57,111 bases of DNA, taken from positions 1 through 57,111 of IMG/VR virus record IMGVR_UViG_3300038552_000393. One strand, written 5' to 3'. Below the pieces are notes generated by a model, which was given only the letters and a program-made list of their open reading frames with translations, made no database searches and had not been told where the DNA came from. Positions within the stretch are counted from its first letter, which is position 1. Every line of letters starts with the position of its first letter. The translations under genes were made by a program, and so were the position numbers. Shown here one piece after another: positions 1 through 57,111 of this stretch. This stretch comes from a virus. Its lineage: Duplodnaviria; Caudoviricetes.

Positions 1-984
1 TTATTCAAATTTCAGCTTGCCCATCTCCCTGGTCCTGACCTCATCCATTACCTGTGCGTAAATCTGAGTGGTCCGGATATCGCTATGCCCCAGGATGCGC
101 TGGACCACCTGGAGAGGTATCCCGCTGCTGATCATATAGGTTGCGGCCGTGTGCCGTACCGAATGAAACCTGGCCCACCCTACGCCACAGGCCCTTGCGG
201 CCGCCTTGAAACGGTGGCTCAACGTATCCTTGTGCCACGCGCAAAACACATGCCCCAGATCACGCGCGGACCCCATAGCCTCCAGCGCGCCAGGCAGCAG
301 ATCTATTTCGCGCTCTTTGTCTCCCTTGCCAATGATCCGGGCAACGGCCCGGGGTACGCACACCATCGGCCAGGACAGCCCCAATATCTCGGAGCGCCGG
401 CATCCAGTCCACAGAGCGAATTGGATAATCCGCCACAGCTCCGGATCGCGCTCGCGTGTGTGAGCGAGTAGCGCTTGAATGGCCTCCCTTGGCAGCACAT
501 GGGGGAGGCGGGAGGCGGTCCGGAGCATTTTTATCTGAGGCACACGCTTGATATGCCACAACTGCACGGCCTCATGCAATGCGGCTTTAATATGCCGCAA
601 ATAGGTATTAACAGACACCGGCCGCATCCCGCGGGCCAGGCAAGCGGCGACGAATGATTTAACCTTTGATAAATCAAGCAGGCGCAGAGGGCACGACTCA
701 CCCACAACCGCGATCAGGGCATTGATTGCGGTCCCGTCGGCCCGCAATGTATCGGGCGATAAATGCTTACGGCCGGCCAGGTAAGCATCCCTATAGGCTG
801 ATAGGGATATGCGCTCCGCATCGTCCAATTTTTTGATACGATCCTCGACGGCCTGGCGCTTGAGAGCCGCAAAAAGAGCCCTGGCGTGGGCGGCGTCCTT
901 AGTTTTCAACGAACGCCGGACACCGCCCCCCAAATGCACGTGCCAATGGCCATTACGACGATACAACCGCATACCGACATCCAT
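1..984 (-). CDS. int: Tyrosine recombinase (phage integrase)
   Basis: Catalytic motifs TGCRRSE (R), GKGDKER (K), FHSVRH (HxxR), LGHS and TQIY (Y); N-terminal arm-binding-like segment; GGAGG about 11 nt upstream of the ATG at 984. Confidence 0.95.
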   Translation of the reverse strand: MDVGMRLYRRNGHWHVHLGGGVRRSLKTKDAAHARALFAALKRQAVEDRIKKLDDAERISLSAYRDAYLAGRKHLSPDTLRADGTAINALIAVVGESCPLRLLDLSKVKSFVAACLARGMRPVSVNTYLRHIKAALHEAVQLWHIKRVPQIKMLRTASRLPHVLPREAIQALLAHTRERDPELWRIIQFALWTGCRRSEILGLSWPMVCVPRAVARIIGKGDKEREIDLLPGALEAMGSARDLGHVFCAWHKDTLSHRFKAAARACGVGWARFHSVRHTAATYMISSGIPLQVVQRILGHSDIRTTQIYAQVMDEVRTREMGKLKFE

Positions 985-1042
985 TACCCGACAAACCTCC
1001 AAATATCAATCCCGTTTTCGATTCCGTCCAGCTAATCCCTTG

Positions 1043-1309
1043 TTATCCGTAAGGCTTGACTTCGACCAGTTTAATGTCCCCGGCTTCGCTCCGCGTAACT
1101 TGCAAATCGTATTCTGGAATTTCCATACCAATAGGCACTTCCGGGAACCGCTCGGAGATGGCTATATACTCAAACGCCGGAACCGCATACAGGAGTTCGC
1201 ATCGCACAGGCACGATCTTTAGCAGCGCAAATAACTCTGCGACACGCTCCGGTTCTTGCTCTACAAAATGCACCCTGATTCTAAATTTACCGAGATTTCT
1301 ATTTGTCAC
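1043..1309 (-). CDS. Hypothetical phage protein
   Basis: ORF with AGGAGG RBS before GTG at 1309, in the same operon as int. Confidence 0.65.
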   Translation of the reverse strand: MTNRNLGKFRIRVHFVEQEPERVAELFALLKIVPVRCELLYAVPAFEYIAISERFPEVPIGMEIPEYDLQVTRSEAGDIKLVEVKPYG

Positions 1310-1322
1310 TCTTTCCTCCTTG

Positions 1323-1544
1323 TTATGAATCCTTTCTGTGAAAATCCGGATAACCGGCAGGGTGGCGTTTCCGCTTATATTCCCCACCAAAATACCAATC
1401 CATGCTTGGCAACCGATACGCTATATCCAGGATGGTTGAGCACACATAGTGGATAGTTGCCAGCGATCCAGCGCATGCGGCCAACAGTATTTCAAACAAC
1501 CCCGCCGGCACAAACAGAAGCCATCGCAATTCTTTCATAACCAT
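1323..1544 (-). CDS. Small hypothetical membrane protein
   Basis: 73-aa ORF with hydrophobic N-terminal half, tightly packed in the operon. Confidence 0.5.
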   Translation of the reverse strand: MVMKELRWLLFVPAGLFEILLAACAGSLATIHYVCSTILDIAYRLPSMDWYFGGEYKRKRHPAGYPDFHRKDS

Positions 1545-1739
1545 TCACTCCAACGGACACGCAAGGAGGTGTCTGGTGATTTCAACATTGCTGGTCACAA
1601 CCTCACACGGAACTCCGTCAAGTAATAAACCCCATAATTCCCCGCGAGTTTTAGGGCGGGCATAACCAGTAGCTTCACAGCCGACCGCCGGAACGCTGGC
1701 GGTTTTATCACAGTTCGTGGCTTCGGTATTGCCTTTCAT
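1545..1739 (-). CDS. Hypothetical protein
   Basis: AAGGAG RBS before ATG at 1739; abuts the downstream ORF. Confidence 0.45.
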   Translation of the reverse strand: MKGNTEATNCDKTASVPAVGCEATGYARPKTRGELWGLLLDGVPCEVVTSNVEITRHLLACPLE

Positions 1740-1787
1740 TATTTGGGTCTCCTTGCCGCCTATCCGGCGGCGGGTGAACAATTATCG

Positions 1788-2528
1788 TTAGAAAGCGCTT
1801 AGCGCATAGAATACATTTCGTACCACGATTGGTACTTGGCCATTTCCAACGGCCTTAAGTCGCTCCACATTATTGGCCACCCCATTACCGCTTCCTGCAT
1901 TTCTGGACACGGTTTCCATCCAGTCTGCAAGCAGCGCTCTATGGTGCCTTTCCGGTAACGTCCTCGGCCAATGGTGCTGGTGCTGAATCCCCAACCATGA
2001 CGAGACATGGCAGCCGTTGGGGTAGGCCAAAACGAACACTCTTTTCCGTGTTTGTGGTGCACCGAACATGCACGCCGAAAACACGTCCCAGACAGCATCA
2101 TACCCGATCTCGGCCAGGCCCCTGAGAATATGGCCAAAGTATTCGTGATTAAGGAGATTTGCGGAGTTCTCCAAAAGCACTCCCCGGGGACGGACAAGGC
2201 GAATGCATTCAAGCGTTTCCGGCCAGCGGTTTTGTTCGTCGTCTGCACCAAGCCCTTTCCCGGCCACGGAGAAGGGCTGGCAGGGGAAGCCGGCGGTAAG
2301 GACATCAACCATTCCCGAATATGCGCTGGCGTACCCGCCAGCAATGAATGCTCCGATATCGCCAAAGATGGGGGCGTCATCGAGGAGACCATCGATAATT
2401 CGCTGTTTGATAACTCGCTGACAGTATTCATTTCGCTCCACGTATCCGATATGACGGAACCCAAGAAGCTTGGTACCCAGAAGTCCGCCGCCGGAGCCCG
2501 TAAAAAGGCTTAATTCAAAATGTTTCAC
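1788..2528 (-). CDS. Orphan DNA (cytosine-5) methyltransferase
   Basis: Motif I SLFTGSGGG, motif IV AGFPCQPFS, motif VI LLENS, motif VIII APQTRKRVF, motif X AVGNG. Confidence 0.93.
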   Translation of the reverse strand: MKHFELSLFTGSGGGLLGTKLLGFRHIGYVERNEYCQRVIKQRIIDGLLDDAPIFGDIGAFIAGGYASAYSGMVDVLTAGFPCQPFSVAGKGLGADDEQNRWPETLECIRLVRPRGVLLENSANLLNHEYFGHILRGLAEIGYDAVWDVFSACMFGAPQTRKRVFVLAYPNGCHVSSWLGIQHQHHWPRTLPERHHRALLADWMETVSRNAGSGNGVANNVERLKAVGNGQVPIVVRNVFYALSAF

Positions 2529-2587
2529 GCGATCTCCAACCAATCGGCTCACCAGGCGGCGGGGGGACGGCGCTGCCTTTTAACCAT

Positions 2588-2851
2588 TCAACGCCTAACA
2601 CTGGCCAATATCTCCCGCGCCTCAATCTCCACCCCACGTCCAGGATGCAGCCCCTCCCGGTACCGATCCAGAGACAACCGATCGAAAATCCAGGGCGCTC
2701 GACCGTCCGCCGGGTCCTGGTACCCCACCACAGCGCCGGCCTCGGCTAACCGGATCAACCGTTTCTGTCCGATGCTGGCATAACGCGCGGCTTCCGGCAG
2801 CCTGAGCCAGCGCGGCGTGATATCCTCAATACCCACTCTGCCACTCTCCAC
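2588..2851 (-). CDS. Excisionase-like helix-turn-helix protein
   Basis: RWLRLPEAARYASIGQKRLIRL...WIFDRLSLDRY fits the winged-HTH excisionase pattern; lies near int. Confidence 0.7.
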   Translation of the reverse strand: MESGRVGIEDITPRWLRLPEAARYASIGQKRLIRLAEAGAVVGYQDPADGRAPWIFDRLSLDRYREGLHPGRGVEIEAREILASVRR

Positions 2852-3134
2852 AATTCGGACAATATATCCCGTCCGGGGTCATATGAAACAGCTCGTTGCC
2901 GCATCCGCAGATCCAGTGCGGATCAGGCCGCTCGCAGGGATAAACAAACCTTCCCCGCAACAACCCGCACGCCGGGCATTCCAGCCACACCGTCCCCGTA
3001 GGCGCCACGGCCTCCCATTGCCGCTCGCAACTGATGCACCGGGCAGTCCCTGAAAGGCGTGTCGATTCAGTTTCTGCCGCGATCTTTTTAGCAGCGGCGG
3101 CTGCCAGATCGATTACCCTTGGGCCTGCCATCAT
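2826..3134 (-). CDS. Zinc-ribbon hypothetical protein
   Basis: Several Cys pairs (CISC, CPAC, CGC, CPNC); translationally coupled to its neighbours. Confidence 0.65.
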   Translation of the reverse strand: MMAGPRVIDLAAAAAKKIAAETESTRLSGTARCISCERQWEAVAPTGTVWLECPACGLLRGRFVYPCERPDPHWICGCGNELFHMTPDGIYCPNCGEWQSGY

Positions 3135-3469
3135 CCCTCCTCTTTAAAATGCACCAGGCCGGTGCGCTGCTTTTCCTGGCGCGTCCGACGGGCATTCTTA
3201 ATATGGTGCTCAAGGTCATATCTCAGGTGGCACCGCTGGCACCACGCCCGCAGATTGCCTGAATCGCAGTTTTCGGGATTGTGGTCCAGATGCGCAATCG
3301 TGAGCACCACGCGGCTGAACGTTACCGGGTGCGTCAGATAGTTCGCAGCCCGGCATTCGGGATACGCCGGGCTGCCCTCGCAGCAATGTCCGGCGCGCTC
3401 TAAAATCTCGGCCCGAATCTGATCCCAATTGGCCGGGTACCTGTGTTTATTCTGCGGCTTTATTGGCAC
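3131..3469 (-). CDS. HNH endonuclease-like protein
   Basis: YPANWDQIRAEILERAGHCCE...LTIAHLDHNPENC..NLRAWCQRCHLRYD, the phage HNH signature. Confidence 0.85.
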   Translation of the reverse strand: MPIKPQNKHRYPANWDQIRAEILERAGHCCEGSPAYPECRAANYLTHPVTFSRVVLTIAHLDHNPENCDSGNLRAWCQRCHLRYDLEHHIKNARRTRQEKQRTGLVHFKEEG

Positions 3470-3599
3470 GGGCACACCTCCCATCGGTCACGGACTTCGC
3501 ACCGCCGGCAAACAAAGCGCACAACACAAACCCGGCGACAAACGAGACAAACGAAGATACCACCGCCGTTACAATCGAAATCGACACGTTCAACCCCAT
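3447..3599 (-). CDS. Small single-TM membrane protein
   Basis: GGAGG RBS; hydrophobic stretch VVSSFVSFVAGFVLCALFA. Confidence 0.5.
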   Translation of the reverse strand: MGLNVSISIVTAVVSSFVSFVAGFVLCALFAGGAKSVTDGRCARANKAAE

Positions 3600-3613
3600 A
3601 GGACACCTCCCCT

Positions 3614-4390
3614 TCAAATTTTTTCTTTTACCGAACACTCTCCCGGCTCCCACACAAGGGACCGCTCAATCTTAAAATACGGCTCGCCGGCCTGGCGCTC
3701 GCCGCGCGGCGCAGCATAGGCTGCCTTGAACTTTTCGACCATGTCAGCCTCGCTGGCAGCCCTCGCAAATTCCCCGCGCACAGGCATCTGCTCAACGGGA
3801 AGATCCGGCGCTTTTTTGCGCTTGCGGCGTGGCTCGCAAAAAGGCCGTGGCTTCAAAATTGCGGGCGCGGGCGCATCGTGCGTAATGGCCACAACCGCCG
3901 CTACGGGTTTCGATTTTATTTTTTTAGCCTTCTGCGGCCGCTTTTGCTTGCGCCTGGCTGCCCGGAGCGCATTTTTACGCGCCGATTTTAAATCGGCCAA
4001 CTGCTCGGGCGCCACATGCCTGCTGATATACGCATACAACGCCTGCGACGATACACCCAGATCGGCGGCAATGACCGCGGCAGCCTCACCGCTGGCCAAA
4101 CGCCGCACAATCTCGGCGTGGCGCCCGGCCATACGGCTGGCCGGACCGCGAGGTCTCCGTGCAAACGCGAGGCGGTGGGATTTGCAAAATTGGTATACGG
4201 CGTGCTTCGACACACCCCAGCGCGCGGCGATATCGGGCACGCTGACCCCGGCCGATATCGCCTTCACAACCGCTTCTTTATCCACCATCAAGGGATGATA
4301 CTGACGGCGATCGCCGGGGTCTGCCTCAGCCGACGCTTTGATCAGCCGCAGCCCGACGGGCTTTCCACAATGCGGGCAATTCACGTTCAT
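3614..4390 (-). CDS. Tandem HTH DNA-binding protein (possible transcription regulator)
   Basis: N-terminal CPHC, two HTH-like segments (SVPDIAARWGVSKHAVY; AAVIAADLGVSSQALY), basic C-terminus. Confidence 0.7.
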   Translation of the reverse strand: MNVNCPHCGKPVGLRLIKASAEADPGDRRQYHPLMVDKEAVVKAISAGVSVPDIAARWGVSKHAVYQFCKSHRLAFARRPRGPASRMAGRHAEIVRRLASGEAAAVIAADLGVSSQALYAYISRHVAPEQLADLKSARKNALRAARRKQKRPQKAKKIKSKPVAAVVAITHDAPAPAILKPRPFCEPRRKRKKAPDLPVEQMPVRGEFARAASEADMVEKFKAAYAAPRGERQAGEPYFKIERSLVWEPGECSVKEKI

Positions 4391-4393
4391 CGC

Positions 4394-4666
4394 TCAATCC
4401 TCGATTTCATCAATATGGTATACAGGGCTTCCGCCGATATCGCGGGCCGAGACCGTGGCGACGGCCTCGAACAAGGCAAAATCGTTATACGGATACTTTT
4501 CTTTCAGCCGCAGCATCTCGGATTCCGCGCGCGCCCGATCCTGGTAATAAATACGAGATCGATACTCGCTCATCATGCGCCGGCAACCGGCTGGCACAGT
4601 GTGCAACAGGCTGCCGTCATCCTCCATCCCGTCCAAATTGGCGATAGTCCAATACTTCATAACCAC
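4394..4666 (-). CDS. Hypothetical protein
   Basis: 90-aa ORF with AGGAGG RBS directly downstream of the primase. Confidence 0.6.
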   Translation of the reverse strand: MVMKYWTIANLDGMEDDGSLLHTVPAGCRRMMSEYRSRIYYQDRARAESEMLRLKEKYPYNDFALFEAVATVSARDIGGSPVYHIDEIED

Positions 4667-4677
4667 CCCCTCCTGCG

Positions 4678-7344
4678 CTAATCTGTCAGCGCCGTCTCCA
4701 GCGCCTTCAAAATTTTATCCCGTCTCCGCGCCCCGTCCGGAGCCGGATCTGGTTGCTCCAGGGACATAATCACCCGCACGCCCAAAAAATGCGGCAGCCG
4801 CCGCTCGCCGATGGGTTTTTTCTTGATGTGAGGAAAATTCATCATTAGCTGATCGTAAAATTTATTGCGCGACAACGGCCGGTTGCCGCCACTGTGGCAC
4901 CAGCGCTTATAGGCATCGTAGGTCGTCTGAGGGTGAGATGTATAATCGGCGTCACCGGCCGGCCCCATCTCCAGGCATTCGTCCACAAAGGACAGCAATG
5001 GATACAACCCCTGCAGCCATTTGCGTTTTTCGTCGGCCACCTGCTGCGGCATGGCAAACCCGTCGTGGGCCAGCAACTCCTGCAGGCCCAGCAGAGACCA
5101 GAAAAAAATGCCGTCCCGCTCGGCCTGCAGCTTGGCCGACAGGCATGGATCCATTTCGTCCTCCTCGAAACGGCGCGGAAAATCCAAAATAATGATACGC
5201 CGCTCAAACCCATACGATTTGTCGGGGATAACGGGCGTGTCGTTCATCGCCATCACAAACTTGGCATACGGCCGAAACTGATACGGCTCACCGTATTTGC
5301 GCTCGGCCTTGATCGGGTCGCCGGCCACGGCGGCCTTGAATATCTCAGTGGAAAGCGGATCGCGCGACGATGTTTCGGTGGCGATATTGACCAGCTTGTT
5401 TTGCAGAAATTGGGTGTTAAACCGTTGCCCCAGGTCGCCAATGGACAGCGTCGATACGTTATCCCGGCCCACGACATCCTCCAGCACCCCCATGGCCGTA
5501 CTTTTGCCGTTGGCGCCCGTGCCGTACAAAAACAGCGCCTTGTCGTAGCGGCAGTCGGCCAGCAGACAGTATCCGAAAAACTGCTGCAATACCGTCTGCT
5601 TAGGAAATCCGGTGCCCTTTTTGATGTTCTCCTCATTGCCATCGTCCGGGAAAATTTCCAGCAGAAACCGTGCCCAGCGGTCCCACAGGGAATCCGGATT
5701 AAACGTGCAGGGCACCTGCACCCGGCTGCCGTACCGGGGGTCATGGGGTAACAGGCAATCCTCGATATTGTCGCGCAGCCGCGTCAGATCGATCATGCCG
5801 GAGACACAATTAATATACCCCTGGCAGTCCTCCCACTGATGGGCCTCCTTGTTAATATGGCCTACCAAGAGCCTGATCCCGCGTTCGACAAACTCCGGCT
5901 CGCCCAGTACATCCATGGCCCGCACACCGGCGGCATAGATCGCCGAGCGCGGAAACACCCGCCACACCCCCGCATCGTAGCGGTAAAACTCGCCATCCGT
6001 GTAAACCAGCGGGCAAAAAAGCTGGTAAAGGTAGTTGGCCATATACAACGGCACGAATTTCGGCCGGCCCTTGGTGCCGGGCTCGAAAAACACCATGGGA
6101 TCGACCGTTTCCGGCGCCGGGCTGGGAACATCCGGGTGATTCTCGGACTGTTCGATGCGGCAGGTGCGCACCGGGTTCTCGTCGTGGCGCTGCCGCCAAT
6201 TCGGATCATAGCCCTCGCAAAACGGGGCCAGGCTATCGGAGCCCGAGATCTGATGCTTGGCGTCCTTCCAGGTCTTTCCCCGGCACGAATCGTGAAAACA
6301 CTGGTAGGTCATATACGGCCGGTTCGGACCTTGCCAGATACCGGCCTCCTTTTCGTGGGATGGATCGAAAACGCAGTGCGCCAGGCAATACAATATGCCG
6401 TTATCGCGGCTTTTTTCCTTGATCACCTCGACCCCGTAGTGATCGAGGTATGCCCGCATATTCATCGGCCCCAGCTTGGAGCCCGTTTTTTTGGCTGGCA
6501 CGGCAGCGCGGCCGAGGGTTGAGGACGGGCCCGGCGTCGGATGGGCGCCGACCGGCGGCGATGGGTGCTTGCCTTCGTCGGCCGGCGCCAGGTCCGCCAG
6601 CTTTTTTATACTGTCGATGCCCGTCACCGACACCTCGGACAGCGTTTGCGGACCGCCCGGCATCAGGGCCGATTGCCGATGGGGGCGGTTGGACGTGGAA
6701 TCCCCCTTGCGCGCCATCGTACCGTACAATTTACAGATCCGGGCCGGGTTGAAGGTCGTTTCGTCCACCTTGATCTTTGTGTCGTCGGCCGGAAATCGAT
6801 GCGCCAGCGCCTTTAAACACCTCCGGATCAATTCCCGGTTATCGTCGCTGGGCGCAAGGTCGGGCAGCCGGTATAAAAGGTGGAATCCATTGCCGCTCTT
6901 GGCCCGGATCGCACGGGAAAACCCCATCTCGCCTTCCAGCCACCCGACAATCGCCTGGGCCGTCGTGCGCGCCTTTGCCAACTCGGTGTCGCTGGCCGAT
7001 ATCTCGGCCGGCCGCTGCGGGTCCAGGTCCACGTACAACCAGCGCAGACACACGATATCCTTGTCGGCCGTCGTGCTCTTGGGAGAGGCCTTCAGCCGGT
7101 TGGCCGCGCGCGCCACGAGATCCGGGTTGACCGGATTGAGCGTAAAATAGACCCCCTTGGCGCCCGCGGCGTCCACCGCGTCCGCGCATCGGGCAAAATC
7201 GGCCGCGTTATCGAAATAACCCGATACGGTGCCGTTACCCCCGCAAAATCCGGCCCATGCCGGAGATGTGCGCTTGCAGCCGATGGCCCGAATCTCCGCC
7301 GCCTCGCCGGGGGCAAAGAACAGCTCGAAAACTGGTTCCGTCAT
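4678..7344 (-). CDS. Primase-helicase, P4/D5 family (N-terminal primase-like domain, SF3 helicase)
   Basis: N-terminal YVDLD and SGNGFHL motifs; Cys/His zinc region (CFHDSC); Walker A GTGANGKS; D5-like C-terminal region (KAERKYG, ERRIIILDF, YDAYKRWC). Confidence 0.9.
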   Translation of the reverse strand: MTEPVFELFFAPGEAAEIRAIGCKRTSPAWAGFCGGNGTVSGYFDNAADFARCADAVDAAGAKGVYFTLNPVNPDLVARAANRLKASPKSTTADKDIVCLRWLYVDLDPQRPAEISASDTELAKARTTAQAIVGWLEGEMGFSRAIRAKSGNGFHLLYRLPDLAPSDDNRELIRRCLKALAHRFPADDTKIKVDETTFNPARICKLYGTMARKGDSTSNRPHRQSALMPGGPQTLSEVSVTGIDSIKKLADLAPADEGKHPSPPVGAHPTPGPSSTLGRAAVPAKKTGSKLGPMNMRAYLDHYGVEVIKEKSRDNGILYCLAHCVFDPSHEKEAGIWQGPNRPYMTYQCFHDSCRGKTWKDAKHQISGSDSLAPFCEGYDPNWRQRHDENPVRTCRIEQSENHPDVPSPAPETVDPMVFFEPGTKGRPKFVPLYMANYLYQLFCPLVYTDGEFYRYDAGVWRVFPRSAIYAAGVRAMDVLGEPEFVERGIRLLVGHINKEAHQWEDCQGYINCVSGMIDLTRLRDNIEDCLLPHDPRYGSRVQVPCTFNPDSLWDRWARFLLEIFPDDGNEENIKKGTGFPKQTVLQQFFGYCLLADCRYDKALFLYGTGANGKSTAMGVLEDVVGRDNVSTLSIGDLGQRFNTQFLQNKLVNIATETSSRDPLSTEIFKAAVAGDPIKAERKYGEPYQFRPYAKFVMAMNDTPVIPDKSYGFERRIIILDFPRRFEEDEMDPCLSAKLQAERDGIFFWSLLGLQELLAHDGFAMPQQVADEKRKWLQGLYPLLSFVDECLEMGPAGDADYTSHPQTTYDAYKRWCHSGGNRPLSRNKFYDQLMMNFPHIKKKPIGERRLPHFLGVRVIMSLEQPDPAPDGARRRDKILKALETALTD

Positions 7345-7547
7345 TCGCCCCCCGCTTCGAAGGATCGTTGGCATTCAATGCAGCGCCGGCAATGCGGTAC
7401 GGCCCGGCGCCGGGCCTCCGGTATCGGCTCCTCGCAATCCACGCAAATATCCGACCCGGCACCGGCCAACTCTCGACCAACCGCCAGCACGCCCATTTGG
7501 ACGCTAAAATCGGCCATCGCCTGGGCATCGTCTGCGATATCGGTCAC
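7341..7547 (-). CDS. TraR/DksA C4-type zinc-finger protein
   Basis: N-terminal DIADDA and CVDCEEPIPEARRRAVPHCRRCIECQ. Confidence 0.9.
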   Translation of the reverse strand: MTDIADDAQAMADFSVQMGVLAVGRELAGAGSDICVDCEEPIPEARRRAVPHCRRCIECQRSFEAGGE

Positions 7548-7709
7548 TGGTCGTCTCCTCGCGCCCCGAAGTTTACCTGATCAACATTGGCCCAGAATCG
7601 TTCTTTTCCAAGCCGCGCGCGCCGCTTGGCGCGCGCATAAACGCCAATGGACAATACGATCCCGAACGACATACCGGCGAAGACACCTATTATTAAACCC
7701 CAGATAAAA

Positions 7710-8600
7710 TCAGTCATTGATCACCTCCACGAATCCCGCGGCGCCCCGATGGCCGCCGCCGCCATGCCACCGGCAGAACTCGGATACGTCGATATCCTTA
7801 CTATAGAGATTATTGCGACGCCGCAGGACTCCGTCCTTCTCGCGATACTCGGTATAAAGCCAGGCCACCGCGTAACCCATGTCGTTGTTGATCAGCGCAC
7901 CCATGTCTCCCGAGGCCGGATAATTGACCCTCAAAACCTTTGCCGGCGGTTTTCCGGACTCGATGATCACGGAATCTTCGTACCCCAGCCGATTGGCAAA
8001 TACCTTCAAGCCGCCGATGCGCGTCTCGTACAAATACCGGCCGAGGTGGGCCTCGACGTATGATTCCAGGATGGGACGGTCCATTTTAAACCACCGGTCC
8101 CAGATTGGCGACGCCGGAGACGTATCCTTTTCGGCCCGGTAACACTCGTAAAAATGCCGGGCCAGGTCGCCATAGGTAAACGCCCACACATCGCGGTCGG
8201 CGATCAGGTCCACGGCGACCGGCGGCAGCAGGGCTATCTGGTCGCGGCAGTACCACCACACGGCAGCGCACGAGGCCAGCCCGTCCAGGCGCACACCGGG
8301 CAGGTTTTTAAGCACGGGATCGTCACAAAGAGAATCGATCGCGGTCCGGTGATGGTCGAACCACCACATGCGATCGGGAGAAAACAGATCCGCCAATGTG
8401 AGCATGATGCCCTTGGGAAACGAAAAATCGACGATCCACAACTGGTCGTCATCCTTGGGCAAGCCGAAGGGCGGCACCGGTTGCCCGTAGTCGATGGCAA
8501 AGTAAACGGGATCATATCCATTGTCATCGCCGTCTCTTCCGGCAATGGCCGCGGCGCACCGGCCGTCGGCATCGTTGTGATAAACGATGAATCTTTCCAT
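7710..8600 (-). CDS. DHH/DHHA1-family phosphoesterase (NrnB/oligoribonuclease-like)
   Basis: YHNDADG, VDFS, FDHH, ADRDVW and C-terminal GGGGHRGAAGF motifs. Confidence 0.9.
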   Translation of the reverse strand: MERFIVYHNDADGRCAAAIAGRDGDDNGYDPVYFAIDYGQPVPPFGLPKDDDQLWIVDFSFPKGIMLTLADLFSPDRMWWFDHHRTAIDSLCDDPVLKNLPGVRLDGLASCAAVWWYCRDQIALLPPVAVDLIADRDVWAFTYGDLARHFYECYRAEKDTSPASPIWDRWFKMDRPILESYVEAHLGRYLYETRIGGLKVFANRLGYEDSVIIESGKPPAKVLRVNYPASGDMGALINNDMGYAVAWLYTEYREKDGVLRRRNNLYSKDIDVSEFCRWHGGGGHRGAAGFVEVIND

Positions 8601-8834
8601 CTAATTCTCCTTTTTCTGATGTTTCAATCCACGCCCACGTGGGGAAGACTTTATCTGAATTTTTCTGCTCAACCACATCGGCACCACCACCCGGCCCGGC
8701 CACAGTTGTACATATTCCCGGTTGGGCAGGTTCAACGCCTTGCCGGTCTCGGCCACGCGCACAACGATCTTGCGCGCATCGATGGACAAAAGATCGCTGA
8801 TAACAATCACGTCAACCGCCCGGGTTCGCCGCAT
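8601..8834 (-). CDS. Hypothetical protein
   Basis: 77-aa ORF packed between neighbours. Confidence 0.55.
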   Translation of the reverse strand: MRRTRAVDVIVISDLLSIDARKIVVRVAETGKALNLPNREYVQLWPGRVVVPMWLSRKIQIKSSPRGRGLKHQKKEN

Positions 8835-9054
8835 CCTGTCTCTCCCGTATCAGCAGCCGGTCGAGATCGGCCGCGTGGTACAATTTTACCCGGCCGCAGA
8901 CCCGGCAACAGACCTGCCCGGACAGCCGGTCGAAGTAGGCCGGCGACATATTGCAATAAATCGCCGCCTCTTCGCGCCTCAGCCAGGGGCTGACGATCCG
9001 GGTGGTCTGCACCTGGCCCGACCGCTCTTGTTGGTGGCAGATAACCTCTCTCAT
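8812..9054 (-). CDS. Second excisionase/AlpA-like HTH protein
   Basis: PWLRREEAAIYCNMSPAYFDRL...KLYHAADLDRLL. Confidence 0.65.
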   Translation of the reverse strand: MREVICHQQERSGQVQTTRIVSPWLRREEAAIYCNMSPAYFDRLSGQVCCRVCGRVKLYHAADLDRLLIRERQDAANPGG

Positions 9055-9251
9055 TGGACCACCCTTAGTCGTTGCCGCCGGGCGCGCTTGGCATGCTTGA
9101 TCAGTGCTCGCCCGATGGCCTCCGCTACCGGGATGGGCATCACCCATTCGGCCTGAAGGTGGGAGTCACGCATCGTCACCCGGCCAAGAGCGTTATGCGA
9201 TATGCTGATCGTCGGTTGCGCGGTCTCGTTTTCCGCCGGTTTTTCGTCCAT
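9051..9251 (-). CDS. Hypothetical protein
   Basis: 66-aa ORF with ATGA overlap to the downstream gene. Confidence 0.55.
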   Translation of the reverse strand: MDEKPAENETAQPTISISHNALGRVTMRDSHLQAEWVMPIPVAEAIGRALIKHAKRARRQRLRVVQ

Positions 9252-9254
9252 TCT

Positions 9255-9533
9255 TCACCCCTTTCTTGATCGGGCTGCCAAAAGCCCTTCTTTTATCAGC
9301 AACCACGTCACGGCCCGGTAATCCAGCCGGACAGAGGCGCAGAAAAAATGATGCAACCGCTCGTCGAAAAAATAGCCGGCACCATCCTCGCCACGCCCCA
9401 AATCCTTGATCGCCGTCAGCAGGACGGCCAGGCAGAGCCGCTGCCAGGGGCTCTGCCGCATGGCCAGCCGGCTTACGCGATGTATAACTCGATGCATGGC
9501 GTCATCCCTCTTCGTCGGCATCGGCCGCGCCAT
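9255..9533 (-). CDS. Hypothetical protein
   Basis: ORF in the early operon (QRLCLAVLLTAIKDL...YFF); start uncertain. Confidence 0.55.
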   Translation of the reverse strand: MARPMPTKRDDAMHRVIHRVSRLAMRQSPWQRLCLAVLLTAIKDLGRGEDGAGYFFDERLHHFFCASVRLDYRAVTWLLIKEGLLAARSRKG

Positions 9534-9831
9534 TGATATGTTGTGAAATTCCGTCCGCAATCACCGCCATGTCCTTAGTCATCCAGACCGCCAGCGGCAC
9601 CCCGGACACCTCGGCCAAGAGCAGGGCACGCTCATAACTCGGCCTGATCTTGGCCGTCAGGACCCTGGATACCCAGTCCTTTCGGTATCCGGTCTGCTCT
9701 GATAGATACGTGGCATATCCCCGATCTATGCCCTTATTAACCATGATGCCTGCACCTGTTAACACCATTGATTTACACCTGTTAACTATTCGTGTTTTCG
9801 CAATTTGCAAATTGCGAAATGCCATTTTCAA
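9502..9831 (-). CDS. Cro/XRE-like HTH protein
   Basis: YLSEQTGYRKDWVSRVLTAKIRPSYERALLLAEVSG; paralogous to the C-terminus of the BRO protein. The true start may be further downstream. Confidence 0.7.
   Translation of the reverse strand: MKMAFRNLQIAKTRIVNRCKSMVLTGAGIMVNKGIDRGYATYLSEQTGYRKDWVSRVLTAKIRPSYERALLLAEVSGVPLAVWMTKDMAVIADGISQHINGAADADEEG
9796..9819. repeat. Perfect 24-bp palindrome TTTCGCAATTTGCAAATTGCGAAA
   Basis: Read directly; the sequence is self-complementary. Confidence 0.9.
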
Positions 9832-9837
9832 GGGCGT

Positions 9838-9965
9838 TCAAAGTTGCGCCGCACGCAACTTTCATTGGCACTCAAAGTTGCGTGCGACGCAACTTCAGGC
9901 TCAAAGTTGCGTCGCACGCAACTTTCGTTGGCACTCAAAGTTGCGTGCGACGCAACTTTGAGTGC
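9838..9965. repeat. Array of four ~23-bp palindromes (consensus AAAGTTGCGT-NNN-ACGCAACTTT) in two 63-bp direct repeats
   Basis: Units start at about 9838, 9872, 9901 and 9935 and alternate in orientation (CGC/GCG loop). Confidence 0.92.
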
Positions 9966-10212
9966 TTGCGTAACGTCATCGAATCCGATTACCCTTGAGC
10001 GAATCCGGCTGGCCAGAAGGTGCTGCAGATCTGATATCCGCATGGGTACTCCTTGTCGGCTATTGGGTTGGCATTGACCCTCGCGAATCGTGAGGGCCAT
10101 TCTATCTGATGGAACGCCGCGCCGCCGGATAGCAGCGGCGCGGCGGGGGTGCTTCCGTTCGCAGGCGGCTGGAACATGCAAGGGACCGCCGCTACTTTAC
10201 CCGTCGGAAGCC

Positions 10213-10488
10213 TTACCGGGGAGGAGGCACTTGCGCATACACCGGCTCGCGAGCTTGCCGCACGGCATCCGGCAAACTCGCGGCCGAAAAGAAGAGGCCG
10301 GCGACCAGGGCCACAACCAGCGCCATACCCATGGCCTCGGATATCAGGCGCATGACAATCTGCGGCATCCGGCTGGCGTCCGGCCTGTTGCGGGCTTGTT
10401 GCCGCAGGCATACGGGCACATGATCGACGGCGGGAATAGTCTCGTTCAGAAATGTGATGCGGGTCTTTGCCGAGCGGTTAGTTGGCAT
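10213..10488 (-). CDS. Hypothetical membrane protein
   Basis: 91-aa ORF with one hydrophobic segment, overlapping the BRO stop. Confidence 0.5.
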   Translation of the reverse strand: MPTNRSAKTRITFLNETIPAVDHVPVCLRQQARNRPDASRMPQIVMRLISEAMGMALVVALVAGLFFSAASLPDAVRQAREPVYAQVPPPR

Positions 10489-11284
10489 CCTGCACCGCCT
10501 TTCCGATTAAATCCTCATCCTTGGACATCCAGATGGCCAAGGATATGCCGGACACCCTGGACAAAATGACCGCGCGGTCGAAACTGGCGCGGGATTTTGC
10601 GTTGAGCACCTTTGAAATATAGCTTTGGGTAAAGCCGGTCTTTTGTACCAGTGTCTGCGCGTAGCCACGCGGGGTTTTACCGCCGCCCGTAAACTTGCGC
10701 GGCTCTGAATAGGCCTTCGCCGGTTGCGCGGGTTTAGCAACCGGCGAAGGCGCATCGCCGGGCGGATTAATCTTAACCCCTACCATTTCCAGCACATCCA
10801 CCCCGTGAAGTTCCTTGACCATCTCGTTGGCCTTCAGCCGGCACTCGTCGATCGTCATGCCGGCCCGCTGGCAAACCCGGATGCCGGCGCCGAAATCGCG
10901 ATCCAGAATGGTCAAGGGGACTTGATCGGGACGGGGAGGGGAGGAGGGGCGGGGAGCCTGGTAGCCGCCGGTCTTGCGGATCGAGGGCAGGACCTCGTGG
11001 GTCACCCAGCGCCGGAAGGGCTTGGCCTCCGGTTTGTTGCTGCGCATGATCAGGGTGTAAAGACCGGATTCGCTGATGGTCGTCACGTCGCGTTGCTGAC
11101 CTGCACCGTATATTTTACGGTTCAGCTTTTCGTCCTCATCCAATTTTTCACACGCTTGCCAAGAATCGGCTATGCCCAACACGTCGCAAACATCCTTGGC
11201 CACCCACCATGGGTTGCCGGCTTCATCCATTAAAACCCGGACCGATTGATCGTTGTAACTGAATGCCATTAAATCGCCTTGCAT
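10478..11284 (-). CDS. BRO-N family antirepressor with C-terminal HTH
   Basis: PWWVAKDVCDVLG, ISESGLYTLIMRSNKPEAKPFRRWVTHEVLPSIRKTGGY; GGAGG RBS. Confidence 0.92.
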   Translation of the reverse strand: MQGDLMAFSYNDQSVRVLMDEAGNPWWVAKDVCDVLGIADSWQACEKLDEDEKLNRKIYGAGQQRDVTTISESGLYTLIMRSNKPEAKPFRRWVTHEVLPSIRKTGGYQAPRPSSPPRPDQVPLTILDRDFGAGIRVCQRAGMTIDECRLKANEMVKELHGVDVLEMVGVKINPPGDAPSPVAKPAQPAKAYSEPRKFTGGGKTPRGYAQTLVQKTGFTQSYISKVLNAKSRASFDRAVILSRVSGISLAIWMSKDEDLIGKAVQDAN

Positions 11285-11381
11285 AAAATCACCTCCATCA
11301 TGTTGATTTATTGATGGTTCACCTTGCTGACCCCCGCAGATCACCAAGGTGAACACAGGTGAACTTGCCGTGAATAAAAAT

Positions 11382-11663
11382 TCACGGCAGACTGCTGAGC
11401 AATGCCACAACGGCCTGCTCGTACCGCCACAATCTTTCTTCAATTGGAAGGATCCGCAATTGAGTCTCGATCGCACGGCTGATGAACGTCGAAAGTCCGA
11501 CTCCCAGTTCGGAACAGACAGCCCGCAGAGCGGCCTTCTGTGTCTCGGTCAGCTTGACCTGGCACCCGTCTGTTTTCGACTCGCTCCGGGGTGCGTCCCG
11601 GTAAGCTTCGAGAGTTTTTTCGATGTTCACGGTCCCGCCAAACACACAATTTTCAATCTTCAT
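11382..11663 (-). CDS. Ribbon-helix-helix-like regulator (CII position)
   Basis: QVKLTETQKAALRAVCSELGVGLSTFISRAIE fits an RHH pattern; downstream of cro. Confidence 0.55.
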   Translation of the reverse strand: MKIENCVFGGTVNIEKTLEAYRDAPRSESKTDGCQVKLTETQKAALRAVCSELGVGLSTFISRAIETQLRILPIEERLWRYEQAVVALLSSLP

Positions 11664-11805
11664 TCTGCTTTTCCCCTTTGTTTGTTCACCCCCTTGCCTA
11701 CCTTTTTCGATCGGACGGGGGACTCTCATTGGATGGTTTGCCATTGCCATCATCATCTTCACTCCCCTCATTTGCCCGACCGTTTTTGCTGTTTTTTTTA
11801 ACCTA

Positions 11806-12024
11806 TCAATAATCAAGCTGATTCATTCTTATCAATTCACGCTTGATCTCTTCGGAGGAACCAAACAACCAGATGCACGCAGTAACTCCAGTCACATCTT
11901 CAAGCACCTTGGCGCGCAATCTTCCAGGACGTTTTCTGGTCCCGGCATAATCGGAAAGCTCCTGAGTTTTTATCCCTGTTTGTTTTTTGATATTTTTTAA
12001 TAACCCGTAAGGAAGCCTAAGCAT
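11806..12024 (-). CDS. Cro-like HTH protein
   Basis: Small basic HTH divergent from the repressor; AGGAG RBS. Confidence 0.7.
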   Translation of the reverse strand: MLRLPYGLLKNIKKQTGIKTQELSDYAGTRKRPGRLRAKVLEDVTGVTACIWLFGSSEEIKRELIRMNQLDY

Positions 12025-12037
12025 GAGCACTGTCTCC

Positions 12038-12123
12038 TATTGCACTTTTTAAATGCACTTATACACGAATAACGTGTATATGTCAAGTGCAAAAATGCAT
12101 TTATTTTGCGCATTGCGTAAGCG
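12038..12123. promoter_or_regulatory. Divergent repressor/cro control region with operator-like inverted repeats
   Basis: TATACACG-N5-CGTGTATA at about 12060-12080, flanked by TGCACTT/AAGTGCA; TTGACA on the minus strand at about 12081-12086; AT-rich. Confidence 0.65.
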
Positions 12124-12150
12124 ATGTACACCGTGATAGTGAAATATGTT

Positions 12151-12708
12151 ATGGACCCAGTTGATATTTTTAGAGAAAAACTGAGAAAAATCACCCTTGG
12201 CAAAAATCCTAGTCAGGCAGAAATTGCCAAATCGATTGGCATCACAGCAAGAGAGCTGAATGCGTTTATTCATAGCAATCGCCGCAAAACACCTAAGAAT
12301 TTGGGCACCGGGAAGCTCCTGGATATTTGCGAATTTCTTGGCGTCCGTTATGATGAGATGGTGCGGCCAGATGATGTTAATTGCCAACTCCTGGAAGATG
12401 CGGAGATAATTGACAACGTTATTGAATCCGAACACTTCGCCATCCTGAAGCAGTTCAAGGACAAATCAGCCGCCAAGAACATCAATGCAGATTTGTTGGA
12501 ACTGGAACGGATGGACCCTCTGGCCTTCCAGGAGACAGCGGCTTACATCAGGGGGATGGTCAAGGGGCTGAAGAAAGCCCGCGATATCCAGCGTCGGCCC
12601 GAGCGCCGCATCGCGCAACGCCGTGGCGCTGCTGACGACACCTCGAACCCGGACAAGATCAACCGCAGGTTGCTGCCGGACCGCCGAAAAAACGGCTCGA
12701 CCGGGTGA
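12151..12708 (+). CDS. CI-like XRE repressor without S24 peptidase domain, Arg-rich C-terminus
   Basis: SQAEIAKSIGITARELNAFI HTH; divergent from cro; tail ERRIAQRR...NRRLLPDRRK. Alternative start at 12124. Confidence 0.8.
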   Translation: MDPVDIFREKLRKITLGKNPSQAEIAKSIGITARELNAFIHSNRRKTPKNLGTGKLLDICEFLGVRYDEMVRPDDVNCQLLEDAEIIDNVIESEHFAILKQFKDKSAAKNINADLLELERMDPLAFQETAAYIRGMVKGLKKARDIQRRPERRIAQRRGAADDTSNPDKINRRLLPDRRKNGSTG

Positions 12709-12758
12709 TGGGGAGACGCTTGAATATCGTCTATGTGCGCTTCAAATAAAACGAAGTC

Positions 12759-13217
12759 ATGGAGGCTCAATTGATTATTGCGAAAGGATCGATGCTATTT
12801 TCGGCTTTTATCTTTTATTTCCTATTGGCCGTTCCATTTTCATTCGCTGATAAATGGTCCTGGGCCGATTACTGGCATAATTTAAGCGCGCTAGAAAAAT
12901 CGATATTTTTGGCTGGCTTTTCTTCCGGTAGGGCTGAAACTTATAACCAAATAACTGGCCATTTATGGGATGACTGTCGCAGAAAAGCTCACGAATCATA
13001 CCTGATCAATAGTAAACTTTTTACAGAATACAAAAATGACAGAATCATTGAAGGGTTCGATGCCTTCTATTCAATAAATAGCAATAGAAATATCCCCATC
13101 GAAATCGCGTTTCTTTTTGTTACCATGCGGTTGTCTGGGGCAAGTGACGATAGCTATAATAAATCCCTATCAGAAATTCAGCAACAATTCCCGTGGTGGG
13201 TTAATTCATCAAGGTAA
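12759..13217 (+). CDS. Secreted or membrane-anchored hypothetical protein (moron)
   Basis: Hydrophobic N-terminus ending in SFA; low GC. Confidence 0.7.
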   Translation: MEAQLIIAKGSMLFSAFIFYFLLAVPFSFADKWSWADYWHNLSALEKSIFLAGFSSGRAETYNQITGHLWDDCRRKAHESYLINSKLFTEYKNDRIIEGFDAFYSINSNRNIPIEIAFLFVTMRLSGASDDSYNKSLSEIQQQFPWWVNSSR

Positions 13218-13221
13218 ATAA

Positions 13222-13929
13222 ATGCAAAATTCTAACGGATTGAAAACGCTTTTTGTTAGTGTAATTTTTGCAATAATTTTATCACTTTCCACGACTACAA
13301 AAGGATGGTGTGACGACTCTTGGCAAGGAAAGGTTGTCGGCATTTCAGACGGGGATACCATAACGGTGCTAAATGGCGGCATTGGCGAAAAAATTAGGCT
13401 CTATGGAATTGACTCGCCTGAAATTGGGCAAGATTTCGGGAAGAAGGCCAAGTCTTTTACGTCCGGTCAAGTGTTTGGAAAAATGGTAACCGTAGTACCC
13501 ATAGACCATGACAGGTATGCCCGAACGGTTGCGGTAATTTATGCCGCACCAAACGAAGAAAGCCTGAATGAAAGCATTTTGCGAGCAGGCTATGCCTGGT
13601 TATATAGCAAATACTGCAAGGCTCAGTTTTGTTCCGACTGGATTAAAATGGAGCAAGCTGCAAAAGAAAGCGGAATTGGCCTATGGTCCCAAAAAAATCC
13701 GGTCGCGCCTTGGGTCAGCAGGACAAGGAAGAGCACTTCTAATAGCGTGCCTGGTCTCGATAGCAACTCACCCGCAACCGAAACGATATATCATGGTAAC
13801 ACCCAATCCCATATCTTTCATAGCGCAGGATGCAAGCACTTTAATTGCAAGGCATGCACTGCCTCTTTTAGCGGCAGGGATGAGGCCATCACCGCTGGCT
13901 ATAGACCATGTAAAGCCTGTAATCCTTAA
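13222..13929 (+). CDS. Thermonuclease (SNase family) with C-terminal Ada-type metal-binding domain
   Basis: Signal-like N-terminus; VGISDGDTI, IRLYGIDSPE, DRYARTVA, AKESGIGLW; C-terminal FHSAGCKHFNCKAC...AGYRPCKACNP. Confidence 0.92.
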   Translation: MQNSNGLKTLFVSVIFAIILSLSTTTKGWCDDSWQGKVVGISDGDTITVLNGGIGEKIRLYGIDSPEIGQDFGKKAKSFTSGQVFGKMVTVVPIDHDRYARTVAVIYAAPNEESLNESILRAGYAWLYSKYCKAQFCSDWIKMEQAAKESGIGLWSQKNPVAPWVSRTRKSTSNSVPGLDSNSPATETIYHGNTQSHIFHSAGCKHFNCKACTASFSGRDEAITAGYRPCKACNP

Positions 13930-14005
13930 GCAATAGCGGCGATGGATAGGCGGGATTAGTAAAAGGGAAATACCTTGGTTCTTGCTTTGAAAAAAAGGAG
14001 GGTAT

Positions 14006-14257
14006 ATGTCAAAATCCGTGGTTGTGTTCGCACTCTTGCTCGCCTTGCTTCCAATCTCAGCCATTGCCAGCGATCTTCCTGACATTTACCAGGACAAATC
14101 CGACGGCGTTTGCATGGAATCGCCTTCGGATGAGAATGTCATTCTGGCCGGACGCGGCTGCTGCTCGTATCATGACGGCGAGTGCGGGTGCGATGATTTC
14201 ACCGGCAGAACAAAATGTTGTGACGGCACGTTGAGCCCGTCTTGCCGATGTGATTAG
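14006..14257 (+). CDS. Small secreted Cys-rich protein
   Basis: Signal peptide; GCCSYHDGECGC...CCDGTLSPSCRC; GGAGG RBS. Confidence 0.75.
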   Translation: MSKSVVVFALLLALLPISAIASDLPDIYQDKSDGVCMESPSDENVILAGRGCCSYHDGECGCDDFTGRTKCCDGTLSPSCRCD

Positions 14258-14323
14258 ATCGATAGAACAGGCCGCCTTGAACTACCTGCGCGCTCATAAA
14301 TAGGGGGCGGAGAGGGTGGAGTG

Positions 14324-14833
14324 TTACACCCGCCGGCGCTCCACCTCCACTCCCAGCTCGGCGTACAGTTCCAGCAAGCGCCGCTCCACCTCGCAGCGCA
14401 GCGTCAGGTCCTGGTCCCGGAAGCCGTCGTCGGTGCAGTAGGGATTATCCGCGGCGCCGTGGAATATAACTCGCTCGTAGATCGACACATGGTGCCGCGC
14501 CAGGGAAAGCTGCCCGAAGGCCAGGTCGTGAAAGCCGGCTACGGAGCTATAGGCGATGGAATCGACGATCGTCCGGTCGCTGACCACCCATTCGTAGCGC
14601 TGCACGGCTTCGATTTCGGCCCGCACCTGCTCGACGAATACCCAAAGTTGGGCCTGGCGCGTGGTCGCGTTGTGGCCGATCCGGTAAACGGGCAGGGGAC
14701 ACCGCCGGGCCACCTCGCACACCACGCCCACCTCGCCGGCCTGGCTGCGCTTCAGCTCGGCCGCCAGCGCATAGGCCGCCGTGGTTTTGCCCGTGCCGTG
14801 CGATCCGGATATGGCGATTATTTTTCCGTCCAC
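14324..14833 (-). CDS. P-loop nucleotide kinase-like protein (NadR/AAA_28-type)
   Basis: IAISGSHGTGKTT, EVAR, VSDRTIVD, DDGFR motifs. Confidence 0.8.
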   Translation of the reverse strand: MDGKIIAISGSHGTGKTTAAYALAAELKRSQAGEVGVVCEVARRCPLPVYRIGHNATTRQAQLWVFVEQVRAEIEAVQRYEWVVSDRTIVDSIAYSSVAGFHDLAFGQLSLARHHVSIYERVIFHGAADNPYCTDDGFRDQDLTLRCEVERRLLELYAELGVEVERRRV

Positions 14834-14836
14834 GGC

Positions 14837-15385
14837 CTACTGATCCTTCCTGGCGGCCAGCAATGCGGTCTTGTCGCTGCTGCCCTTGCTGCTGCCAAAA
14901 AAATAGGCCACCACCGACCCGAACGCCCCGGAAAGCGCGCCGAAAAGCAGAAACACCGCTTCGGTCGATCCAGCCGGCAACGGCCGCACCATCATCACCA
15001 CCGTCAGCAGGAAAAACCCGACCACGATCACGGCCGCCAGCCCGTACATGGCCACATCACGCGTCCCGGTGGCTTTGACCTGCTCGGTGGCCGAGGCCCT
15101 GGCGCTCTGCCGGTCGTAAAGGACCTGGCCGTCGGACGCCAAGGAAAGCTCCTGCAGCTTTTCCTGGTGCCGGTATTCGACCTCGCGCAGCTTCATCGAG
15201 GACTGCGGATCGGCCATGATCGCTTCCAACACCCGCTGCGGGTCGGCGTCCTCGTCTTTGATCCCCAGCGCGCTGCACAACAGTGCGATCGCTCCGCCGG
15301 CAGCCGTCCCCGCCGGACCGCCGATAACGGTCCCCAGCAAAGGCGCAAATTCACTGACCTTTTTGGCAACGTCTTTCCAGTCCAT
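14837..15385 (-). CDS. Holin-like membrane protein
   Basis: APLLGTVIGGPAG N-terminus, DRQSAR, two C-terminal TM segments ending YFFGSS; located in the lysis module. Confidence 0.75.
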   Translation of the reverse strand: MDWKDVAKKVSEFAPLLGTVIGGPAGTAAGGAIALLCSALGIKDEDADPQRVLEAIMADPQSSMKLREVEYRHQEKLQELSLASDGQVLYDRQSARASATEQVKATGTRDVAMYGLAAVIVVGFFLLTVVMMVRPLPAGSTEAVFLLFGALSGAFGSVVAYFFGSSKGSSDKTALLAARKDQ

Positions 15386-15532
15386 CAACACTCCTTTCTT
15401 TTTCGCACAAGCGGCCGGCGTTCCCCGCAATGCCGGCAAGGATAACGCAGGGCGCGCAACCGGGGCGCATTAACGGCATTAATCCGGTACTCGTAGCGCA
15501 GGCCGCGCAGATCAATTGCACACGCGCCTGCC

Positions 15533-15853
15533 TCACGGGCTTTGCTTTGCCATCAGCTTGATCCCCTTCCACACGGCGGCCAACACCCCGGATGTCAGGG
15601 CCGTAACGATCAACAAGACAATGGCAAACCCGAGCCGCTCGCCGACCTTGCGCATCCGATAGAGCACCTGCAAGGACAAGCGCATCTGCTCGATACCCTT
15701 GGCGTAGTTGCCATCACCCTGGTCGCGCACCATGCCCATCAGGTGCGGCAATTCGTTTAACCCGTCCGTGTCCAGCCCGCACAAACACCCGGATTCCAAG
15801 GCCGCGCGGATCGTTTCGGTGATCTGCTGCTTATCTTCTTTCGTCAATGCCAC
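15533..15853 (-). CDS. Membrane protein, possible holin or antiholin
   Basis: Single C-terminal TM segment, directly downstream of the endolysin. Confidence 0.6.
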   Translation of the reverse strand: MALTKEDKQQITETIRAALESGCLCGLDTDGLNELPHLMGMVRDQGDGNYAKGIEQMRLSLQVLYRMRKVGERLGFAIVLLIVTALTSGVLAAVWKGIKLMAKQSP

Positions 15854-15874
15854 CTCTTCGGGCCTCCTTTCGGT

Positions 15875-16354
15875 CTACCTGGCCAGCCGCGCCAGCCAGC
15901 CGGCAATATACAATGGTTTTCCAAGCTCTAAATAATATCGCCCGGCCATTATCCGATAGGCCATTAAAAGCGCCTCGGGGTGAGGATAGCGGTTGACCGC
16001 GCCCAGGGTCTTGGGTCCGGCCAGGCCGTCTTCCTTCAACTCTGCGCCCAAACTATTGCACGCCCGCTGCAGCAGCCGACAGGCTGTAGGCACCCACAGG
16101 TTGACACACAAATCGAAATGTTTGCAGGCGATGTCGAACGAAAGGATGCGGTCGGCCCCGCCGGCCTTCCAATATTCGGTCTGGTAAATCCGCCTGGCAG
16201 TCTCGACCGTCAGATTGGCGATATCCAGCCCCGGATGCGCCGACTTACAAATCCCGTAGCGCGTCAGCCCGCCCGGATCATGGGGATCGTCCGATCCAAC
16301 CCCCTCGTTTTCAAGCGTCTGAGACAATGCCAAGTCAAAACAGTCTCGCCACAT
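15875..16354 (-). CDS. Endolysin, glycoside hydrolase family 108
   Basis: ENEG..DDPHDPGGLTRYGI, FDLCVN, EDGLAGPKTLGA, GWLAR. Confidence 0.9.
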   Translation of the reverse strand: MWRDCFDLALSQTLENEGVGSDDPHDPGGLTRYGICKSAHPGLDIANLTVETARRIYQTEYWKAGGADRILSFDIACKHFDLCVNLWVPTACRLLQRACNSLGAELKEDGLAGPKTLGAVNRYPHPEALLMAYRIMAGRYYLELGKPLYIAGWLARLAR

Positions 16355-16408
16355 TACGGGCTCCAGGTGATAACCTTATCATGCGGATACATATCGTTCC
16401 TTATTATT

Positions 16409-17860
16409 TTAATTAGCCACATAACCAGACCTAACAATGCCCCGGATGGTCGTGGGCGCAGTTGGGTCTTCCGGAGGAGGACCGTCCCCGCTGTATCCTA
16501 TTTGAGTGACACCCGTAACCCAAGCCCCAATATCAGCGCCTGCCCGGCCAGCGCCCAGGGCAGGGCTTGATCCTCCAAGCTTTACATCTTCCGGCTCATC
16601 GTAGTCGAGAACGCCATCGTCCGGGTCGAATTCTGGATCGTCGATTGTTGAATTCTCGTCGAATCCTCCCGCGGCGACGGTGTGGGACGCTGTGGCAGTT
16701 TTCCAGGCCGAAAGATCGGTATATTCGGTAAAAGCGATTTCAAAAATATTTCCAGATCCACCATAAAAAATGTTATTGTTAATCACTGGGTTGTTCATCA
16801 TTGCAGCGGCCGGCACCCTAATGTAATCCTTATTGGTTGCAGTCATTACGACAATATTATTGTATGTGTCCATATCAATTGACCACAACACTTCGCTGCC
16901 AGGATCAAACTTTATTCCCTGGTCGGCAGATCTGATCGTGTTATTGCTTATCGTTAGACTATAGGAATGCCCGCCAGCGCTTCCGTTCTGATCAACATCC
17001 CCAAAAGCCAACGTGATTACATTGATCACGTTGTATCGGACTATATTATACTCACAATCAGGCCCCTTGGAGTTCTCAAGAATCCCGTTTATCATGTTAC
17101 CGGAGATAAAATTCCTCTCTACAGTAACGTGGGCGATATTATCCTTAAGGTAAAATCCAGTAACCGAATTTGTAACTGTATTCTGAATTATATCAATATA
17201 ATCACTATCATATATTTCTACTCCAGATGGGTTTACACCGGTTGCCTGATCCCCGCTACGCCCATTATCGAAAAGATAGTTATTGTAAATCGTAATATGA
17301 TCGCAGTTTTCAATACGAATCGATGCAGTATTGCTGGTTCCAGTTGCAGCCCCGGATAGCTGGCAGTTCTTGTAGGTGACATAAGATGATCCGTCAGAAG
17401 TAGCGGCTTTCGCAATTCCACCAGCGTCCTTTTCTCCGGCGGCCTGAAACCCATCAAAGGTTATGTAATTCTGCCCATAGGTACCGAACGTAGGGACTGT
17501 TGAAGAAGACCCTGCATTTGCAGAGTTATCAAATATTACTACCTCGTTTGTGTACCTCTGGAAGGTAATAATATGGCCGGACGAACCACTATTAGTTGGA
17601 TAAAATGACGGCCTATTGCCGTCTCCAGATGGCGTAACCGTAGGCGCAACATAGGTTCCCGCCCTGAAATTAATGATATCGTCATCGTCTGCGTTTGCCA
17701 GGGCGGTCGCTATCGAGCAAGCCGATGCCCCTGATAAAGGTGTTTCTCCGTCACAATTAGCCCATGATGCGCCTCCATTATCATCAACCCAATAGGTTGC
17801 TGCGTTTACAACTGGTGAGAAAACAAGCAGAACGGCAATAAGTAAAAGCTTTTTTATCAC
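16409..17860 (-). CDS. Secreted right-handed parallel beta-helix protein (depolymerase-like)
   Basis: Signal peptide MIKKLLLIAVLLVFSPVVNA|ATYWVD; many I-x-N-N-x-I repeats; SPALGAG..DIGAW cap. Confidence 0.8.
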   Translation of the reverse strand: MIKKLLLIAVLLVFSPVVNAATYWVDDNGGASWANCDGETPLSGASACSIATALANADDDDIINFRAGTYVAPTVTPSGDGNRPSFYPTNSGSSGHIITFQRYTNEVVIFDNSANAGSSSTVPTFGTYGQNYITFDGFQAAGEKDAGGIAKAATSDGSSYVTYKNCQLSGAATGTSNTASIRIENCDHITIYNNYLFDNGRSGDQATGVNPSGVEIYDSDYIDIIQNTVTNSVTGFYLKDNIAHVTVERNFISGNMINGILENSKGPDCEYNIVRYNVINVITLAFGDVDQNGSAGGHSYSLTISNNTIRSADQGIKFDPGSEVLWSIDMDTYNNIVVMTATNKDYIRVPAAAMMNNPVINNNIFYGGSGNIFEIAFTEYTDLSAWKTATASHTVAAGGFDENSTIDDPEFDPDDGVLDYDEPEDVKLGGSSPALGAGRAGADIGAWVTGVTQIGYSGDGPPPEDPTAPTTIRGIVRSGYVAN

Positions 17861-18432
17861 GGTGTATCCGCCGAGTTGTTTACAGTAATTGTTATGGCTG
17901 CGTTGGATTCGAGTGTGGAGGCGCTGTCTGGGTCAAAGTTTTCAAGAGATGAGTCGCACGGCATGGCTATGAATTTTATTGTATACCCGGTTGCCGATGG
18001 GTTGCGGTACATACGCGCGCTGGTGGCCCTGGTGTGGGTTATCCCGACTAAATAATTTGTCGTGGCCAGACATAGCTCAGATGGCAACTGCCAATGCTTC
18101 CAGCCATCCGCCCCGGCGTCTGCCGTGTAATATTCTTTAAGCTTTACTCCTGCGGTGGTGTAAACTGCTGTGTTAACACCATAGTTATCAAGGTAGTTCG
18201 CATAGACATGGATATAGTTTGCGGCTCCGGCAGTAGCGGTGAATTGGGTGTAATATAGAGTATTATTTGCAGTAGTTGGATACCCGGATGATATCGATTG
18301 CCCGAGGGTGCCACTGCCTGAGCACCCCCCACCATCTACAGCCACCACTCCGCCGATTACCCTGTAGCCAAATCCACCAAAGCAAGCGGCGAAGATGAAA
18401 AGCGCGGCGAAAACACCATATATTTTTTTCAT
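17857..18432 (-). CDS. Secreted beta-sandwich hypothetical protein
   Basis: Signal-like N-terminus MKKIYGVFAALFIFAACFG; coupled to the beta-helix gene. Confidence 0.7.
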   Translation of the reverse strand: MKKIYGVFAALFIFAACFGGFGYRVIGGVVAVDGGGCSGSGTLGQSISSGYPTTANNTLYYTQFTATAGAANYIHVYANYLDNYGVNTAVYTTAGVKLKEYYTADAGADGWKHWQLPSELCLATTNYLVGITHTRATSARMYRNPSATGYTIKFIAMPCDSSLENFDPDSASTLESNAAITITVNNSADTP

Positions 18433-18441
18433 CCCTACTTC

Positions 18442-20172
18442 CTATTGAGTAAAGCCGTATCGAATTGTTAAAGGCCCAGAAATACTATCTACTATTGATC
18501 CATCATTGGCGCTGTCGCCGTCGCGGGCAATCCGAACTACCCACTTGGACCCAGGAGTGAGAGCAGCCGCCCATCCGGTCAATGTGTTTCCGCCGGCAGT
18601 TTCAACATCACCTGAGGCCCCAGAACCATCTGCGGTATAGTTAAGGTTGATTGCATCGCCTACCGCCGTGCCGTTATCTGCCGAAGCCGCAATATCGATC
18701 ATAGAAATCACATAATCATGATCCGCAGTATCTGCATCGGAAAGCACAAAGCTGAACCAAGCTACTAAATCAACGGAAGTATCCAAATCGCGCGGGACTT
18801 CGAGGATATATTCAACGTAATTGGTAGCAACGTCCGCGTCATCGGCAAATAGCGCTTGGCCGTAGCTTCGAGCCGTTACCGTTGTCTGCTGTGTCACACC
18901 GGATGCGTAAACATTCGGGGTTGATAGGGTGATATACCCGTAACCCTTCAGGACGTTGCCGGTGCCGTTGGCGTCAATCGCCGCACCCGTTACCGGAGCA
19001 CTGTTTAAGTTGATGCCGGAAGAATTCTGGCCGATCTGAACTATATCGGAACCATCTACGGCCATAGGGATATCATCCCCCGAGGCCGCTTTCCAGTAAA
19101 TGGCCATATTGCTGCCAAGTCGCGGGCCGCCGCCGCCGGCAACAGACGGGTTGGCACCGAAAGAAATACCAGCCATGTTGGGGCTGGCTGTCGATTTGAA
19201 CGTCAGTGCCGAGCCAGAAACCTGAAAAAGAGGGTCGAGCGTGATAAACGGTACTTGGTGGATGTACGGGTCTGCTGCCGTACCAGTGCCGCTTCCTTGA
19301 GCACCCCACACCTCAATGGACGCTTCGGCGGGTCCTGCATTGGCGTACTGACCGCGATAAGCGCCGTCACCGGTAATGCTGGCCGGCCCGCGCCTTCCTG
19401 CGGTGTGAGTGTCGGTACTATTGGCTTCGTAAAGACCGAAATCACCGGCAACTCCGCTTTGTTTCGCTACCGTGCTCACTCCAGACGGTGTAATTGTCAT
19501 AACTAGCGCGCTGGAATGATATAAATATAGGGTACCGTCGTCTGTATCCTGGCACCATCCCTCAGTTGTGCTTGAGCAGTCAGATGCTTGATCTATCCCA
19601 TATCCTTGCTCGCCCTGAATACCTTGCTCGCCCTGAATACCTTGCTCGCCCTGAATACCTTGCTCGCCTTGAATGCCTTGCGTCCCCTGCAGGCTGTACG
19701 GACCAAGCCCGGCCCATGTCCCAGCAGCCTTGGGACCGTAATAGGCGTGGTTCGTTGTATCTATATAAAAATCGCCGTTATTTCCGACGCCGGCCGCTGG
19801 AGCGCCAGCCCCGGCGTGCCATTGCGTCCCGGCGGCACCGGCTGGTCCTTGCTGCACGCCAACATAGGATGTCCATGCGCTGTCCTCGTAAACCTGGTAC
19901 ACACCATTCGATGTTACCCGTACCGATTCAATCAATTCCGCCGGGTTGGCGGCGAAATATGTGTCCCTGGCCGTATCGTCGGCGAAACGATAGCTTGATG
20001 GTACACTAATGATAACCGGAGCCCCACTAACGGTTACCGATTCAAACTTCGCGTGATCTGGAAGACTATGAGTCTGACCCGTCAGAGGATCAACCCACAC
20101 CTGACCACAAAAACACTCCCCCGCGCCAAACGCCAACGCCAGCAAAATTATAAAAATCTTTGCGAGTTTCAT
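18442..20172 (-). CDS. Collagen-like fibre protein with signal peptide
   Basis: MKLAKIFIILLALAFG; GNNGDFYIDT..YYGPK fibre motif; QGEQGI Gly-X-Y run; C-terminal RDGD..D domain. Confidence 0.75.
   Translation of the reverse strand: MKLAKIFIILLALAFGAGECFCGQVWVDPLTGQTHSLPDHAKFESVTVSGAPVIISVPSSYRFADDTARDTYFAANPAELIESVRVTSNGVYQVYEDSAWTSYVGVQQGPAGAAGTQWHAGAGAPAAGVGNNGDFYIDTTNHAYYGPKAAGTWAGLGPYSLQGTQGIQGEQGIQGEQGIQGEQGIQGEQGYGIDQASDCSSTTEGWCQDTDDGTLYLYHSSALVMTITPSGVSTVAKQSGVAGDFGLYEANSTDTHTAGRRGPASITGDGAYRGQYANAGPAEASIEVWGAQGSGTGTAADPYIHQVPFITLDPLFQVSGSALTFKSTASPNMAGISFGANPSVAGGGGPRLGSNMAIYWKAASGDDIPMAVDGSDIVQIGQNSSGINLNSAPVTGAAIDANGTGNVLKGYGYITLSTPNVYASGVTQQTTVTARSYGQALFADDADVATNYVEYILEVPRDLDTSVDLVAWFSFVLSDADTADHDYVISMIDIAASADNGTAVGDAINLNYTADGSGASGDVETAGGNTLTGWAAALTPGSKWVVRIARDGDSANDGSIVDSISGPLTIRYGFTQ
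19604..19675. repeat. 18-bp tandem repeat x4 encoding collagen QGEQGI
   Basis: CCTTGCTCGCCCTGAATA repeated; the last copy has two mismatches. Confidence 0.9.
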
Positions 20173-20184
20173 CGCACCTCCTCT

Positions 20185-20439
20185 TTAGCTATAGCTGTAG
20201 CCCGCATAATCGTTCCAAACCTTGTCGTAGAGGTTTGACCCGGAGGCAAACTGGGTATCGGTTACAAGCCCGCCGGCGTCATAGGTCAGCTTGCGGATCT
20301 GCCACCCCGCGGTGGCCTTGGAAGTGCCCGGGGTGGCATATCCGATGTACTCCGGCCGATCGCTGGCGTCATAGACAATGACCTGGATAAGATCGCTTTT
20401 TTCAAAAGGATAGGCGACGGTGTGCATGTTCAGCGGCAT
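20185..20439 (-). CDS. Small putative virion protein
   Basis: YIGYATPG...WQIRKLTYD motif; AGGAGG RBS; first gene of the cassette. Confidence 0.7.
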   Translation of the reverse strand: MPLNMHTVAYPFEKSDLIQVIVYDASDRPEYIGYATPGTSKATAGWQIRKLTYDAGGLVTDTQFASGSNLYDKVWNDYAGYSYS

Positions 20440-20535
20440 GGCGGGCAAGCCTCCTTGTTGGGTAAAGTTAGGTTAAGTTCGAAGACTTCGCCTTATTTTA
20501 ACACGCACGAAAAAGCAGCATGGCGGGATCGGTTG

Positions 20536-20596
20536 CCCGGTAGGACTCCATGGAACCCCATGGAGTCCGGTAGGATGAAAAAAAAGGACTTGACAA
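20536..20596 (-). promoter_or_regulatory. Conserved late-operon upstream element, copy 1
   Basis: Closely similar to 54854-54902; both copies precede late gene blocks. Confidence 0.55.
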
Positions 20597-20597
20597 G

Positions 20598-23500
20598 TCA
20601 GCGCTGGGTCGCGCGAAGCTGCCGGCTGACCTTTTTGCGAGCCCTGGCGCGGGCGTTTTCGATAATGCGCGCGATCTTGCGCGCCCGCGTGGCATCGTCC
20701 CACTTTGCGTAAATGCCGGAGGCGGCCAGCGTTTCGATGCGCGCGGCGGCATCGGCCGACGAGCGCGATAGGTACTCCCGGTACTGGGCCTTGTCCATCT
20801 TGTGCGGCACGCCGCCGATGGTCATGTTGGGGGATGGCGGGCCCATGCGCAAAATACCACCCTTCTGCAGGCGCTCGATCTCGGCAAAGCCCTTGCCGGC
20901 AACCGCGGGTGCCTCGATGGGCGTGGCCAGCTTCGGTTGCCAGGCCGTGGCCACGTGTATGCCGGCGCTGTGCAACAGGGCCGAAAGCCCGTCCTCTTCG
21001 CCCTGCAAAAAGCGCAGCATTTGGCCCACTTGAATCGGCTGCATGTTGATCGCCTGGTTGACCACCACGGACGGCAACCGGTTGAAGCCCGACTCGATCG
21101 GTTCGTGAGACGACTTCTTGACCGTCTTGCCCGTGGTCAAAAGCTCGCCTGCCCCGGTAAACGGCCGGTCGGCCCAGTCACTGCCCGAAAATCCGGCGCC
21201 CATGGCCCGCATGAAGGGCGAGGCCTTGCCCTTGATCAATTTCACCGGATCCAAAAGTTTCAACGGGTCGAAGAAATGCCCGCCCAAGGAAAAGGTCTTG
21301 CGCTCACCGTCAAGTTCAATACCCAGCATGCGGTACAGCTTGGAAATATCGATCTCGGTCCAGCGGAACTTGCTCCAATTGCCGGCGCGCAGTTGCTCGT
21401 CTATGTGCTTTTCCGTATCGTCCTTGCCGTTTAGCAATAACTGCGCAATGATCGTGGACACGGCAATGCGCAAAATCACCCGGCCCATGAACTTGCGATA
21501 CATCGGCGCCATACCCGGAGTCGGGGCCACGTCGCCGATGGCCTTTGAAATCTTCTCGTTCAGCCCTGGAATCATGCCGGTCACCATGCGAAAATTGCTC
21601 TCGGTCCAGTCTGGCGCCAGCAGCATCAGCCGCGACAAAATCTGCAACGTCGGGTTGCGGCCCATGCGCTTTAAGTGCAGCCCGCCGAAGTCCTCATTGA
21701 TCAACCGCGCCACCCGCTCGGCAATCAGGTCCGGATCGGGCGCCGCGGCGCCGGCATGATGCAAATCCTGGGCCTTGGCCAATTCATGCACGTACTCCAC
21801 GCAAAAAGCCTCGGCCTTAAGCCCGGCGAAATACCGCTTGAACAACGAGTTGGTCCAGCGCTCGCGCATGAATTTGCCGCGCGCGATCATGTCTGTGGCC
21901 TTGTCCCATCCAAAATGAGCGGCGATCCGCTCGGCTATGCCAGGGTCCCGGGCCAGGATCTCGTCGGACCAATCCTGCATCTCTCCCAGGGTCAACCCCT
22001 GCCGCACGCCCAGGCTGATCAAGGGATGCAGATCGAACACTTTGTCCAGGCCCGCCTTGTACGCCCGAAAGGGCGCGGCCTTGGCCGGAGCGAGCACGAT
22101 GCCGTCAACCCCGGCCGCCTGCCGGGCCTCGTCTTTTCCGGCAAACTCGCCGATCACGCGGTCCCCGTCACCGGACAGCGCCACATACTTGCCCCGGCCC
22201 CAACCGTGATGCACGCCGAACACCCAACTCCTGGCGCCGGCCAGGTGGTGAAAAAACGAGGACATCAATACCCAGCCCTTGATGGATGAGTTGAACCGCG
22301 AAAGCAGCTTTAAGACCGGCGTATTGGCAAACAAGGGGTCGCTGGCGGTCATCTTATTGATCATCTCGGCCAGGGACGCCGGAGCATAAAGCTTTTGCTT
22401 CTGAAACAGCTTGGAAACCTCCGTGGCCGGACGGTGCTCGATGCGCGCGTAGCCCTGCTCGTCGGCAAAAGTCTTTGCCTGTCGCTCGTCGGTAAATACC
22501 CTGGCGGCCCGGGTGGCCGTGGCATCGGCAAAGACCGCCCAGGTCTCGGGCACCTGCTCGGGGGGCGCCAAAAAGACCTTCTTGCCCCATGAATTGGTCT
22601 CCAGCACGCCACCGAGGCCGGTCATGTCAACGGCCTCGGCCGCCCCGGCCAGTTGCCACACGGCAAAACCCTCGGCCTTCAACTCGCGGTAGTTCTCGTA
22701 GCCCGGTACCCGGCTGGTGTTGGTGGTAAACAGGCTGCGGCCGGAGGCGTCCTTCGTGCCGGCCCCGCGCTGGATGAAGGCCCGGTTGGCCAATACCGTG
22801 ACCAGCTCCTTCATATATTCATGGTAGGAATTGGTGATCCCGGACACGGCCAGTTCGTACCCGTCGGCAATGGCATCCAGGGCCGTCTCGTAAGTCCGCG
22901 GCCGGGCCGCGCCATGGGCCGTCTTGAACCCATGACCGGGGCCGCTCCAGCCCGACATGACGTTAACCCCGTCCTCTCCCGGACGTTTACGGTAGATGCG
23001 CCGCACGTAGTTATCGACATGGCTTTGCACCACCTTGTGATCACGCGCCAGATCGTAAGCCGCTTCGAAGTGCTCGCCCATCCGGTCGGCAAACGCCTTC
23101 TGCTCGTCGGTCAATTGAGAGGCCAAATCCAGAGCCTTGACCACCCCCTGGAGATAAACCCTTCGGGCACCCGAGATCTCCTTATCTTCGAGCTGCAGCG
23201 CGGCCGTTTTTTTAAAACCATCGATCTTGGACATGTCTCCGCCGGCATCGCGATAAAAAAACAGGGCCTGGTCCAATAGCCGGCTTTGCATCGACTCCTT
23301 GATCTTGGGCCGGTAGCCGATGCCAAGATGGATCCGCTTGCGGCTGGCCGGCCCGGCCAGCGTCTGGACCTGTTCCTGCAGCTTGGCGGTCATCACGCTA
23401 ACATTCTGCCGCGCCTGGTCGGCCATCTCGAACAGCTTGTTGGCGAAGCTGCGGTCCTTCTCCAATTCCGCCGTCACCGCCGGCCCGGACGGCTGGGCGG

Positions 23501-26500
23501 CCACCAGGGCGTACTGCGGCATGCTGTCGCGCAGGGCACTCTCCGATCCGTCCGCCGGCCGGCTAAAAAGGCTCCCGCTCTCAATTCCGCGCACCACGGA
23601 ACGGGCCGAGACCGACCGCCGCACCAGATTGGCCAGGGCATCGATCAAATCGGCAATCCTCTGCAAAGTCTTGCCCACGATCCCGGACACCGCCGCGCGT
23701 TTTTTAAGCTGCTCGGCTACCCAGGCGGCCCGGTCTTCCGGCCCGCCGATGTCCTTTTTATTCAGGGCGCTCCACTTTCCGTTGGCGCTAAGCTGCTTGA
23801 TGCGCTGGCGCAACGCGGCCACCTCGCGCGGCGTGATCAATCCGGCGTCTTCCAGAAAATGCACGCTCTCATGGGTCAGTATCCAGCGGTCGGCAAGGTG
23901 CCGGGACAGTTCGATGGTGCCATCCTGGTATCTGCCGGCAACCAGCACGCCGTCATCTGCCATCGCCCCATATCCAAGATTGACGGCAACACGGTTCGGG
24001 TCGATCTTGTCAACCTTGCGGATCTCGATCCCCCGGCCATTGGCCAGCCTGACCCAAATCACATCCGGATCATTGACTGAAACGCCCACTGCCTGGCCGG
24101 GAAAGGCGGCTTGCACGTCGCTTAAAGTCACTTCGCCGGATCGAACCTCCCCCGGCCGGGAAATGGCAAATTGCGGTGACTCCTCGGGCTTGACCCGCGC
24201 CGGTGTCACCTCATCGCCGGGCTCACCTTGCCCGCCCTCATCCAGTTGCGTCAGTTCGCGGTTGATGGCCGCGATGCGCCGGCGGATCTGCTTCAATTCG
24301 TCCCCGTAGCGGAATTTCTCCTTGGCAATGGCGGAAAACTCGGCCAACTCTTTTTGTGCTTCGTCCATCCGTCCCTGGAGATACCGCGGCCGATCGGCCG
24401 CCGCCTCCAAGAACTCGTTAAACGGCCTGGACAGCGCCCCGGGTAGGGTGTTGGCGGATACCTGCCGGCTGTCCAGCCGCCGTCCCTTATGCGATACGAC
24501 AAAAAAAGCGTTTTGCAGCGGCCGCTCCTGCACCGTGCCATCGTCCTTTTCCACCGTGTAAAACGCGAGCGGCGTGGATGGCTTGGCACCGCGATCGTAG
24601 TTCGTGCGGGCGGAAAACGCCAGTTTGACGGCAAAATCTCCCATCGCAAAATCAATGGCTTCGACCAATTCCGGCCCGTGCATGCCGGAAGGGGCGCCCT
24701 TCTTAAAATCGCCCATGGGCTTGCCGACAAATTGCGCCCGCCAGCCGGCCACGATGGCTTCGATTTTCCCGGCAAGCCTGGCAAACGCCTCCTTGCGCGG
24801 CAATGTTTCGCCGTCGATGGTCAGCTCAACAACCTTGTGCCCGGCAAAATGCGTCTCGATATAATCCGCCACGCCGGTCGCCGTGTTTTTTTCGGCCGCG
24901 AGGCGCTCGATTTTCTCCGGCAGTTCAGCCGCCTGGCGCCGGGCCGCGGACACCCGGCGCACATGGCTCTGCTCGGCGATCTGGTACTTGTGCTGCTTGT
25001 GCAGCAAATCGGTCTTTTCGAACAGCAGTTTTCCGGCCTTGCCCGAAGCCGCCGCGGCAAACTCGCCGAAGGTCGCCTGCTCGACCGAAAACGGGTCATC
25101 GAAGTCCCGGCCAGAAATATCGCCCGTCAGCACCTGGTCGGCCCCTTTTTGCTTGCGCATCAGGCGCTGAAACATGACCGAATCCAGGGTATCCTTCGTA
25201 CAGTAATGATAGATCTCGACTTCCTCATTCTCGTTGCCCTGGCGGACGATACGGCCGTCGCGCTGCTCGATGTCCATCGGCCGGTCCGGCACGTTCATAT
25301 GATGGGCCGCCTTCAGCTTTTTAGCGATGTCCACGCCGATGCCCAGCTTGGCCGTGGTGCCGACGATCACGCGCGCTTCGCCTTTCCTGATTTGCTCCTT
25401 CATGCGCGCTTGCAGCTTTTCGTTGGTGCCGGTCTCGGAAAAGAGCAGCACCTCCTTTTCCGGTATGCCCAAGGCCACCAGCTTTTGCTTCAAATTTTGA
25501 TGCAAATTGAACTTGGGCCTTTTTGCGTCATCCTTGATCAGGTCCAAAAAAACGATCTGCGTACTGCGCGCGGATTTGGTTCTTTCCCAAATTTCGTGTA
25601 TTTTTTTGGCGGCTGCATTGGTTTTGCTGGTGGGTTCGTCCGGGTAGTAATCCGGGTCGATCAGCCGCAAATCCACCGCGGCCTTCTTGGCCTGGTTGTA
25701 AAGGGTCAAAGGAACATGCCGTTGCTTGCGCTTTTCACGCCCGGGTAGCTTCTCCCATGCCCGCCATTGTTCGATAATGCCCTTGACAAAGGCCGTCAGC
25801 TCGGGACTTTTTTCGTTGACCACGATGGTCGGTTTGCCCCCCGCAATCTTCGGCAGCGCAAGGTTGGCATCCCGTGTCAGGCGCACATCGGCCCCGGAAA
25901 AAAACATCGACAGCAGCTCCGGGCCATTGATGTATTTTGCAAATCGTTCGACCTCGCGAAAACCCGATGCGGTCTCCTCGGTGTCCTCCACGACATCGCC
26001 AAAATCCGTAGCAAAGCTGTCGAACTGCGCAACACCGTATTCCTTCAAAAGGTCGGGACGCACATAGCGCAACATGGTCCACAATTCGGCCAGGGTGTTT
26101 GATATCGGCGTGCCGGTGGCCGTGATCACGTTCTTGCCGCCGGTCTTCTGCCGCACGAATTCGGCCTTCAGAATCAACCCGGTGCTGCGCTGCGATGATC
26201 CGTTGTCGATCCCTTTGACCTTGTTCAACCGGGTGTAAAACTCGCTGCGCTTGTAAGAATGGACCTCGTCGATCAAAATGGCATCGATCCCCATCTCCTC
26301 GAAGGTCAAGACCTCATCCTTGCGCCGGTCCAACAGCGCTTCCAGTTTCTGCCGCTTGCGCTCCATGAGCTTCACCAGGTCCTTGACCGTAAACGAGTCA
26401 CCCCCCTCGCCGGCCTTGGCATCCTCGATGGCATCCTCGATGGCGGCCAACTGCTCATCCACGAAGGCCCGCTCCCGGCCGGGGTCGTTGGCGATGCCGT

Positions 26501-29500
26501 CGAAAAATGACTGGGGCAGCACGATGGCGTCCCAGTTACCCGTGGCCATGCTCACCAGGGTTTTCTTGCGCATCTTGGAAGAACGCTGGTCCATATCGGG
26601 AATCAGCACCCGGGCGGAAGGATAGAGCAGTTTGAAAGTGTTGCGGTACTGATCGATGGTCTGGTTATGGACCACGATCACCGGCTTGCGGGCCGTGCCG
26701 ATGCGCCGCATCTCCATGGCCGTGGTGATTAAAATTATGGTCTTGCCCGTGCCGACCCCATACGCCAAAAGCACCGATTCCTGCAACGCGCGCGAAACCG
26801 CGATCTTTTGAAGAGAGCGAAGCTTGATGCCTCGCGCGGCACCCGGGTAGTAATCGATGGCAGGCTCGCTATGCCGCCGCAGGATCGTGCCGTTTTTCTC
26901 CTCGTTGTAGACCCTGGCCAGTTCCTTGCCCCATTTCGGATGGGTCTTGGCCCAGCGCACGAACTCCTCGTTCAACTCCTTGCGTTTGAGTTCCGCCTCC
27001 TTGGATGCGTCCTTATCTTCGTAAGTGTGCTTGTTCGCATCGGTTTTCATCACCCTGGGATGATGCAGATTGAGCGACATTTCGACCAGCTCGTCGGCCC
27101 GGTAATTGCGGTCCCCGAAGGTCTCGCGGCTCTTGACCCCGTATTGGCCGCCTTTTACCTTCAAGCTCCAGCCGGCGCCGGTTTCGGTGTTGCGGCGGGA
27201 CACCTCGGCCGTAACTTCCAGGACATCTTGCATGAAGTCCTCGACCGCGCCGGGCAAGACCCAACTCGATCCGAGCCGGAAAGTAATGAACTCGATATCA
27301 AGGTCGGGGGGAATGACCTTTTCAAGCGCTTGGACATTGGCGGTAAAAGACGGGTCATCTTCGGCGGCAAGCCGCGCGCGGGCGAGCTTTTTCTTCACAT
27401 TGCCGGAAAGATACAGATCCCGCGGCTCAATGAGCCCGGTCGCGGGGTTGATGAACCCGAGGCCTTTTTCCACCAGGTCTTTTTTGATTTTTTCAAAATC
27501 CGTCTCGCCCAGCAGATCGGCGATGTAATAAGGCGAAAGCTCGCCGCGGTAGATGATCGACAGGCTGGCGGCGTCCTCGATGCCGCTGGCGGTATCCGGC
27601 TCGACAAACGGGTAAATGGTTCGCGTTTCGAACACCGGCGCCTTTTCGTACCGTATCGCCTCCCCGTCGCCGGGGGCTTCGACTTCCAGCGCATCCACGA
27701 CGGCAAAATCGTTATCCAGCTTCCTTAAAAAGGAATTGGCCGTATTTCCGTTGAACCGGCCGTACTTCGCGACAAAGGCATCATAGCGGTCGTTAAGATC
27801 GCGCTGCAGCCCGGCGATTTCGTCATCCGTGGCCGATTCGGCATTCATGGCGGCAAAGAGCCGCACCGTCAGGTCCCGAATATCCAGATAGGCCTTGACC
27901 CGCTGCATCTGGGCCGGGCTGACCTTTTGCATCTCGCCCTTGCTGTTGGCATACTGCGGGTGGATCAGCCGTCCGTTTTCGATCAGGCGCACCTGCCCGT
28001 CCTTGATCGTCAGGGTGCCCTCCTTGGCCGAAAGTTCGGCGATTTCGACCTTCTCGATTCCGGCCAGGCTCGTGCCCTCGCCGGCAATGTTTTCGGGCAA
28101 CGTCTCGATGGCCGCGGCCAACTGCTCGCTCAATTTTCCGGTCGGCTCCACCGTATAGGTATCACTGCCGTACATCGAACCGCTCATGGCGTGTTTGCCA
28201 AGGACCATCTCGGGGTGCCGGTGAAAATACTCGTTTACCGGGTGCAGCCTGCGGATTTCATCGACCGCCTTGTCAAGCTCCCCTTTCGCCTTGTCCCGTT
28301 CCTCATTGTAGCGCGCCTTGCTGTTTTTACCGGCGTCCTTGGCCGGCTTGCGCGCTTCGATTTCGTTAAGCGCCGCGCGCGCCGCTTCCATCCGCTGATA
28401 GGCTTCTTCGGCGGCCGGCCCTTCCAAGTGCAATGTGGTGCGAAAGTCTTCACCGCCCGAGGTCGCGGTCGAATCTTTTTTGCGCAAAATCAGGATATCG
28501 GTCACTACTTCGGTGCCCGCGTTGGACGCAAAGGCCGTGTTGGGCAGCCGCAACGCACCGATCAGGTCCGCCTGGCCGGCCAGATAGCCCCGCGCGGGTC
28601 CGGCGGCCTTGGCGTCCAATGACCAGTTGGACGTGATGGCGATCATCATCCCGCCCGGCTTGACGGCCGAAAGCGACCGGGCCAAAAAATAATTGTGCAG
28701 TTTCCACCCGTCGTATTCCGGGTGGCGCTTGTCGGACACCTTGATGTCGCCAAAAGGCACGTTGGTGATGGCAAGATCGATGGAGTTATCCAAAATGCCC
28801 TTTGATTTTTCAAAGGGACTGATCTGGATATTGGCTTGGGGATAGAGCTTTTTTAGGATGCCGCCGGAAATGCTGTCCATCTCGACCCCGAACAGGCTGC
28901 TTTTAGCGGATAGATCGTCCGGCATCAACCCGAAAAAATGCCCCGCCCCGGCCGCCGGCTCCAGCACCGTGCCGCCGGCAAACCCCAGGCGCCGCGCCAT
29001 GGCCCACATGGCATCGATCACCTCGCGCGACGTGTAGTGGGCGTTGATCGTCGAACGCTCGGCCGAATCCCACTCTTCCGGGGTCAGCAGACCGCCCGGG
29101 GCCGGGTGCAACTTCTGTCCGTATTTTTCCTTCCAGGCAAGGTAGGCCTTGCCCCGATCCGCATAAAAATAGTTATCCGGGGAGATATGCGCGTCGCGCT
29201 TGAGGTACCTGGTGAAATCGCGGTTGAAGACTTTTTGGGCAAACGCCCCCCAACCCGTGTAGCGGGCCAGGACCTTCTTTTCATCCGGGGCGGGGTTGCG
29301 GTCTTCCTGCTGGAGCAGCTTTAAAAGCTGGATGGCATCGATATTGGCCTTGATCTTGCCCTCGACGCCGGGGGGCACAATCACGTCATCCGGCGCGATG
29401 ACGTGATTGCGGTCTGGCGGGGCTAACTCTCGTTTGCTTCCGGCGGGTTCCGGGCCCACTCCCAGATCTGGAGCTGCAGGTCTTCGTCGATGGGATCGGC

Positions 29501-32500
29501 TTCCGGCACGTCGGTCGGGGACACCATGTTCTGCACGATCTCCTCGATTTCTATCTGGTTCAACTCCCCTTGTTCCTTGAGCCTGGCCCGGTGCCGGAAG
29601 GCCGGCGCCGTCGCTTCCTTGATCTCCGTAAACAGCGTCTTTCGGTCGGCCTGGAACTTTTCCGCCGTCTCCTGCGGGTAGCAGTTGAGCAGATGCAGCA
29701 CCCTGGCCCTGAATAGGCTGTTCATAAGAAACCTCCTGTTTTTTATCAATCGTAGTACTTGCCGGCGCCGGCGTCAAGTCTTTCTTAGGGGCTTTTTTGC
29801 CGGTCAAAGTGGTAACGGCGGAGGGTTTTTCAGCGGTTTCGGTCGCTTCAAGTTGCGCTGCGGCGATCTCGTCGGCCGGCGACATCTCCTTAGCCATCTC
29901 CTCGACACCTGGAAAATAGCGCGCCCCTTCGTAAAACGACCGCAAGAACGGCTTGACCTTCTCTCCCAAGTCGGCAATCATCGCTTTGGCAAAATCGCCG
30001 AACTTCCGCGCCCCGGCCTCGACATGGTAGACGGCAAGCTCCGTGCCCCAGGCCAAAAGCTCGGGGTCGATGCCGGCCGAAAGCTGGTTGAGCTTGGCCC
30101 GCAGCTTGGCCCGCAACTCCTCCGCCCGCTCGCTGGTAACCAGCTTGTTCTTGGATCCATACTCCGCCGGTCTTTTTTTAGCCGCCTTGCCCGCAAGCGT
30201 CCGGACCCCGGCACCTTTGTTTTTTTCCTCCAACGCCGTTTGCGCCCAGACGTTATTCGAATACGCCTTCAACACGGCCGCCGGCACGTCCTTGCCGTCT
30301 GCCACGGCCCGCTTGACGTGCAGGGCATGGGCCGCCTGCCTAACAGATAGCTCATCGCTATCCTTGGCCCCGGACAGGTATTCAAGCTTGGTCATCTGCC
30401 AGGGCTCTTTTGGCGCCGGAACCTCGGCAGGTGTTTCAACCCGGGTTGAACCTGCTGGGCGTTCCGGCGCGGCTGTGACGGACGCAGTCTGAGAACCGGC
30501 TTCTTTTGCCTCGAACCCGGCCAGTTCTTCTTTTGTCAGATATTCGTTGCGCCCTTTGCTGCGCAACACCCCTGGCGAATCGGCAGGTTTCTTTGCGCCC
30601 CAGGGGGTGATACCGCGCGGCGCTTCGATGGCGATACCGTTTTCGATATAATACCGATGTCCATCTTCTTTTTCATAAACCTGAAATCCATCGCGGTTGA
30701 CACCGATCCGGCGCTCGGCGGGAGCGGCCGGGAGCTTTTCTTTCTTGACCAGCGGCTGAACGATAAATTCTACTCCGCCGGCCTTAATGGTCTGCGCAGG
30801 CACCAGGTTGTTTTTGGCGACAGGCTCACCGGCCGGAGCTGTTGCCGCTTCGGCCAATCGTCGGGTGATTTTTTTCAGCAAAAGACTCGGCTGCCGGGGA
30901 TCGGGCTCGATCAAATCCGCGATCCTCGCCTGCTGTTCGCCGGTCAAGCCGGCAACATAATCCCTATACTCCTGCAGGGCCTTTTCGCGCTTGGATGAAG
31001 GAGCCGCGGGCATGGGCTGGCCAAGCTTTATTTCATGCAGCTTACCGTCCTTGGCGCTTAACTGCACGCTGTCAAATGTGACTTCTCGCCCCTCAAGCGT
31101 TGCGTCTCCGACATATTTCTTACCTTCCCCTTTCTTCACATACGCGATGGTCACAGGCGGCTGGTAATCCTTGAACGTCTCGCCGGGCAAATCCACCGTT
31201 TCCCCAACCTTGCGGTTGGCCTTGCGAAGGTCGGCGCTGTCGATATCCGCCTTGACCACATCATGATCATCGGCTTCAAAAATACTGACCTTTCCGATCC
31301 TGGCCTTGATCGGCCCCAGGCCGGCAAAGGCCGGGGCGATTTCCTTGGGGTCCACCGTCTCCATGCCGTAGCGCACCGTGATATGCGGCTGCCTTTCGCG
31401 GCCATAAGAATCGTCGTCTTTGCGAGTATAGATTTCCTTGTCCGGGATCTTGCTGCCAAACGATACGACTTCCCGCGCAACATCGGACGGCAGGCTGACC
31501 TGAGTCGAACTGTAATCATGCTTGACTGCGGCGGCTGGCTTCTTGCCTGTCAAGGTCGCTACCGCCGATTTCGACACGGCTGCAACCGGACTTTTTAGCG
31601 TCCCTGCGGCATCCGCCGCACCCTGCGCGGCCGGGTTGCTTCTGCGGCCAGTCAACGAAGCCACTCCTTGCCCGCGCACCGGTGCTATCCGCTGACCACC
31701 TTGCAATTGCGGCCCGGGGCTGGATGGTTGAGGAAGGGCTTCGGAGGCCTGCTGTTGCGGTGAAATTGCGCCCGAAGGCGTCGCTGTGGCAGACGCCGGA
31801 CCGGGTTGAGAAGCTTGTTGAGGTTCCGTTCTCACCGGGGCCAGTCGCGGGCCTCCTTGCAATTGAGGCTCGGGAATAGCTGTGGCAGAAGAGGATTCGG
31901 CGGGTTGCACCGGTGGCGGACCGTCATTCGAAAGCTGCGCGGTACCGGCCGCCGGACCGGAAGCCTCGGCGGATACCGGCATTGTGCGCATCGGCGCCAC
32001 ACGAGGACCGCCTTGTAACGGCGCGGCACCGGCGGTCTGAGTGGTTTTTTCCTGCTCTTCGGCATTCTGTTCCTGGATCACCGAGGCCAACATCGCTTCG
32101 GCTTTCTTGCGCGCGGCGTCCTTGCGCGCGGCGTCCCGGTTGCGCGTGTCCGCCGGGCTGGCCGCCAGGGCCGTGGCCGAACCGGTTTCGTCCAGCGATT
32201 GCCCGGAAGAAGGCGGTGGCGTTGCAATGCCCATATCGCGGGAGGCAGCCGCGGCCGGGTCGATACCCGCGTCCGCTTGCCCGGGCTTGACCACGGCGCC
32301 GGCGCCGGCGCCCAGCACCCCGCCGATGATCCCGGACTCGAGTAGCCGGCCGATGTTATCTGAAAACGTCTGGTCGGGTTTATGCCCTATTTTTTCGGCC
32401 AGGATGTTGACCGCCTCCTGGGCCGTCTCGGTCGATCCCTCCACCACCGCCTGGCGCACGATGCGCTTTAGCAGCCGATCGGTGCCGGCCTTTTTCAGCA

Positions 32501-33248
32501 CCAGGTTGTCAAATGGCAACACCTCCAGAATGCCGTTGACGATGCCCACCGTCACCCCCTCGGCGGCGGCGATGGACTCGATCTCCTCGTCGGAGTAGCG
32601 CTTTTCGGCCTTCATTTCGTCTTTGGCCTGGCTGTAGGCGCTGCCGGCCTCGATAGTCGCGGCCCCGCCCCAGGCACCCGCCCGACCGGCCCAGGCGATG
32701 ACCTTTTCTCCGGCCCCCAAGGCCTTGGCCCCCTTCATGGCCCCGACGCCGGGCAACATCATGGCCGCCATGTTGGGCAGGTTTTCTCCGATGGCCCGGA
32801 TCCACCAGCGCAAATCGGCGAGCCGCTCGGGATGCTCCCATACCGTGCCCTCGCGCAAATCCGCGGGCCGGGCCATGAATCCCTCCTGCCGGGACTTGGT
32901 CATCAACTGTCGGGCGCTGGATACGGCATCGGTCAGCTTCGAATCCGGGGCGATTTGGTTGAGCCCCATCTCGGCCACGCCCGCGATGGATTCTTCCACC
33001 GCCAGGGCCCCGGAGGTCAGGGCGCTGGCCGCTTCCTTGATCAAGCCGCGCTCTGGGGGCAGGGGAGCCGGAAAATGCTGCTCGACGAAGTTGTTCCGCG
33101 CACCCTCCTGGATATCTGGCGGTTGACGGTAGTATTCGGCGTCGGTCAGGTTCTGCTTGAAATATTCCTCGACGGCCTGTTTGCGAACGGTTTCGGGAAG
33201 GGCGGTAAATTCCGGGTCTTTGAGCCACTTGGCAATGACGGGATTCAC
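20598..33248 (-). CDS. Giant polyvalent DarB-like protein (~4,216 aa): 2H phosphoesterase, N6-adenine MTase, SNF2 helicase, HExxH peptidase
   Basis: NAHYTS, VLEPAAGAGHF and TNVPFG (MTase); YGVGTGKT, DEVH, ATGTPISN and QRDGRIVRQGN (SF2/SNF2); HITVRYG (2H); THESVHFLE; GGAGG RBS before GTG at 33248. Confidence 0.9.
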   Translation of the reverse strand: MNPVIAKWLKDPEFTALPETVRKQAVEEYFKQNLTDAEYYRQPPDIQEGARNNFVEQHFPAPLPPERGLIKEAASALTSGALAVEESIAGVAEMGLNQIAPDSKLTDAVSSARQLMTKSRQEGFMARPADLREGTVWEHPERLADLRWWIRAIGENLPNMAAMMLPGVGAMKGAKALGAGEKVIAWAGRAGAWGGAATIEAGSAYSQAKDEMKAEKRYSDEEIESIAAAEGVTVGIVNGILEVLPFDNLVLKKAGTDRLLKRIVRQAVVEGSTETAQEAVNILAEKIGHKPDQTFSDNIGRLLESGIIGGVLGAGAGAVVKPGQADAGIDPAAAASRDMGIATPPPSSGQSLDETGSATALAASPADTRNRDAARKDAARKKAEAMLASVIQEQNAEEQEKTTQTAGAAPLQGGPRVAPMRTMPVSAEASGPAAGTAQLSNDGPPPVQPAESSSATAIPEPQLQGGPRLAPVRTEPQQASQPGPASATATPSGAISPQQQASEALPQPSSPGPQLQGGQRIAPVRGQGVASLTGRRSNPAAQGAADAAGTLKSPVAAVSKSAVATLTGKKPAAAVKHDYSSTQVSLPSDVAREVVSFGSKIPDKEIYTRKDDDSYGRERQPHITVRYGMETVDPKEIAPAFAGLGPIKARIGKVSIFEADDHDVVKADIDSADLRKANRKVGETVDLPGETFKDYQPPVTIAYVKKGEGKKYVGDATLEGREVTFDSVQLSAKDGKLHEIKLGQPMPAAPSSKREKALQEYRDYVAGLTGEQQARIADLIEPDPRQPSLLLKKITRRLAEAATAPAGEPVAKNNLVPAQTIKAGGVEFIVQPLVKKEKLPAAPAERRIGVNRDGFQVYEKEDGHRYYIENGIAIEAPRGITPWGAKKPADSPGVLRSKGRNEYLTKEELAGFEAKEAGSQTASVTAAPERPAGSTRVETPAEVPAPKEPWQMTKLEYLSGAKDSDELSVRQAAHALHVKRAVADGKDVPAAVLKAYSNNVWAQTALEEKNKGAGVRTLAGKAAKKRPAEYGSKNKLVTSERAEELRAKLRAKLNQLSAGIDPELLAWGTELAVYHVEAGARKFGDFAKAMIADLGEKVKPFLRSFYEGARYFPGVEEMAKEMSPADEIAAAQLEATETAEKPSAVTTLTGKKAPKKDLTPAPASTTIDKKQEVSYEQPIQGQGAASAQLLPAGDGGKVPGRPKDAVYGDQGSDGAGLPAPGQAQGTRGVEPDRNRGDRAEHGVPDRRAGSRSHRRRPAAPDLGVGPEPAGSKRELAPPDRNHVIAPDDVIVPPGVEGKIKANIDAIQLLKLLQQEDRNPAPDEKKVLARYTGWGAFAQKVFNRDFTRYLKRDAHISPDNYFYADRGKAYLAWKEKYGQKLHPAPGGLLTPEEWDSAERSTINAHYTSREVIDAMWAMARRLGFAGGTVLEPAAGAGHFFGLMPDDLSAKSSLFGVEMDSISGGILKKLYPQANIQISPFEKSKGILDNSIDLAITNVPFGDIKVSDKRHPEYDGWKLHNYFLARSLSAVKPGGMMIAITSNWSLDAKAAGPARGYLAGQADLIGALRLPNTAFASNAGTEVVTDILILRKKDSTATSGGEDFRTTLHLEGPAAEEAYQRMEAARAALNEIEARKPAKDAGKNSKARYNEERDKAKGELDKAVDEIRRLHPVNEYFHRHPEMVLGKHAMSGSMYGSDTYTVEPTGKLSEQLAAAIETLPENIAGEGTSLAGIEKVEIAELSAKEGTLTIKDGQVRLIENGRLIHPQYANSKGEMQKVSPAQMQRVKAYLDIRDLTVRLFAAMNAESATDDEIAGLQRDLNDRYDAFVAKYGRFNGNTANSFLRKLDNDFAVVDALEVEAPGDGEAIRYEKAPVFETRTIYPFVEPDTASGIEDAASLSIIYRGELSPYYIADLLGETDFEKIKKDLVEKGLGFINPATGLIEPRDLYLSGNVKKKLARARLAAEDDPSFTANVQALEKVIPPDLDIEFITFRLGSSWVLPGAVEDFMQDVLEVTAEVSRRNTETGAGWSLKVKGGQYGVKSRETFGDRNYRADELVEMSLNLHHPRVMKTDANKHTYEDKDASKEAELKRKELNEEFVRWAKTHPKWGKELARVYNEEKNGTILRRHSEPAIDYYPGAARGIKLRSLQKIAVSRALQESVLLAYGVGTGKTIILITTAMEMRRIGTARKPVIVVHNQTIDQYRNTFKLLYPSARVLIPDMDQRSSKMRKKTLVSMATGNWDAIVLPQSFFDGIANDPGRERAFVDEQLAAIEDAIEDAKAGEGGDSFTVKDLVKLMERKRQKLEALLDRRKDEVLTFEEMGIDAILIDEVHSYKRSEFYTRLNKVKGIDNGSSQRSTGLILKAEFVRQKTGGKNVITATGTPISNTLAELWTMLRYVRPDLLKEYGVAQFDSFATDFGDVVEDTEETASGFREVERFAKYINGPELLSMFFSGADVRLTRDANLALPKIAGGKPTIVVNEKSPELTAFVKGIIEQWRAWEKLPGREKRKQRHVPLTLYNQAKKAAVDLRLIDPDYYPDEPTSKTNAAAKKIHEIWERTKSARSTQIVFLDLIKDDAKRPKFNLHQNLKQKLVALGIPEKEVLLFSETGTNEKLQARMKEQIRKGEARVIVGTTAKLGIGVDIAKKLKAAHHMNVPDRPMDIEQRDGRIVRQGNENEEVEIYHYCTKDTLDSVMFQRLMRKQKGADQVLTGDISGRDFDDPFSVEQATFGEFAAAASGKAGKLLFEKTDLLHKQHKYQIAEQSHVRRVSAARRQAAELPEKIERLAAEKNTATGVADYIETHFAGHKVVELTIDGETLPRKEAFARLAGKIEAIVAGWRAQFVGKPMGDFKKGAPSGMHGPELVEAIDFAMGDFAVKLAFSARTNYDRGAKPSTPLAFYTVEKDDGTVQERPLQNAFFVVSHKGRRLDSRQVSANTLPGALSRPFNEFLEAAADRPRYLQGRMDEAQKELAEFSAIAKEKFRYGDELKQIRRRIAAINRELTQLDEGGQGEPGDEVTPARVKPEESPQFAISRPGEVRSGEVTLSDVQAAFPGQAVGVSVNDPDVIWVRLANGRGIEIRKVDKIDPNRVAVNLGYGAMADDGVLVAGRYQDGTIELSRHLADRWILTHESVHFLEDAGLITPREVAALRQRIKQLSANGKWSALNKKDIGGPEDRAAWVAEQLKKRAAVSGIVGKTLQRIADLIDALANLVRRSVSARSVVRGIESGSLFSRPADGSESALRDSMPQYALVAAQPSGPAVTAELEKDRSFANKLFEMADQARQNVSVMTAKLQEQVQTLAGPASRKRIHLGIGYRPKIKESMQSRLLDQALFFYRDAGGDMSKIDGFKKTAALQLEDKEISGARRVYLQGVVKALDLASQLTDEQKAFADRMGEHFEAAYDLARDHKVVQSHVDNYVRRIYRKRPGEDGVNVMSGWSGPGHGFKTAHGAARPRTYETALDAIADGYELAVSGITNSYHEYMKELVTVLANRAFIQRGAGTKDASGRSLFTTNTSRVPGYENYRELKAEGFAVWQLAGAAEAVDMTGLGGVLETNSWGKKVFLAPPEQVPETWAVFADATATRAARVFTDERQAKTFADEQGYARIEHRPATEVSKLFQKQKLYAPASLAEMINKMTASDPLFANTPVLKLLSRFNSSIKGWVLMSSFFHHLAGARSWVFGVHHGWGRGKYVALSGDGDRVIGEFAGKDEARQAAGVDGIVLAPAKAAPFRAYKAGLDKVFDLHPLISLGVRQGLTLGEMQDWSDEILARDPGIAERIAAHFGWDKATDMIARGKFMRERWTNSLFKRYFAGLKAEAFCVEYVHELAKAQDLHHAGAAAPDPDLIAERVARLINEDFGGLHLKRMGRNPTLQILSRLMLLAPDWTESNFRMVTGMIPGLNEKISKAIGDVAPTPGMAPMYRKFMGRVILRIAVSTIIAQLLLNGKDDTEKHIDEQLRAGNWSKFRWTEIDISKLYRMLGIELDGERKTFSLGGHFFDPLKLLDPVKLIKGKASPFMRAMGAGFSGSDWADRPFTGAGELLTTGKTVKKSSHEPIESGFNRLPSVVVNQAINMQPIQVGQMLRFLQGEEDGLSALLHSAGIHVATAWQPKLATPIEAPAVAGKGFAEIERLQKGGILRMGPPSPNMTIGGVPHKMDKAQYREYLSRSSADAAARIETLAASGIYAKWDDATRARKIARIIENARARARKKVSRQLRATQR
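29423..29725 (-). CDS. Nested out-of-frame 100-aa ORF inside the giant gene
   Basis: AGGAGG RBS 6-7 nt before ATG at 29725; globular helical-looking sequence where the host frame is low-complexity. Confidence 0.6.
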   Translation of the reverse strand: MNSLFRARVLHLLNCYPQETAEKFQADRKTLFTEIKEATAPAFRHRARLKEQGELNQIEIEEIVQNMVSPTDVPEADPIDEDLQLQIWEWARNPPEANES

Positions 33249-33304
33249 GGGCAAACCTCCACTTGAACGTGTTTGGTTTTTTTTGTGGGAAAAAAAGCTG
33301 GCAG

Positions 33305-34828
33305 CTAATAGCCGCGCGGCGCGGGTGCCTGCCGCGATGTCACGGCCCCGCGGGCGGGCTGTGGCGTGCCCCCGGACAGCAGCCAATCGACAACGCCGGT
33401 ATCGCGCCACTTGCGAACCTCATCCGCTGTGGCCTGGCGCTGGCTGCCGTCGGGCATGACGATTATATACTGATTGCCTTTTTGCACCATCTGCGGGCCG
33501 GGCGGTTCTGCCGGGGCTTGGGCCGGGGCCGCCGTACCCGCTTTGGCAGTGGGCACGATACCGCCCTGGGATTCATTGCGGGCGATACCCACCTCGTTCT
33601 GCGGACTTGCGGCTGTCGGCGTATGGGCGGCCATCATCTGATCGCTGCCGGCGCCGAGATCGGGAACATAGCTGCGCCAGTCACCGGCCGATTTTGTGCC
33701 GGACGGCTGCGATTTCACACCTTGCGGCAGCGGTGCGCTTGGCCGCAGGCGACGGTAATAGGCCGTGGCATAATCTTCCTTCCACTGGCTTTCATCGACT
33801 GCGGAGGGGTCGATGGCGTCTTGCTTCAGATTTGATTCCCACGCTTTTTCTGCCGCCTCGATAGCCCCTTCCCAGGACTTGCGCTCGTCTCCGGACAGGG
33901 CCTGGACAGACTTCCAGTAGGCCACCGATCTGAATTCCAGGCCGCTTTGAACCTCTTTCTTTGTCTCCGGGTCGAAACCCTTGAGGGTTTTTCCCGTCTT
34001 GGGATCGATCCATGTCTGCCGAACGCTGTAATCTCCGCTGGCGTCTGGATCGGCGAATACCACGTAGAGCGCCTCCTTGCCGTCCGCCGTCCTCTGTCTC
34101 ATGGCCGGGTCGGTGGCTGCCGCGATCATCTGCTGGGTATTGAACTCCTTGATCTTCTGGCGTGTATCGATAAAGATCTTCCGCTGCTCCTTGGAAAACG
34201 GCACCGCAATCTGAAACAGCGCCTTTTCAAGCGGCGGCGCGGCCATCTCCTGTTCTTTCCCGTTGGCGTCGGTAAATACCAAAGAAGAGCGCGATTCGTC
34301 CTTAAAACGCATGTTCTTGCCGCCATCCGGCACGTGTTCGTAGACCGGCAAAAGCGCGTCATAGGCGCGCCGTTCCAAGTCCTGGCGGTCTTCCGGCGTC
34401 GTAGCCCGCTTGGACTTATAGTAATATACCTGGGCTTGTGAAATATGCTCGTTGACCTTCTTCTCGGCCTCCTCGGCAAGCTTCTGGTCGTTTGCCAACT
34501 TCTGCGACCGGTAGCCCTCGTCATCCTGGGCTTTTCGAAGAATAATGCCCTGGGCCGCCAGGTGGGACGCACCGTCGTAATCCGCTTCACCGGTATCTAT
34601 TTTTTCTCCGCGCAGACTGCGGTTGACGTAACCTTCGATCTTCTGGCGCTGCTGCACATCGCGGCGCCGCTCATCGATGATCTGACGGCGATCCTCCATC
34701 TGCAGCGCACGATCTTCCATGCGCTGGTCCCGCTCTTTCATATCCTGCTGCTGGTCGCGGATCCCGCGAAACGCTTGGGCGATGCCAAGCCCGTCTTCCA
34801 GCGAAAAACGCCCGGCTCGATCAGGCAT
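33305..34828 (-). CDS. Putative internal virion (ejection) protein
   Basis: Coiled-coil-rich 507-aa ORF in the ejection-gene position before the giant protein. Confidence 0.7.
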   Translation of the reverse strand: MPDRAGRFSLEDGLGIAQAFRGIRDQQQDMKERDQRMEDRALQMEDRRQIIDERRRDVQQRQKIEGYVNRSLRGEKIDTGEADYDGASHLAAQGIILRKAQDDEGYRSQKLANDQKLAEEAEKKVNEHISQAQVYYYKSKRATTPEDRQDLERRAYDALLPVYEHVPDGGKNMRFKDESRSSLVFTDANGKEQEMAAPPLEKALFQIAVPFSKEQRKIFIDTRQKIKEFNTQQMIAAATDPAMRQRTADGKEALYVVFADPDASGDYSVRQTWIDPKTGKTLKGFDPETKKEVQSGLEFRSVAYWKSVQALSGDERKSWEGAIEAAEKAWESNLKQDAIDPSAVDESQWKEDYATAYYRRLRPSAPLPQGVKSQPSGTKSAGDWRSYVPDLGAGSDQMMAAHTPTAASPQNEVGIARNESQGGIVPTAKAGTAAPAQAPAEPPGPQMVQKGNQYIIVMPDGSQRQATADEVRKWRDTGVVDWLLSGGTPQPARGAVTSRQAPAPRGY

Positions 34829-34855
34829 GAGTTAATCCTCCTCGTAACATATAGT

Positions 34856-35173
34856 CTAGTCCCCCAAATACATAGCCAGACCGCCAATAGCGCCGATGGC
34901 GGCCGACCACCAGCCGCCGGCCGGCGCGATACTAACGCCGGCGGCAGCCCCCCCGGCAGCCGCACCCAGGGCGCCGCCGGCGGTCTTTTCCGGGGCCGAA
35001 GTCTCCTGCTTGGAATTCGGATGGATCATGCCACGGGCCTGAACGGCCCGGTCGGCGTATTGGCCCGACATCTTCCGGCCGATGCCGATGTCCTGTTGCG
35101 GCACGATACCGGCTTCACCGCTGTACCGGGTCGGCATGCTAAGCCCGCGCTGACTGCTGTTATAAATTTCCAC
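34856..35173 (-). CDS. Small putative ejection protein with Gly/Ala hydrophobic C-terminus
   Basis: GGALGAAAGGAAAG...AIGAIGGL, a glycine-zipper-like segment. Confidence 0.65.
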   Translation of the reverse strand: MEIYNSSQRGLSMPTRYSGEAGIVPQQDIGIGRKMSGQYADRAVQARGMIHPNSKQETSAPEKTAGGALGAAAGGAAAGVSIAPAGGWWSAAIGAIGGLAMYLGD

Positions 35174-35182
35174 CTGTCCCTC

Positions 35183-36397
35183 CTAACTTGCGCCCACGGC
35201 AGACTGCAGACGCTTGAACATCTCCCCTTCGGCAATGGTGCGGGCCTGGGACCTGGCCCCGGCGATCCCCTTGGCCTTGGCCATCGCTTGCTCGTTTAAA
35301 GCCGCCGTGTAGGCGTCCCCGCCGGCCCTGGCCCCGGAAGCGAAAATCCCGCGTTCAAAATCCTTTTGCGCCAGACCGAAGGCGTGTTCCACATCGGCCT
35401 GGCCCTCGTTCATGCGCCGGTTGACATCGACCCCGGAAAGCGCCTGGGCATAGAATTCCTTTCTCACCGGCGCGCGCTCCTTCATCCCGGTCATGGTGTC
35501 GGCGATGGTGGCCGACTCCAATTCTCCGCGCTGCGGGATCAGGCCAAGCTCGGAGCGGATCTGCGCCGATTCCAACTGTCCTCGCTGGGGGATCAGCCCC
35601 ATCTCGGTACTGATCTGCCTCGATTCCAACTGATGGCGCTGGGGGATCAGCCCCATCTCGGAATCGATCATGGTCGATTCCAGCATGCCGCGCTTGGGGA
35701 CCAGGCCCCGCTCGGTTGTCAATTGGGTCGATTCCAGCGCCGCCCGTTGAGGCACCAACCCCAATTCGGAGTCGATCTGGGACAGGGAAAGCTGCGTTTG
35801 GCGCGGGATCAACTGTTGGTCGGCGGCGATCTGGCTTTTGGCCAAGGACGTTTGCAGCGGCAACAGTTCGGACTGGGAAGCGAGGTTTTGGCCGATCAGT
35901 TGCATCTCGCTGACCTGGGCATTGGGATCATACCCGTTGATATCGCCGATGGTGCGGGTCTCGATCGTGAGACTCGGATCGACGATATATTCCGGCCCGC
36001 CGCTGCTGGTTTTAACGCCCGTAGAGGATACTCCTATGGCGCCTAAACCGTAAGGATCGGAGTTCCCGCCCGATCGGGGCGGTCGGTAATCCGGGTTCTT
36101 GACCTTCGGCAGATCGGCCTCGTTGACCCATTGGCCGTTGACCATGGCCCCGCGTACGGATTCGTTGGGATTGTAAGTGACCCCGAATTCGGCAAAGTTG
36201 GCCCACTTTTGCGCGACGGCCCACTCCTGTTGCGAAAGGTTCAGCACGCCGGCGTTATATTTAGGATCGTAGCTATTGGTTACCGTGCTGCCGCCCTTGG
36301 CCAAGGCAACCGGCCCGCGGTATTCCCGGGCAACTTCGGCGAGCACCTCCCAGGTGCCCATGTCCATCACGATTTTATGGTAGACTTTCATCGTCAT
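35183..36397 (-). CDS. Putative ejection/pilot protein with 18-aa repeats
   Basis: N-terminal GPVALAKGG; repeats SE(L/M)GL(I/V)PQRxxLESxxI. Confidence 0.7.
   Translation of the reverse strand: MTMKVYHKIVMDMGTWEVLAEVAREYRGPVALAKGGSTVTNSYDPKYNAGVLNLSQQEWAVAQKWANFAEFGVTYNPNESVRGAMVNGQWVNEADLPKVKNPDYRPPRSGGNSDPYGLGAIGVSSTGVKTSSGGPEYIVDPSLTIETRTIGDINGYDPNAQVSEMQLIGQNLASQSELLPLQTSLAKSQIAADQQLIPRQTQLSLSQIDSELGLVPQRAALESTQLTTERGLVPKRGMLESTMIDSEMGLIPQRHQLESRQISTEMGLIPQRGQLESAQIRSELGLIPQRGELESATIADTMTGMKERAPVRKEFYAQALSGVDVNRRMNEGQADVEHAFGLAQKDFERGIFASGARAGGDAYTAALNEQAMAKAKGIAGARSQARTIAEGEMFKRLQSAVGAS
35514..35783. repeat. 54-bp degenerate tandem repeat, at least 5 copies
   Basis: Units begin GA(T/C)TCCA at 54-nt spacing. 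Confidence 0.85.
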
Positions 36398-36932
36398 CGC
36401 CCCTCCGCGTGTAAGAGATGATCGCGCCAGCCTCGCTGCGTTTTTCCGCCGCGTTCCAGATATATCCGGGGATCGTGCCGCACAGGACCCCGCCGCACGC
36501 CAGGGCGTATTCCAGCGCCCGGCGGTTGGCGGTTGGCACAATACCCCAGATCACATCCATCAAATACCCGTGCTCGTCCTTGAAATGAATCAGTTGATCG
36601 AGCACCTGTTTGCCGACGGGCACCGTCCATTCGCCCCAGATCGTCGCAAAAGTGCAAAAATGCAAGTGCGCCCGTCGGCCGGCGTAGCGGTTGAGCCACA
36701 CCACGGCCACGGCTTCGCCGTCCGATTCCACCGCGGCAAAGTAATCGGCCCCCCTGGCAATGCGAACAAAAGCGGCCACGTCCGGAACCTGCCCTTCGTA
36801 GTTGATCTCGGCTAATGTCCCGTCTCTTTGCATGCGCTCGTAAAAACCGACGAGCACCCGGTCCGGGCACAGTCTTTCGCCAAGGTAGGGAACCCCTTCG
36901 TACACGAAATAGCGCTTCAAATTGACGTTCAT
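36375..36932 (-). CDS. GNAT-like acetyltransferase
   Basis: AHLHFC...GIVPTANRRALEYALACG...GTIP; typical position before podovirus ejection genes. Confidence 0.65.
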   Translation of the reverse strand: MNVNLKRYFVYEGVPYLGERLCPDRVLVGFYERMQRDGTLAEINYEGQVPDVAAFVRIARGADYFAAVESDGEAVAVVWLNRYAGRRAHLHFCTFATIWGEWTVPVGKQVLDQLIHFKDEHGYLMDVIWGIVPTANRRALEYALACGGVLCGTIPGYIWNAAEKRSEAGAIISYTRRGDDDESLP

Positions 36933-37129
36933 AGACCCTCTATTTCTGCCTGGCTGGCCAGGCCCAGGGTAACGAGGTCCTGGCCCGTGATAGACCGCTC
37001 CAATTTGGGCGCTCCGCTCTGTCCCTGGCCGACCAGGCTTTCGACGGCCATCTTCAGGTCCTGCAGGATTTGCCGCATTTCTCCGGCATTGGCCGGTATA
37101 CTGGATATCGCAAAATTATTCGTTGCCAT
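36929..37129 (-). CDS. Small tail-associated hypothetical protein
   Basis: 66-aa ORF coupled to the nozzle gene. Confidence 0.6.
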   Translation of the reverse strand: MATNNFAISSIPANAGEMRQILQDLKMAVESLVGQGQSGAPKLERSITGQDLVTLGLASQAEIEGL

Positions 37130-38987
37130 AACCCATCAACTCCTCGTATGAGCTGGCGACGCCGGCCAAAAGCACGGGCGCATAACCGGAAACCTCGATT
37201 TCCCAGCTCGTTGCCATATAGTCCGAAGGCAGCCCGAAATACTCGTCAACGCTATCCGTCTCGTAGGCGTGGCGTAAAACTCCGTCGGCATACAATTGAA
37301 AGACGACCCGGTTGCTGACTGAAAAACCGGACAGGCTATAAAGATCGTCTCCGCGCAGCGGACGGTCGCGAAGCCCGTCGTCGCGCAAGGCACCGCCGAT
37401 GTCGCCCGCAAAAATGTCCTCATTGAGCGCGGCAAGATTTACGAAGCTGTCGGCCATGGCATAAAACTCGCGGTCCAGCATAATCCGGCCACAGGCCAGG
37501 TTGGACAGGTGCGGGACGATATGCAGCCGGCCGCGCCAGGTGTAAAGCAGGTAACCCTGCGTATCCCCCTCCCAGCGATGTATGAAAACCGTCGTGCCAA
37601 GCGCCATGGCAAGATAAAGCGCTCCGTCAACCTTGCTTAAACATCCGGCCGTGGCCGCGACGGAAAGCGTGCCGCAAGAACGGCGCCGCAAATCGATGTA
37701 AAATCCACCCGCCGCATTGAATCCGAAATACAGGTCGCTGTAAAAAAAACCGTGCGAAGGGTTGAAATCCGACTGCCAGCGATCGCTATCGATAATCGGC
37801 AAAGCGTCGCCTTGAGCCAGCGTGATGATGCGCGCGCCGCCAGGGCCCACCTCGGCCAGGCCCAACGTGCTGCGGTAGTAGAGCGTGTCCTTCCATACGG
37901 CTGCCGTGCGCTTGCCGACACATGGCAGCATATCGCCGTAATCGAAAACCGCCATGGCCCATGGGCTTTGGCCATAGACACGGTAAGGGTTTCCGGCCGT
38001 GGCCACGTAAATCTCAGTACCAATGGACTTGATGGCCACGATGGCCCGAGAGAAATGCTTGCGGTAGGCTACGGGGTAGGCCCAGGGTTTGCCGGGATGG
38101 CTGATATACAGGGTGTTGCCGTAAAATCCGGCGGCAACTCCATTGGACAGCACAACCAGTCCGGAAAGCCCGTCTGGCGGCGGAAGATAGTCGGAATAGG
38201 CAAACACGCTGCCCAGGCTGGCATCGGGCACCTGTTCGCCAAGGATAAAATGAGCGGCGTTCCAAGCCCCTGTATGGGCCGTCGTACACTCGTATAGCTG
38301 AGAGCTATAGAACACAAAATCGCCCACGGCATAGCTGGCCGTGGAGCTGAATATCATCGCCTCGCATACTAATTGAAACTCGGCACCCGAGGAGGAAGAA
38401 TTTGTACGCCAGATCCTTATCCGGTCAATAGCTCGACTGGCGGGCGTGTTCAGGACAATGTTAAATCTTATCCGGCCGCTTGAATAATCGCTGATCGTGC
38501 CGATCGGACTTGCCGGCCCGCAATCCCCGTAACGGTTGAAAAAGTTGCAAAAATAGGCCCGGAAGGACGATCCGGCGGACCCCTCGCGGGAAATGACCGG
38601 AGTGTTGGTCGGGGCGGGAATTCCGCCTATGAGATAATCCACGGCAGGATCGAACCCGCCGCCGGAAATATTGTCGTTGGCAAAAAAGCGTAACTCTCCC
38701 TCGCCGGTGAACCACAGGCGCTCATAGGGGTCGTTATCCATGAAATTGCCGGCGGCGTCCACGTCATTGGCCGACGCCACCCAATGCGTGTTGCCGTTTT
38801 CCGTGTACTGGAAAATGGATAACGCACTGGACAGAGGCAGCGCCTGCACGGATAACGGCGCTCGGAAAGACTCCAGCCGGCCATTGTCCAACTTGCAATT
38901 GTGGCACACCTGGGCCTCGTTCTGGCCCAACAGATGCGAGGCAATGCCGGGCCGCGATCCTTGAAACGACGGGTGGATAATTTTCAT
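37116..38987 (-). CDS. Tail nozzle / stabilisation protein (beta-propeller type)
   Basis: 623 aa; LPPPDGLSGLVVLSNGVAAGF.GNTLYIS.P..P.AYP pattern; located after the adaptors. Confidence 0.65.
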   Translation of the reverse strand: MKIIHPSFQGSRPGIASHLLGQNEAQVCHNCKLDNGRLESFRAPLSVQALPLSSALSIFQYTENGNTHWVASANDVDAAGNFMDNDPYERLWFTGEGELRFFANDNISGGGFDPAVDYLIGGIPAPTNTPVISREGSAGSSFRAYFCNFFNRYGDCGPASPIGTISDYSSGRIRFNIVLNTPASRAIDRIRIWRTNSSSSGAEFQLVCEAMIFSSTASYAVGDFVFYSSQLYECTTAHTGAWNAAHFILGEQVPDASLGSVFAYSDYLPPPDGLSGLVVLSNGVAAGFYGNTLYISHPGKPWAYPVAYRKHFSRAIVAIKSIGTEIYVATAGNPYRVYGQSPWAMAVFDYGDMLPCVGKRTAAVWKDTLYYRSTLGLAEVGPGGARIITLAQGDALPIIDSDRWQSDFNPSHGFFYSDLYFGFNAAGGFYIDLRRRSCGTLSVAATAGCLSKVDGALYLAMALGTTVFIHRWEGDTQGYLLYTWRGRLHIVPHLSNLACGRIMLDREFYAMADSFVNLAALNEDIFAGDIGGALRDDGLRDRPLRGDDLYSLSGFSVSNRVVFQLYADGVLRHAYETDSVDEYFGLPSDYMATSWEIEVSGYAPVLLAGVASSYEELMGYGNE

Positions 38988-38988
38988 A

Positions 38989-39813
38989 TCAGTTTCTTCT
39001 TAAAAAAACGGCCCGGGCTTGGTTTCCGGTAAGATCTGTTTGTTGGCCGGCTAACCCTGTGAATTTCAGGTTAAGAATTCCTCCTGATGTAATTTTGATC
39101 AGGACCTTTTCGCGCAAAAAATGATTGGACGTGTTGGCGATTACATGATGATGTAGATGACCGCCCGATGGTTCCAGCATGGACTTTATGGCGGTAATTC
39201 CGGTATTGCCCAAGATTCTCAATCCCACGTAATTGACCCCTGCGATGAAGCAAGTCGCCTTTGTAATCGCCTCGATATCGATCAAATCTCCGGCGTTCAC
39301 AGTTCCGATGTTCATGGCAACCAAGATTGTTTCGGTCAATACAGCATTCTGATCGCTGCCCGAAAATGTCAGGATATCGCTATCCAGGCTGTCTCTCAGA
39401 TCCGTTATAGCACTTTCGGCCACATCGATTTCGGCCTGGGCCGTCGCAAGCCCGCTGGCAACCGTAGCCAGCGCGGCGGACGCTTCGCTGCCGATCGCCT
39501 CCAAGGCCGACTTGCTCAAACAAAAATGCAAGATATCGTTCTGCGCCCATTCCCTGGCAACATCGCCCGTATCGGCGGCCCGCTGGCCAAGCGTCAGGGT
39601 GTTGACCGAAACGCCGGTTACCTTCACCGTCTCACGATTGCCGGCATCGTTTTTAAAAACTCCGTAACAATAATCACCGGCGTTGATGTCAGGTATTTGC
39701 GCCAGTATTTTTGCCCCGTCTCCGGCCGTAATCGATACCGAAGACGCTCCGGCCGCAATCCCGCCAACATCGGTGATGCGCGTCTGGATGTCGTTGACAA
39801 ACTTGACGGGCAT
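38989..39813 (-). CDS. Tail fibre-like protein
   Basis: N-terminal ETVKVTG...LTLGQR fibre-attachment-like domain, then a coiled coil and a beta-rich, lower-GC C-terminal domain. Confidence 0.6.
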   Translation of the reverse strand: MPVKFVNDIQTRITDVGGIAAGASSVSITAGDGAKILAQIPDINAGDYCYGVFKNDAGNRETVKVTGVSVNTLTLGQRAADTGDVAREWAQNDILHFCLSKSALEAIGSEASAALATVASGLATAQAEIDVAESAITDLRDSLDSDILTFSGSDQNAVLTETILVAMNIGTVNAGDLIDIEAITKATCFIAGVNYVGLRILGNTGITAIKSMLEPSGGHLHHHVIANTSNHFLREKVLIKITSGGILNLKFTGLAGQQTDLTGNQARAVFLRRN

Positions 39814-39814
39814 G

Positions 39815-40480
39815 TTATCCCTCCGTTTTTTTAGGCATCAGCTCTTTTTTCAAAAGGTCCATGCGGCCCAATGCCGATACGAATTTGTTCCAATGCTTGA
39901 CCGAGCGCGCGGCGGCGTATGGATTGACGTACTCCTCGACCTCGCTGACGGCATACGCCATGTAATCCACCAGGGCATCGGAATACACATCGTCGATATT
40001 GATCGGCGAATCCGGATCACTCACGGGGACCGCGGCAGATCCGTAGACTTCCCGCACATATCCCATGCCGCTGGACGGTTGGGGCGGGTAGATGTAAAAA
40101 TTTCGCGGGTCTTCTTTTATATAAAGATAATAGCGCACTACCGGCGAAGGATCGGAAGTCTGCCAAAACGGGTTGCGCTTCGAAAATCCGTCAAAGTCCT
40201 CATACTGGATCGCGCGCCCGGGGGTTGCCCCGCCACCCATGTTGCAGGTCAAACGGACAAACGCCGTGCCGTCTGCGGGGATCGCTTGCAACGGGCCGGC
40301 AACCAACTGCACGACCGCGTTTTTTACCGATACGTCCGGCTTGAAGATGGCGGCCTGGCGTTGGCCTGCGTTCAGTAAGGCCAATAGCTCTAAATCGCTC
40401 CAGCGCTGACTGGCCGGGTTCTTGTCAAAAATAGGATCTCGGACGGCCGCGATCAGCTCGCTGGCCAGGATGGTCCCCAT
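39815..40480 (-). CDS. Head-tail adaptor-like protein
   Basis: RWSDLELLALLNAGQR...FYIYPP...ALVDY pattern of podovirus adaptor proteins. Confidence 0.7.
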   Translation of the reverse strand: MGTILASELIAAVRDPIFDKNPASQRWSDLELLALLNAGQRQAAIFKPDVSVKNAVVQLVAGPLQAIPADGTAFVRLTCNMGGGATPGRAIQYEDFDGFSKRNPFWQTSDPSPVVRYYLYIKEDPRNFYIYPPQPSSGMGYVREVYGSAAVPVSDPDSPINIDDVYSDALVDYMAYAVSEVEEYVNPYAAARSVKHWNKFVSALGRMDLLKKELMPKKTEG

Positions 40481-40483
40481 AGG

Positions 40484-41392
40484 TCAACACCCCTCGATGC
40501 GCCGGCGCGCCAGCTTGTAGCGCTCGGCTTTAAGGGCATCCATGAAGATCGTATGATGCCCCTGGTTGGCCCGGCCCGGCCGGGCCGACATCTGATGCAA
40601 AAATGCCGCCTCGTAGGCAATGGCGCGGCAGGCGACAAAATCCAGCCGCCAGGCGTCCAGCTCGGTGTACACCGGCGGCGGAGACGCGATATAGGGCACG
40701 CTGATCACCCCGCCGTCTTCGGCGCTGGGCGCGTCCAGATGGATTTGCTTTCGCGCCTGGGGCTGGATGATATAGCTATCGCCGCTGGCCCACGAGTTGA
40801 TGCCCTCCGGAAACAATGCGCAATTCAGCGTTTGCCCGTCCACATACCGGACAATCAGCCCCGAGCTTTCGCGGCTCAGGTTCAGCACCGTATCTCTGGC
40901 GGTCACGAATCCGGAAAACTCGGCGGCGGCATCGATCAGTTGCGCTTTGCCGTTTAAAACGGCACCGGCAGCACTGGTAAATCCGGAAATAGTGGCGCCG
41001 GAGGTGGCCTTGTCTACGATGGCAAATGCGCGAGGAGAGGTTTGCGGATCGCTAACGTTCAAGCGCCAGATCGTCTCGTAGGCCGTCAGTACGGGATATA
41101 CCGTCGAATTGCCGTCTGCCGAATCATGCCGGATCACATACCGCGGATTGGATTGATGCGCGCATTGCTGGCGCACATACAGTCCCAGAAAATCGGCCGG
41201 CAGGTCGTAGGCCTGCTGATTGGCCACGGTCGTAATCGTAGCCGTTGACCGGATGCTCTTGGTTTCGCGCACCCATATCTGGGCCGCCTCATCGAGGCGC
41301 GAGTAAATCGAAAACAGATCGACGGCGATCATGTCTTCCTGGGCCTCGTTGAGCGCCGACAGAAACATTTTTTTGAGCATCAACCCGTTCAT
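40484..41392 (-). CDS. Second adaptor-like virion protein
   Basis: ITTVANQQAYDLPADF...AIAYEAA; paralogous position to the adjacent adaptor. Confidence 0.6.
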   Translation of the reverse strand: MNGLMLKKMFLSALNEAQEDMIAVDLFSIYSRLDEAAQIWVRETKSIRSTATITTVANQQAYDLPADFLGLYVRQQCAHQSNPRYVIRHDSADGNSTVYPVLTAYETIWRLNVSDPQTSPRAFAIVDKATSGATISGFTSAAGAVLNGKAQLIDAAAEFSGFVTARDTVLNLSRESSGLIVRYVDGQTLNCALFPEGINSWASGDSYIIQPQARKQIHLDAPSAEDGGVISVPYIASPPPVYTELDAWRLDFVACRAIAYEAAFLHQMSARPGRANQGHHTIFMDALKAERYKLARRRIEGC

Positions 41393-41398
41393 CGGCGA

Positions 41399-41704
41399 CT
41401 ACACCCTTACCTTGCTGGCCTCGATGGCATCGTCCATGCTCTTGACCGGCTTGTTGGGGCCATCGACGACACAGGATGTCGGCTCGATTTCGATCGTTTT
41501 GCCGCTATCCCAATCGTACTCGGTCCTCTCCACCGAACGAATCTCAAGCACCTTGCCGTGCAGGGTCACGGACGCGGTCTGCCCCACCGCCGCCGTTTCA
41601 AATCCCTTGAAATCCAATTTGGCCCCCTTGGGGATGCGAATGCGAACCCGGGGCGATTCCTGTGGTTGTTTATCTTTGGCCGGTGCGGTTTGGAGTTTCG
41701 ACAT
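41399..41704 (-). CDS. Hypothetical structural-region protein
   Basis: 101-aa ORF with AGGAG RBS. Confidence 0.6.
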   Translation of the reverse strand: MSKLQTAPAKDKQPQESPRVRIRIPKGAKLDFKGFETAAVGQTASVTLHGKVLEIRSVERTEYDWDSGKTIEIEPTSCVVDGPNKPVKSMDDAIEASKVRV

Positions 41705-41716
41705 CGCATTCTCCTT

Positions 41717-42247
41717 TTACGGTTTGCAGATCCCGCAAGGCTTGTACCCGGCGGCGATCGCATCTTCGCGCGTTTTAAACGACACGGTGCAGTCCTTACA
41801 GTCATAATAGCGGCAACCCGGCTCATGAAACGTTTTACTTACCGTGTTGCCATGATAGACAACGGCCGGGACGGGAGGCTTGGCCGTCACGGTCCAGCCA
41901 TCGATCACATGCGCCCCCTGGGCCAGTTTCTGGCATACATTGACGGTGGGCACATCGGAGACATCCGGGGCAATATACTCGGCCTCGTTGGAATCTGCGC
42001 TCTCAAGTTTTCCACGATATGCCCGGGCCACGAAGTAATAATGCCCACCGACCGCAAGACCGCTGATATTAGCCGGTGGGGTTTTGATTTCGGCCGCCGG
42101 GTGGGCATAATCATATACTGCTCCGGCCGACCGCTGATAAATTCTCACCCCATCGACATCATTTATCGGGTCCCACGTCAGGCTGATACTGCCGGCCTGC
42201 GCAACCCCGGCCAAAACCAAAACAACCAGAGTGATCAATGACTTCAT
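41717..42247 (-). CDS. Secreted fibronectin type III protein with C-terminal Ada-type metal-binding domain
   Basis: Signal peptide ..VAQA|; LTWD..GVRIY..ISGL..YYFVARAY..ES..SNE; FHEPGCRYYDCKDC..AGYKPCGICKP. Confidence 0.8.
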   Translation of the reverse strand: MKSLITLVVLVLAGVAQAGSISLTWDPINDVDGVRIYQRSAGAVYDYAHPAAEIKTPPANISGLAVGGHYYFVARAYRGKLESADSNEAEYIAPDVSDVPTVNVCQKLAQGAHVIDGWTVTAKPPVPAVVYHGNTVSKTFHEPGCRYYDCKDCTVSFKTREDAIAAGYKPCGICKP

Positions 42248-42260
42248 TTTCGCCACCTCC

Positions 42261-43919
42261 CTATGGCTCCACACCAATAGCGTTTTTAGATGGTCCGATG
42301 CCGGTTGCCTTCACCCCGGCACGCTGCCCGGCCAACCGGAACCCACGTATGGTTGGCAAAACAGGGGGAATATTAACTGGAAGGCCATGCAGTTCGATCT
42401 CCCTGACCTCTGGCATGCCGGTGCTGCTGGTGAACTCAAACCGCACATAGCGGGCCTGCACCCCGGAAAGCGCCTGATCGAACCATTGCGTGCCGTCACA
42501 GCTCTGCGCGTCGACCGCCGTTATCCATGCGTCCCCGCTATGTTGCTTGTGACGCATCGTCCATGTCGTGCAGCGATAATAAGCTCCCTCCGCGTCGCCG
42601 AAGACACGGGCCATTGACAGATCATATAGCCCGGGCAGGCCGATTTCGTAGTTTAAGACGTTGCTGCTCATGGCCGTGCACTGAGACTCCACGCAGCCGT
42701 CGAATACTTTTGCCCAGTTAGCACCGGCCGCATGCATGGTAATGGTGTTGGCGTTGATCAGGTTTTGCGCGCCGCCTTGCATGTCATCCACTGTGAACTG
42801 ATGCACATATTCATCGCTCTCGTTACCGGACGTATCGCGGCACTTATAGTATGAGCGGTAGGTATTTCCGGGCGACAAACCGTTAATCGGCCAGGAATGT
42901 GAAAGCGTCCCGTCGCCACTGATCGGTGTCATGCTGGCCCACGGTACGGCGGCGGTCAACGCCCCCCGGCAGGACGCGACTTCATCAGTCCTGAACGATA
43001 CCAACTGAACGGCCGTGTTTGCTGGCAAAGCACCGGTAGGCGTGAACCCGCTTAATATCGGCGAGTCGGTATCGGACAATCCCCCCGATCGGGGCGCCAC
43101 CAGGCCATACGATCCTCCAACGGCCCCGCGCAACTCGTCGAAATAAAGCACATGCGTCTTCGTCGAAACACCGTAGATTCCCAATTTAAAATAGGGCCCC
43201 AGTCCATCGTAATGCGCGTTCGGGCCACTGGCAGTGTATTTTATCCCGTTAACCCACAATTCCGTAACAGCCGTGCCGTTATCCAGATAAACCGGGCGAT
43301 AGTGCAACACAAAGGTATTCCAATCGCCCTTAATAATTGGGAAATACGTATCTTTACTATTATTGTAATTAGTTGTACATCCTGAACCCGAATACACTGC
43401 CTGGCATAAAAGCGCGCTTCCGGTGATGTGCATTTTCATTTGCGGTGCGGCCGATGAACCTGCCCAAAATATCATTAAAGGCTGATGCATGGCGGAGGCT
43501 GGCGGACGCGGGCACTGGTCGCACGGATTCTTCCAATCCGTTACACCCTGTGAGTTATGGCTCACCGCATGAAATTGCCCCGATAGTGCATAGGCGGTCG
43601 GCAGCTCGAAATCGGACGGTACGTACATGGCCCAGCCATACCAATAATCCTGCCCGTAAACTAGATGCACGTCCGGAAGCGGCACGATTTCTACTCGCTG
43701 GTTGCCCTTGATACCTTTACCGATAAACGTGATTTTGTAACTTTTGTCGCCGTTATAACTTCTCTCCGATGATGGTGCGATCGTGCCGGCCGCGGGGAAT
43801 ACGGCCCATTTTGTCGTATCGATAGGGCTTTCGCAATCATCATAAAACATCAGCCCGGCCGAGCACGGCAAAACATAAATCCATACCACCCCCACTATGA
43901 TCCATAACCATTTCTTCAT
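42261..43919 (-). CDS. Secreted polysaccharide-lyase-like (jelly-roll) protein with FN3 and discoidin-like domains
   Basis: Signal peptide; QRVEI, YWYGWAMYVP, GQFH, PYFKLGIY, YFDELR; GLSPGNTY; ARYVRF..VREIELHG. Confidence 0.75.
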   Translation of the reverse strand: MKKWLWIIVGVVWIYVLPCSAGLMFYDDCESPIDTTKWAVFPAAGTIAPSSERSYNGDKSYKITFIGKGIKGNQRVEIVPLPDVHLVYGQDYWYGWAMYVPSDFELPTAYALSGQFHAVSHNSQGVTDWKNPCDQCPRPPASAMHQPLMIFWAGSSAAPQMKMHITGSALLCQAVYSGSGCTTNYNNSKDTYFPIIKGDWNTFVLHYRPVYLDNGTAVTELWVNGIKYTASGPNAHYDGLGPYFKLGIYGVSTKTHVLYFDELRGAVGGSYGLVAPRSGGLSDTDSPILSGFTPTGALPANTAVQLVSFRTDEVASCRGALTAAVPWASMTPISGDGTLSHSWPINGLSPGNTYRSYYKCRDTSGNESDEYVHQFTVDDMQGGAQNLINANTITMHAAGANWAKVFDGCVESQCTAMSSNVLNYEIGLPGLYDLSMARVFGDAEGAYYRCTTWTMRHKQHSGDAWITAVDAQSCDGTQWFDQALSGVQARYVRFEFTSSTGMPEVREIELHGLPVNIPPVLPTIRGFRLAGQRAGVKATGIGPSKNAIGVEP

Positions 43920-43923
43920 GATA

Positions 43924-44652
43924 TCACCATTCCACGGGCATGCTCGCCCCATTAGCCAACCGGATTTCATCAAAAATAAATGTCTCGGCGCTTGGCGCAG
44001 TGATCCTGCCATACACTAGCACCAGAAAGTCGCCGGGGATGATCGTGGCGGTTTCGATTGAGTAATCCCAGCCAGTAACGCTGTTCACAGCCACCTGAAT
44101 GGTCTCTGCCCCGGATGCAGCTAATTTGATATGAATGTACACATGCTGATAAACGCCGGTGCTAAGTGTCACGCCGGTATCGTAGGTGTTGGTACCGTCC
44201 GTAATGCGCAGTTGCTCAAGATTCGTCACGGACGCATATATCCACGACCCTCCGCCGGTGGCGTTTAGTTTCCAAATTTGGTGTACGGAGCCTGTTTCAC
44301 TGGCAAGATAGACCCAAAAATCGGCCCAGATCTCGGTCTGGGCCGCCGGCAGTGTTTTGGTCATGTATTCGACCGCATCCGTGGACATCGCCACACTGCC
44401 TTGTGCTACCGGGCTGCCAACGGCGGTTGGAGTCCCCGAAACCGAAGTCCAGTTGCCAAGATTCGACGGCGGGTTCCACGGCGACTCGAACCCATCCGTA
44501 AACATCCAGGCCGTGCCGCCGGAGTGTGAGATCCCTTCCACTGTCGGCGCGGCCTGACCCTCCACAGTGGGCGTGCCCAGCCCCTCGACGTCGGCCTGGC
44601 CCGAACCAGCCGCCAGCAACACGGCAATGATGACGGTCAAGAGCCGGATCAT
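43924..44652 (-). CDS. Secreted LamG/concanavalin-like protein
   Basis: MIRLLTVIIAVLLAAGSGQA|; FTDGFES N-terminal strand and FIFDEIRL C-terminal strand. Confidence 0.7.
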   Translation of the reverse strand: MIRLLTVIIAVLLAAGSGQADVEGLGTPTVEGQAAPTVEGISHSGGTAWMFTDGFESPWNPPSNLGNWTSVSGTPTAVGSPVAQGSVAMSTDAVEYMTKTLPAAQTEIWADFWVYLASETGSVHQIWKLNATGGGSWIYASVTNLEQLRITDGTNTYDTGVTLSTGVYQHVYIHIKLAASGAETIQVAVNSVTGWDYSIETATIIPGDFLVLVYGRITAPSAETFIFDEIRLANGASMPVEW

Positions 44653-45830
44653 GGCACCTCCACCAGTTGCAAAGATCCGAAATAAAACTCCACTTCGTCC
44701 TCGTCGATCAGGTCCCCGGCATGCACGATCTTGTCGCCGCTTCCGGACGGACGGGCCAACTGAATGCCGCCGGCCGTCGTGTCGCTGCAAAACACGCGCT
44801 TTCCCTCGTCCTGGGCGTTGGCGAACGTCCATGCATCGTTGCGAAGGACCCCGTGTCCGATGCCGGCCGTAAACGTATTTCCGGCGGCAAGCGGCCATGT
44901 CTCTACCCCGCTGACTTCGTGCGACACGGCCACGCCGCGCGGTGCGTAAGTCTCGTTATCCGTGGCCGCGCTGTCGGCCGAATATTTATAGGCCCTCGGA
45001 CCGTCGGTGTTGTATTTGAGATAAAATATTTGCCCACGACTGATCGCCTCGCCGGCCACGTACTCGGCAGTTGATCCCTGCCATAGAAAATCGCTGTCAG
45101 GAGTGGCGTCAAACAGGTAATTGACTGCCGCGCGAATGTGAGAAAGCAGCAGCGATGCGTCGCCTTGATCGATCTTCAAAAAGGCGCGCCAGGTGCCGGG
45201 CGTACCGGTGGCGACACAATACGCCCAGTAGGACCCGTCAAAACCCTGATCATGCATGCTGGCCGGATCGGCCGCGGACCCGGCCGAATAGCCGGCAAAA
45301 TATGCGCACTGACCTACCCACTCGTTGGCCGGCTCGGCCAGAAGCGCGGTTGCGTAGCCGAAATAGGTTTTTAAATACGAATATACGGCCCGCCAAACAA
45401 ACTGAGGCGCCCATTTGTAAGCGACAGCGTCACTCTCGTCATCGGCCTTGGCTTCGTCGGCCTCTGTGAGTATCGGCTCATAATTATCGGTGATTGTCGA
45501 AAGGCTCTCGATTACCGGATAAAGCGCGCTTTTTGATGCCGGACGCGGGTCGGTCTCCCAATCCAAACCATACGGCGTATCATCCGGCAATATACTTGAC
45601 GGAAGGTTGCCTTGATGGATATCGATCCCGATATCGCTTTCCAGAAGATTAAGAATACTGCCGACCGTGGACTTGTAATTGTCGAACTGGGCCGACGTTC
45701 CCAGGTTTGGCAGATAATCGTCGGTCGTCGGCGGCCTTGTCGGAAACTCGCTGACCCTGAGTCCCCATGCTGGCTGGCATGCAATCAAACAAGCACAGAT
45801 GGCAAAAAACAGACGCAATATCCGTTTCAC
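44649..45830 (-). CDS. Fibre-like protein with signal peptide
   Basis: Signal peptide followed by RVSEFPT...DYLP...YKSTV; C-terminal AGEAISRG...GVAV cement-like domain. Confidence 0.7.
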   Translation of the reverse strand: MKRILRLFFAICACLIACQPAWGLRVSEFPTRPPTTDDYLPNLGTSAQFDNYKSTVGSILNLLESDIGIDIHQGNLPSSILPDDTPYGLDWETDPRPASKSALYPVIESLSTITDNYEPILTEADEAKADDESDAVAYKWAPQFVWRAVYSYLKTYFGYATALLAEPANEWVGQCAYFAGYSAGSAADPASMHDQGFDGSYWAYCVATGTPGTWRAFLKIDQGDASLLLSHIRAAVNYLFDATPDSDFLWQGSTAEYVAGEAISRGQIFYLKYNTDGPRAYKYSADSAATDNETYAPRGVAVSHEVSGVETWPLAAGNTFTAGIGHGVLRNDAWTFANAQDEGKRVFCSDTTAGGIQLARPSGSGDKIVHAGDLIDEDEVEFYFGSLQLVEVP

Positions 45831-46084
45831 GACTCACCCTCCCAGTATCCCGATCCATCCTCCAACTCCCAATGCCCGGACCCGTCCTCCAATTCCCAGG
45901 CCCCGGCCGGAACGCGGCCGGAGGCACTCCTGCCACCAATCCCGAAGAGGACCGGGCGCTCTAGGACGCAAACCCCGCAGGCCGGGCAACGGTCGGTGTC
46001 AAGGTACATGCGGTCATCTTCGACATAGATGCCGCCGCACGCCGGACACCGCCGGATGCTCATATCGGCGATGGTTCCGCTCAA
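45827..46084 (-). CDS. Small protein with CPAC pairs and WELEDGSG repeats
   Basis: Two CPAC motifs; tail WELEDGSGHWELEDGSGYWE. Confidence 0.6.
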   Translation of the reverse strand: MSGTIADMSIRRCPACGGIYVEDDRMYLDTDRCPACGVCVLERPVLFGIGGRSASGRVPAGAWELEDGSGHWELEDGSGYWEGES

Positions 46085-46692
46085 AAGCTGGCCTCATCGC
46101 CTTCATCGGTCGATGAATGCAACGCAATCGGCGCGGTGGCATTTTCTTCGCCACCTTCGGTAACGCCCGCTTTCTCGTCACGCGCCACCTGCTCGATGGC
46201 CTCCGGATCGACCCGTTCATAACGCCATTCGCCGATCTCGATCACGTTGGCCGCGCCCCACCAGTCCGGGCGGCGGTCGAAGAACGAACTCCAGGTGGCG
46301 GGGTCCGAAAACGCCGACCGGGCACGGTTTTTGACCGGCCGGCGCATATAGTAGATCTGGTCGCACCCGCTGTTGTCTCCCGGTGCGGCCTGACCGGCGG
46401 CCCGGGCCGCAAGGCGTTCCAGATGTTCTCCCTGCTTGCGGTAATACTCGTCCGACAAAAGCTTGCCGTTGCTGTTCCACCAGAACACGGCAAGTTTTTT
46501 GGAATAGGGGTCCGAGATCGTGTCCAACTCGCGCAGGTCCTTGACCGGTGAACCATCCTTGTAGCCGTAAACGCCATTTTGGTGCAGATAGATGATCCGG
46601 CCCGAACCTTCGTGCCAGGAACGCACGATGGTCACTTTTTTTCTGCCGGCGGTGCCATCGGGGTTGACGATTTTAAGATAAAGGGTTTGCAT
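46081..46692 (-). CDS. Hypothetical protein
   Basis: 203-aa ORF with GGGAG RBS in the head operon. Confidence 0.7.
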   Translation of the reverse strand: MQTLYLKIVNPDGTAGRKKVTIVRSWHEGSGRIIYLHQNGVYGYKDGSPVKDLRELDTISDPYSKKLAVFWWNSNGKLLSDEYYRKQGEHLERLAARAAGQAAPGDNSGCDQIYYMRRPVKNRARSAFSDPATWSSFFDRRPDWWGAANVIEIGEWRYERVDPEAIEQVARDEKAGVTEGGEENATAPIALHSSTDEGDEASF

Positions 46693-46723
46693 AAAAATTA
46701 ACTCCCTTCCTGCCTTCCGGGGC

Positions 46724-47260
46724 TTATTCGCCCAGCATCAGCATCTTGAGCGTGGCCTGGGCCGGCGTTGCGACGCCGCCCACAAGTTCTTCCACCAGCC
46801 CCACGCAGGTCCACACGGCCGTGCCGTCGGTCGTCGTGCCGCCCAGGGTCGTGCCGAGCGTTGGCGGCGAGGCGGCCGATGTGCCGGCCGTCGAACATCG
46901 GTAAAGATAGCCGTTTGCCGTCGCCGGGATCATCAAATCGCCCAGGCTGTAGGCCGTGCTGTTTTGCCTGGCCGTGTAGGTGGTGTCTTTTAAAGTGAAA
47001 ATTCGTATGGTGTGCCGGGCGGCGTCGTACTTGTAAATTTTTCCATCAACGGCGGCCTGAATAAAAACCCCGGACAAAACCTTGACGAAATTGAAGTTTC
47101 CCATCGCCGGAACCGGCACCCCGCCGACGGGATAGGTCTTTGTCCCGTCGCCAAAGACGGCCTGGGCGAATACGAGCTTGCGCGAAAGCGCTCCCGCCCC
47201 GATATCACGGTCGCGGGCGGCTAATGTGATGGCGACATCGGTCGCCGCTAAATCTGTCAT
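46724..47260 (-). CDS. Capsid decoration-like protein with inserted carbohydrate-binding-like module
   Basis: YPVGG; insert STAYSLGD..NGYLYRC.TAGTS..TTDGTAVWT. Confidence 0.6.
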   Translation of the reverse strand: MTDLAATDVAITLAARDRDIGAGALSRKLVFAQAVFGDGTKTYPVGGVPVPAMGNFNFVKVLSGVFIQAAVDGKIYKYDAARHTIRIFTLKDTTYTARQNSTAYSLGDLMIPATANGYLYRCSTAGTSAASPPTLGTTLGGTTTDGTAVWTCVGLVEELVGGVATPAQATLKMLMLGE

Positions 47261-47280
47261 GGTCGCATCTCCTTAAGGTG

Positions 47281-47307
47281 TCACCCGCCGGCATTCCCGA
47301 CGGGTGA
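47281..47307 (-). terminator. Hairpin downstream of the decoration gene
   Basis: TCACCCG..CGGGTGA stem; no clear U-tract. Confidence 0.35.
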
Positions 47308-47325
47308 GAGTTGAGCTGCCGTAAA

Positions 47326-47790
47326 TTAGGTGGTCTCGACCGCGTTGGCCATATTAGCCATGGTTTCGGGCACCGGAACGACCAGCAGCACCGGGTTGAA
47401 CTGCCCGGCCGGACCGGTCACCGGTTGCGTGGCGATCTCCACCACGACCTGCTCGCCGGGGTTAAGCACCGTGCCTCGGCCCGCGACATCGTACAAGAAT
47501 TTTCCGGCGGCCGTGGTGCCCATGTTAAACGTCGCGATATCGCCATTGCCACGGTCGGTATCGGAGCCGGCCGTCGGCCGCTTGTCCATCTTCACCACGC
47601 CGGGCGTGGTGCCGGCGCAGGTTTCGGTGATCTCAAGGCCGGCCAGATACACCTGGCACTTGAAGGGGATCGAAAAATAGCCGACATCGGCGGCGGTCTG
47701 GTCAAGGTCTACGCCGGCGGCCACAACCCCGGCGGCATCGTAGTCGGCGTGCCGGAAGGTCAAAGGAATGGGTACCTGTTCTGCCAACAT
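47326..47790 (-). CDS. Capsid cement/decoration-like protein
   Basis: 154-aa beta-rich ORF immediately after the major capsid gene. Confidence 0.65.
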   Translation of the reverse strand: MLAEQVPIPLTFRHADYDAAGVVAAGVDLDQTAADVGYFSIPFKCQVYLAGLEITETCAGTTPGVVKMDKRPTAGSDTDRGNGDIATFNMGTTAAGKFLYDVAGRGTVLNPGEQVVVEIATQPVTGPAGQFNPVLLVVPVPETMANMANAVETT

Positions 47791-47815
47791 AATAGGTTCC
47801 TCCGTTTATGATGGT

Positions 47816-47840
47816 TGCCGCCGGCCGGTCGGCCGGCGGC
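47816..47840 (-). terminator. GC-rich hairpin after the major capsid gene
   Basis: GCCGCCGGCCG-GT-CGGCCGGCGGC. Confidence 0.45.
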
Positions 47841-47875
47841 CGTCAATGTCTCATGCCACGATATCAACCGGGTGC

Positions 47876-48841
47876 TTAGCCGCTGGTGATATGGACCCCG
47901 CGCGCTTCGCGGTCGTTGGCGCTCTGGAATTTGACCCCGAAACCAACGATCCCGTACCAGGCCGCGGCACCCCGCCGGCCAAAGTCGCCCTTATAGTTGG
48001 GTTGCGCGCGAACCTCGGGGGCTTCCACTTCCGCCCGGGCCACGGCATCGTCTCCGAAGACGACGCCTTCGCCCAGCACGTTGCTCGCGCCCATGGAGTT
48101 GGAAAGCGCATCGTCGTTGGTGATCTCGGAGCAACGAATCGAGTCGATCTGCCCGAATTCTCCGCGATAGAGAAGGTCCCCTTTGCGCAAATACATATGC
48201 CAGGCCTCGAGCCGGCGGTCCTGCTTCAGGCCCCGGCAAGCCTTGGTTGCAAAAAGGCCGATATAGTGCTCGCCGTCATAAAACGGAACGTGCAGGTCCT
48301 TTGCCATATAATCGCGCACAACACCCAGATGGTCGGCGGTAACATTGACCAACGCCTGGGTCGAGGGAGTGCCGTCGGTGTCGAAAGTGCCGCCGGTCAG
48401 GGTTGTCGGGATGAACTTGATCTTCATGTTGCTGCTGGTAAACTCGGACGCTGCGGCCACATCCATGACCTGGTTCATCTGATCGGTCAGGGCTTTTTGA
48501 GTGGCGTTCTTGGGATCGAATTTGCCCAATTGCTGGGCAAAATGCGTCCACTCGACACCGCGGCCCCATTCGAAAACAGAGATGGAGCTTTGCCCCATTT
48601 CAAGCTGATCGATGGGGATGCGGGTATCTTCTTCCAATTTTCCGGAAGTCGGGTCGGCCACCGGCTTATAGTAGATCAGGGTCACGGACTGGCCCATCAT
48701 CGGGCCGTAGTCATCGACCTTCTTGGTGAATGGCACGAACTTCCAGGCGCGCGCAGATACCATGAGAAGCTTTCCGGAAAGCGCGCTGTTCTTATAAACT
48801 CCGCTCGCGGCATCATATGTCCAGGTAAACGTGTTTGGCAT
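47876..48841 (-). CDS. Major capsid protein
   Basis: 321 aa after the scaffold; EWGRGV, GEFGQID, VVFGDDA, DFGRR..AAWYG; strong AGGAGG RBS. Confidence 0.85.
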   Translation of the reverse strand: MPNTFTWTYDAASGVYKNSALSGKLLMVSARAWKFVPFTKKVDDYGPMMGQSVTLIYYKPVADPTSGKLEEDTRIPIDQLEMGQSSISVFEWGRGVEWTHFAQQLGKFDPKNATQKALTDQMNQVMDVAAASEFTSSNMKIKFIPTTLTGGTFDTDGTPSTQALVNVTADHLGVVRDYMAKDLHVPFYDGEHYIGLFATKACRGLKQDRRLEAWHMYLRKGDLLYRGEFGQIDSIRCSEITNDDALSNSMGASNVLGEGVVFGDDAVARAEVEAPEVRAQPNYKGDFGRRGAAAWYGIVGFGVKFQSANDREARGVHITSG

Positions 48842-48865
48842 AAGTCCTCCTTAAGACTTGCCGTC

Positions 48866-49939
48866 CTACAACCGCCGTTCGGCCTCGATCGCATCGAGCG
48901 CATCCGAGATTGCAATCCGCCGTGCCGGCGCAGGTTGCGCCGGGGCCGGCACGCGGGCCGGCGATGCCCCCATGGGCTGGTTGACCTCCTGGTGCTGGCG
49001 GGCCAACCCGGCGGCGGCAGTCTCGGTTTCGCGCGCGAAACGCTCGCGCTGACTGCGGTGGTAGGATTGGGTATCTGTGATCACCTGTGACACCATTTCT
49101 TGCAAGGTGCGAAGACGGCCGTCGGCCGCACGGCGCGGAACGCTTTTGCAGGCATTGACAAAGAAAAGATCGCCGGGATCGATCCCTGCGGCCACCGCCT
49201 GGGCATTGGCATAGTCCATCGGATCGGTGGCCGGATCGGAGCCGGCAGTCGATGGCGGTTGCCCGCCATCGACTGCCTCCGGGATTGCCGGAACCGCTTC
49301 CGGCGCTGGGGGCCCTGGGCGGTGCTCGTCAACCCAACTTGCGACATCGACATCTTTTTTGGCCCAAATGTCGGCCACCTTTTCCTGGTACCCGGGGTCT
49401 TCCGGGTCAAGGGTGTCGATCTCTTTTAAGGCCTTTAGATGCGCAGTCTTGGAATAACTGCTCAACTCTCCATGGAAACCGGCCAGCGTCTCTGCCTGGC
49501 GGCTGGCCTGCTCGCGGGCCAGCCTTTCGGACCGCAATCGGGCAAGCTCCTGTTCGGTGCGCGTGGCCTTGGCCTGCAGATTGCGATAGCCCTCTTCGGC
49601 CGCCAGGTGGTCCTTGAACCTCGGCGCAGGGGGTGTTGGGCCAGGGGCAGGTTGATCTTTATCCTTGTCGTTGCCTGGTGCGCCGCCAGCCGGCGGCTCG
49701 CCTTCGCCGCTTGCCGGCGGCGTCACAGTCTGATCTGGGGTGATAGTTTTTGTCGGATCGTCTCCGGCGGAAAGTGTGTCCGCGCCTTCCTCAGAGTCAA
49801 ATGAACCTTCTCCGGGGTGGCCCGAAAGGGCCGGGCCGGAGGGGAGAAGATCGTCTTCTCCGACTCTCTGAATACCGGCGTCGATCGCCTGGTCGAGGCT
49901 GGTCACGGTGGTTGATTCTCCTGTTTCTACTCCTGGCAT
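48866..49939 (-). CDS. Scaffolding protein
   Basis: Acidic, Pro-rich N-terminus, EEGYRNLQ coiled coil; between portal and capsid. Confidence 0.75.
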   Translation of the reverse strand: MPGVETGESTTVTSLDQAIDAGIQRVGEDDLLPSGPALSGHPGEGSFDSEEGADTLSAGDDPTKTITPDQTVTPPASGEGEPPAGGAPGNDKDKDQPAPGPTPPAPRFKDHLAAEEGYRNLQAKATRTEQELARLRSERLAREQASRQAETLAGFHGELSSYSKTAHLKALKEIDTLDPEDPGYQEKVADIWAKKDVDVASWVDEHRPGPPAPEAVPAIPEAVDGGQPPSTAGSDPATDPMDYANAQAVAAGIDPGDLFFVNACKSVPRRAADGRLRTLQEMVSQVITDTQSYHRSQRERFARETETAAAGLARQHQEVNQPMGASPARVPAPAQPAPARRIAISDALDAIEAERRL

Positions 49940-50033
49940 GGGGCCGCTCCTTTCAGCGTGATCCTTGCCTGTCTGCGGGGCCTGACTGGCGTAACCGCAT
50001 CGGGCCAAGGGGCTCGTAGAATAAGCCGCGTTG

Positions 50034-50354
50034 TTATTCCTGGTCGGCGATATACATCGCCGCCAATCTCTTTACGGCCGCTTGGGCCGAGTGGTATTTA
50101 ACACCCATTTCCTTTAAAACATCGATCAAGGCGCAAGACCGGGGGTCTTCTTCCATGAGCTCGATCAGCCGCGCCTCCAAGCGCGCCTTGATCAACGCGA
50201 TCACCTTTTGGCCTTCGGATGATGACACCAGGGCAATATCAGACATTGCCTTTTTCAGACGCTCTGTGTCAGCCTGCCTGGACCGGATAAGATCCCGGGG
50301 CTGTGTCAGACTGGGGCGCAACGTTTGCGGGTCCACCGCCGTTCCCTGTTCCAT
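50034..50354 (-). CDS. Hypothetical protein after portal
   Basis: Helical 106-aa ORF overlapping the portal 3' end. Confidence 0.65.
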   Translation of the reverse strand: MEQGTAVDPQTLRPSLTQPRDLIRSRQADTERLKKAMSDIALVSSSEGQKVIALIKARLEARLIELMEEDPRSCALIDVLKEMGVKYHSAQAAVKRLAAMYIADQE

Positions 50355-52299
50355 CGTCCGTCTTCTCCATGCCAATCTGCCCGGACATCAGGCGGATCTC
50401 TTCTGCCGCCTGCCGTATGTCCTCGGCGTCTATTTTCTGCAGGCGCTCGATGATATCGGTGATGCCAAGCACTTCTTTCAGCCTGGCCAACTTTTCGAGT
50501 GCATCGCCTTCCCTGGCAGCAGCCAGGCGCTCCTGCAAGTCAACTATCTTGGATTCCTCATCACCGACGAAAATGCCCTCGTCGGTCAGGTTGACCCGGC
50601 TCTCGATAGCCTTGATGACCCCGTAGGGCTTGATGTATTTGCCGAAGCGAGGCGATTCGGCCATGGGGATAACCACCTCGCGCAGGGTTTTTAGCGCCTC
50701 GGCATCACGCATCAGACTCTGCATGCCGGAGATATGGCAGCGGCCTGAAAACTCCGGTACGCCGACGACTCCGCGGCTGGCATTGGGGTTTGCCTGGATG
50801 CCATAGAGCTTAAGCTCCTCTTCCGAAAAAATTTCCTTAAGATCGGCGTACCCGATGTTATTGAAGATCACGTCGATGGACAGGTCGGTGATATCCACCG
50901 CCCCTTCCTCCAGGGATTCGCCCATCAGGCCGAACACCCCCATGGCCTGGTCCAGGTTCATGGACGCTTCGCGAAACGTCATGTCTTTGCGATATCCCGG
51001 CAACCCCTGCACCGCGTCGGTGACAAACGCGCCGCGCTGAAAGTTCTGATCCAGGTATTGCTGGTTGGCAAGGATCTCGTTGGTTCGGCCGCGGCGTTCG
51101 TGTTCGCGCAGCACCTGCTGGCCATTGGCCGTGTCGCGCGTCAGCCATCGTTTACCCGGCGTATCGTCAACGTCCTCGGGGTCCAGCAGGGCATCCACAT
51201 TGATCTCCTTGGACGGGCTGGTGACCCACTTCAAGGCGTCCATGTGCAGACACATGATTTCGTTGATCGCGTCCCATAGCCGAACCACCCCCTCCAACAA
51301 GCCGCGGCCGCCAAAGCGCAATAGGTTCGGCAACGGCGAAAACGATGTCCCCGGCCAGCGCCGGCGGGTTGTAACCGCGGTCGGTAGCTGTATCACCCGC
51401 CCGCCGGCTACCGTGAAGGTGGCCGACGGCAATAAAATATTTCCCTTGGGGTCCAACACCATCCCCCAAAATTCGCGCGTCAAGATCATGGCCCGGTAGG
51501 GGGACCGCGACACAACCATCTTGCGCCGCTCGGCAATGGCCTCCTTGGTCATCAGGGGATCGTCGATCCCGCCGCTATCGGACACGTTCTTGGCGCGGGC
51601 CACATCAAAGTACCGGCCGCGCTTCTGGCCATCCAACAACACATGGTAATCGAGCCACTCCTCATGGATCCAGTACATCCCGCTTTGCGGCTCGCGGCTC
51701 ATGGCGTCCGGGTCGCGATGGATTTTCCAGGGTTCGACCAGGGAAAAGTGCAGCCCGCGGCCGGGAAGCCAGCGGGGGATGATCTCCATCGTCTGACCTA
51801 CGGCAAACCCCATGATATTGGCGTCCCCGAAGCGGGACACGAATTTTCCCTTGTCCACCGAAAAAAGATCGTCCAGCACCTTTTGCCAAAATGATCCGGT
51901 CAGCTTGTCGAGACTTTTGCTGATGGAAAGATAATTCGGAGAAAATGCCTTCTTCACCGAAGCCGCGCCGAACTGCACGGTCTGAAACGGCTTGGGAACC
52001 ACGATCCGGCTTTGCCAGAACTCTTTATTCTGGTAGGATTTCGGCTCAAGCTCGTTATATGCCCGCCAGCATTCGTCCTGCGCCTTTCGGATATCGTCGC
52101 TGGCATCGTTCGATTCCTTGACGCAGGCCTGGCAGTAATCCACATAGTGCTTTTCGTTTTCTCCGAAATAGGCCTGCGCAGCCTCCTCGCGTTCGGCGGT
52201 CTCCTTTTCGTCCATCGGAAGCGCGTAAGGATCGGCGGTCGCCATTTCCCTGGCGCGGTTCCGCAGCTCGTCGCGCGGGTCTTGGATTGCAATCGGCAT
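50269..52299 (-). CDS. Portal protein
   Basis: 676 aa downstream of TerL; VEPWKIHRDPDA, FGGRGLL, VTDAVQG. Confidence 0.85.
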   Translation of the reverse strand: MPIAIQDPRDELRNRAREMATADPYALPMDEKETAEREEAAQAYFGENEKHYVDYCQACVKESNDASDDIRKAQDECWRAYNELEPKSYQNKEFWQSRIVVPKPFQTVQFGAASVKKAFSPNYLSISKSLDKLTGSFWQKVLDDLFSVDKGKFVSRFGDANIMGFAVGQTMEIIPRWLPGRGLHFSLVEPWKIHRDPDAMSREPQSGMYWIHEEWLDYHVLLDGQKRGRYFDVARAKNVSDSGGIDDPLMTKEAIAERRKMVVSRSPYRAMILTREFWGMVLDPKGNILLPSATFTVAGGRVIQLPTAVTTRRRWPGTSFSPLPNLLRFGGRGLLEGVVRLWDAINEIMCLHMDALKWVTSPSKEINVDALLDPEDVDDTPGKRWLTRDTANGQQVLREHERRGRTNEILANQQYLDQNFQRGAFVTDAVQGLPGYRKDMTFREASMNLDQAMGVFGLMGESLEEGAVDITDLSIDVIFNNIGYADLKEIFSEEELKLYGIQANPNASRGVVGVPEFSGRCHISGMQSLMRDAEALKTLREVVIPMAESPRFGKYIKPYGVIKAIESRVNLTDEGIFVGDEESKIVDLQERLAAAREGDALEKLARLKEVLGITDIIERLQKIDAEDIRQAAEEIRLMSGQIGMEKTDDGTGNGGGPANVAPQSDTAPGSYPVQAG

Positions 52300-52635
52300 T
52301 TACAGCCCCGATCCGGGAGCGCCGGGAAAGACGGCGTCGAAGTTTTGCTTATAGCGCTGGATGGCCGACGGCTCGTCAGCCGGAGCGCCATCCTTTGCCG
52401 CGGGGTTGAACGCGATGGTCTCAAAATTTCTCAAATACTTGCTGCTCACCCGTCCCGGACGCCAGTCGCTGGAACGCGATGGGCATTCGCCGTGGCACAG
52501 GTGCGTATCCGGTTCTCCATCCCACCCTTCTTGCGCGTGCGTCTCGGCCCCGCAGTCGCGGCACTTGAAGACCTTATTGGGCTCATCGTATGGCCCGCCT
52601 TCTTTCATCTCCCAGTATCGATCGAAATGCCCCAT
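52300..52635 (-). CDS. Hypothetical zinc-binding protein
   Basis: CRDC/CHGEC; two Y.(R/Q)NF(E/D) repeats. Confidence 0.65.
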   Translation of the reverse strand: MGHFDRYWEMKEGGPYDEPNKVFKCRDCGAETHAQEGWDGEPDTHLCHGECPSRSSDWRPGRVSSKYLRNFETIAFNPAAKDGAPADEPSAIQRYKQNFDAVFPGAPGSGL

Positions 52636-52637
52636 AC

Positions 52638-54101
52638 CTACCTCATCCCGCCAGGTGCGGACCTTGAAAAATTATTACCGGAATAACCCAATGCCCGCCG
52701 CCGGTTCATCTCTCGAACGGTAGCGGAAACCTTTGCAAACTGCTTCGACGCGCTGTAGGGCATCAACAGCGAAATGCCGTATGAAAAAGCCATCCCCGGA
52801 TGGTCATGCTGGTTCTTGACCGGCATGTCACCAACGACCTTGCCGTTGTTGTCTTTTTTGTAATGCCAGCCGCCCTTCATGGCCCGGTGCAGGGCCACGG
52901 CCGCGCCCGACACCATCACCGCCGGCTGGCCGTCGTTTAAGAGCCGTTTCCAACACTGGTTGACCGCGTCTTTTCGCGCCGGCCAGCGCACCGGCCCGCG
53001 CTCGAATCTCGGCCGGCCGTACCGGGCGAACTTGGCCTCGATGATGCGCGACGACACACGGTGTACGCTGCTCTGATCCGGAGTGGCCATGGAGGGATCG
53101 CCGATCACGCGCGCCTCTATGATCTTGCCGGCGTATTTGGGAGACAGCAAAACCGGCTCAACCACCTCGTCGAACAGGTCCTCCGGCCCCAATCCATCGA
53201 CATAAAAAGCGTCGTGGATCACAAGCTGCCCCGATGGCGTGTATTGGGCAAGGATGCAGGCCGGGTGCTGATACGAGTCCCACATGGATATCAATGTCTG
53301 GCGCGGATAGACCGGCAACACCTTGTCCGTGTGATGGATGGCCTCGCTGTAGGCCGGCGCCACCGCCACCCCCTGGATGACGGAGGCCTTCTTGCCCTCC
53401 ACGTAGCGCGCCCACTTGCCGGGATCATCCTTGAACGCGGCCCGGTTGGCGGCCCGCGTCAACCCGGGCAAATACTTGTTCTCACCGGGCCGGATGCGAA
53501 ACGATTTCTTCAGGATCACGAAGCGCTCGCCGGTCTCGGAATCGGTGTAGTCGGCGTACTCTTCCGGCTCGTCTTCAAGCTCGGATGTCCAGTGCTCGTC
53601 TTCTCCCGGGTTCTGCGTGATCTGCACCCGCAGCACGGTGCGGCGCTGCCGTGCCGCGCGGGCCACGGCAAGATTGAAGACATCCTTGGGAAGTCCGGCG
53701 TTGATCTTCTCGACGATCGGCGCCGGCTCTTCCAGCCAGATGATGGCGTATTGCGGACCCTGCAGCTTGGATATCGAAGCCGCGTCGTCGATGCCGAACA
53801 TATCCAGCTCGACCTTGGGCTGCGACATGATGGTCGCCTTCTTGTCGCCATCCGAAAAACGAACGAAATCACCCAAATAATCGCGCATGTCGGGAATGGT
53901 GGAAGTCTTGATGTTCTGGAAGGTATCCCGCACCAATGCCCCGCGAATATCCGTGCCGCATCGCTCCGCATGCGCAATACACCCCGCCACGCCAGCCACG
54001 GTTTTCCCTTCTCCCATCGGCCCCATCAACTGGACGATGTGTGCAGGGCACATGGCAAAGGCATACTGGGTAGGGGAGAGATCGAACACGATGTCTGCCA
54101 T
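52638..54101 (-). CDS. terL: Terminase large subunit
   Basis: Walker A GPMGEGKT, Walker B IWLEE, TQNP, nuclease WD, GDPS, KNQHDH. Confidence 0.9.
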   Translation of the reverse strand: MADIVFDLSPTQYAFAMCPAHIVQLMGPMGEGKTVAGVAGCIAHAERCGTDIRGALVRDTFQNIKTSTIPDMRDYLGDFVRFSDGDKKATIMSQPKVELDMFGIDDAASISKLQGPQYAIIWLEEPAPIVEKINAGLPKDVFNLAVARAARQRRTVLRVQITQNPGEDEHWTSELEDEPEEYADYTDSETGERFVILKKSFRIRPGENKYLPGLTRAANRAAFKDDPGKWARYVEGKKASVIQGVAVAPAYSEAIHHTDKVLPVYPRQTLISMWDSYQHPACILAQYTPSGQLVIHDAFYVDGLGPEDLFDEVVEPVLLSPKYAGKIIEARVIGDPSMATPDQSSVHRVSSRIIEAKFARYGRPRFERGPVRWPARKDAVNQCWKRLLNDGQPAVMVSGAAVALHRAMKGGWHYKKDNNGKVVGDMPVKNQHDHPGMAFSYGISLLMPYSASKQFAKVSATVREMNRRRALGYSGNNFSRSAPGGMR

Positions 54102-54757
54102 CAGCCACCACTCCCGGGCACGACAAATAGTCGCCGCTGATCTTTTGAAGCAGATGCCGGCGCATCTTCGGCCGGCTTGGAGCCGTCATACGGCTTGATG
54201 ATGATCCGGCCTTTCTCGTTATCGCCGAGCAGCCCGGCGTTTCTCAGCTTGACCTCGATGATGCCGGTCGCCATCTTCATGGCAGATAAGCGCTGCTTCT
54301 GGCTGTTGATATCGCTGATGATCCATTGCAGCACCATCTTGTAAATCCGTTCTACCACTTGCCGGCGGCCCTTTTCGTCCTGGTGGGGAACACCTGTCAC
54401 AAGCTCGACGAAATCGTCCAGCGAATCGGCTACACGCGTCCAGGCGGAAATGCGTTGCGCCTTTGCAGCCGGCTCTTCCCCTGACCAGGAAAGACATAGG
54501 CGCTCCATCTCTTCAAGCGCTGCCAGGTCCTTGGGAAGCTCACGGTCCACATGCTCGGAGAAAACCTGCTCGGCCCGGCTCAGATTCTTTTCCCGCTGCT
54601 CTTTTATCCAGCGGGCCACTACCGGCTGGCTGATATTAAATCCGTCGGAACGCAACGCGCTGGCGATCTGCCGGCTAGTCTGCCCGGCATCGAGCCCGGC
54701 CACAATCCGTGGCCCTAAATTGAATTGCTCGATTTTTCCCGCCCTGGTTCTTGCCAT
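54101..54757 (-). CDS. terS: Terminase small subunit (putative)
   Basis: N-terminal HTH (TSRQIASAL...ISQPVVARW); coupled to terL. Confidence 0.7.
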   Translation of the reverse strand: MARTRAGKIEQFNLGPRIVAGLDAGQTSRQIASALRSDGFNISQPVVARWIKEQREKNLSRAEQVFSEHVDRELPKDLAALEEMERLCLSWSGEEPAAKAQRISAWTRVADSLDDFVELVTGVPHQDEKGRRQVVERIYKMVLQWIISDINSQKQRLSAMKMATGIIEVKLRNAGLLGDNEKGRIIIKPYDGSKPAEDAPASASKDQRRLFVVPGSGG

Positions 54758-54853
54758 TCAAACGCCCCCGCCTTGATTCGCACAATGCACGTTTTATAGC
54801 TGAATCATACCACACGGCGCAGCGGGCAAAGTGGTCCGGAAGCGTTCGTATGA

Positions 54854-54902
54854 CCCGGTAGAACTCCATGGAGCTGAGTAGGAAGAAAAAAAGGCTTGAC
54901 AA
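54854..54902 (-). promoter_or_regulatory. Conserved late-operon upstream element, copy 2
   Basis: Closely similar to 20536-20596; about 100 nt upstream of terS. Confidence 0.55.
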
Positions 54903-55121
54903 AATTGGCAGGAGGCCGTTCAGACACCCGACGGCCACTTTAAACGCATCAATCCACACTCCCCGTCTCCCCCATAACCATCCCATCGGCTGCTCGTGAT
55001 CATGTCGCCCGACGCTGAATTTGACTGAAAATTACATACCCATCATGATGATGACGGGGGGAGGGGAGTCCCGTCCCGGCGAACGCCGCCACCACTGACG
55101 GCATCCGCCGGACTCGGAGGT

Positions 55122-55790
55122 CTACGCGGTGGGGTTGACTGGCTGGCTTGCATCGCGATCCTTCTTGTTCAGCCCCCGGCGCCGCAGCCAGTGTCTAAGG
55201 TTTGCCTCGGTCGTACCAAGCCGCTCGGCCAACCTTTTGCGTTTGATCCCAAGCGCCAGCAACTCGACAATCTCGTCCCGGGATTTGTCCAATTTGGATT
55301 TCCCCGGCCCCGGCGGCCGGCCCAACCGGATACCCAAAGCCTTGCGGGTCGCAAGCGCCGCCTTGGTCCGCTGGCTGATAAGGTCCCGCTCGATCTCGGC
55401 CGCCATGGCAAAACACATGGCAACCAACTTGGATTGCATCGATCCATCCAGCGACCACGACCCTTTGGCGGCAAAAACCCTGACGCCAGCCGTAGTGGCG
55501 ACCGACAAAATCTCCATCACCTCCAACATCGACCGGCCCAGCCGAGACAACTCGGCCACCACCAGGGCATCCCCGGATGAGAGCCCATCCATCACCCCGG
55601 CAATCTCCCGTTGCCGCCACGGACGCCGGCCCGAAACCACCTCATCGACAAACTCAATTTCACCCAACCCCCGCGCGCTGGCCAGCTTGACAATCTCCAG
55701 TCGCTGATTGTCAACGTCCTGCCGATCGGTCGAAACCCTCACATAGGCCACGACCCGTGTTCCGTTTTTTTGTTTCATTTTGGCCTCCAT
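55122..55790 (-). CDS. Serine recombinase (resolvase/invertase family)
   Basis: AYVRVST.RQ, SGR, GDALVVAELSRLGRS, AEIERDLISQRT, LGRP, C-terminal HTH. Confidence 0.95.
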   Translation of the reverse strand: MEAKMKQKNGTRVVAYVRVSTDRQDVDNQRLEIVKLASARGLGEIEFVDEVVSGRRPWRQREIAGVMDGLSSGDALVVAELSRLGRSMLEVMEILSVATTAGVRVFAAKGSWSLDGSMQSKLVAMCFAMAAEIERDLISQRTKAALATRKALGIRLGRPPGPGKSKLDKSRDEIVELLALGIKRKRLAERLGTTEANLRHWLRRRGLNKKDRDASQPVNPTA

Positions 55791-55794
55791 GTAA

Positions 55795-55905
55795 TAAAAA
55801 AGCTTTTTAATATCGTTTTCATGATAAAATTATCATTATTAAAATAACGTTGTCAACAAATTTACTTTTCCATATCAAAAAAATAAAAACGATCGTTTTC
55901 ATTTG
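55795..55905. promoter_or_regulatory. Putative res site and promoter of the resolvase
   Basis: AT-rich, with inverted repeats ATGATAAAATTATCAT and AAAACGATCGTTTT directly upstream of the recombinase. Confidence 0.45.
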
Positions 55906-56204
55906 CGCTTTGTGTCCAAAATTTTCGGCAGCAAAAAATCCCGCTTGACACCTATCCGTTGATCCAGATAAACAAATCAATAGTGTTTTCTGCAGCTTCC
56001 ACACTCCCCCACCCCCCTCCGGCATATCCAAAAACATATGATCATGGATGCGCCCGCTGGCAGCGCTAAGTTTTCGCATATTGCGAATACAAACAATAAA
56101 ACTCCATCCCCCCGCCGTGATTTGATTCGAGCGCCGGCACGCACTCAGCCGTTGGTATCGATATGACACTGCTGACACCCTCCTGGTTACTCGAAAATAT
56201 TCTG

Positions 56205-56590
56205 CAGGGCGAAAGGTTTTTTACCTTAAGTAACTTATTGATTTAATTACGCTTGAAATCAACTCGATAAATCGAAAGGTTTTTGTAAAGCTTATAAATC
56301 AACATAACCATTTGAATTTAATCAGTTTGAAGTTTTGCAATGCTTTTCCGCAACAACCTTTCTTCTGGTTTCTTCATTTTATTTCTTCTGTTTTTTTTTC
56401 CACTCCTGCGATAGTTATAGGAAAAAAACATATAAAGAATTCAAATAAAATAAAATCAAGAAGTTAAGGCCTGTTTCAAAACTTCATAAACATTTCGCTT
56501 TTACCTATAAACCTTTCGCGTGTAATGAAAACAATTACTTATAAAATCGCCAGCGAAAGCTTTTGCATTTTGCAAATTGCGAAACACCCA
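56205..56590. other. Putative replication origin (AT-rich core with CGAAAGGTTT-like iterons)
   Basis: About five CGAAA(G/T)(G/C)TTT copies in both orientations around a very AT-rich, ORF-free stretch. Confidence 0.45.
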
Positions 56591-57111
56591 AAATACTTTA
56601 ACACCACATTGTGGCCTTTAGAAAATCAAATGGTGCCAGGATTCTGGTTAGCAGATCAAATTTTGAGCGGCGGCAGGCTGGATCGGTTGACAGGTTGAAG
56701 TGCGTTTGAAAGATCCTGGCTTCCTTTTTTGACATCCTTTAATAAAGAAAGGGGAGGCGGGGAGCGGGGAGCGGGTAAAATGAAAGCGCGGCAAAAACCT
56801 CCTCTTTCAAGGGGAGGCGGGGAAGAAGGGGAAAGCCAAAAAAGGAAGTCAGAATGCCCCCGCCGCGCACATACCTCTCGGCACGCATCGCAGGCGCAAC
56901 CTCACGCCCATCGTCCAACAAAACCGAGCAATGGGCATCCTGGACATCTATTTTATATCCTAATGGCCATGGCTGGACGGAGGCCGATTACAACGCACGT
57001 TTCTACGCGAATAACTCACGCCACGTCCGACCTAAACCCTTAATTATTCACGCAGCGGCGGCGGTCACATTTCATTTTTTTTGTGCCTTTTTTGTGCTCA
57101 AATTGGTGTGA

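Follow-up and report, generated by a model that had tools for sequence, protein, structure and literature searches.

The window, a 57,111-nucleotide stretch of viral DNA from a genome with a GC content of 57%, carries on its minus strand a giant ORF located at the end of the structural module, and a much shorter ORF is contained entirely within it, in a different frame of the same strand. The features considered here, listed in the 5' to 3' direction of the minus strand, are as follows:

20598 to 33410, minus strand: giant DarB-like polyvalent virion-type ORF, 4,270 codons as listed
29886 to 30149, minus strand: conserved helical domain, giant residues 1088 to 1175, upstream of the linker, located by tblastn
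29732 to 29737, minus strand: Shine-Dalgarno (SD)-like AGGAGG, read directly, 6 nt 5' of the nested ATG
29423 to 29725, minus strand: candidate nested gene of 100 codons and a TAG stop, offset by +1 from the giant frame, putatively dual-coding
27531 to 29422, minus strand: N-terminal part of the methyltransferase (MTase) module, giant residues 1330 to 1960
25083 to 26828, minus strand: SNF2/ResIII-type helicase module, giant residues 2195 to 2776, identified with Pfam and PHROG profiles

The true start of the giant probably is the GTG at 33248, which is preceded by GGAGG. The phrog_10089 profile ('DarB-like antirestriction') matches residues 1204 to 3158 (E = 0, 1,471 bits), and the protein is 32% identical to DC1 gp67 over 1,775 aligned columns. 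The methyltransferase module contains motifs that we take to be of the AdoMet and NVPF types, and the helicase module is recognized both by Pfam (SNF2-rel_dom, E = 8.9e-8, and ResIII, E = 1.6e-6, both above the Pfam cut-offs; Helicase_C, E = 0.026) and by PHROGs (phrog_62, DNA helicase, E = 4.4e-33). Judged by the profile match and by the succession of an MTase and an SNF2-type helicase, the giant is a predicted member of the DarB-like PHROG 10089. In Bcep22 gp75, DC1 gp67 and JC1 gp69 of the same PHROG, the helical domain, linker, MTase and helicase follow each other in the same way, and the nested ORF is found in the same linker in phages of this type. The helical domain was detected by tblastn in 16 of the 20 loci searched, with 29 to 63% identity; PBC5 is the only one of these in which it does not share the frame of the MTase part.

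The nested ORF runs from the ATG at 29725-29723 to the TAG stop codon at 29425-29423, with an offset of +1 relative to the giant frame (33410-20598), so that its bases are shared with giant residues 1229 to 1329, the linker. It is preceded by AGGAGG (29737-29732) and the spacer TTTCTT (29731-29726); a scan for SD motifs reported the same signal as AGGAGGT with a 5-nt spacer. An earlier note on this DNA, made by direct reading of the letters, had described a same-strand ORF of 100 amino acids opened by AGGAGG-TTTCTT-ATG, and this ORF is indeed present, on the minus strand and with the same N terminus, MNSLFRARVL. The note had also placed its end where the MTase-helicase module begins, and the stop codon lies approximately 20 codons 5' of the conserved N-terminal helix of the methyltransferase module. 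The product is acidic (pI 4.7), and no lipobox or signal peptide could be discerned in its sequence.

To our knowledge, recognition of out-of-frame embedded genes is rare for tailed phages with dsDNA genomes, and such genes are dropped by standard gene callers. The expectation that this one would be missed was borne out: none of the 62 GenBank/RefSeq phage records carrying a homologue has the nested gene as a separate CDS. It goes without mention in records of the Bcep22, DC1 and JC1 type and in the available excerpts of PMC9144972 and PMC5512222. The excerpts of PMC9144972 suggest that, for the published virion proteomes, the authors matched their data to annotated proteins only. Recognition of the nested ORF as a gene would thus add a missing gene to each of the 62 public genomes, namely, one of about 100 codons at a fixed spot in the largest gene that this widespread group of phages has, with a product outside known families that is predicted with confidence to fold.

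By itself, the length of the nested ORF is within chance expectation because the giant holds 22 same-strand alternative-frame stop-to-stop stretches of at least 90 codons. Its composition is distinctive. The giant-frame peptide over the overlap consists of 55% G+P+R+A and 13% hydrophobic residues, compared to 33% and 28%, respectively, for the whole giant, in agreement with the earlier description of this region as G/P/R/A-rich, and the nested protein contains 25% G+P+R+A and 29% hydrophobic residues. The GC contents of the three codon positions (GC1/2/3) are 0.63/0.45/0.74 in the giant overall but about 0.82/0.6/0.33 in the giant frame within the overlap; thus, it is the small frame that has the normal pattern, with 0.61/0.37/0.79 from stop to stop and 0.61/0.36/0.84 for the nested ORF proper. 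Among the 22 long alternative-frame stretches, the nested one is the only one with the genome-type coding pattern, whereas the other 21 show an off-frame pattern, with GC peaking at the second codon position in 10 of them and at the first in 11.

A phmmer search against 1.84 billion representatives retrieved 24 matches to the nested protein at E <= 1e-3, 22 of which are proteins of 80 to 167 amino acids (typically about 100) that align over nearly the full length with 28 to 50% identity (E = 4e-21 to 4e-4). The AlphaFold2 model, built from a 23-row alignment of this family, has a pLDDT of 96.7 and a pTM of 0.87, with 96 of the 100 residues at a pLDDT of at least 90, and the nested protein is accordingly predicted to be small, well folded and helical. 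No fold match was found for it, and searches of PHROGs (best E = 1.5) and NCBIfam returned no matches; in Pfam, there was no match above threshold, the best one being to AAA_lid_2 (E = 0.0047, 17.1 bits against a cut-off of 22.7), in a single member of the 23. In profile-profile comparisons with hhalign, the family of the window type matched that of the POI1126/PEp14/PBC5 type (probability 92.3%, E = 5.5e-7, 71 columns). Comparison of the A3 subfamily with A4, the nested proteins of Burkholderia and Ralstonia phages, gave a probability of 25% (E = 7.7e-4, 28 columns), and the window subfamily (A1) showed no detectable similarity to A4. The Burkholderia and Ralstonia proteins are, therefore, tied to the other members by position, with weak sequence homology.

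The position itself is invariant. In all 24 loci compared (the window, 19 named phages and 4 metagenome or IMG/VR contigs), an ATG-initiated ORF in the +1 frame, taken relative to the MTase frame, lies directly 5' of the MTase module, and in 22 of these an SD-like motif (4 nt or more, 5 to 13 nt 5' of the ATG) is present, a clear SD being absent at L001 and L003. At L002 and L003, where the upstream domains are different, the nested ORF still sits at the 5' edge of the MTase module. In PEp14, Pavtok, LASTA and VvAW1, a stop codon in the small frame lies only 2 to 5 codons ahead of the nested Met, so that initiation of its own is required. Many phage genera have this arrangement in common, and the host genera given in the records include Burkholderia, Ralstonia, Erwinia, Klebsiella, Pseudomonas, Vibrio, Agrobacterium, Sinorhizobium, Ochrobactrum and Microcystis.

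Because the nested ORF of the window has no nucleotide-level relatives, substitutions were analyzed in homologous phage groups; for the window's own subfamily, the evidence of selection is at the protein level, in the 22 homologues retained at the identities given above. The variable sites of the overlap are distributed over small-frame positions 1/2/3 as 14/18/29 in four Lessievirus genomes, 6/4/9 in six Ralstonia phages and 10/11/16 in two Erwinia phages, whereas in the flanking regions variable sites peak at giant third positions. In the eight pairs, out of nine, that differ at all, pN/pS is 0 to 0.42 in the small frame, compared to 0.64 to 1.10 in the giant frame of the overlap (or undefined, with zero synonymous substitutions), these being Nei-Gojobori ratios, which are biased in overlapping frames. 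Between NK-7 and Gamede, each of the four substitutions is silent in the small frame but changes the giant protein. The codon-level comparison of both frames proposed at the outset hence came out in favor of the small one: purifying selection acts on the nested frame in three homologous phage groups, and the giant frame in the overlap evolves almost freely, except for stop avoidance. The latter is evident from the giant frame being open through the overlap in all 24 loci. Under synonymous resampling, performed for eight lineages, all of which are open, the chance of openness was 0.023 for the window, 0.40 for DC1, 0.36 for NK-7, and 0.095, 0.0086, 0.0035, 0.0069 and 0.077 for the others, with a joint chance of about 5e-12 as the product of these values, independence assumed. 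Furthermore, T precedes none of the 251 at-risk codons, compared to 31 of 562 other codons. Openness so far above chance argues that both frames are in use, and, as far as sequence can tell, the stretch 29725-29423 appears to be truly dual-coding, with the host frame kept free of stops.

Several other explanations have to be weighed against a separately translated gene. A G/P/R/A-rich disordered linker could leave a second frame open by chance, with no protein made from it, and long alternative-frame ORFs are common in the giant, as noted above. A disordered linker would not, however, drop the giant-frame GC3 to 0.33, and the explanation is already contradicted by the full-length homologues and the high-confidence structural model, the recurrence of the ATG and the SD at the same place and the peak of substitutions at small-frame third positions, which makes it extremely unlikely. 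The ORF might instead be the decaying relic of a formerly independent gene lying between two genes that fused, no longer expressed and tolerated by the linker of the giant. Given that the giant frame is nearly unconstrained in the overlap, the DNA there could drift without harm to the giant; but drift would destroy the small frame, whereas the ORF, the ATG and the SD persist in giants that are only 32 to 47% identical to each other, and the low small-frame pN/pS within groups and the four NK-7/Gamede substitutions point the same way, so that we regard a relic as highly improbable.

If the giant were in fact two proteins, with the small gene an ordinary one between them, the giant-frame read-through would be untranslated and open by chance. 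Such openness is plausible in the GC-richest genomes, those of DC1 and NK-7, and old annotations of PBC5 split the gene. Yet ribosomes must read on from the upstream part, the frame of which contains no stop, and in the window sequence nothing 3' of the nested stop looks like a convincing start from which an MTase gene could be read separately; together with the openness of all eight lineages and the lack of T before at-risk codons, this leaves a two-protein arrangement very unlikely. The small domain could also be made only within a larger protein, fused either to the N-terminal part or to the MTase through programmed frameshifting or transcriptional slippage, or else the change of frame could be an assembly error. 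In the window, an A6 run that might support slippage lies 10 to 15 nt 5' of the nested ATG, and the small frame is already open 16 codons ahead of it; in PBC5, the small protein is read in the same frame as the upstream domain, and the annotated CDS terminates at the nested stop; in P0017, the small frame extends uninterrupted into the first MTase residues. However, the same frame relation in 24 independently sequenced loci speaks against assembly error, and the stops located 2 to 5 codons before the conserved Met in four relatives argue against frameshifting as a general mechanism, as does the conservation of the Met and the SD. Moreover, the PBC5 sequence, which dates from 2001, has further breaks within the same giant gene, suggestive of sequencing errors. 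Overall, production as a fusion only, or an error, seems quite unlikely.

The nested ORF, in our assessment, very probably is a real gene that is translated separately. Most likely, ribosomes start independently at the nested SD and ATG on the mRNA of the giant, which would yield a free acidic, helical protein of 100 amino acids, while ribosomes coming from the giant's own start would read the overlap one frame back and produce a G/P/R/A-rich linker of approximately 100 residues that connects the methyltransferase-helicase module with the virion domains at the N terminus. The earlier note assumed that the small gene had been overprinted on the giant, but the direction is probably the reverse: since the small frame is constrained and genome-typical and the giant frame nearly free, the linker looks as though it was written over a pre-existing small gene. 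The small gene would then be the older one, the giant having arisen by reading through it, and the odd G/D/R/A-rich 'linker' of the giants would be accounted for as the shadow of the nested gene's codons, in what would be a clean natural case of long-lived dual coding with the longer gene as the passenger frame.

The one pointer to function is the fixed placement at the 5' edge of the MTase module, which suggests that the small protein possibly works with the methyltransferase-helicase module, for instance, as a folding, packaging or activity-control factor, which would make it a so far unexplored part of the machinery for DarB-type antirestriction. The earlier note proposed an inhibitor, chaperone or loader of the MTase-SNF2 module, candidate roles for which this placement is again the one pointer. 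More doubtful is a scenario in which the giant was assembled via -1-frame read-through of the small gene and the DarB-like MTase-helicase cannot do without the small protein as a cofactor. Such a cofactor might serve as a chaperone for packaging or activation, or else restrain the activity of the module; alternatively, termination at the nested stop could re-start ribosomes and give rise to a free MTase-helicase. Should this scenario hold, the two frames would be functionally locked together across at least 10 phage genera, and the entire gene of a folded protein would at the same time supply the flexible linker of a roughly 4,200-residue protein.

P1 DarB, like the giant of the window, combines a DarB-type methyltransferase and helicase, and P1 also encodes a small protein adjoining darB, named 'Ulx-like anti-restriction' in RefSeq, which is said, after work by Piya et al. 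in 2017, to be needed for DarB-dependent protection. However, ulx is a separate gene of 146 codons downstream of darB, whereas the gene of the window lies inside the giant ORF and 5' of the MTase module. No similarity between the nested protein and Ulx was found, with hhalign probabilities of 0.2% (E = 0.3) for A1 and for A3; no domain of the nested family was found at the N terminus of P1 DarB, and no same-strand gene lies directly upstream of darB. Comparable in layout is Rz1, a lipoprotein of roughly 60 residues encoded within Rz, the host frame of which specifies a functional, constrained part of that protein. As in lambda-type and Bcep22-like Rz1/Rz, the nested gene is a short gene inside a longer one, on the same strand and in another frame, with its own start, and both products are probably made from one mRNA. 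In contrast to Rz1/Rz, the host frame here encodes a linker that is almost free of constraint, and it is the nested frame that specifies a conserved folded protein, which, unlike Rz1, is unrelated to lysis and has neither lipobox nor signal peptide. A passage of the JC1 paper assigns Rz1 of Bcep22-like phages to an 'embedded class' (PMC9144972). In mammalian XLalphas/ALEX, a eukaryotic pair unrelated in sequence to the nested gene, one mRNA stretch is read in two frames and, as described in PMC1186735, the products bind each other; by analogy, this pair could serve as a model for the small protein as a partner of the giant.

The structural module on the minus strand of the window, comprising the large terminase, an adaptor/portal-like protein, the major head protein, and an internal virion protein, is closed by a 4270-codon ORF (33410-20598, minus), hereafter the giant. 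It matches PHROG 10089, "DarB-like antirestriction" (E 0, 1471 bits), contains SNF2/ResIII helicase domains, and aligns with gp67 of Burkholderia phage DC1 at 32% identity (1775 aligned columns). Just ahead of its methyltransferase (MTase) domain, an earlier note had placed a small overprinted gene opened by AGGAGG and ATG, and this ORF was borne out, with AGGAGG at 29737-29732 separated by 6 nt from the ATG at 29725, and with TAG as the stop at 29425-29423:

29725-29423, minus strand: nested ORF, 100 aa, on the same strand as the giant, in the +1 frame, overlapping giant residues 1229-1329

The composition described earlier was also recovered, the giant frame being G/P/R/A-rich over the overlap (55% G+P+R+A, 13% hydrophobic) and the small protein having an ordinary globular composition; the window protein has a pI of 4.7, an acidity not common to all relatives. 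The A and T of the nested ATG fall within a Tyr codon of the giant, for which a synonymous codon exists. The length of the nested ORF by itself is not beyond chance, because the giant contains 22 same-strand alternative-frame stretches of at least 90 codons. Among these 22, only the nested stretch carries a genome-type coding pattern, with GC1/2/3 of 0.61/0.37/0.79 from stop to stop and 0.61/0.36/0.84 over the ORF, compared with 0.63/0.45/0.74 for the giant overall. If the overlap were just a disordered linker of the giant, the high GC3 would persist in the giant frame, whereas GC3 of that frame falls to about 0.33 within the overlap and GC1 rises to about 0.82. An A6 run and a third-frame TGA-TAA lie just upstream of the Shine-Dalgarno (SD) motif (29740-29749, minus), and this AT-rich stretch has the look of what was once an intergenic region, with stop, SD, and ATG in order. 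An upstream gene ending at this TGATAA was ruled out, with another third-frame stop 19 codons further upstream.

The same arrangement recurs in relatives of the giant. A tblastn search with the junction region matched 140 phage records, and the junction was examined in 24 loci, namely, the window, 4 metagenome or IMG/VR contigs, and 19 named phages: Burkholderia phages DC1, BcepIL02, CSP3, and JC1; Ralstonia phages NK-7, Gamede, YL2, PY045S1, AhaGv, and UAM5; Erwinia phages PEp14 and Pavtok; and POI1126, PBC5, Atu_ph08, VvAW1, LASTA, Mwe-JY07, and Itty13. A metagenome scan with the MTase segment yielded two loci, one of which (L017) covers the nested site. In all 24 loci, an ATG-initiated ORF of 69-132 codons with a normal GC1/2/3 pattern is found directly upstream of the MTase N-terminal helix, shifted by +1 with respect to the MTase frame. 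An SD-like motif is found 5-13 nt upstream of the ATG in 22 of the 24 (loci L001 and L003 being without), so that both the ORF and the start signals proposed for the window are conserved in homologous giants. In PEp14, Pavtok, LASTA, and VvAW1, the small frame has a stop merely 2-5 codons ahead of the Met, and the product must therefore begin there. Loci L002 and L003 have different domains upstream of the linker and still contain the nested ORF, which thus travels with the MTase module. Among 72,556 plasmid records, a single one matches, and this is a POI1126-like replicon of 59 kb from Brucella pseudintermedia; conjugative plasmids thus gave no evidence of the nested gene at the sensitivity of tblastn.

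Codon-level conservation, which the earlier note had named as a check, indicates that the nested frame is constrained and the giant frame is kept open. Variable sites were counted in three groups of related phages, with flank triplets listed as giant positions 2/3/1. Both the downstream (16/67/21, 5/41/8, and 1/46/1) and the upstream flanks (46/82/57, 46/63/48, and 12/52/15) peak at giant third positions, and the overlap (14/18/29, 6/4/9, and 10/11/16) peaks at nested-frame third positions. Pairwise pN/pS is 0-0.42 in the nested frame for eight of the nine pairs, the ninth (NK-7 and PY045S1) having no differences in this stretch, versus 0.64-1.10 in the giant frame of the overlap, or undefined where there are zero synonymous changes; such ratios are biased in overlapping frames, and the contrast between nested and giant frames is nonetheless consistent. 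In the MTase flank, pN/pS of the giant frame is 0.03-0.39. Within the overlap, NK-7 and Gamede differ by four changes, each of them synonymous for the small protein and non-synonymous for the giant.

Stop avoidance in the giant frame was assessed in eight lineages by holding the small protein fixed and resampling its codons from local usage. The chance of an open giant frame was 0.023 for the window and 0.40, 0.36, 0.095, 0.0086, 0.0035, 0.0069, and 0.077 for the others, with a product of about 5e-12 assuming independence; the frame is open in all eight lineages and in 24 of 24 loci overall. Moreover, T never precedes codons that would then make a stop (0 of 251), compared with 31 of 562 other codons. 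Selection thus acts on both frames, on the small one for its protein and on the giant one for staying open, and the stretch is dual-coding.

As separate observations, the nested protein (107 aa) is identical in five of the six Ralstonia phages, which belong to different genera (loci L012, L016, L019, L020, and L021), and the upstream flank of the giant differs between NK-7 and Gamede by up to pS 0.30 and pN 0.22. In Sinorhizobium phage PBC5 (L015/L025), the nested protein shares its frame with the upstream part of the giant, the annotated CDS stopping at the nested stop; the MTase part, which lies in the -1 frame, has been annotated as a second CDS with a start located much further downstream. 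Sequencing errors are suspected, because this 2001 record shows further breaks in the same gene; a naturally split giant is possible. In a metagenomic homologue of 164 aa (P0017), the small protein carries on in frame into the beginning of the MTase part before diverging; the extension is almost the same as the giant-frame sequence located after the nested ORF of the window, and the protein may represent a natural fusion, a frameshift variant, or an assembly error. In Pseudomonas phage Itty13 (L030, NC_070969), hypothetical proteins are annotated on the opposite strand over the linker and the MTase start; on the other strand, both the nested ORF and a long ORF in the MTase frame are open, and the annotation is probably mis-stranded in this 67% GC genome.

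No Pfam, PHROG, or NCBIfam model matches the nested protein, and no relatives were recovered by a word-indexed search restricted to near length, by tblastn of the window protein against 50,697 phage records (E<=1), or by IMG/VR scans with the proteins P0003, P0004, and P0005. Relatives first surfaced when 1.84 billion representatives were scanned in full with HMMER, which returned 24 proteins at E<=1e-3; 22 of these, 80-167 aa long, give end-to-end alignments (28-50% identity) in which conservation is clearly patterned. In many window-type homologues, the terminal motif corresponds to the conserved D-R-N-H of the giant read in the +1 frame, which suggests that the same overlap is present in these metagenomic relatives. 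Comparison of profiles by hhalign linked the window family to that of POI1126, PEp14, and PBC5 (probability 92.3%, E 5.5e-7, 71 columns). Between the Burkholderia/Ralstonia and POI types, the link is weak (probability 25%, E 7.7e-4, 28 N-terminal columns), and none to the window type emerged from profile comparison; for the Burkholderia/Ralstonia phages, homology is based on position.

AlphaFold2, run with a 23-row alignment, predicted a helical model (mean pLDDT 96.7, pTM 0.87). Features of the protein include a conserved loop carrying a VAPTD-like motif and a C-terminal helix that contains W. Foldseek returned nothing at E<=0.001 against the PDB (41 matches at E<=10, the best at 4.2) or against BFVD, and the ESM Atlas gave no usable match; the top hit in the wide VIA-align search, 2apl_A (Z 5.7, 63 residues aligned, rmsd 2.3), is in the noise range for helical models. 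Thus, the predicted fold is without a convincing structural relative in the PDB, BFVD, and wide VIA-align searches. At rank 11 in BFVD stands Q8W6J4_2 (TMq 0.53), which, judging from its accession, we presume may be PBC5 orf33.

The small protein would be initiated independently on the mRNA of the giant, and the giant-frame reading would serve as a flexible linker with a sequence that is largely a shadow of the codons of the small gene. For instance, N-E-P-E-Q-L, conserved in POI-type giants, is the -1 reading of M-N-L-N-N-W. In overprinted pairs, the frame with genome-like codon usage and a folded product is usually taken as ancestral. The small gene is likely to be the older one, because its frame has these two properties, and the giant would have been created by reading through it.

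The sole hint at function comes from the position of the gene, which is always at the 5' edge of the MTase-helicase module. That the nested protein works with this module we consider a serious candidate of somewhat below even probability, the remainder being shared between an independent accessory role and a translational one, in which it may act in coupling or re-initiation for a free MTase-helicase. Two complex-prediction runs pairing the small protein with residues 1330-1960 of the giant, performed without controls, each scored 0.00 and speak neither for nor against binding. In phage P1, no gene lies directly upstream of darB on its strand, DarB has no nested-type domain, and the small accessory gene ulx lies downstream of darB, whereas the nested gene lies upstream of the MTase module. 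Neither Ulx nor the DarB N-terminus showed similarity to the nested family.

The expectation that gene callers would miss the nested gene proved correct. The POI1126-type protein matched 21 phage records by tblastn and the DC1-type protein 41, and none of these 62 contains a separate CDS under the match; most have the giant CDS alone, with the match falling inside the upstream CDS in two PBC5 records and opposite a CDS on the other strand in Itty13. A full-text literature search for DarB or DarB-like proteins with gene overlap returned nothing relevant, and the nested gene is not mentioned in the portions of the JC1 paper (PMC9144972) and the polyvalent-protein paper (PMC5512222) covered by term searches. 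The nested gene is very probably real; it is conserved, apparently unannotated, and, from the literature and record searches, treated here as undescribed. It joins a known class of embedded phage genes (on overprinting, see PMC8227390), with an unusual polarity in which the longer gene acts as the passenger frame.

Several other features of the giant were observed. Its first 54 codons (33246-33410, minus) overlap the upstream gene (end 33305) and are without the coding GC pattern, and the in-frame GTG at 33248, located 7 nt after GGAGG, is the likelier start, giving a giant of about 4216 aa. Giant residues 465-581 (31668-32018, minus), rich in P/A/Q/S, contain three copies of the motif L-Q-G-G-x-R-x-A-P-x-R spaced by 52 residues; giant-frame GC3 falls to 0.45-0.62 here, and no coding pattern was found in the alternative frames. 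Residues 663-785 (31056-31424, minus) match Pfam 2_5_RNA_ligase2 (E 2.2e-6, 28.2 bits vs a cut-off of 27), phrog_755 "RNA ligase," and, weakly, the anti-CBASS protein Acb1 (E 0.084), and this predicted 2H-phosphoesterase domain could be a cyclic-nucleotide-degrading counter-defence domain. Finally, a T/S-L-T/A-G-K/R-K/R-like motif occurs four times at apparent domain borders (residues 585, 619, 1071, and 1201), the fourth copy (at about 29793-29810, minus) lying about 25 residues before the nested ATG, and could be a processing or linker motif.
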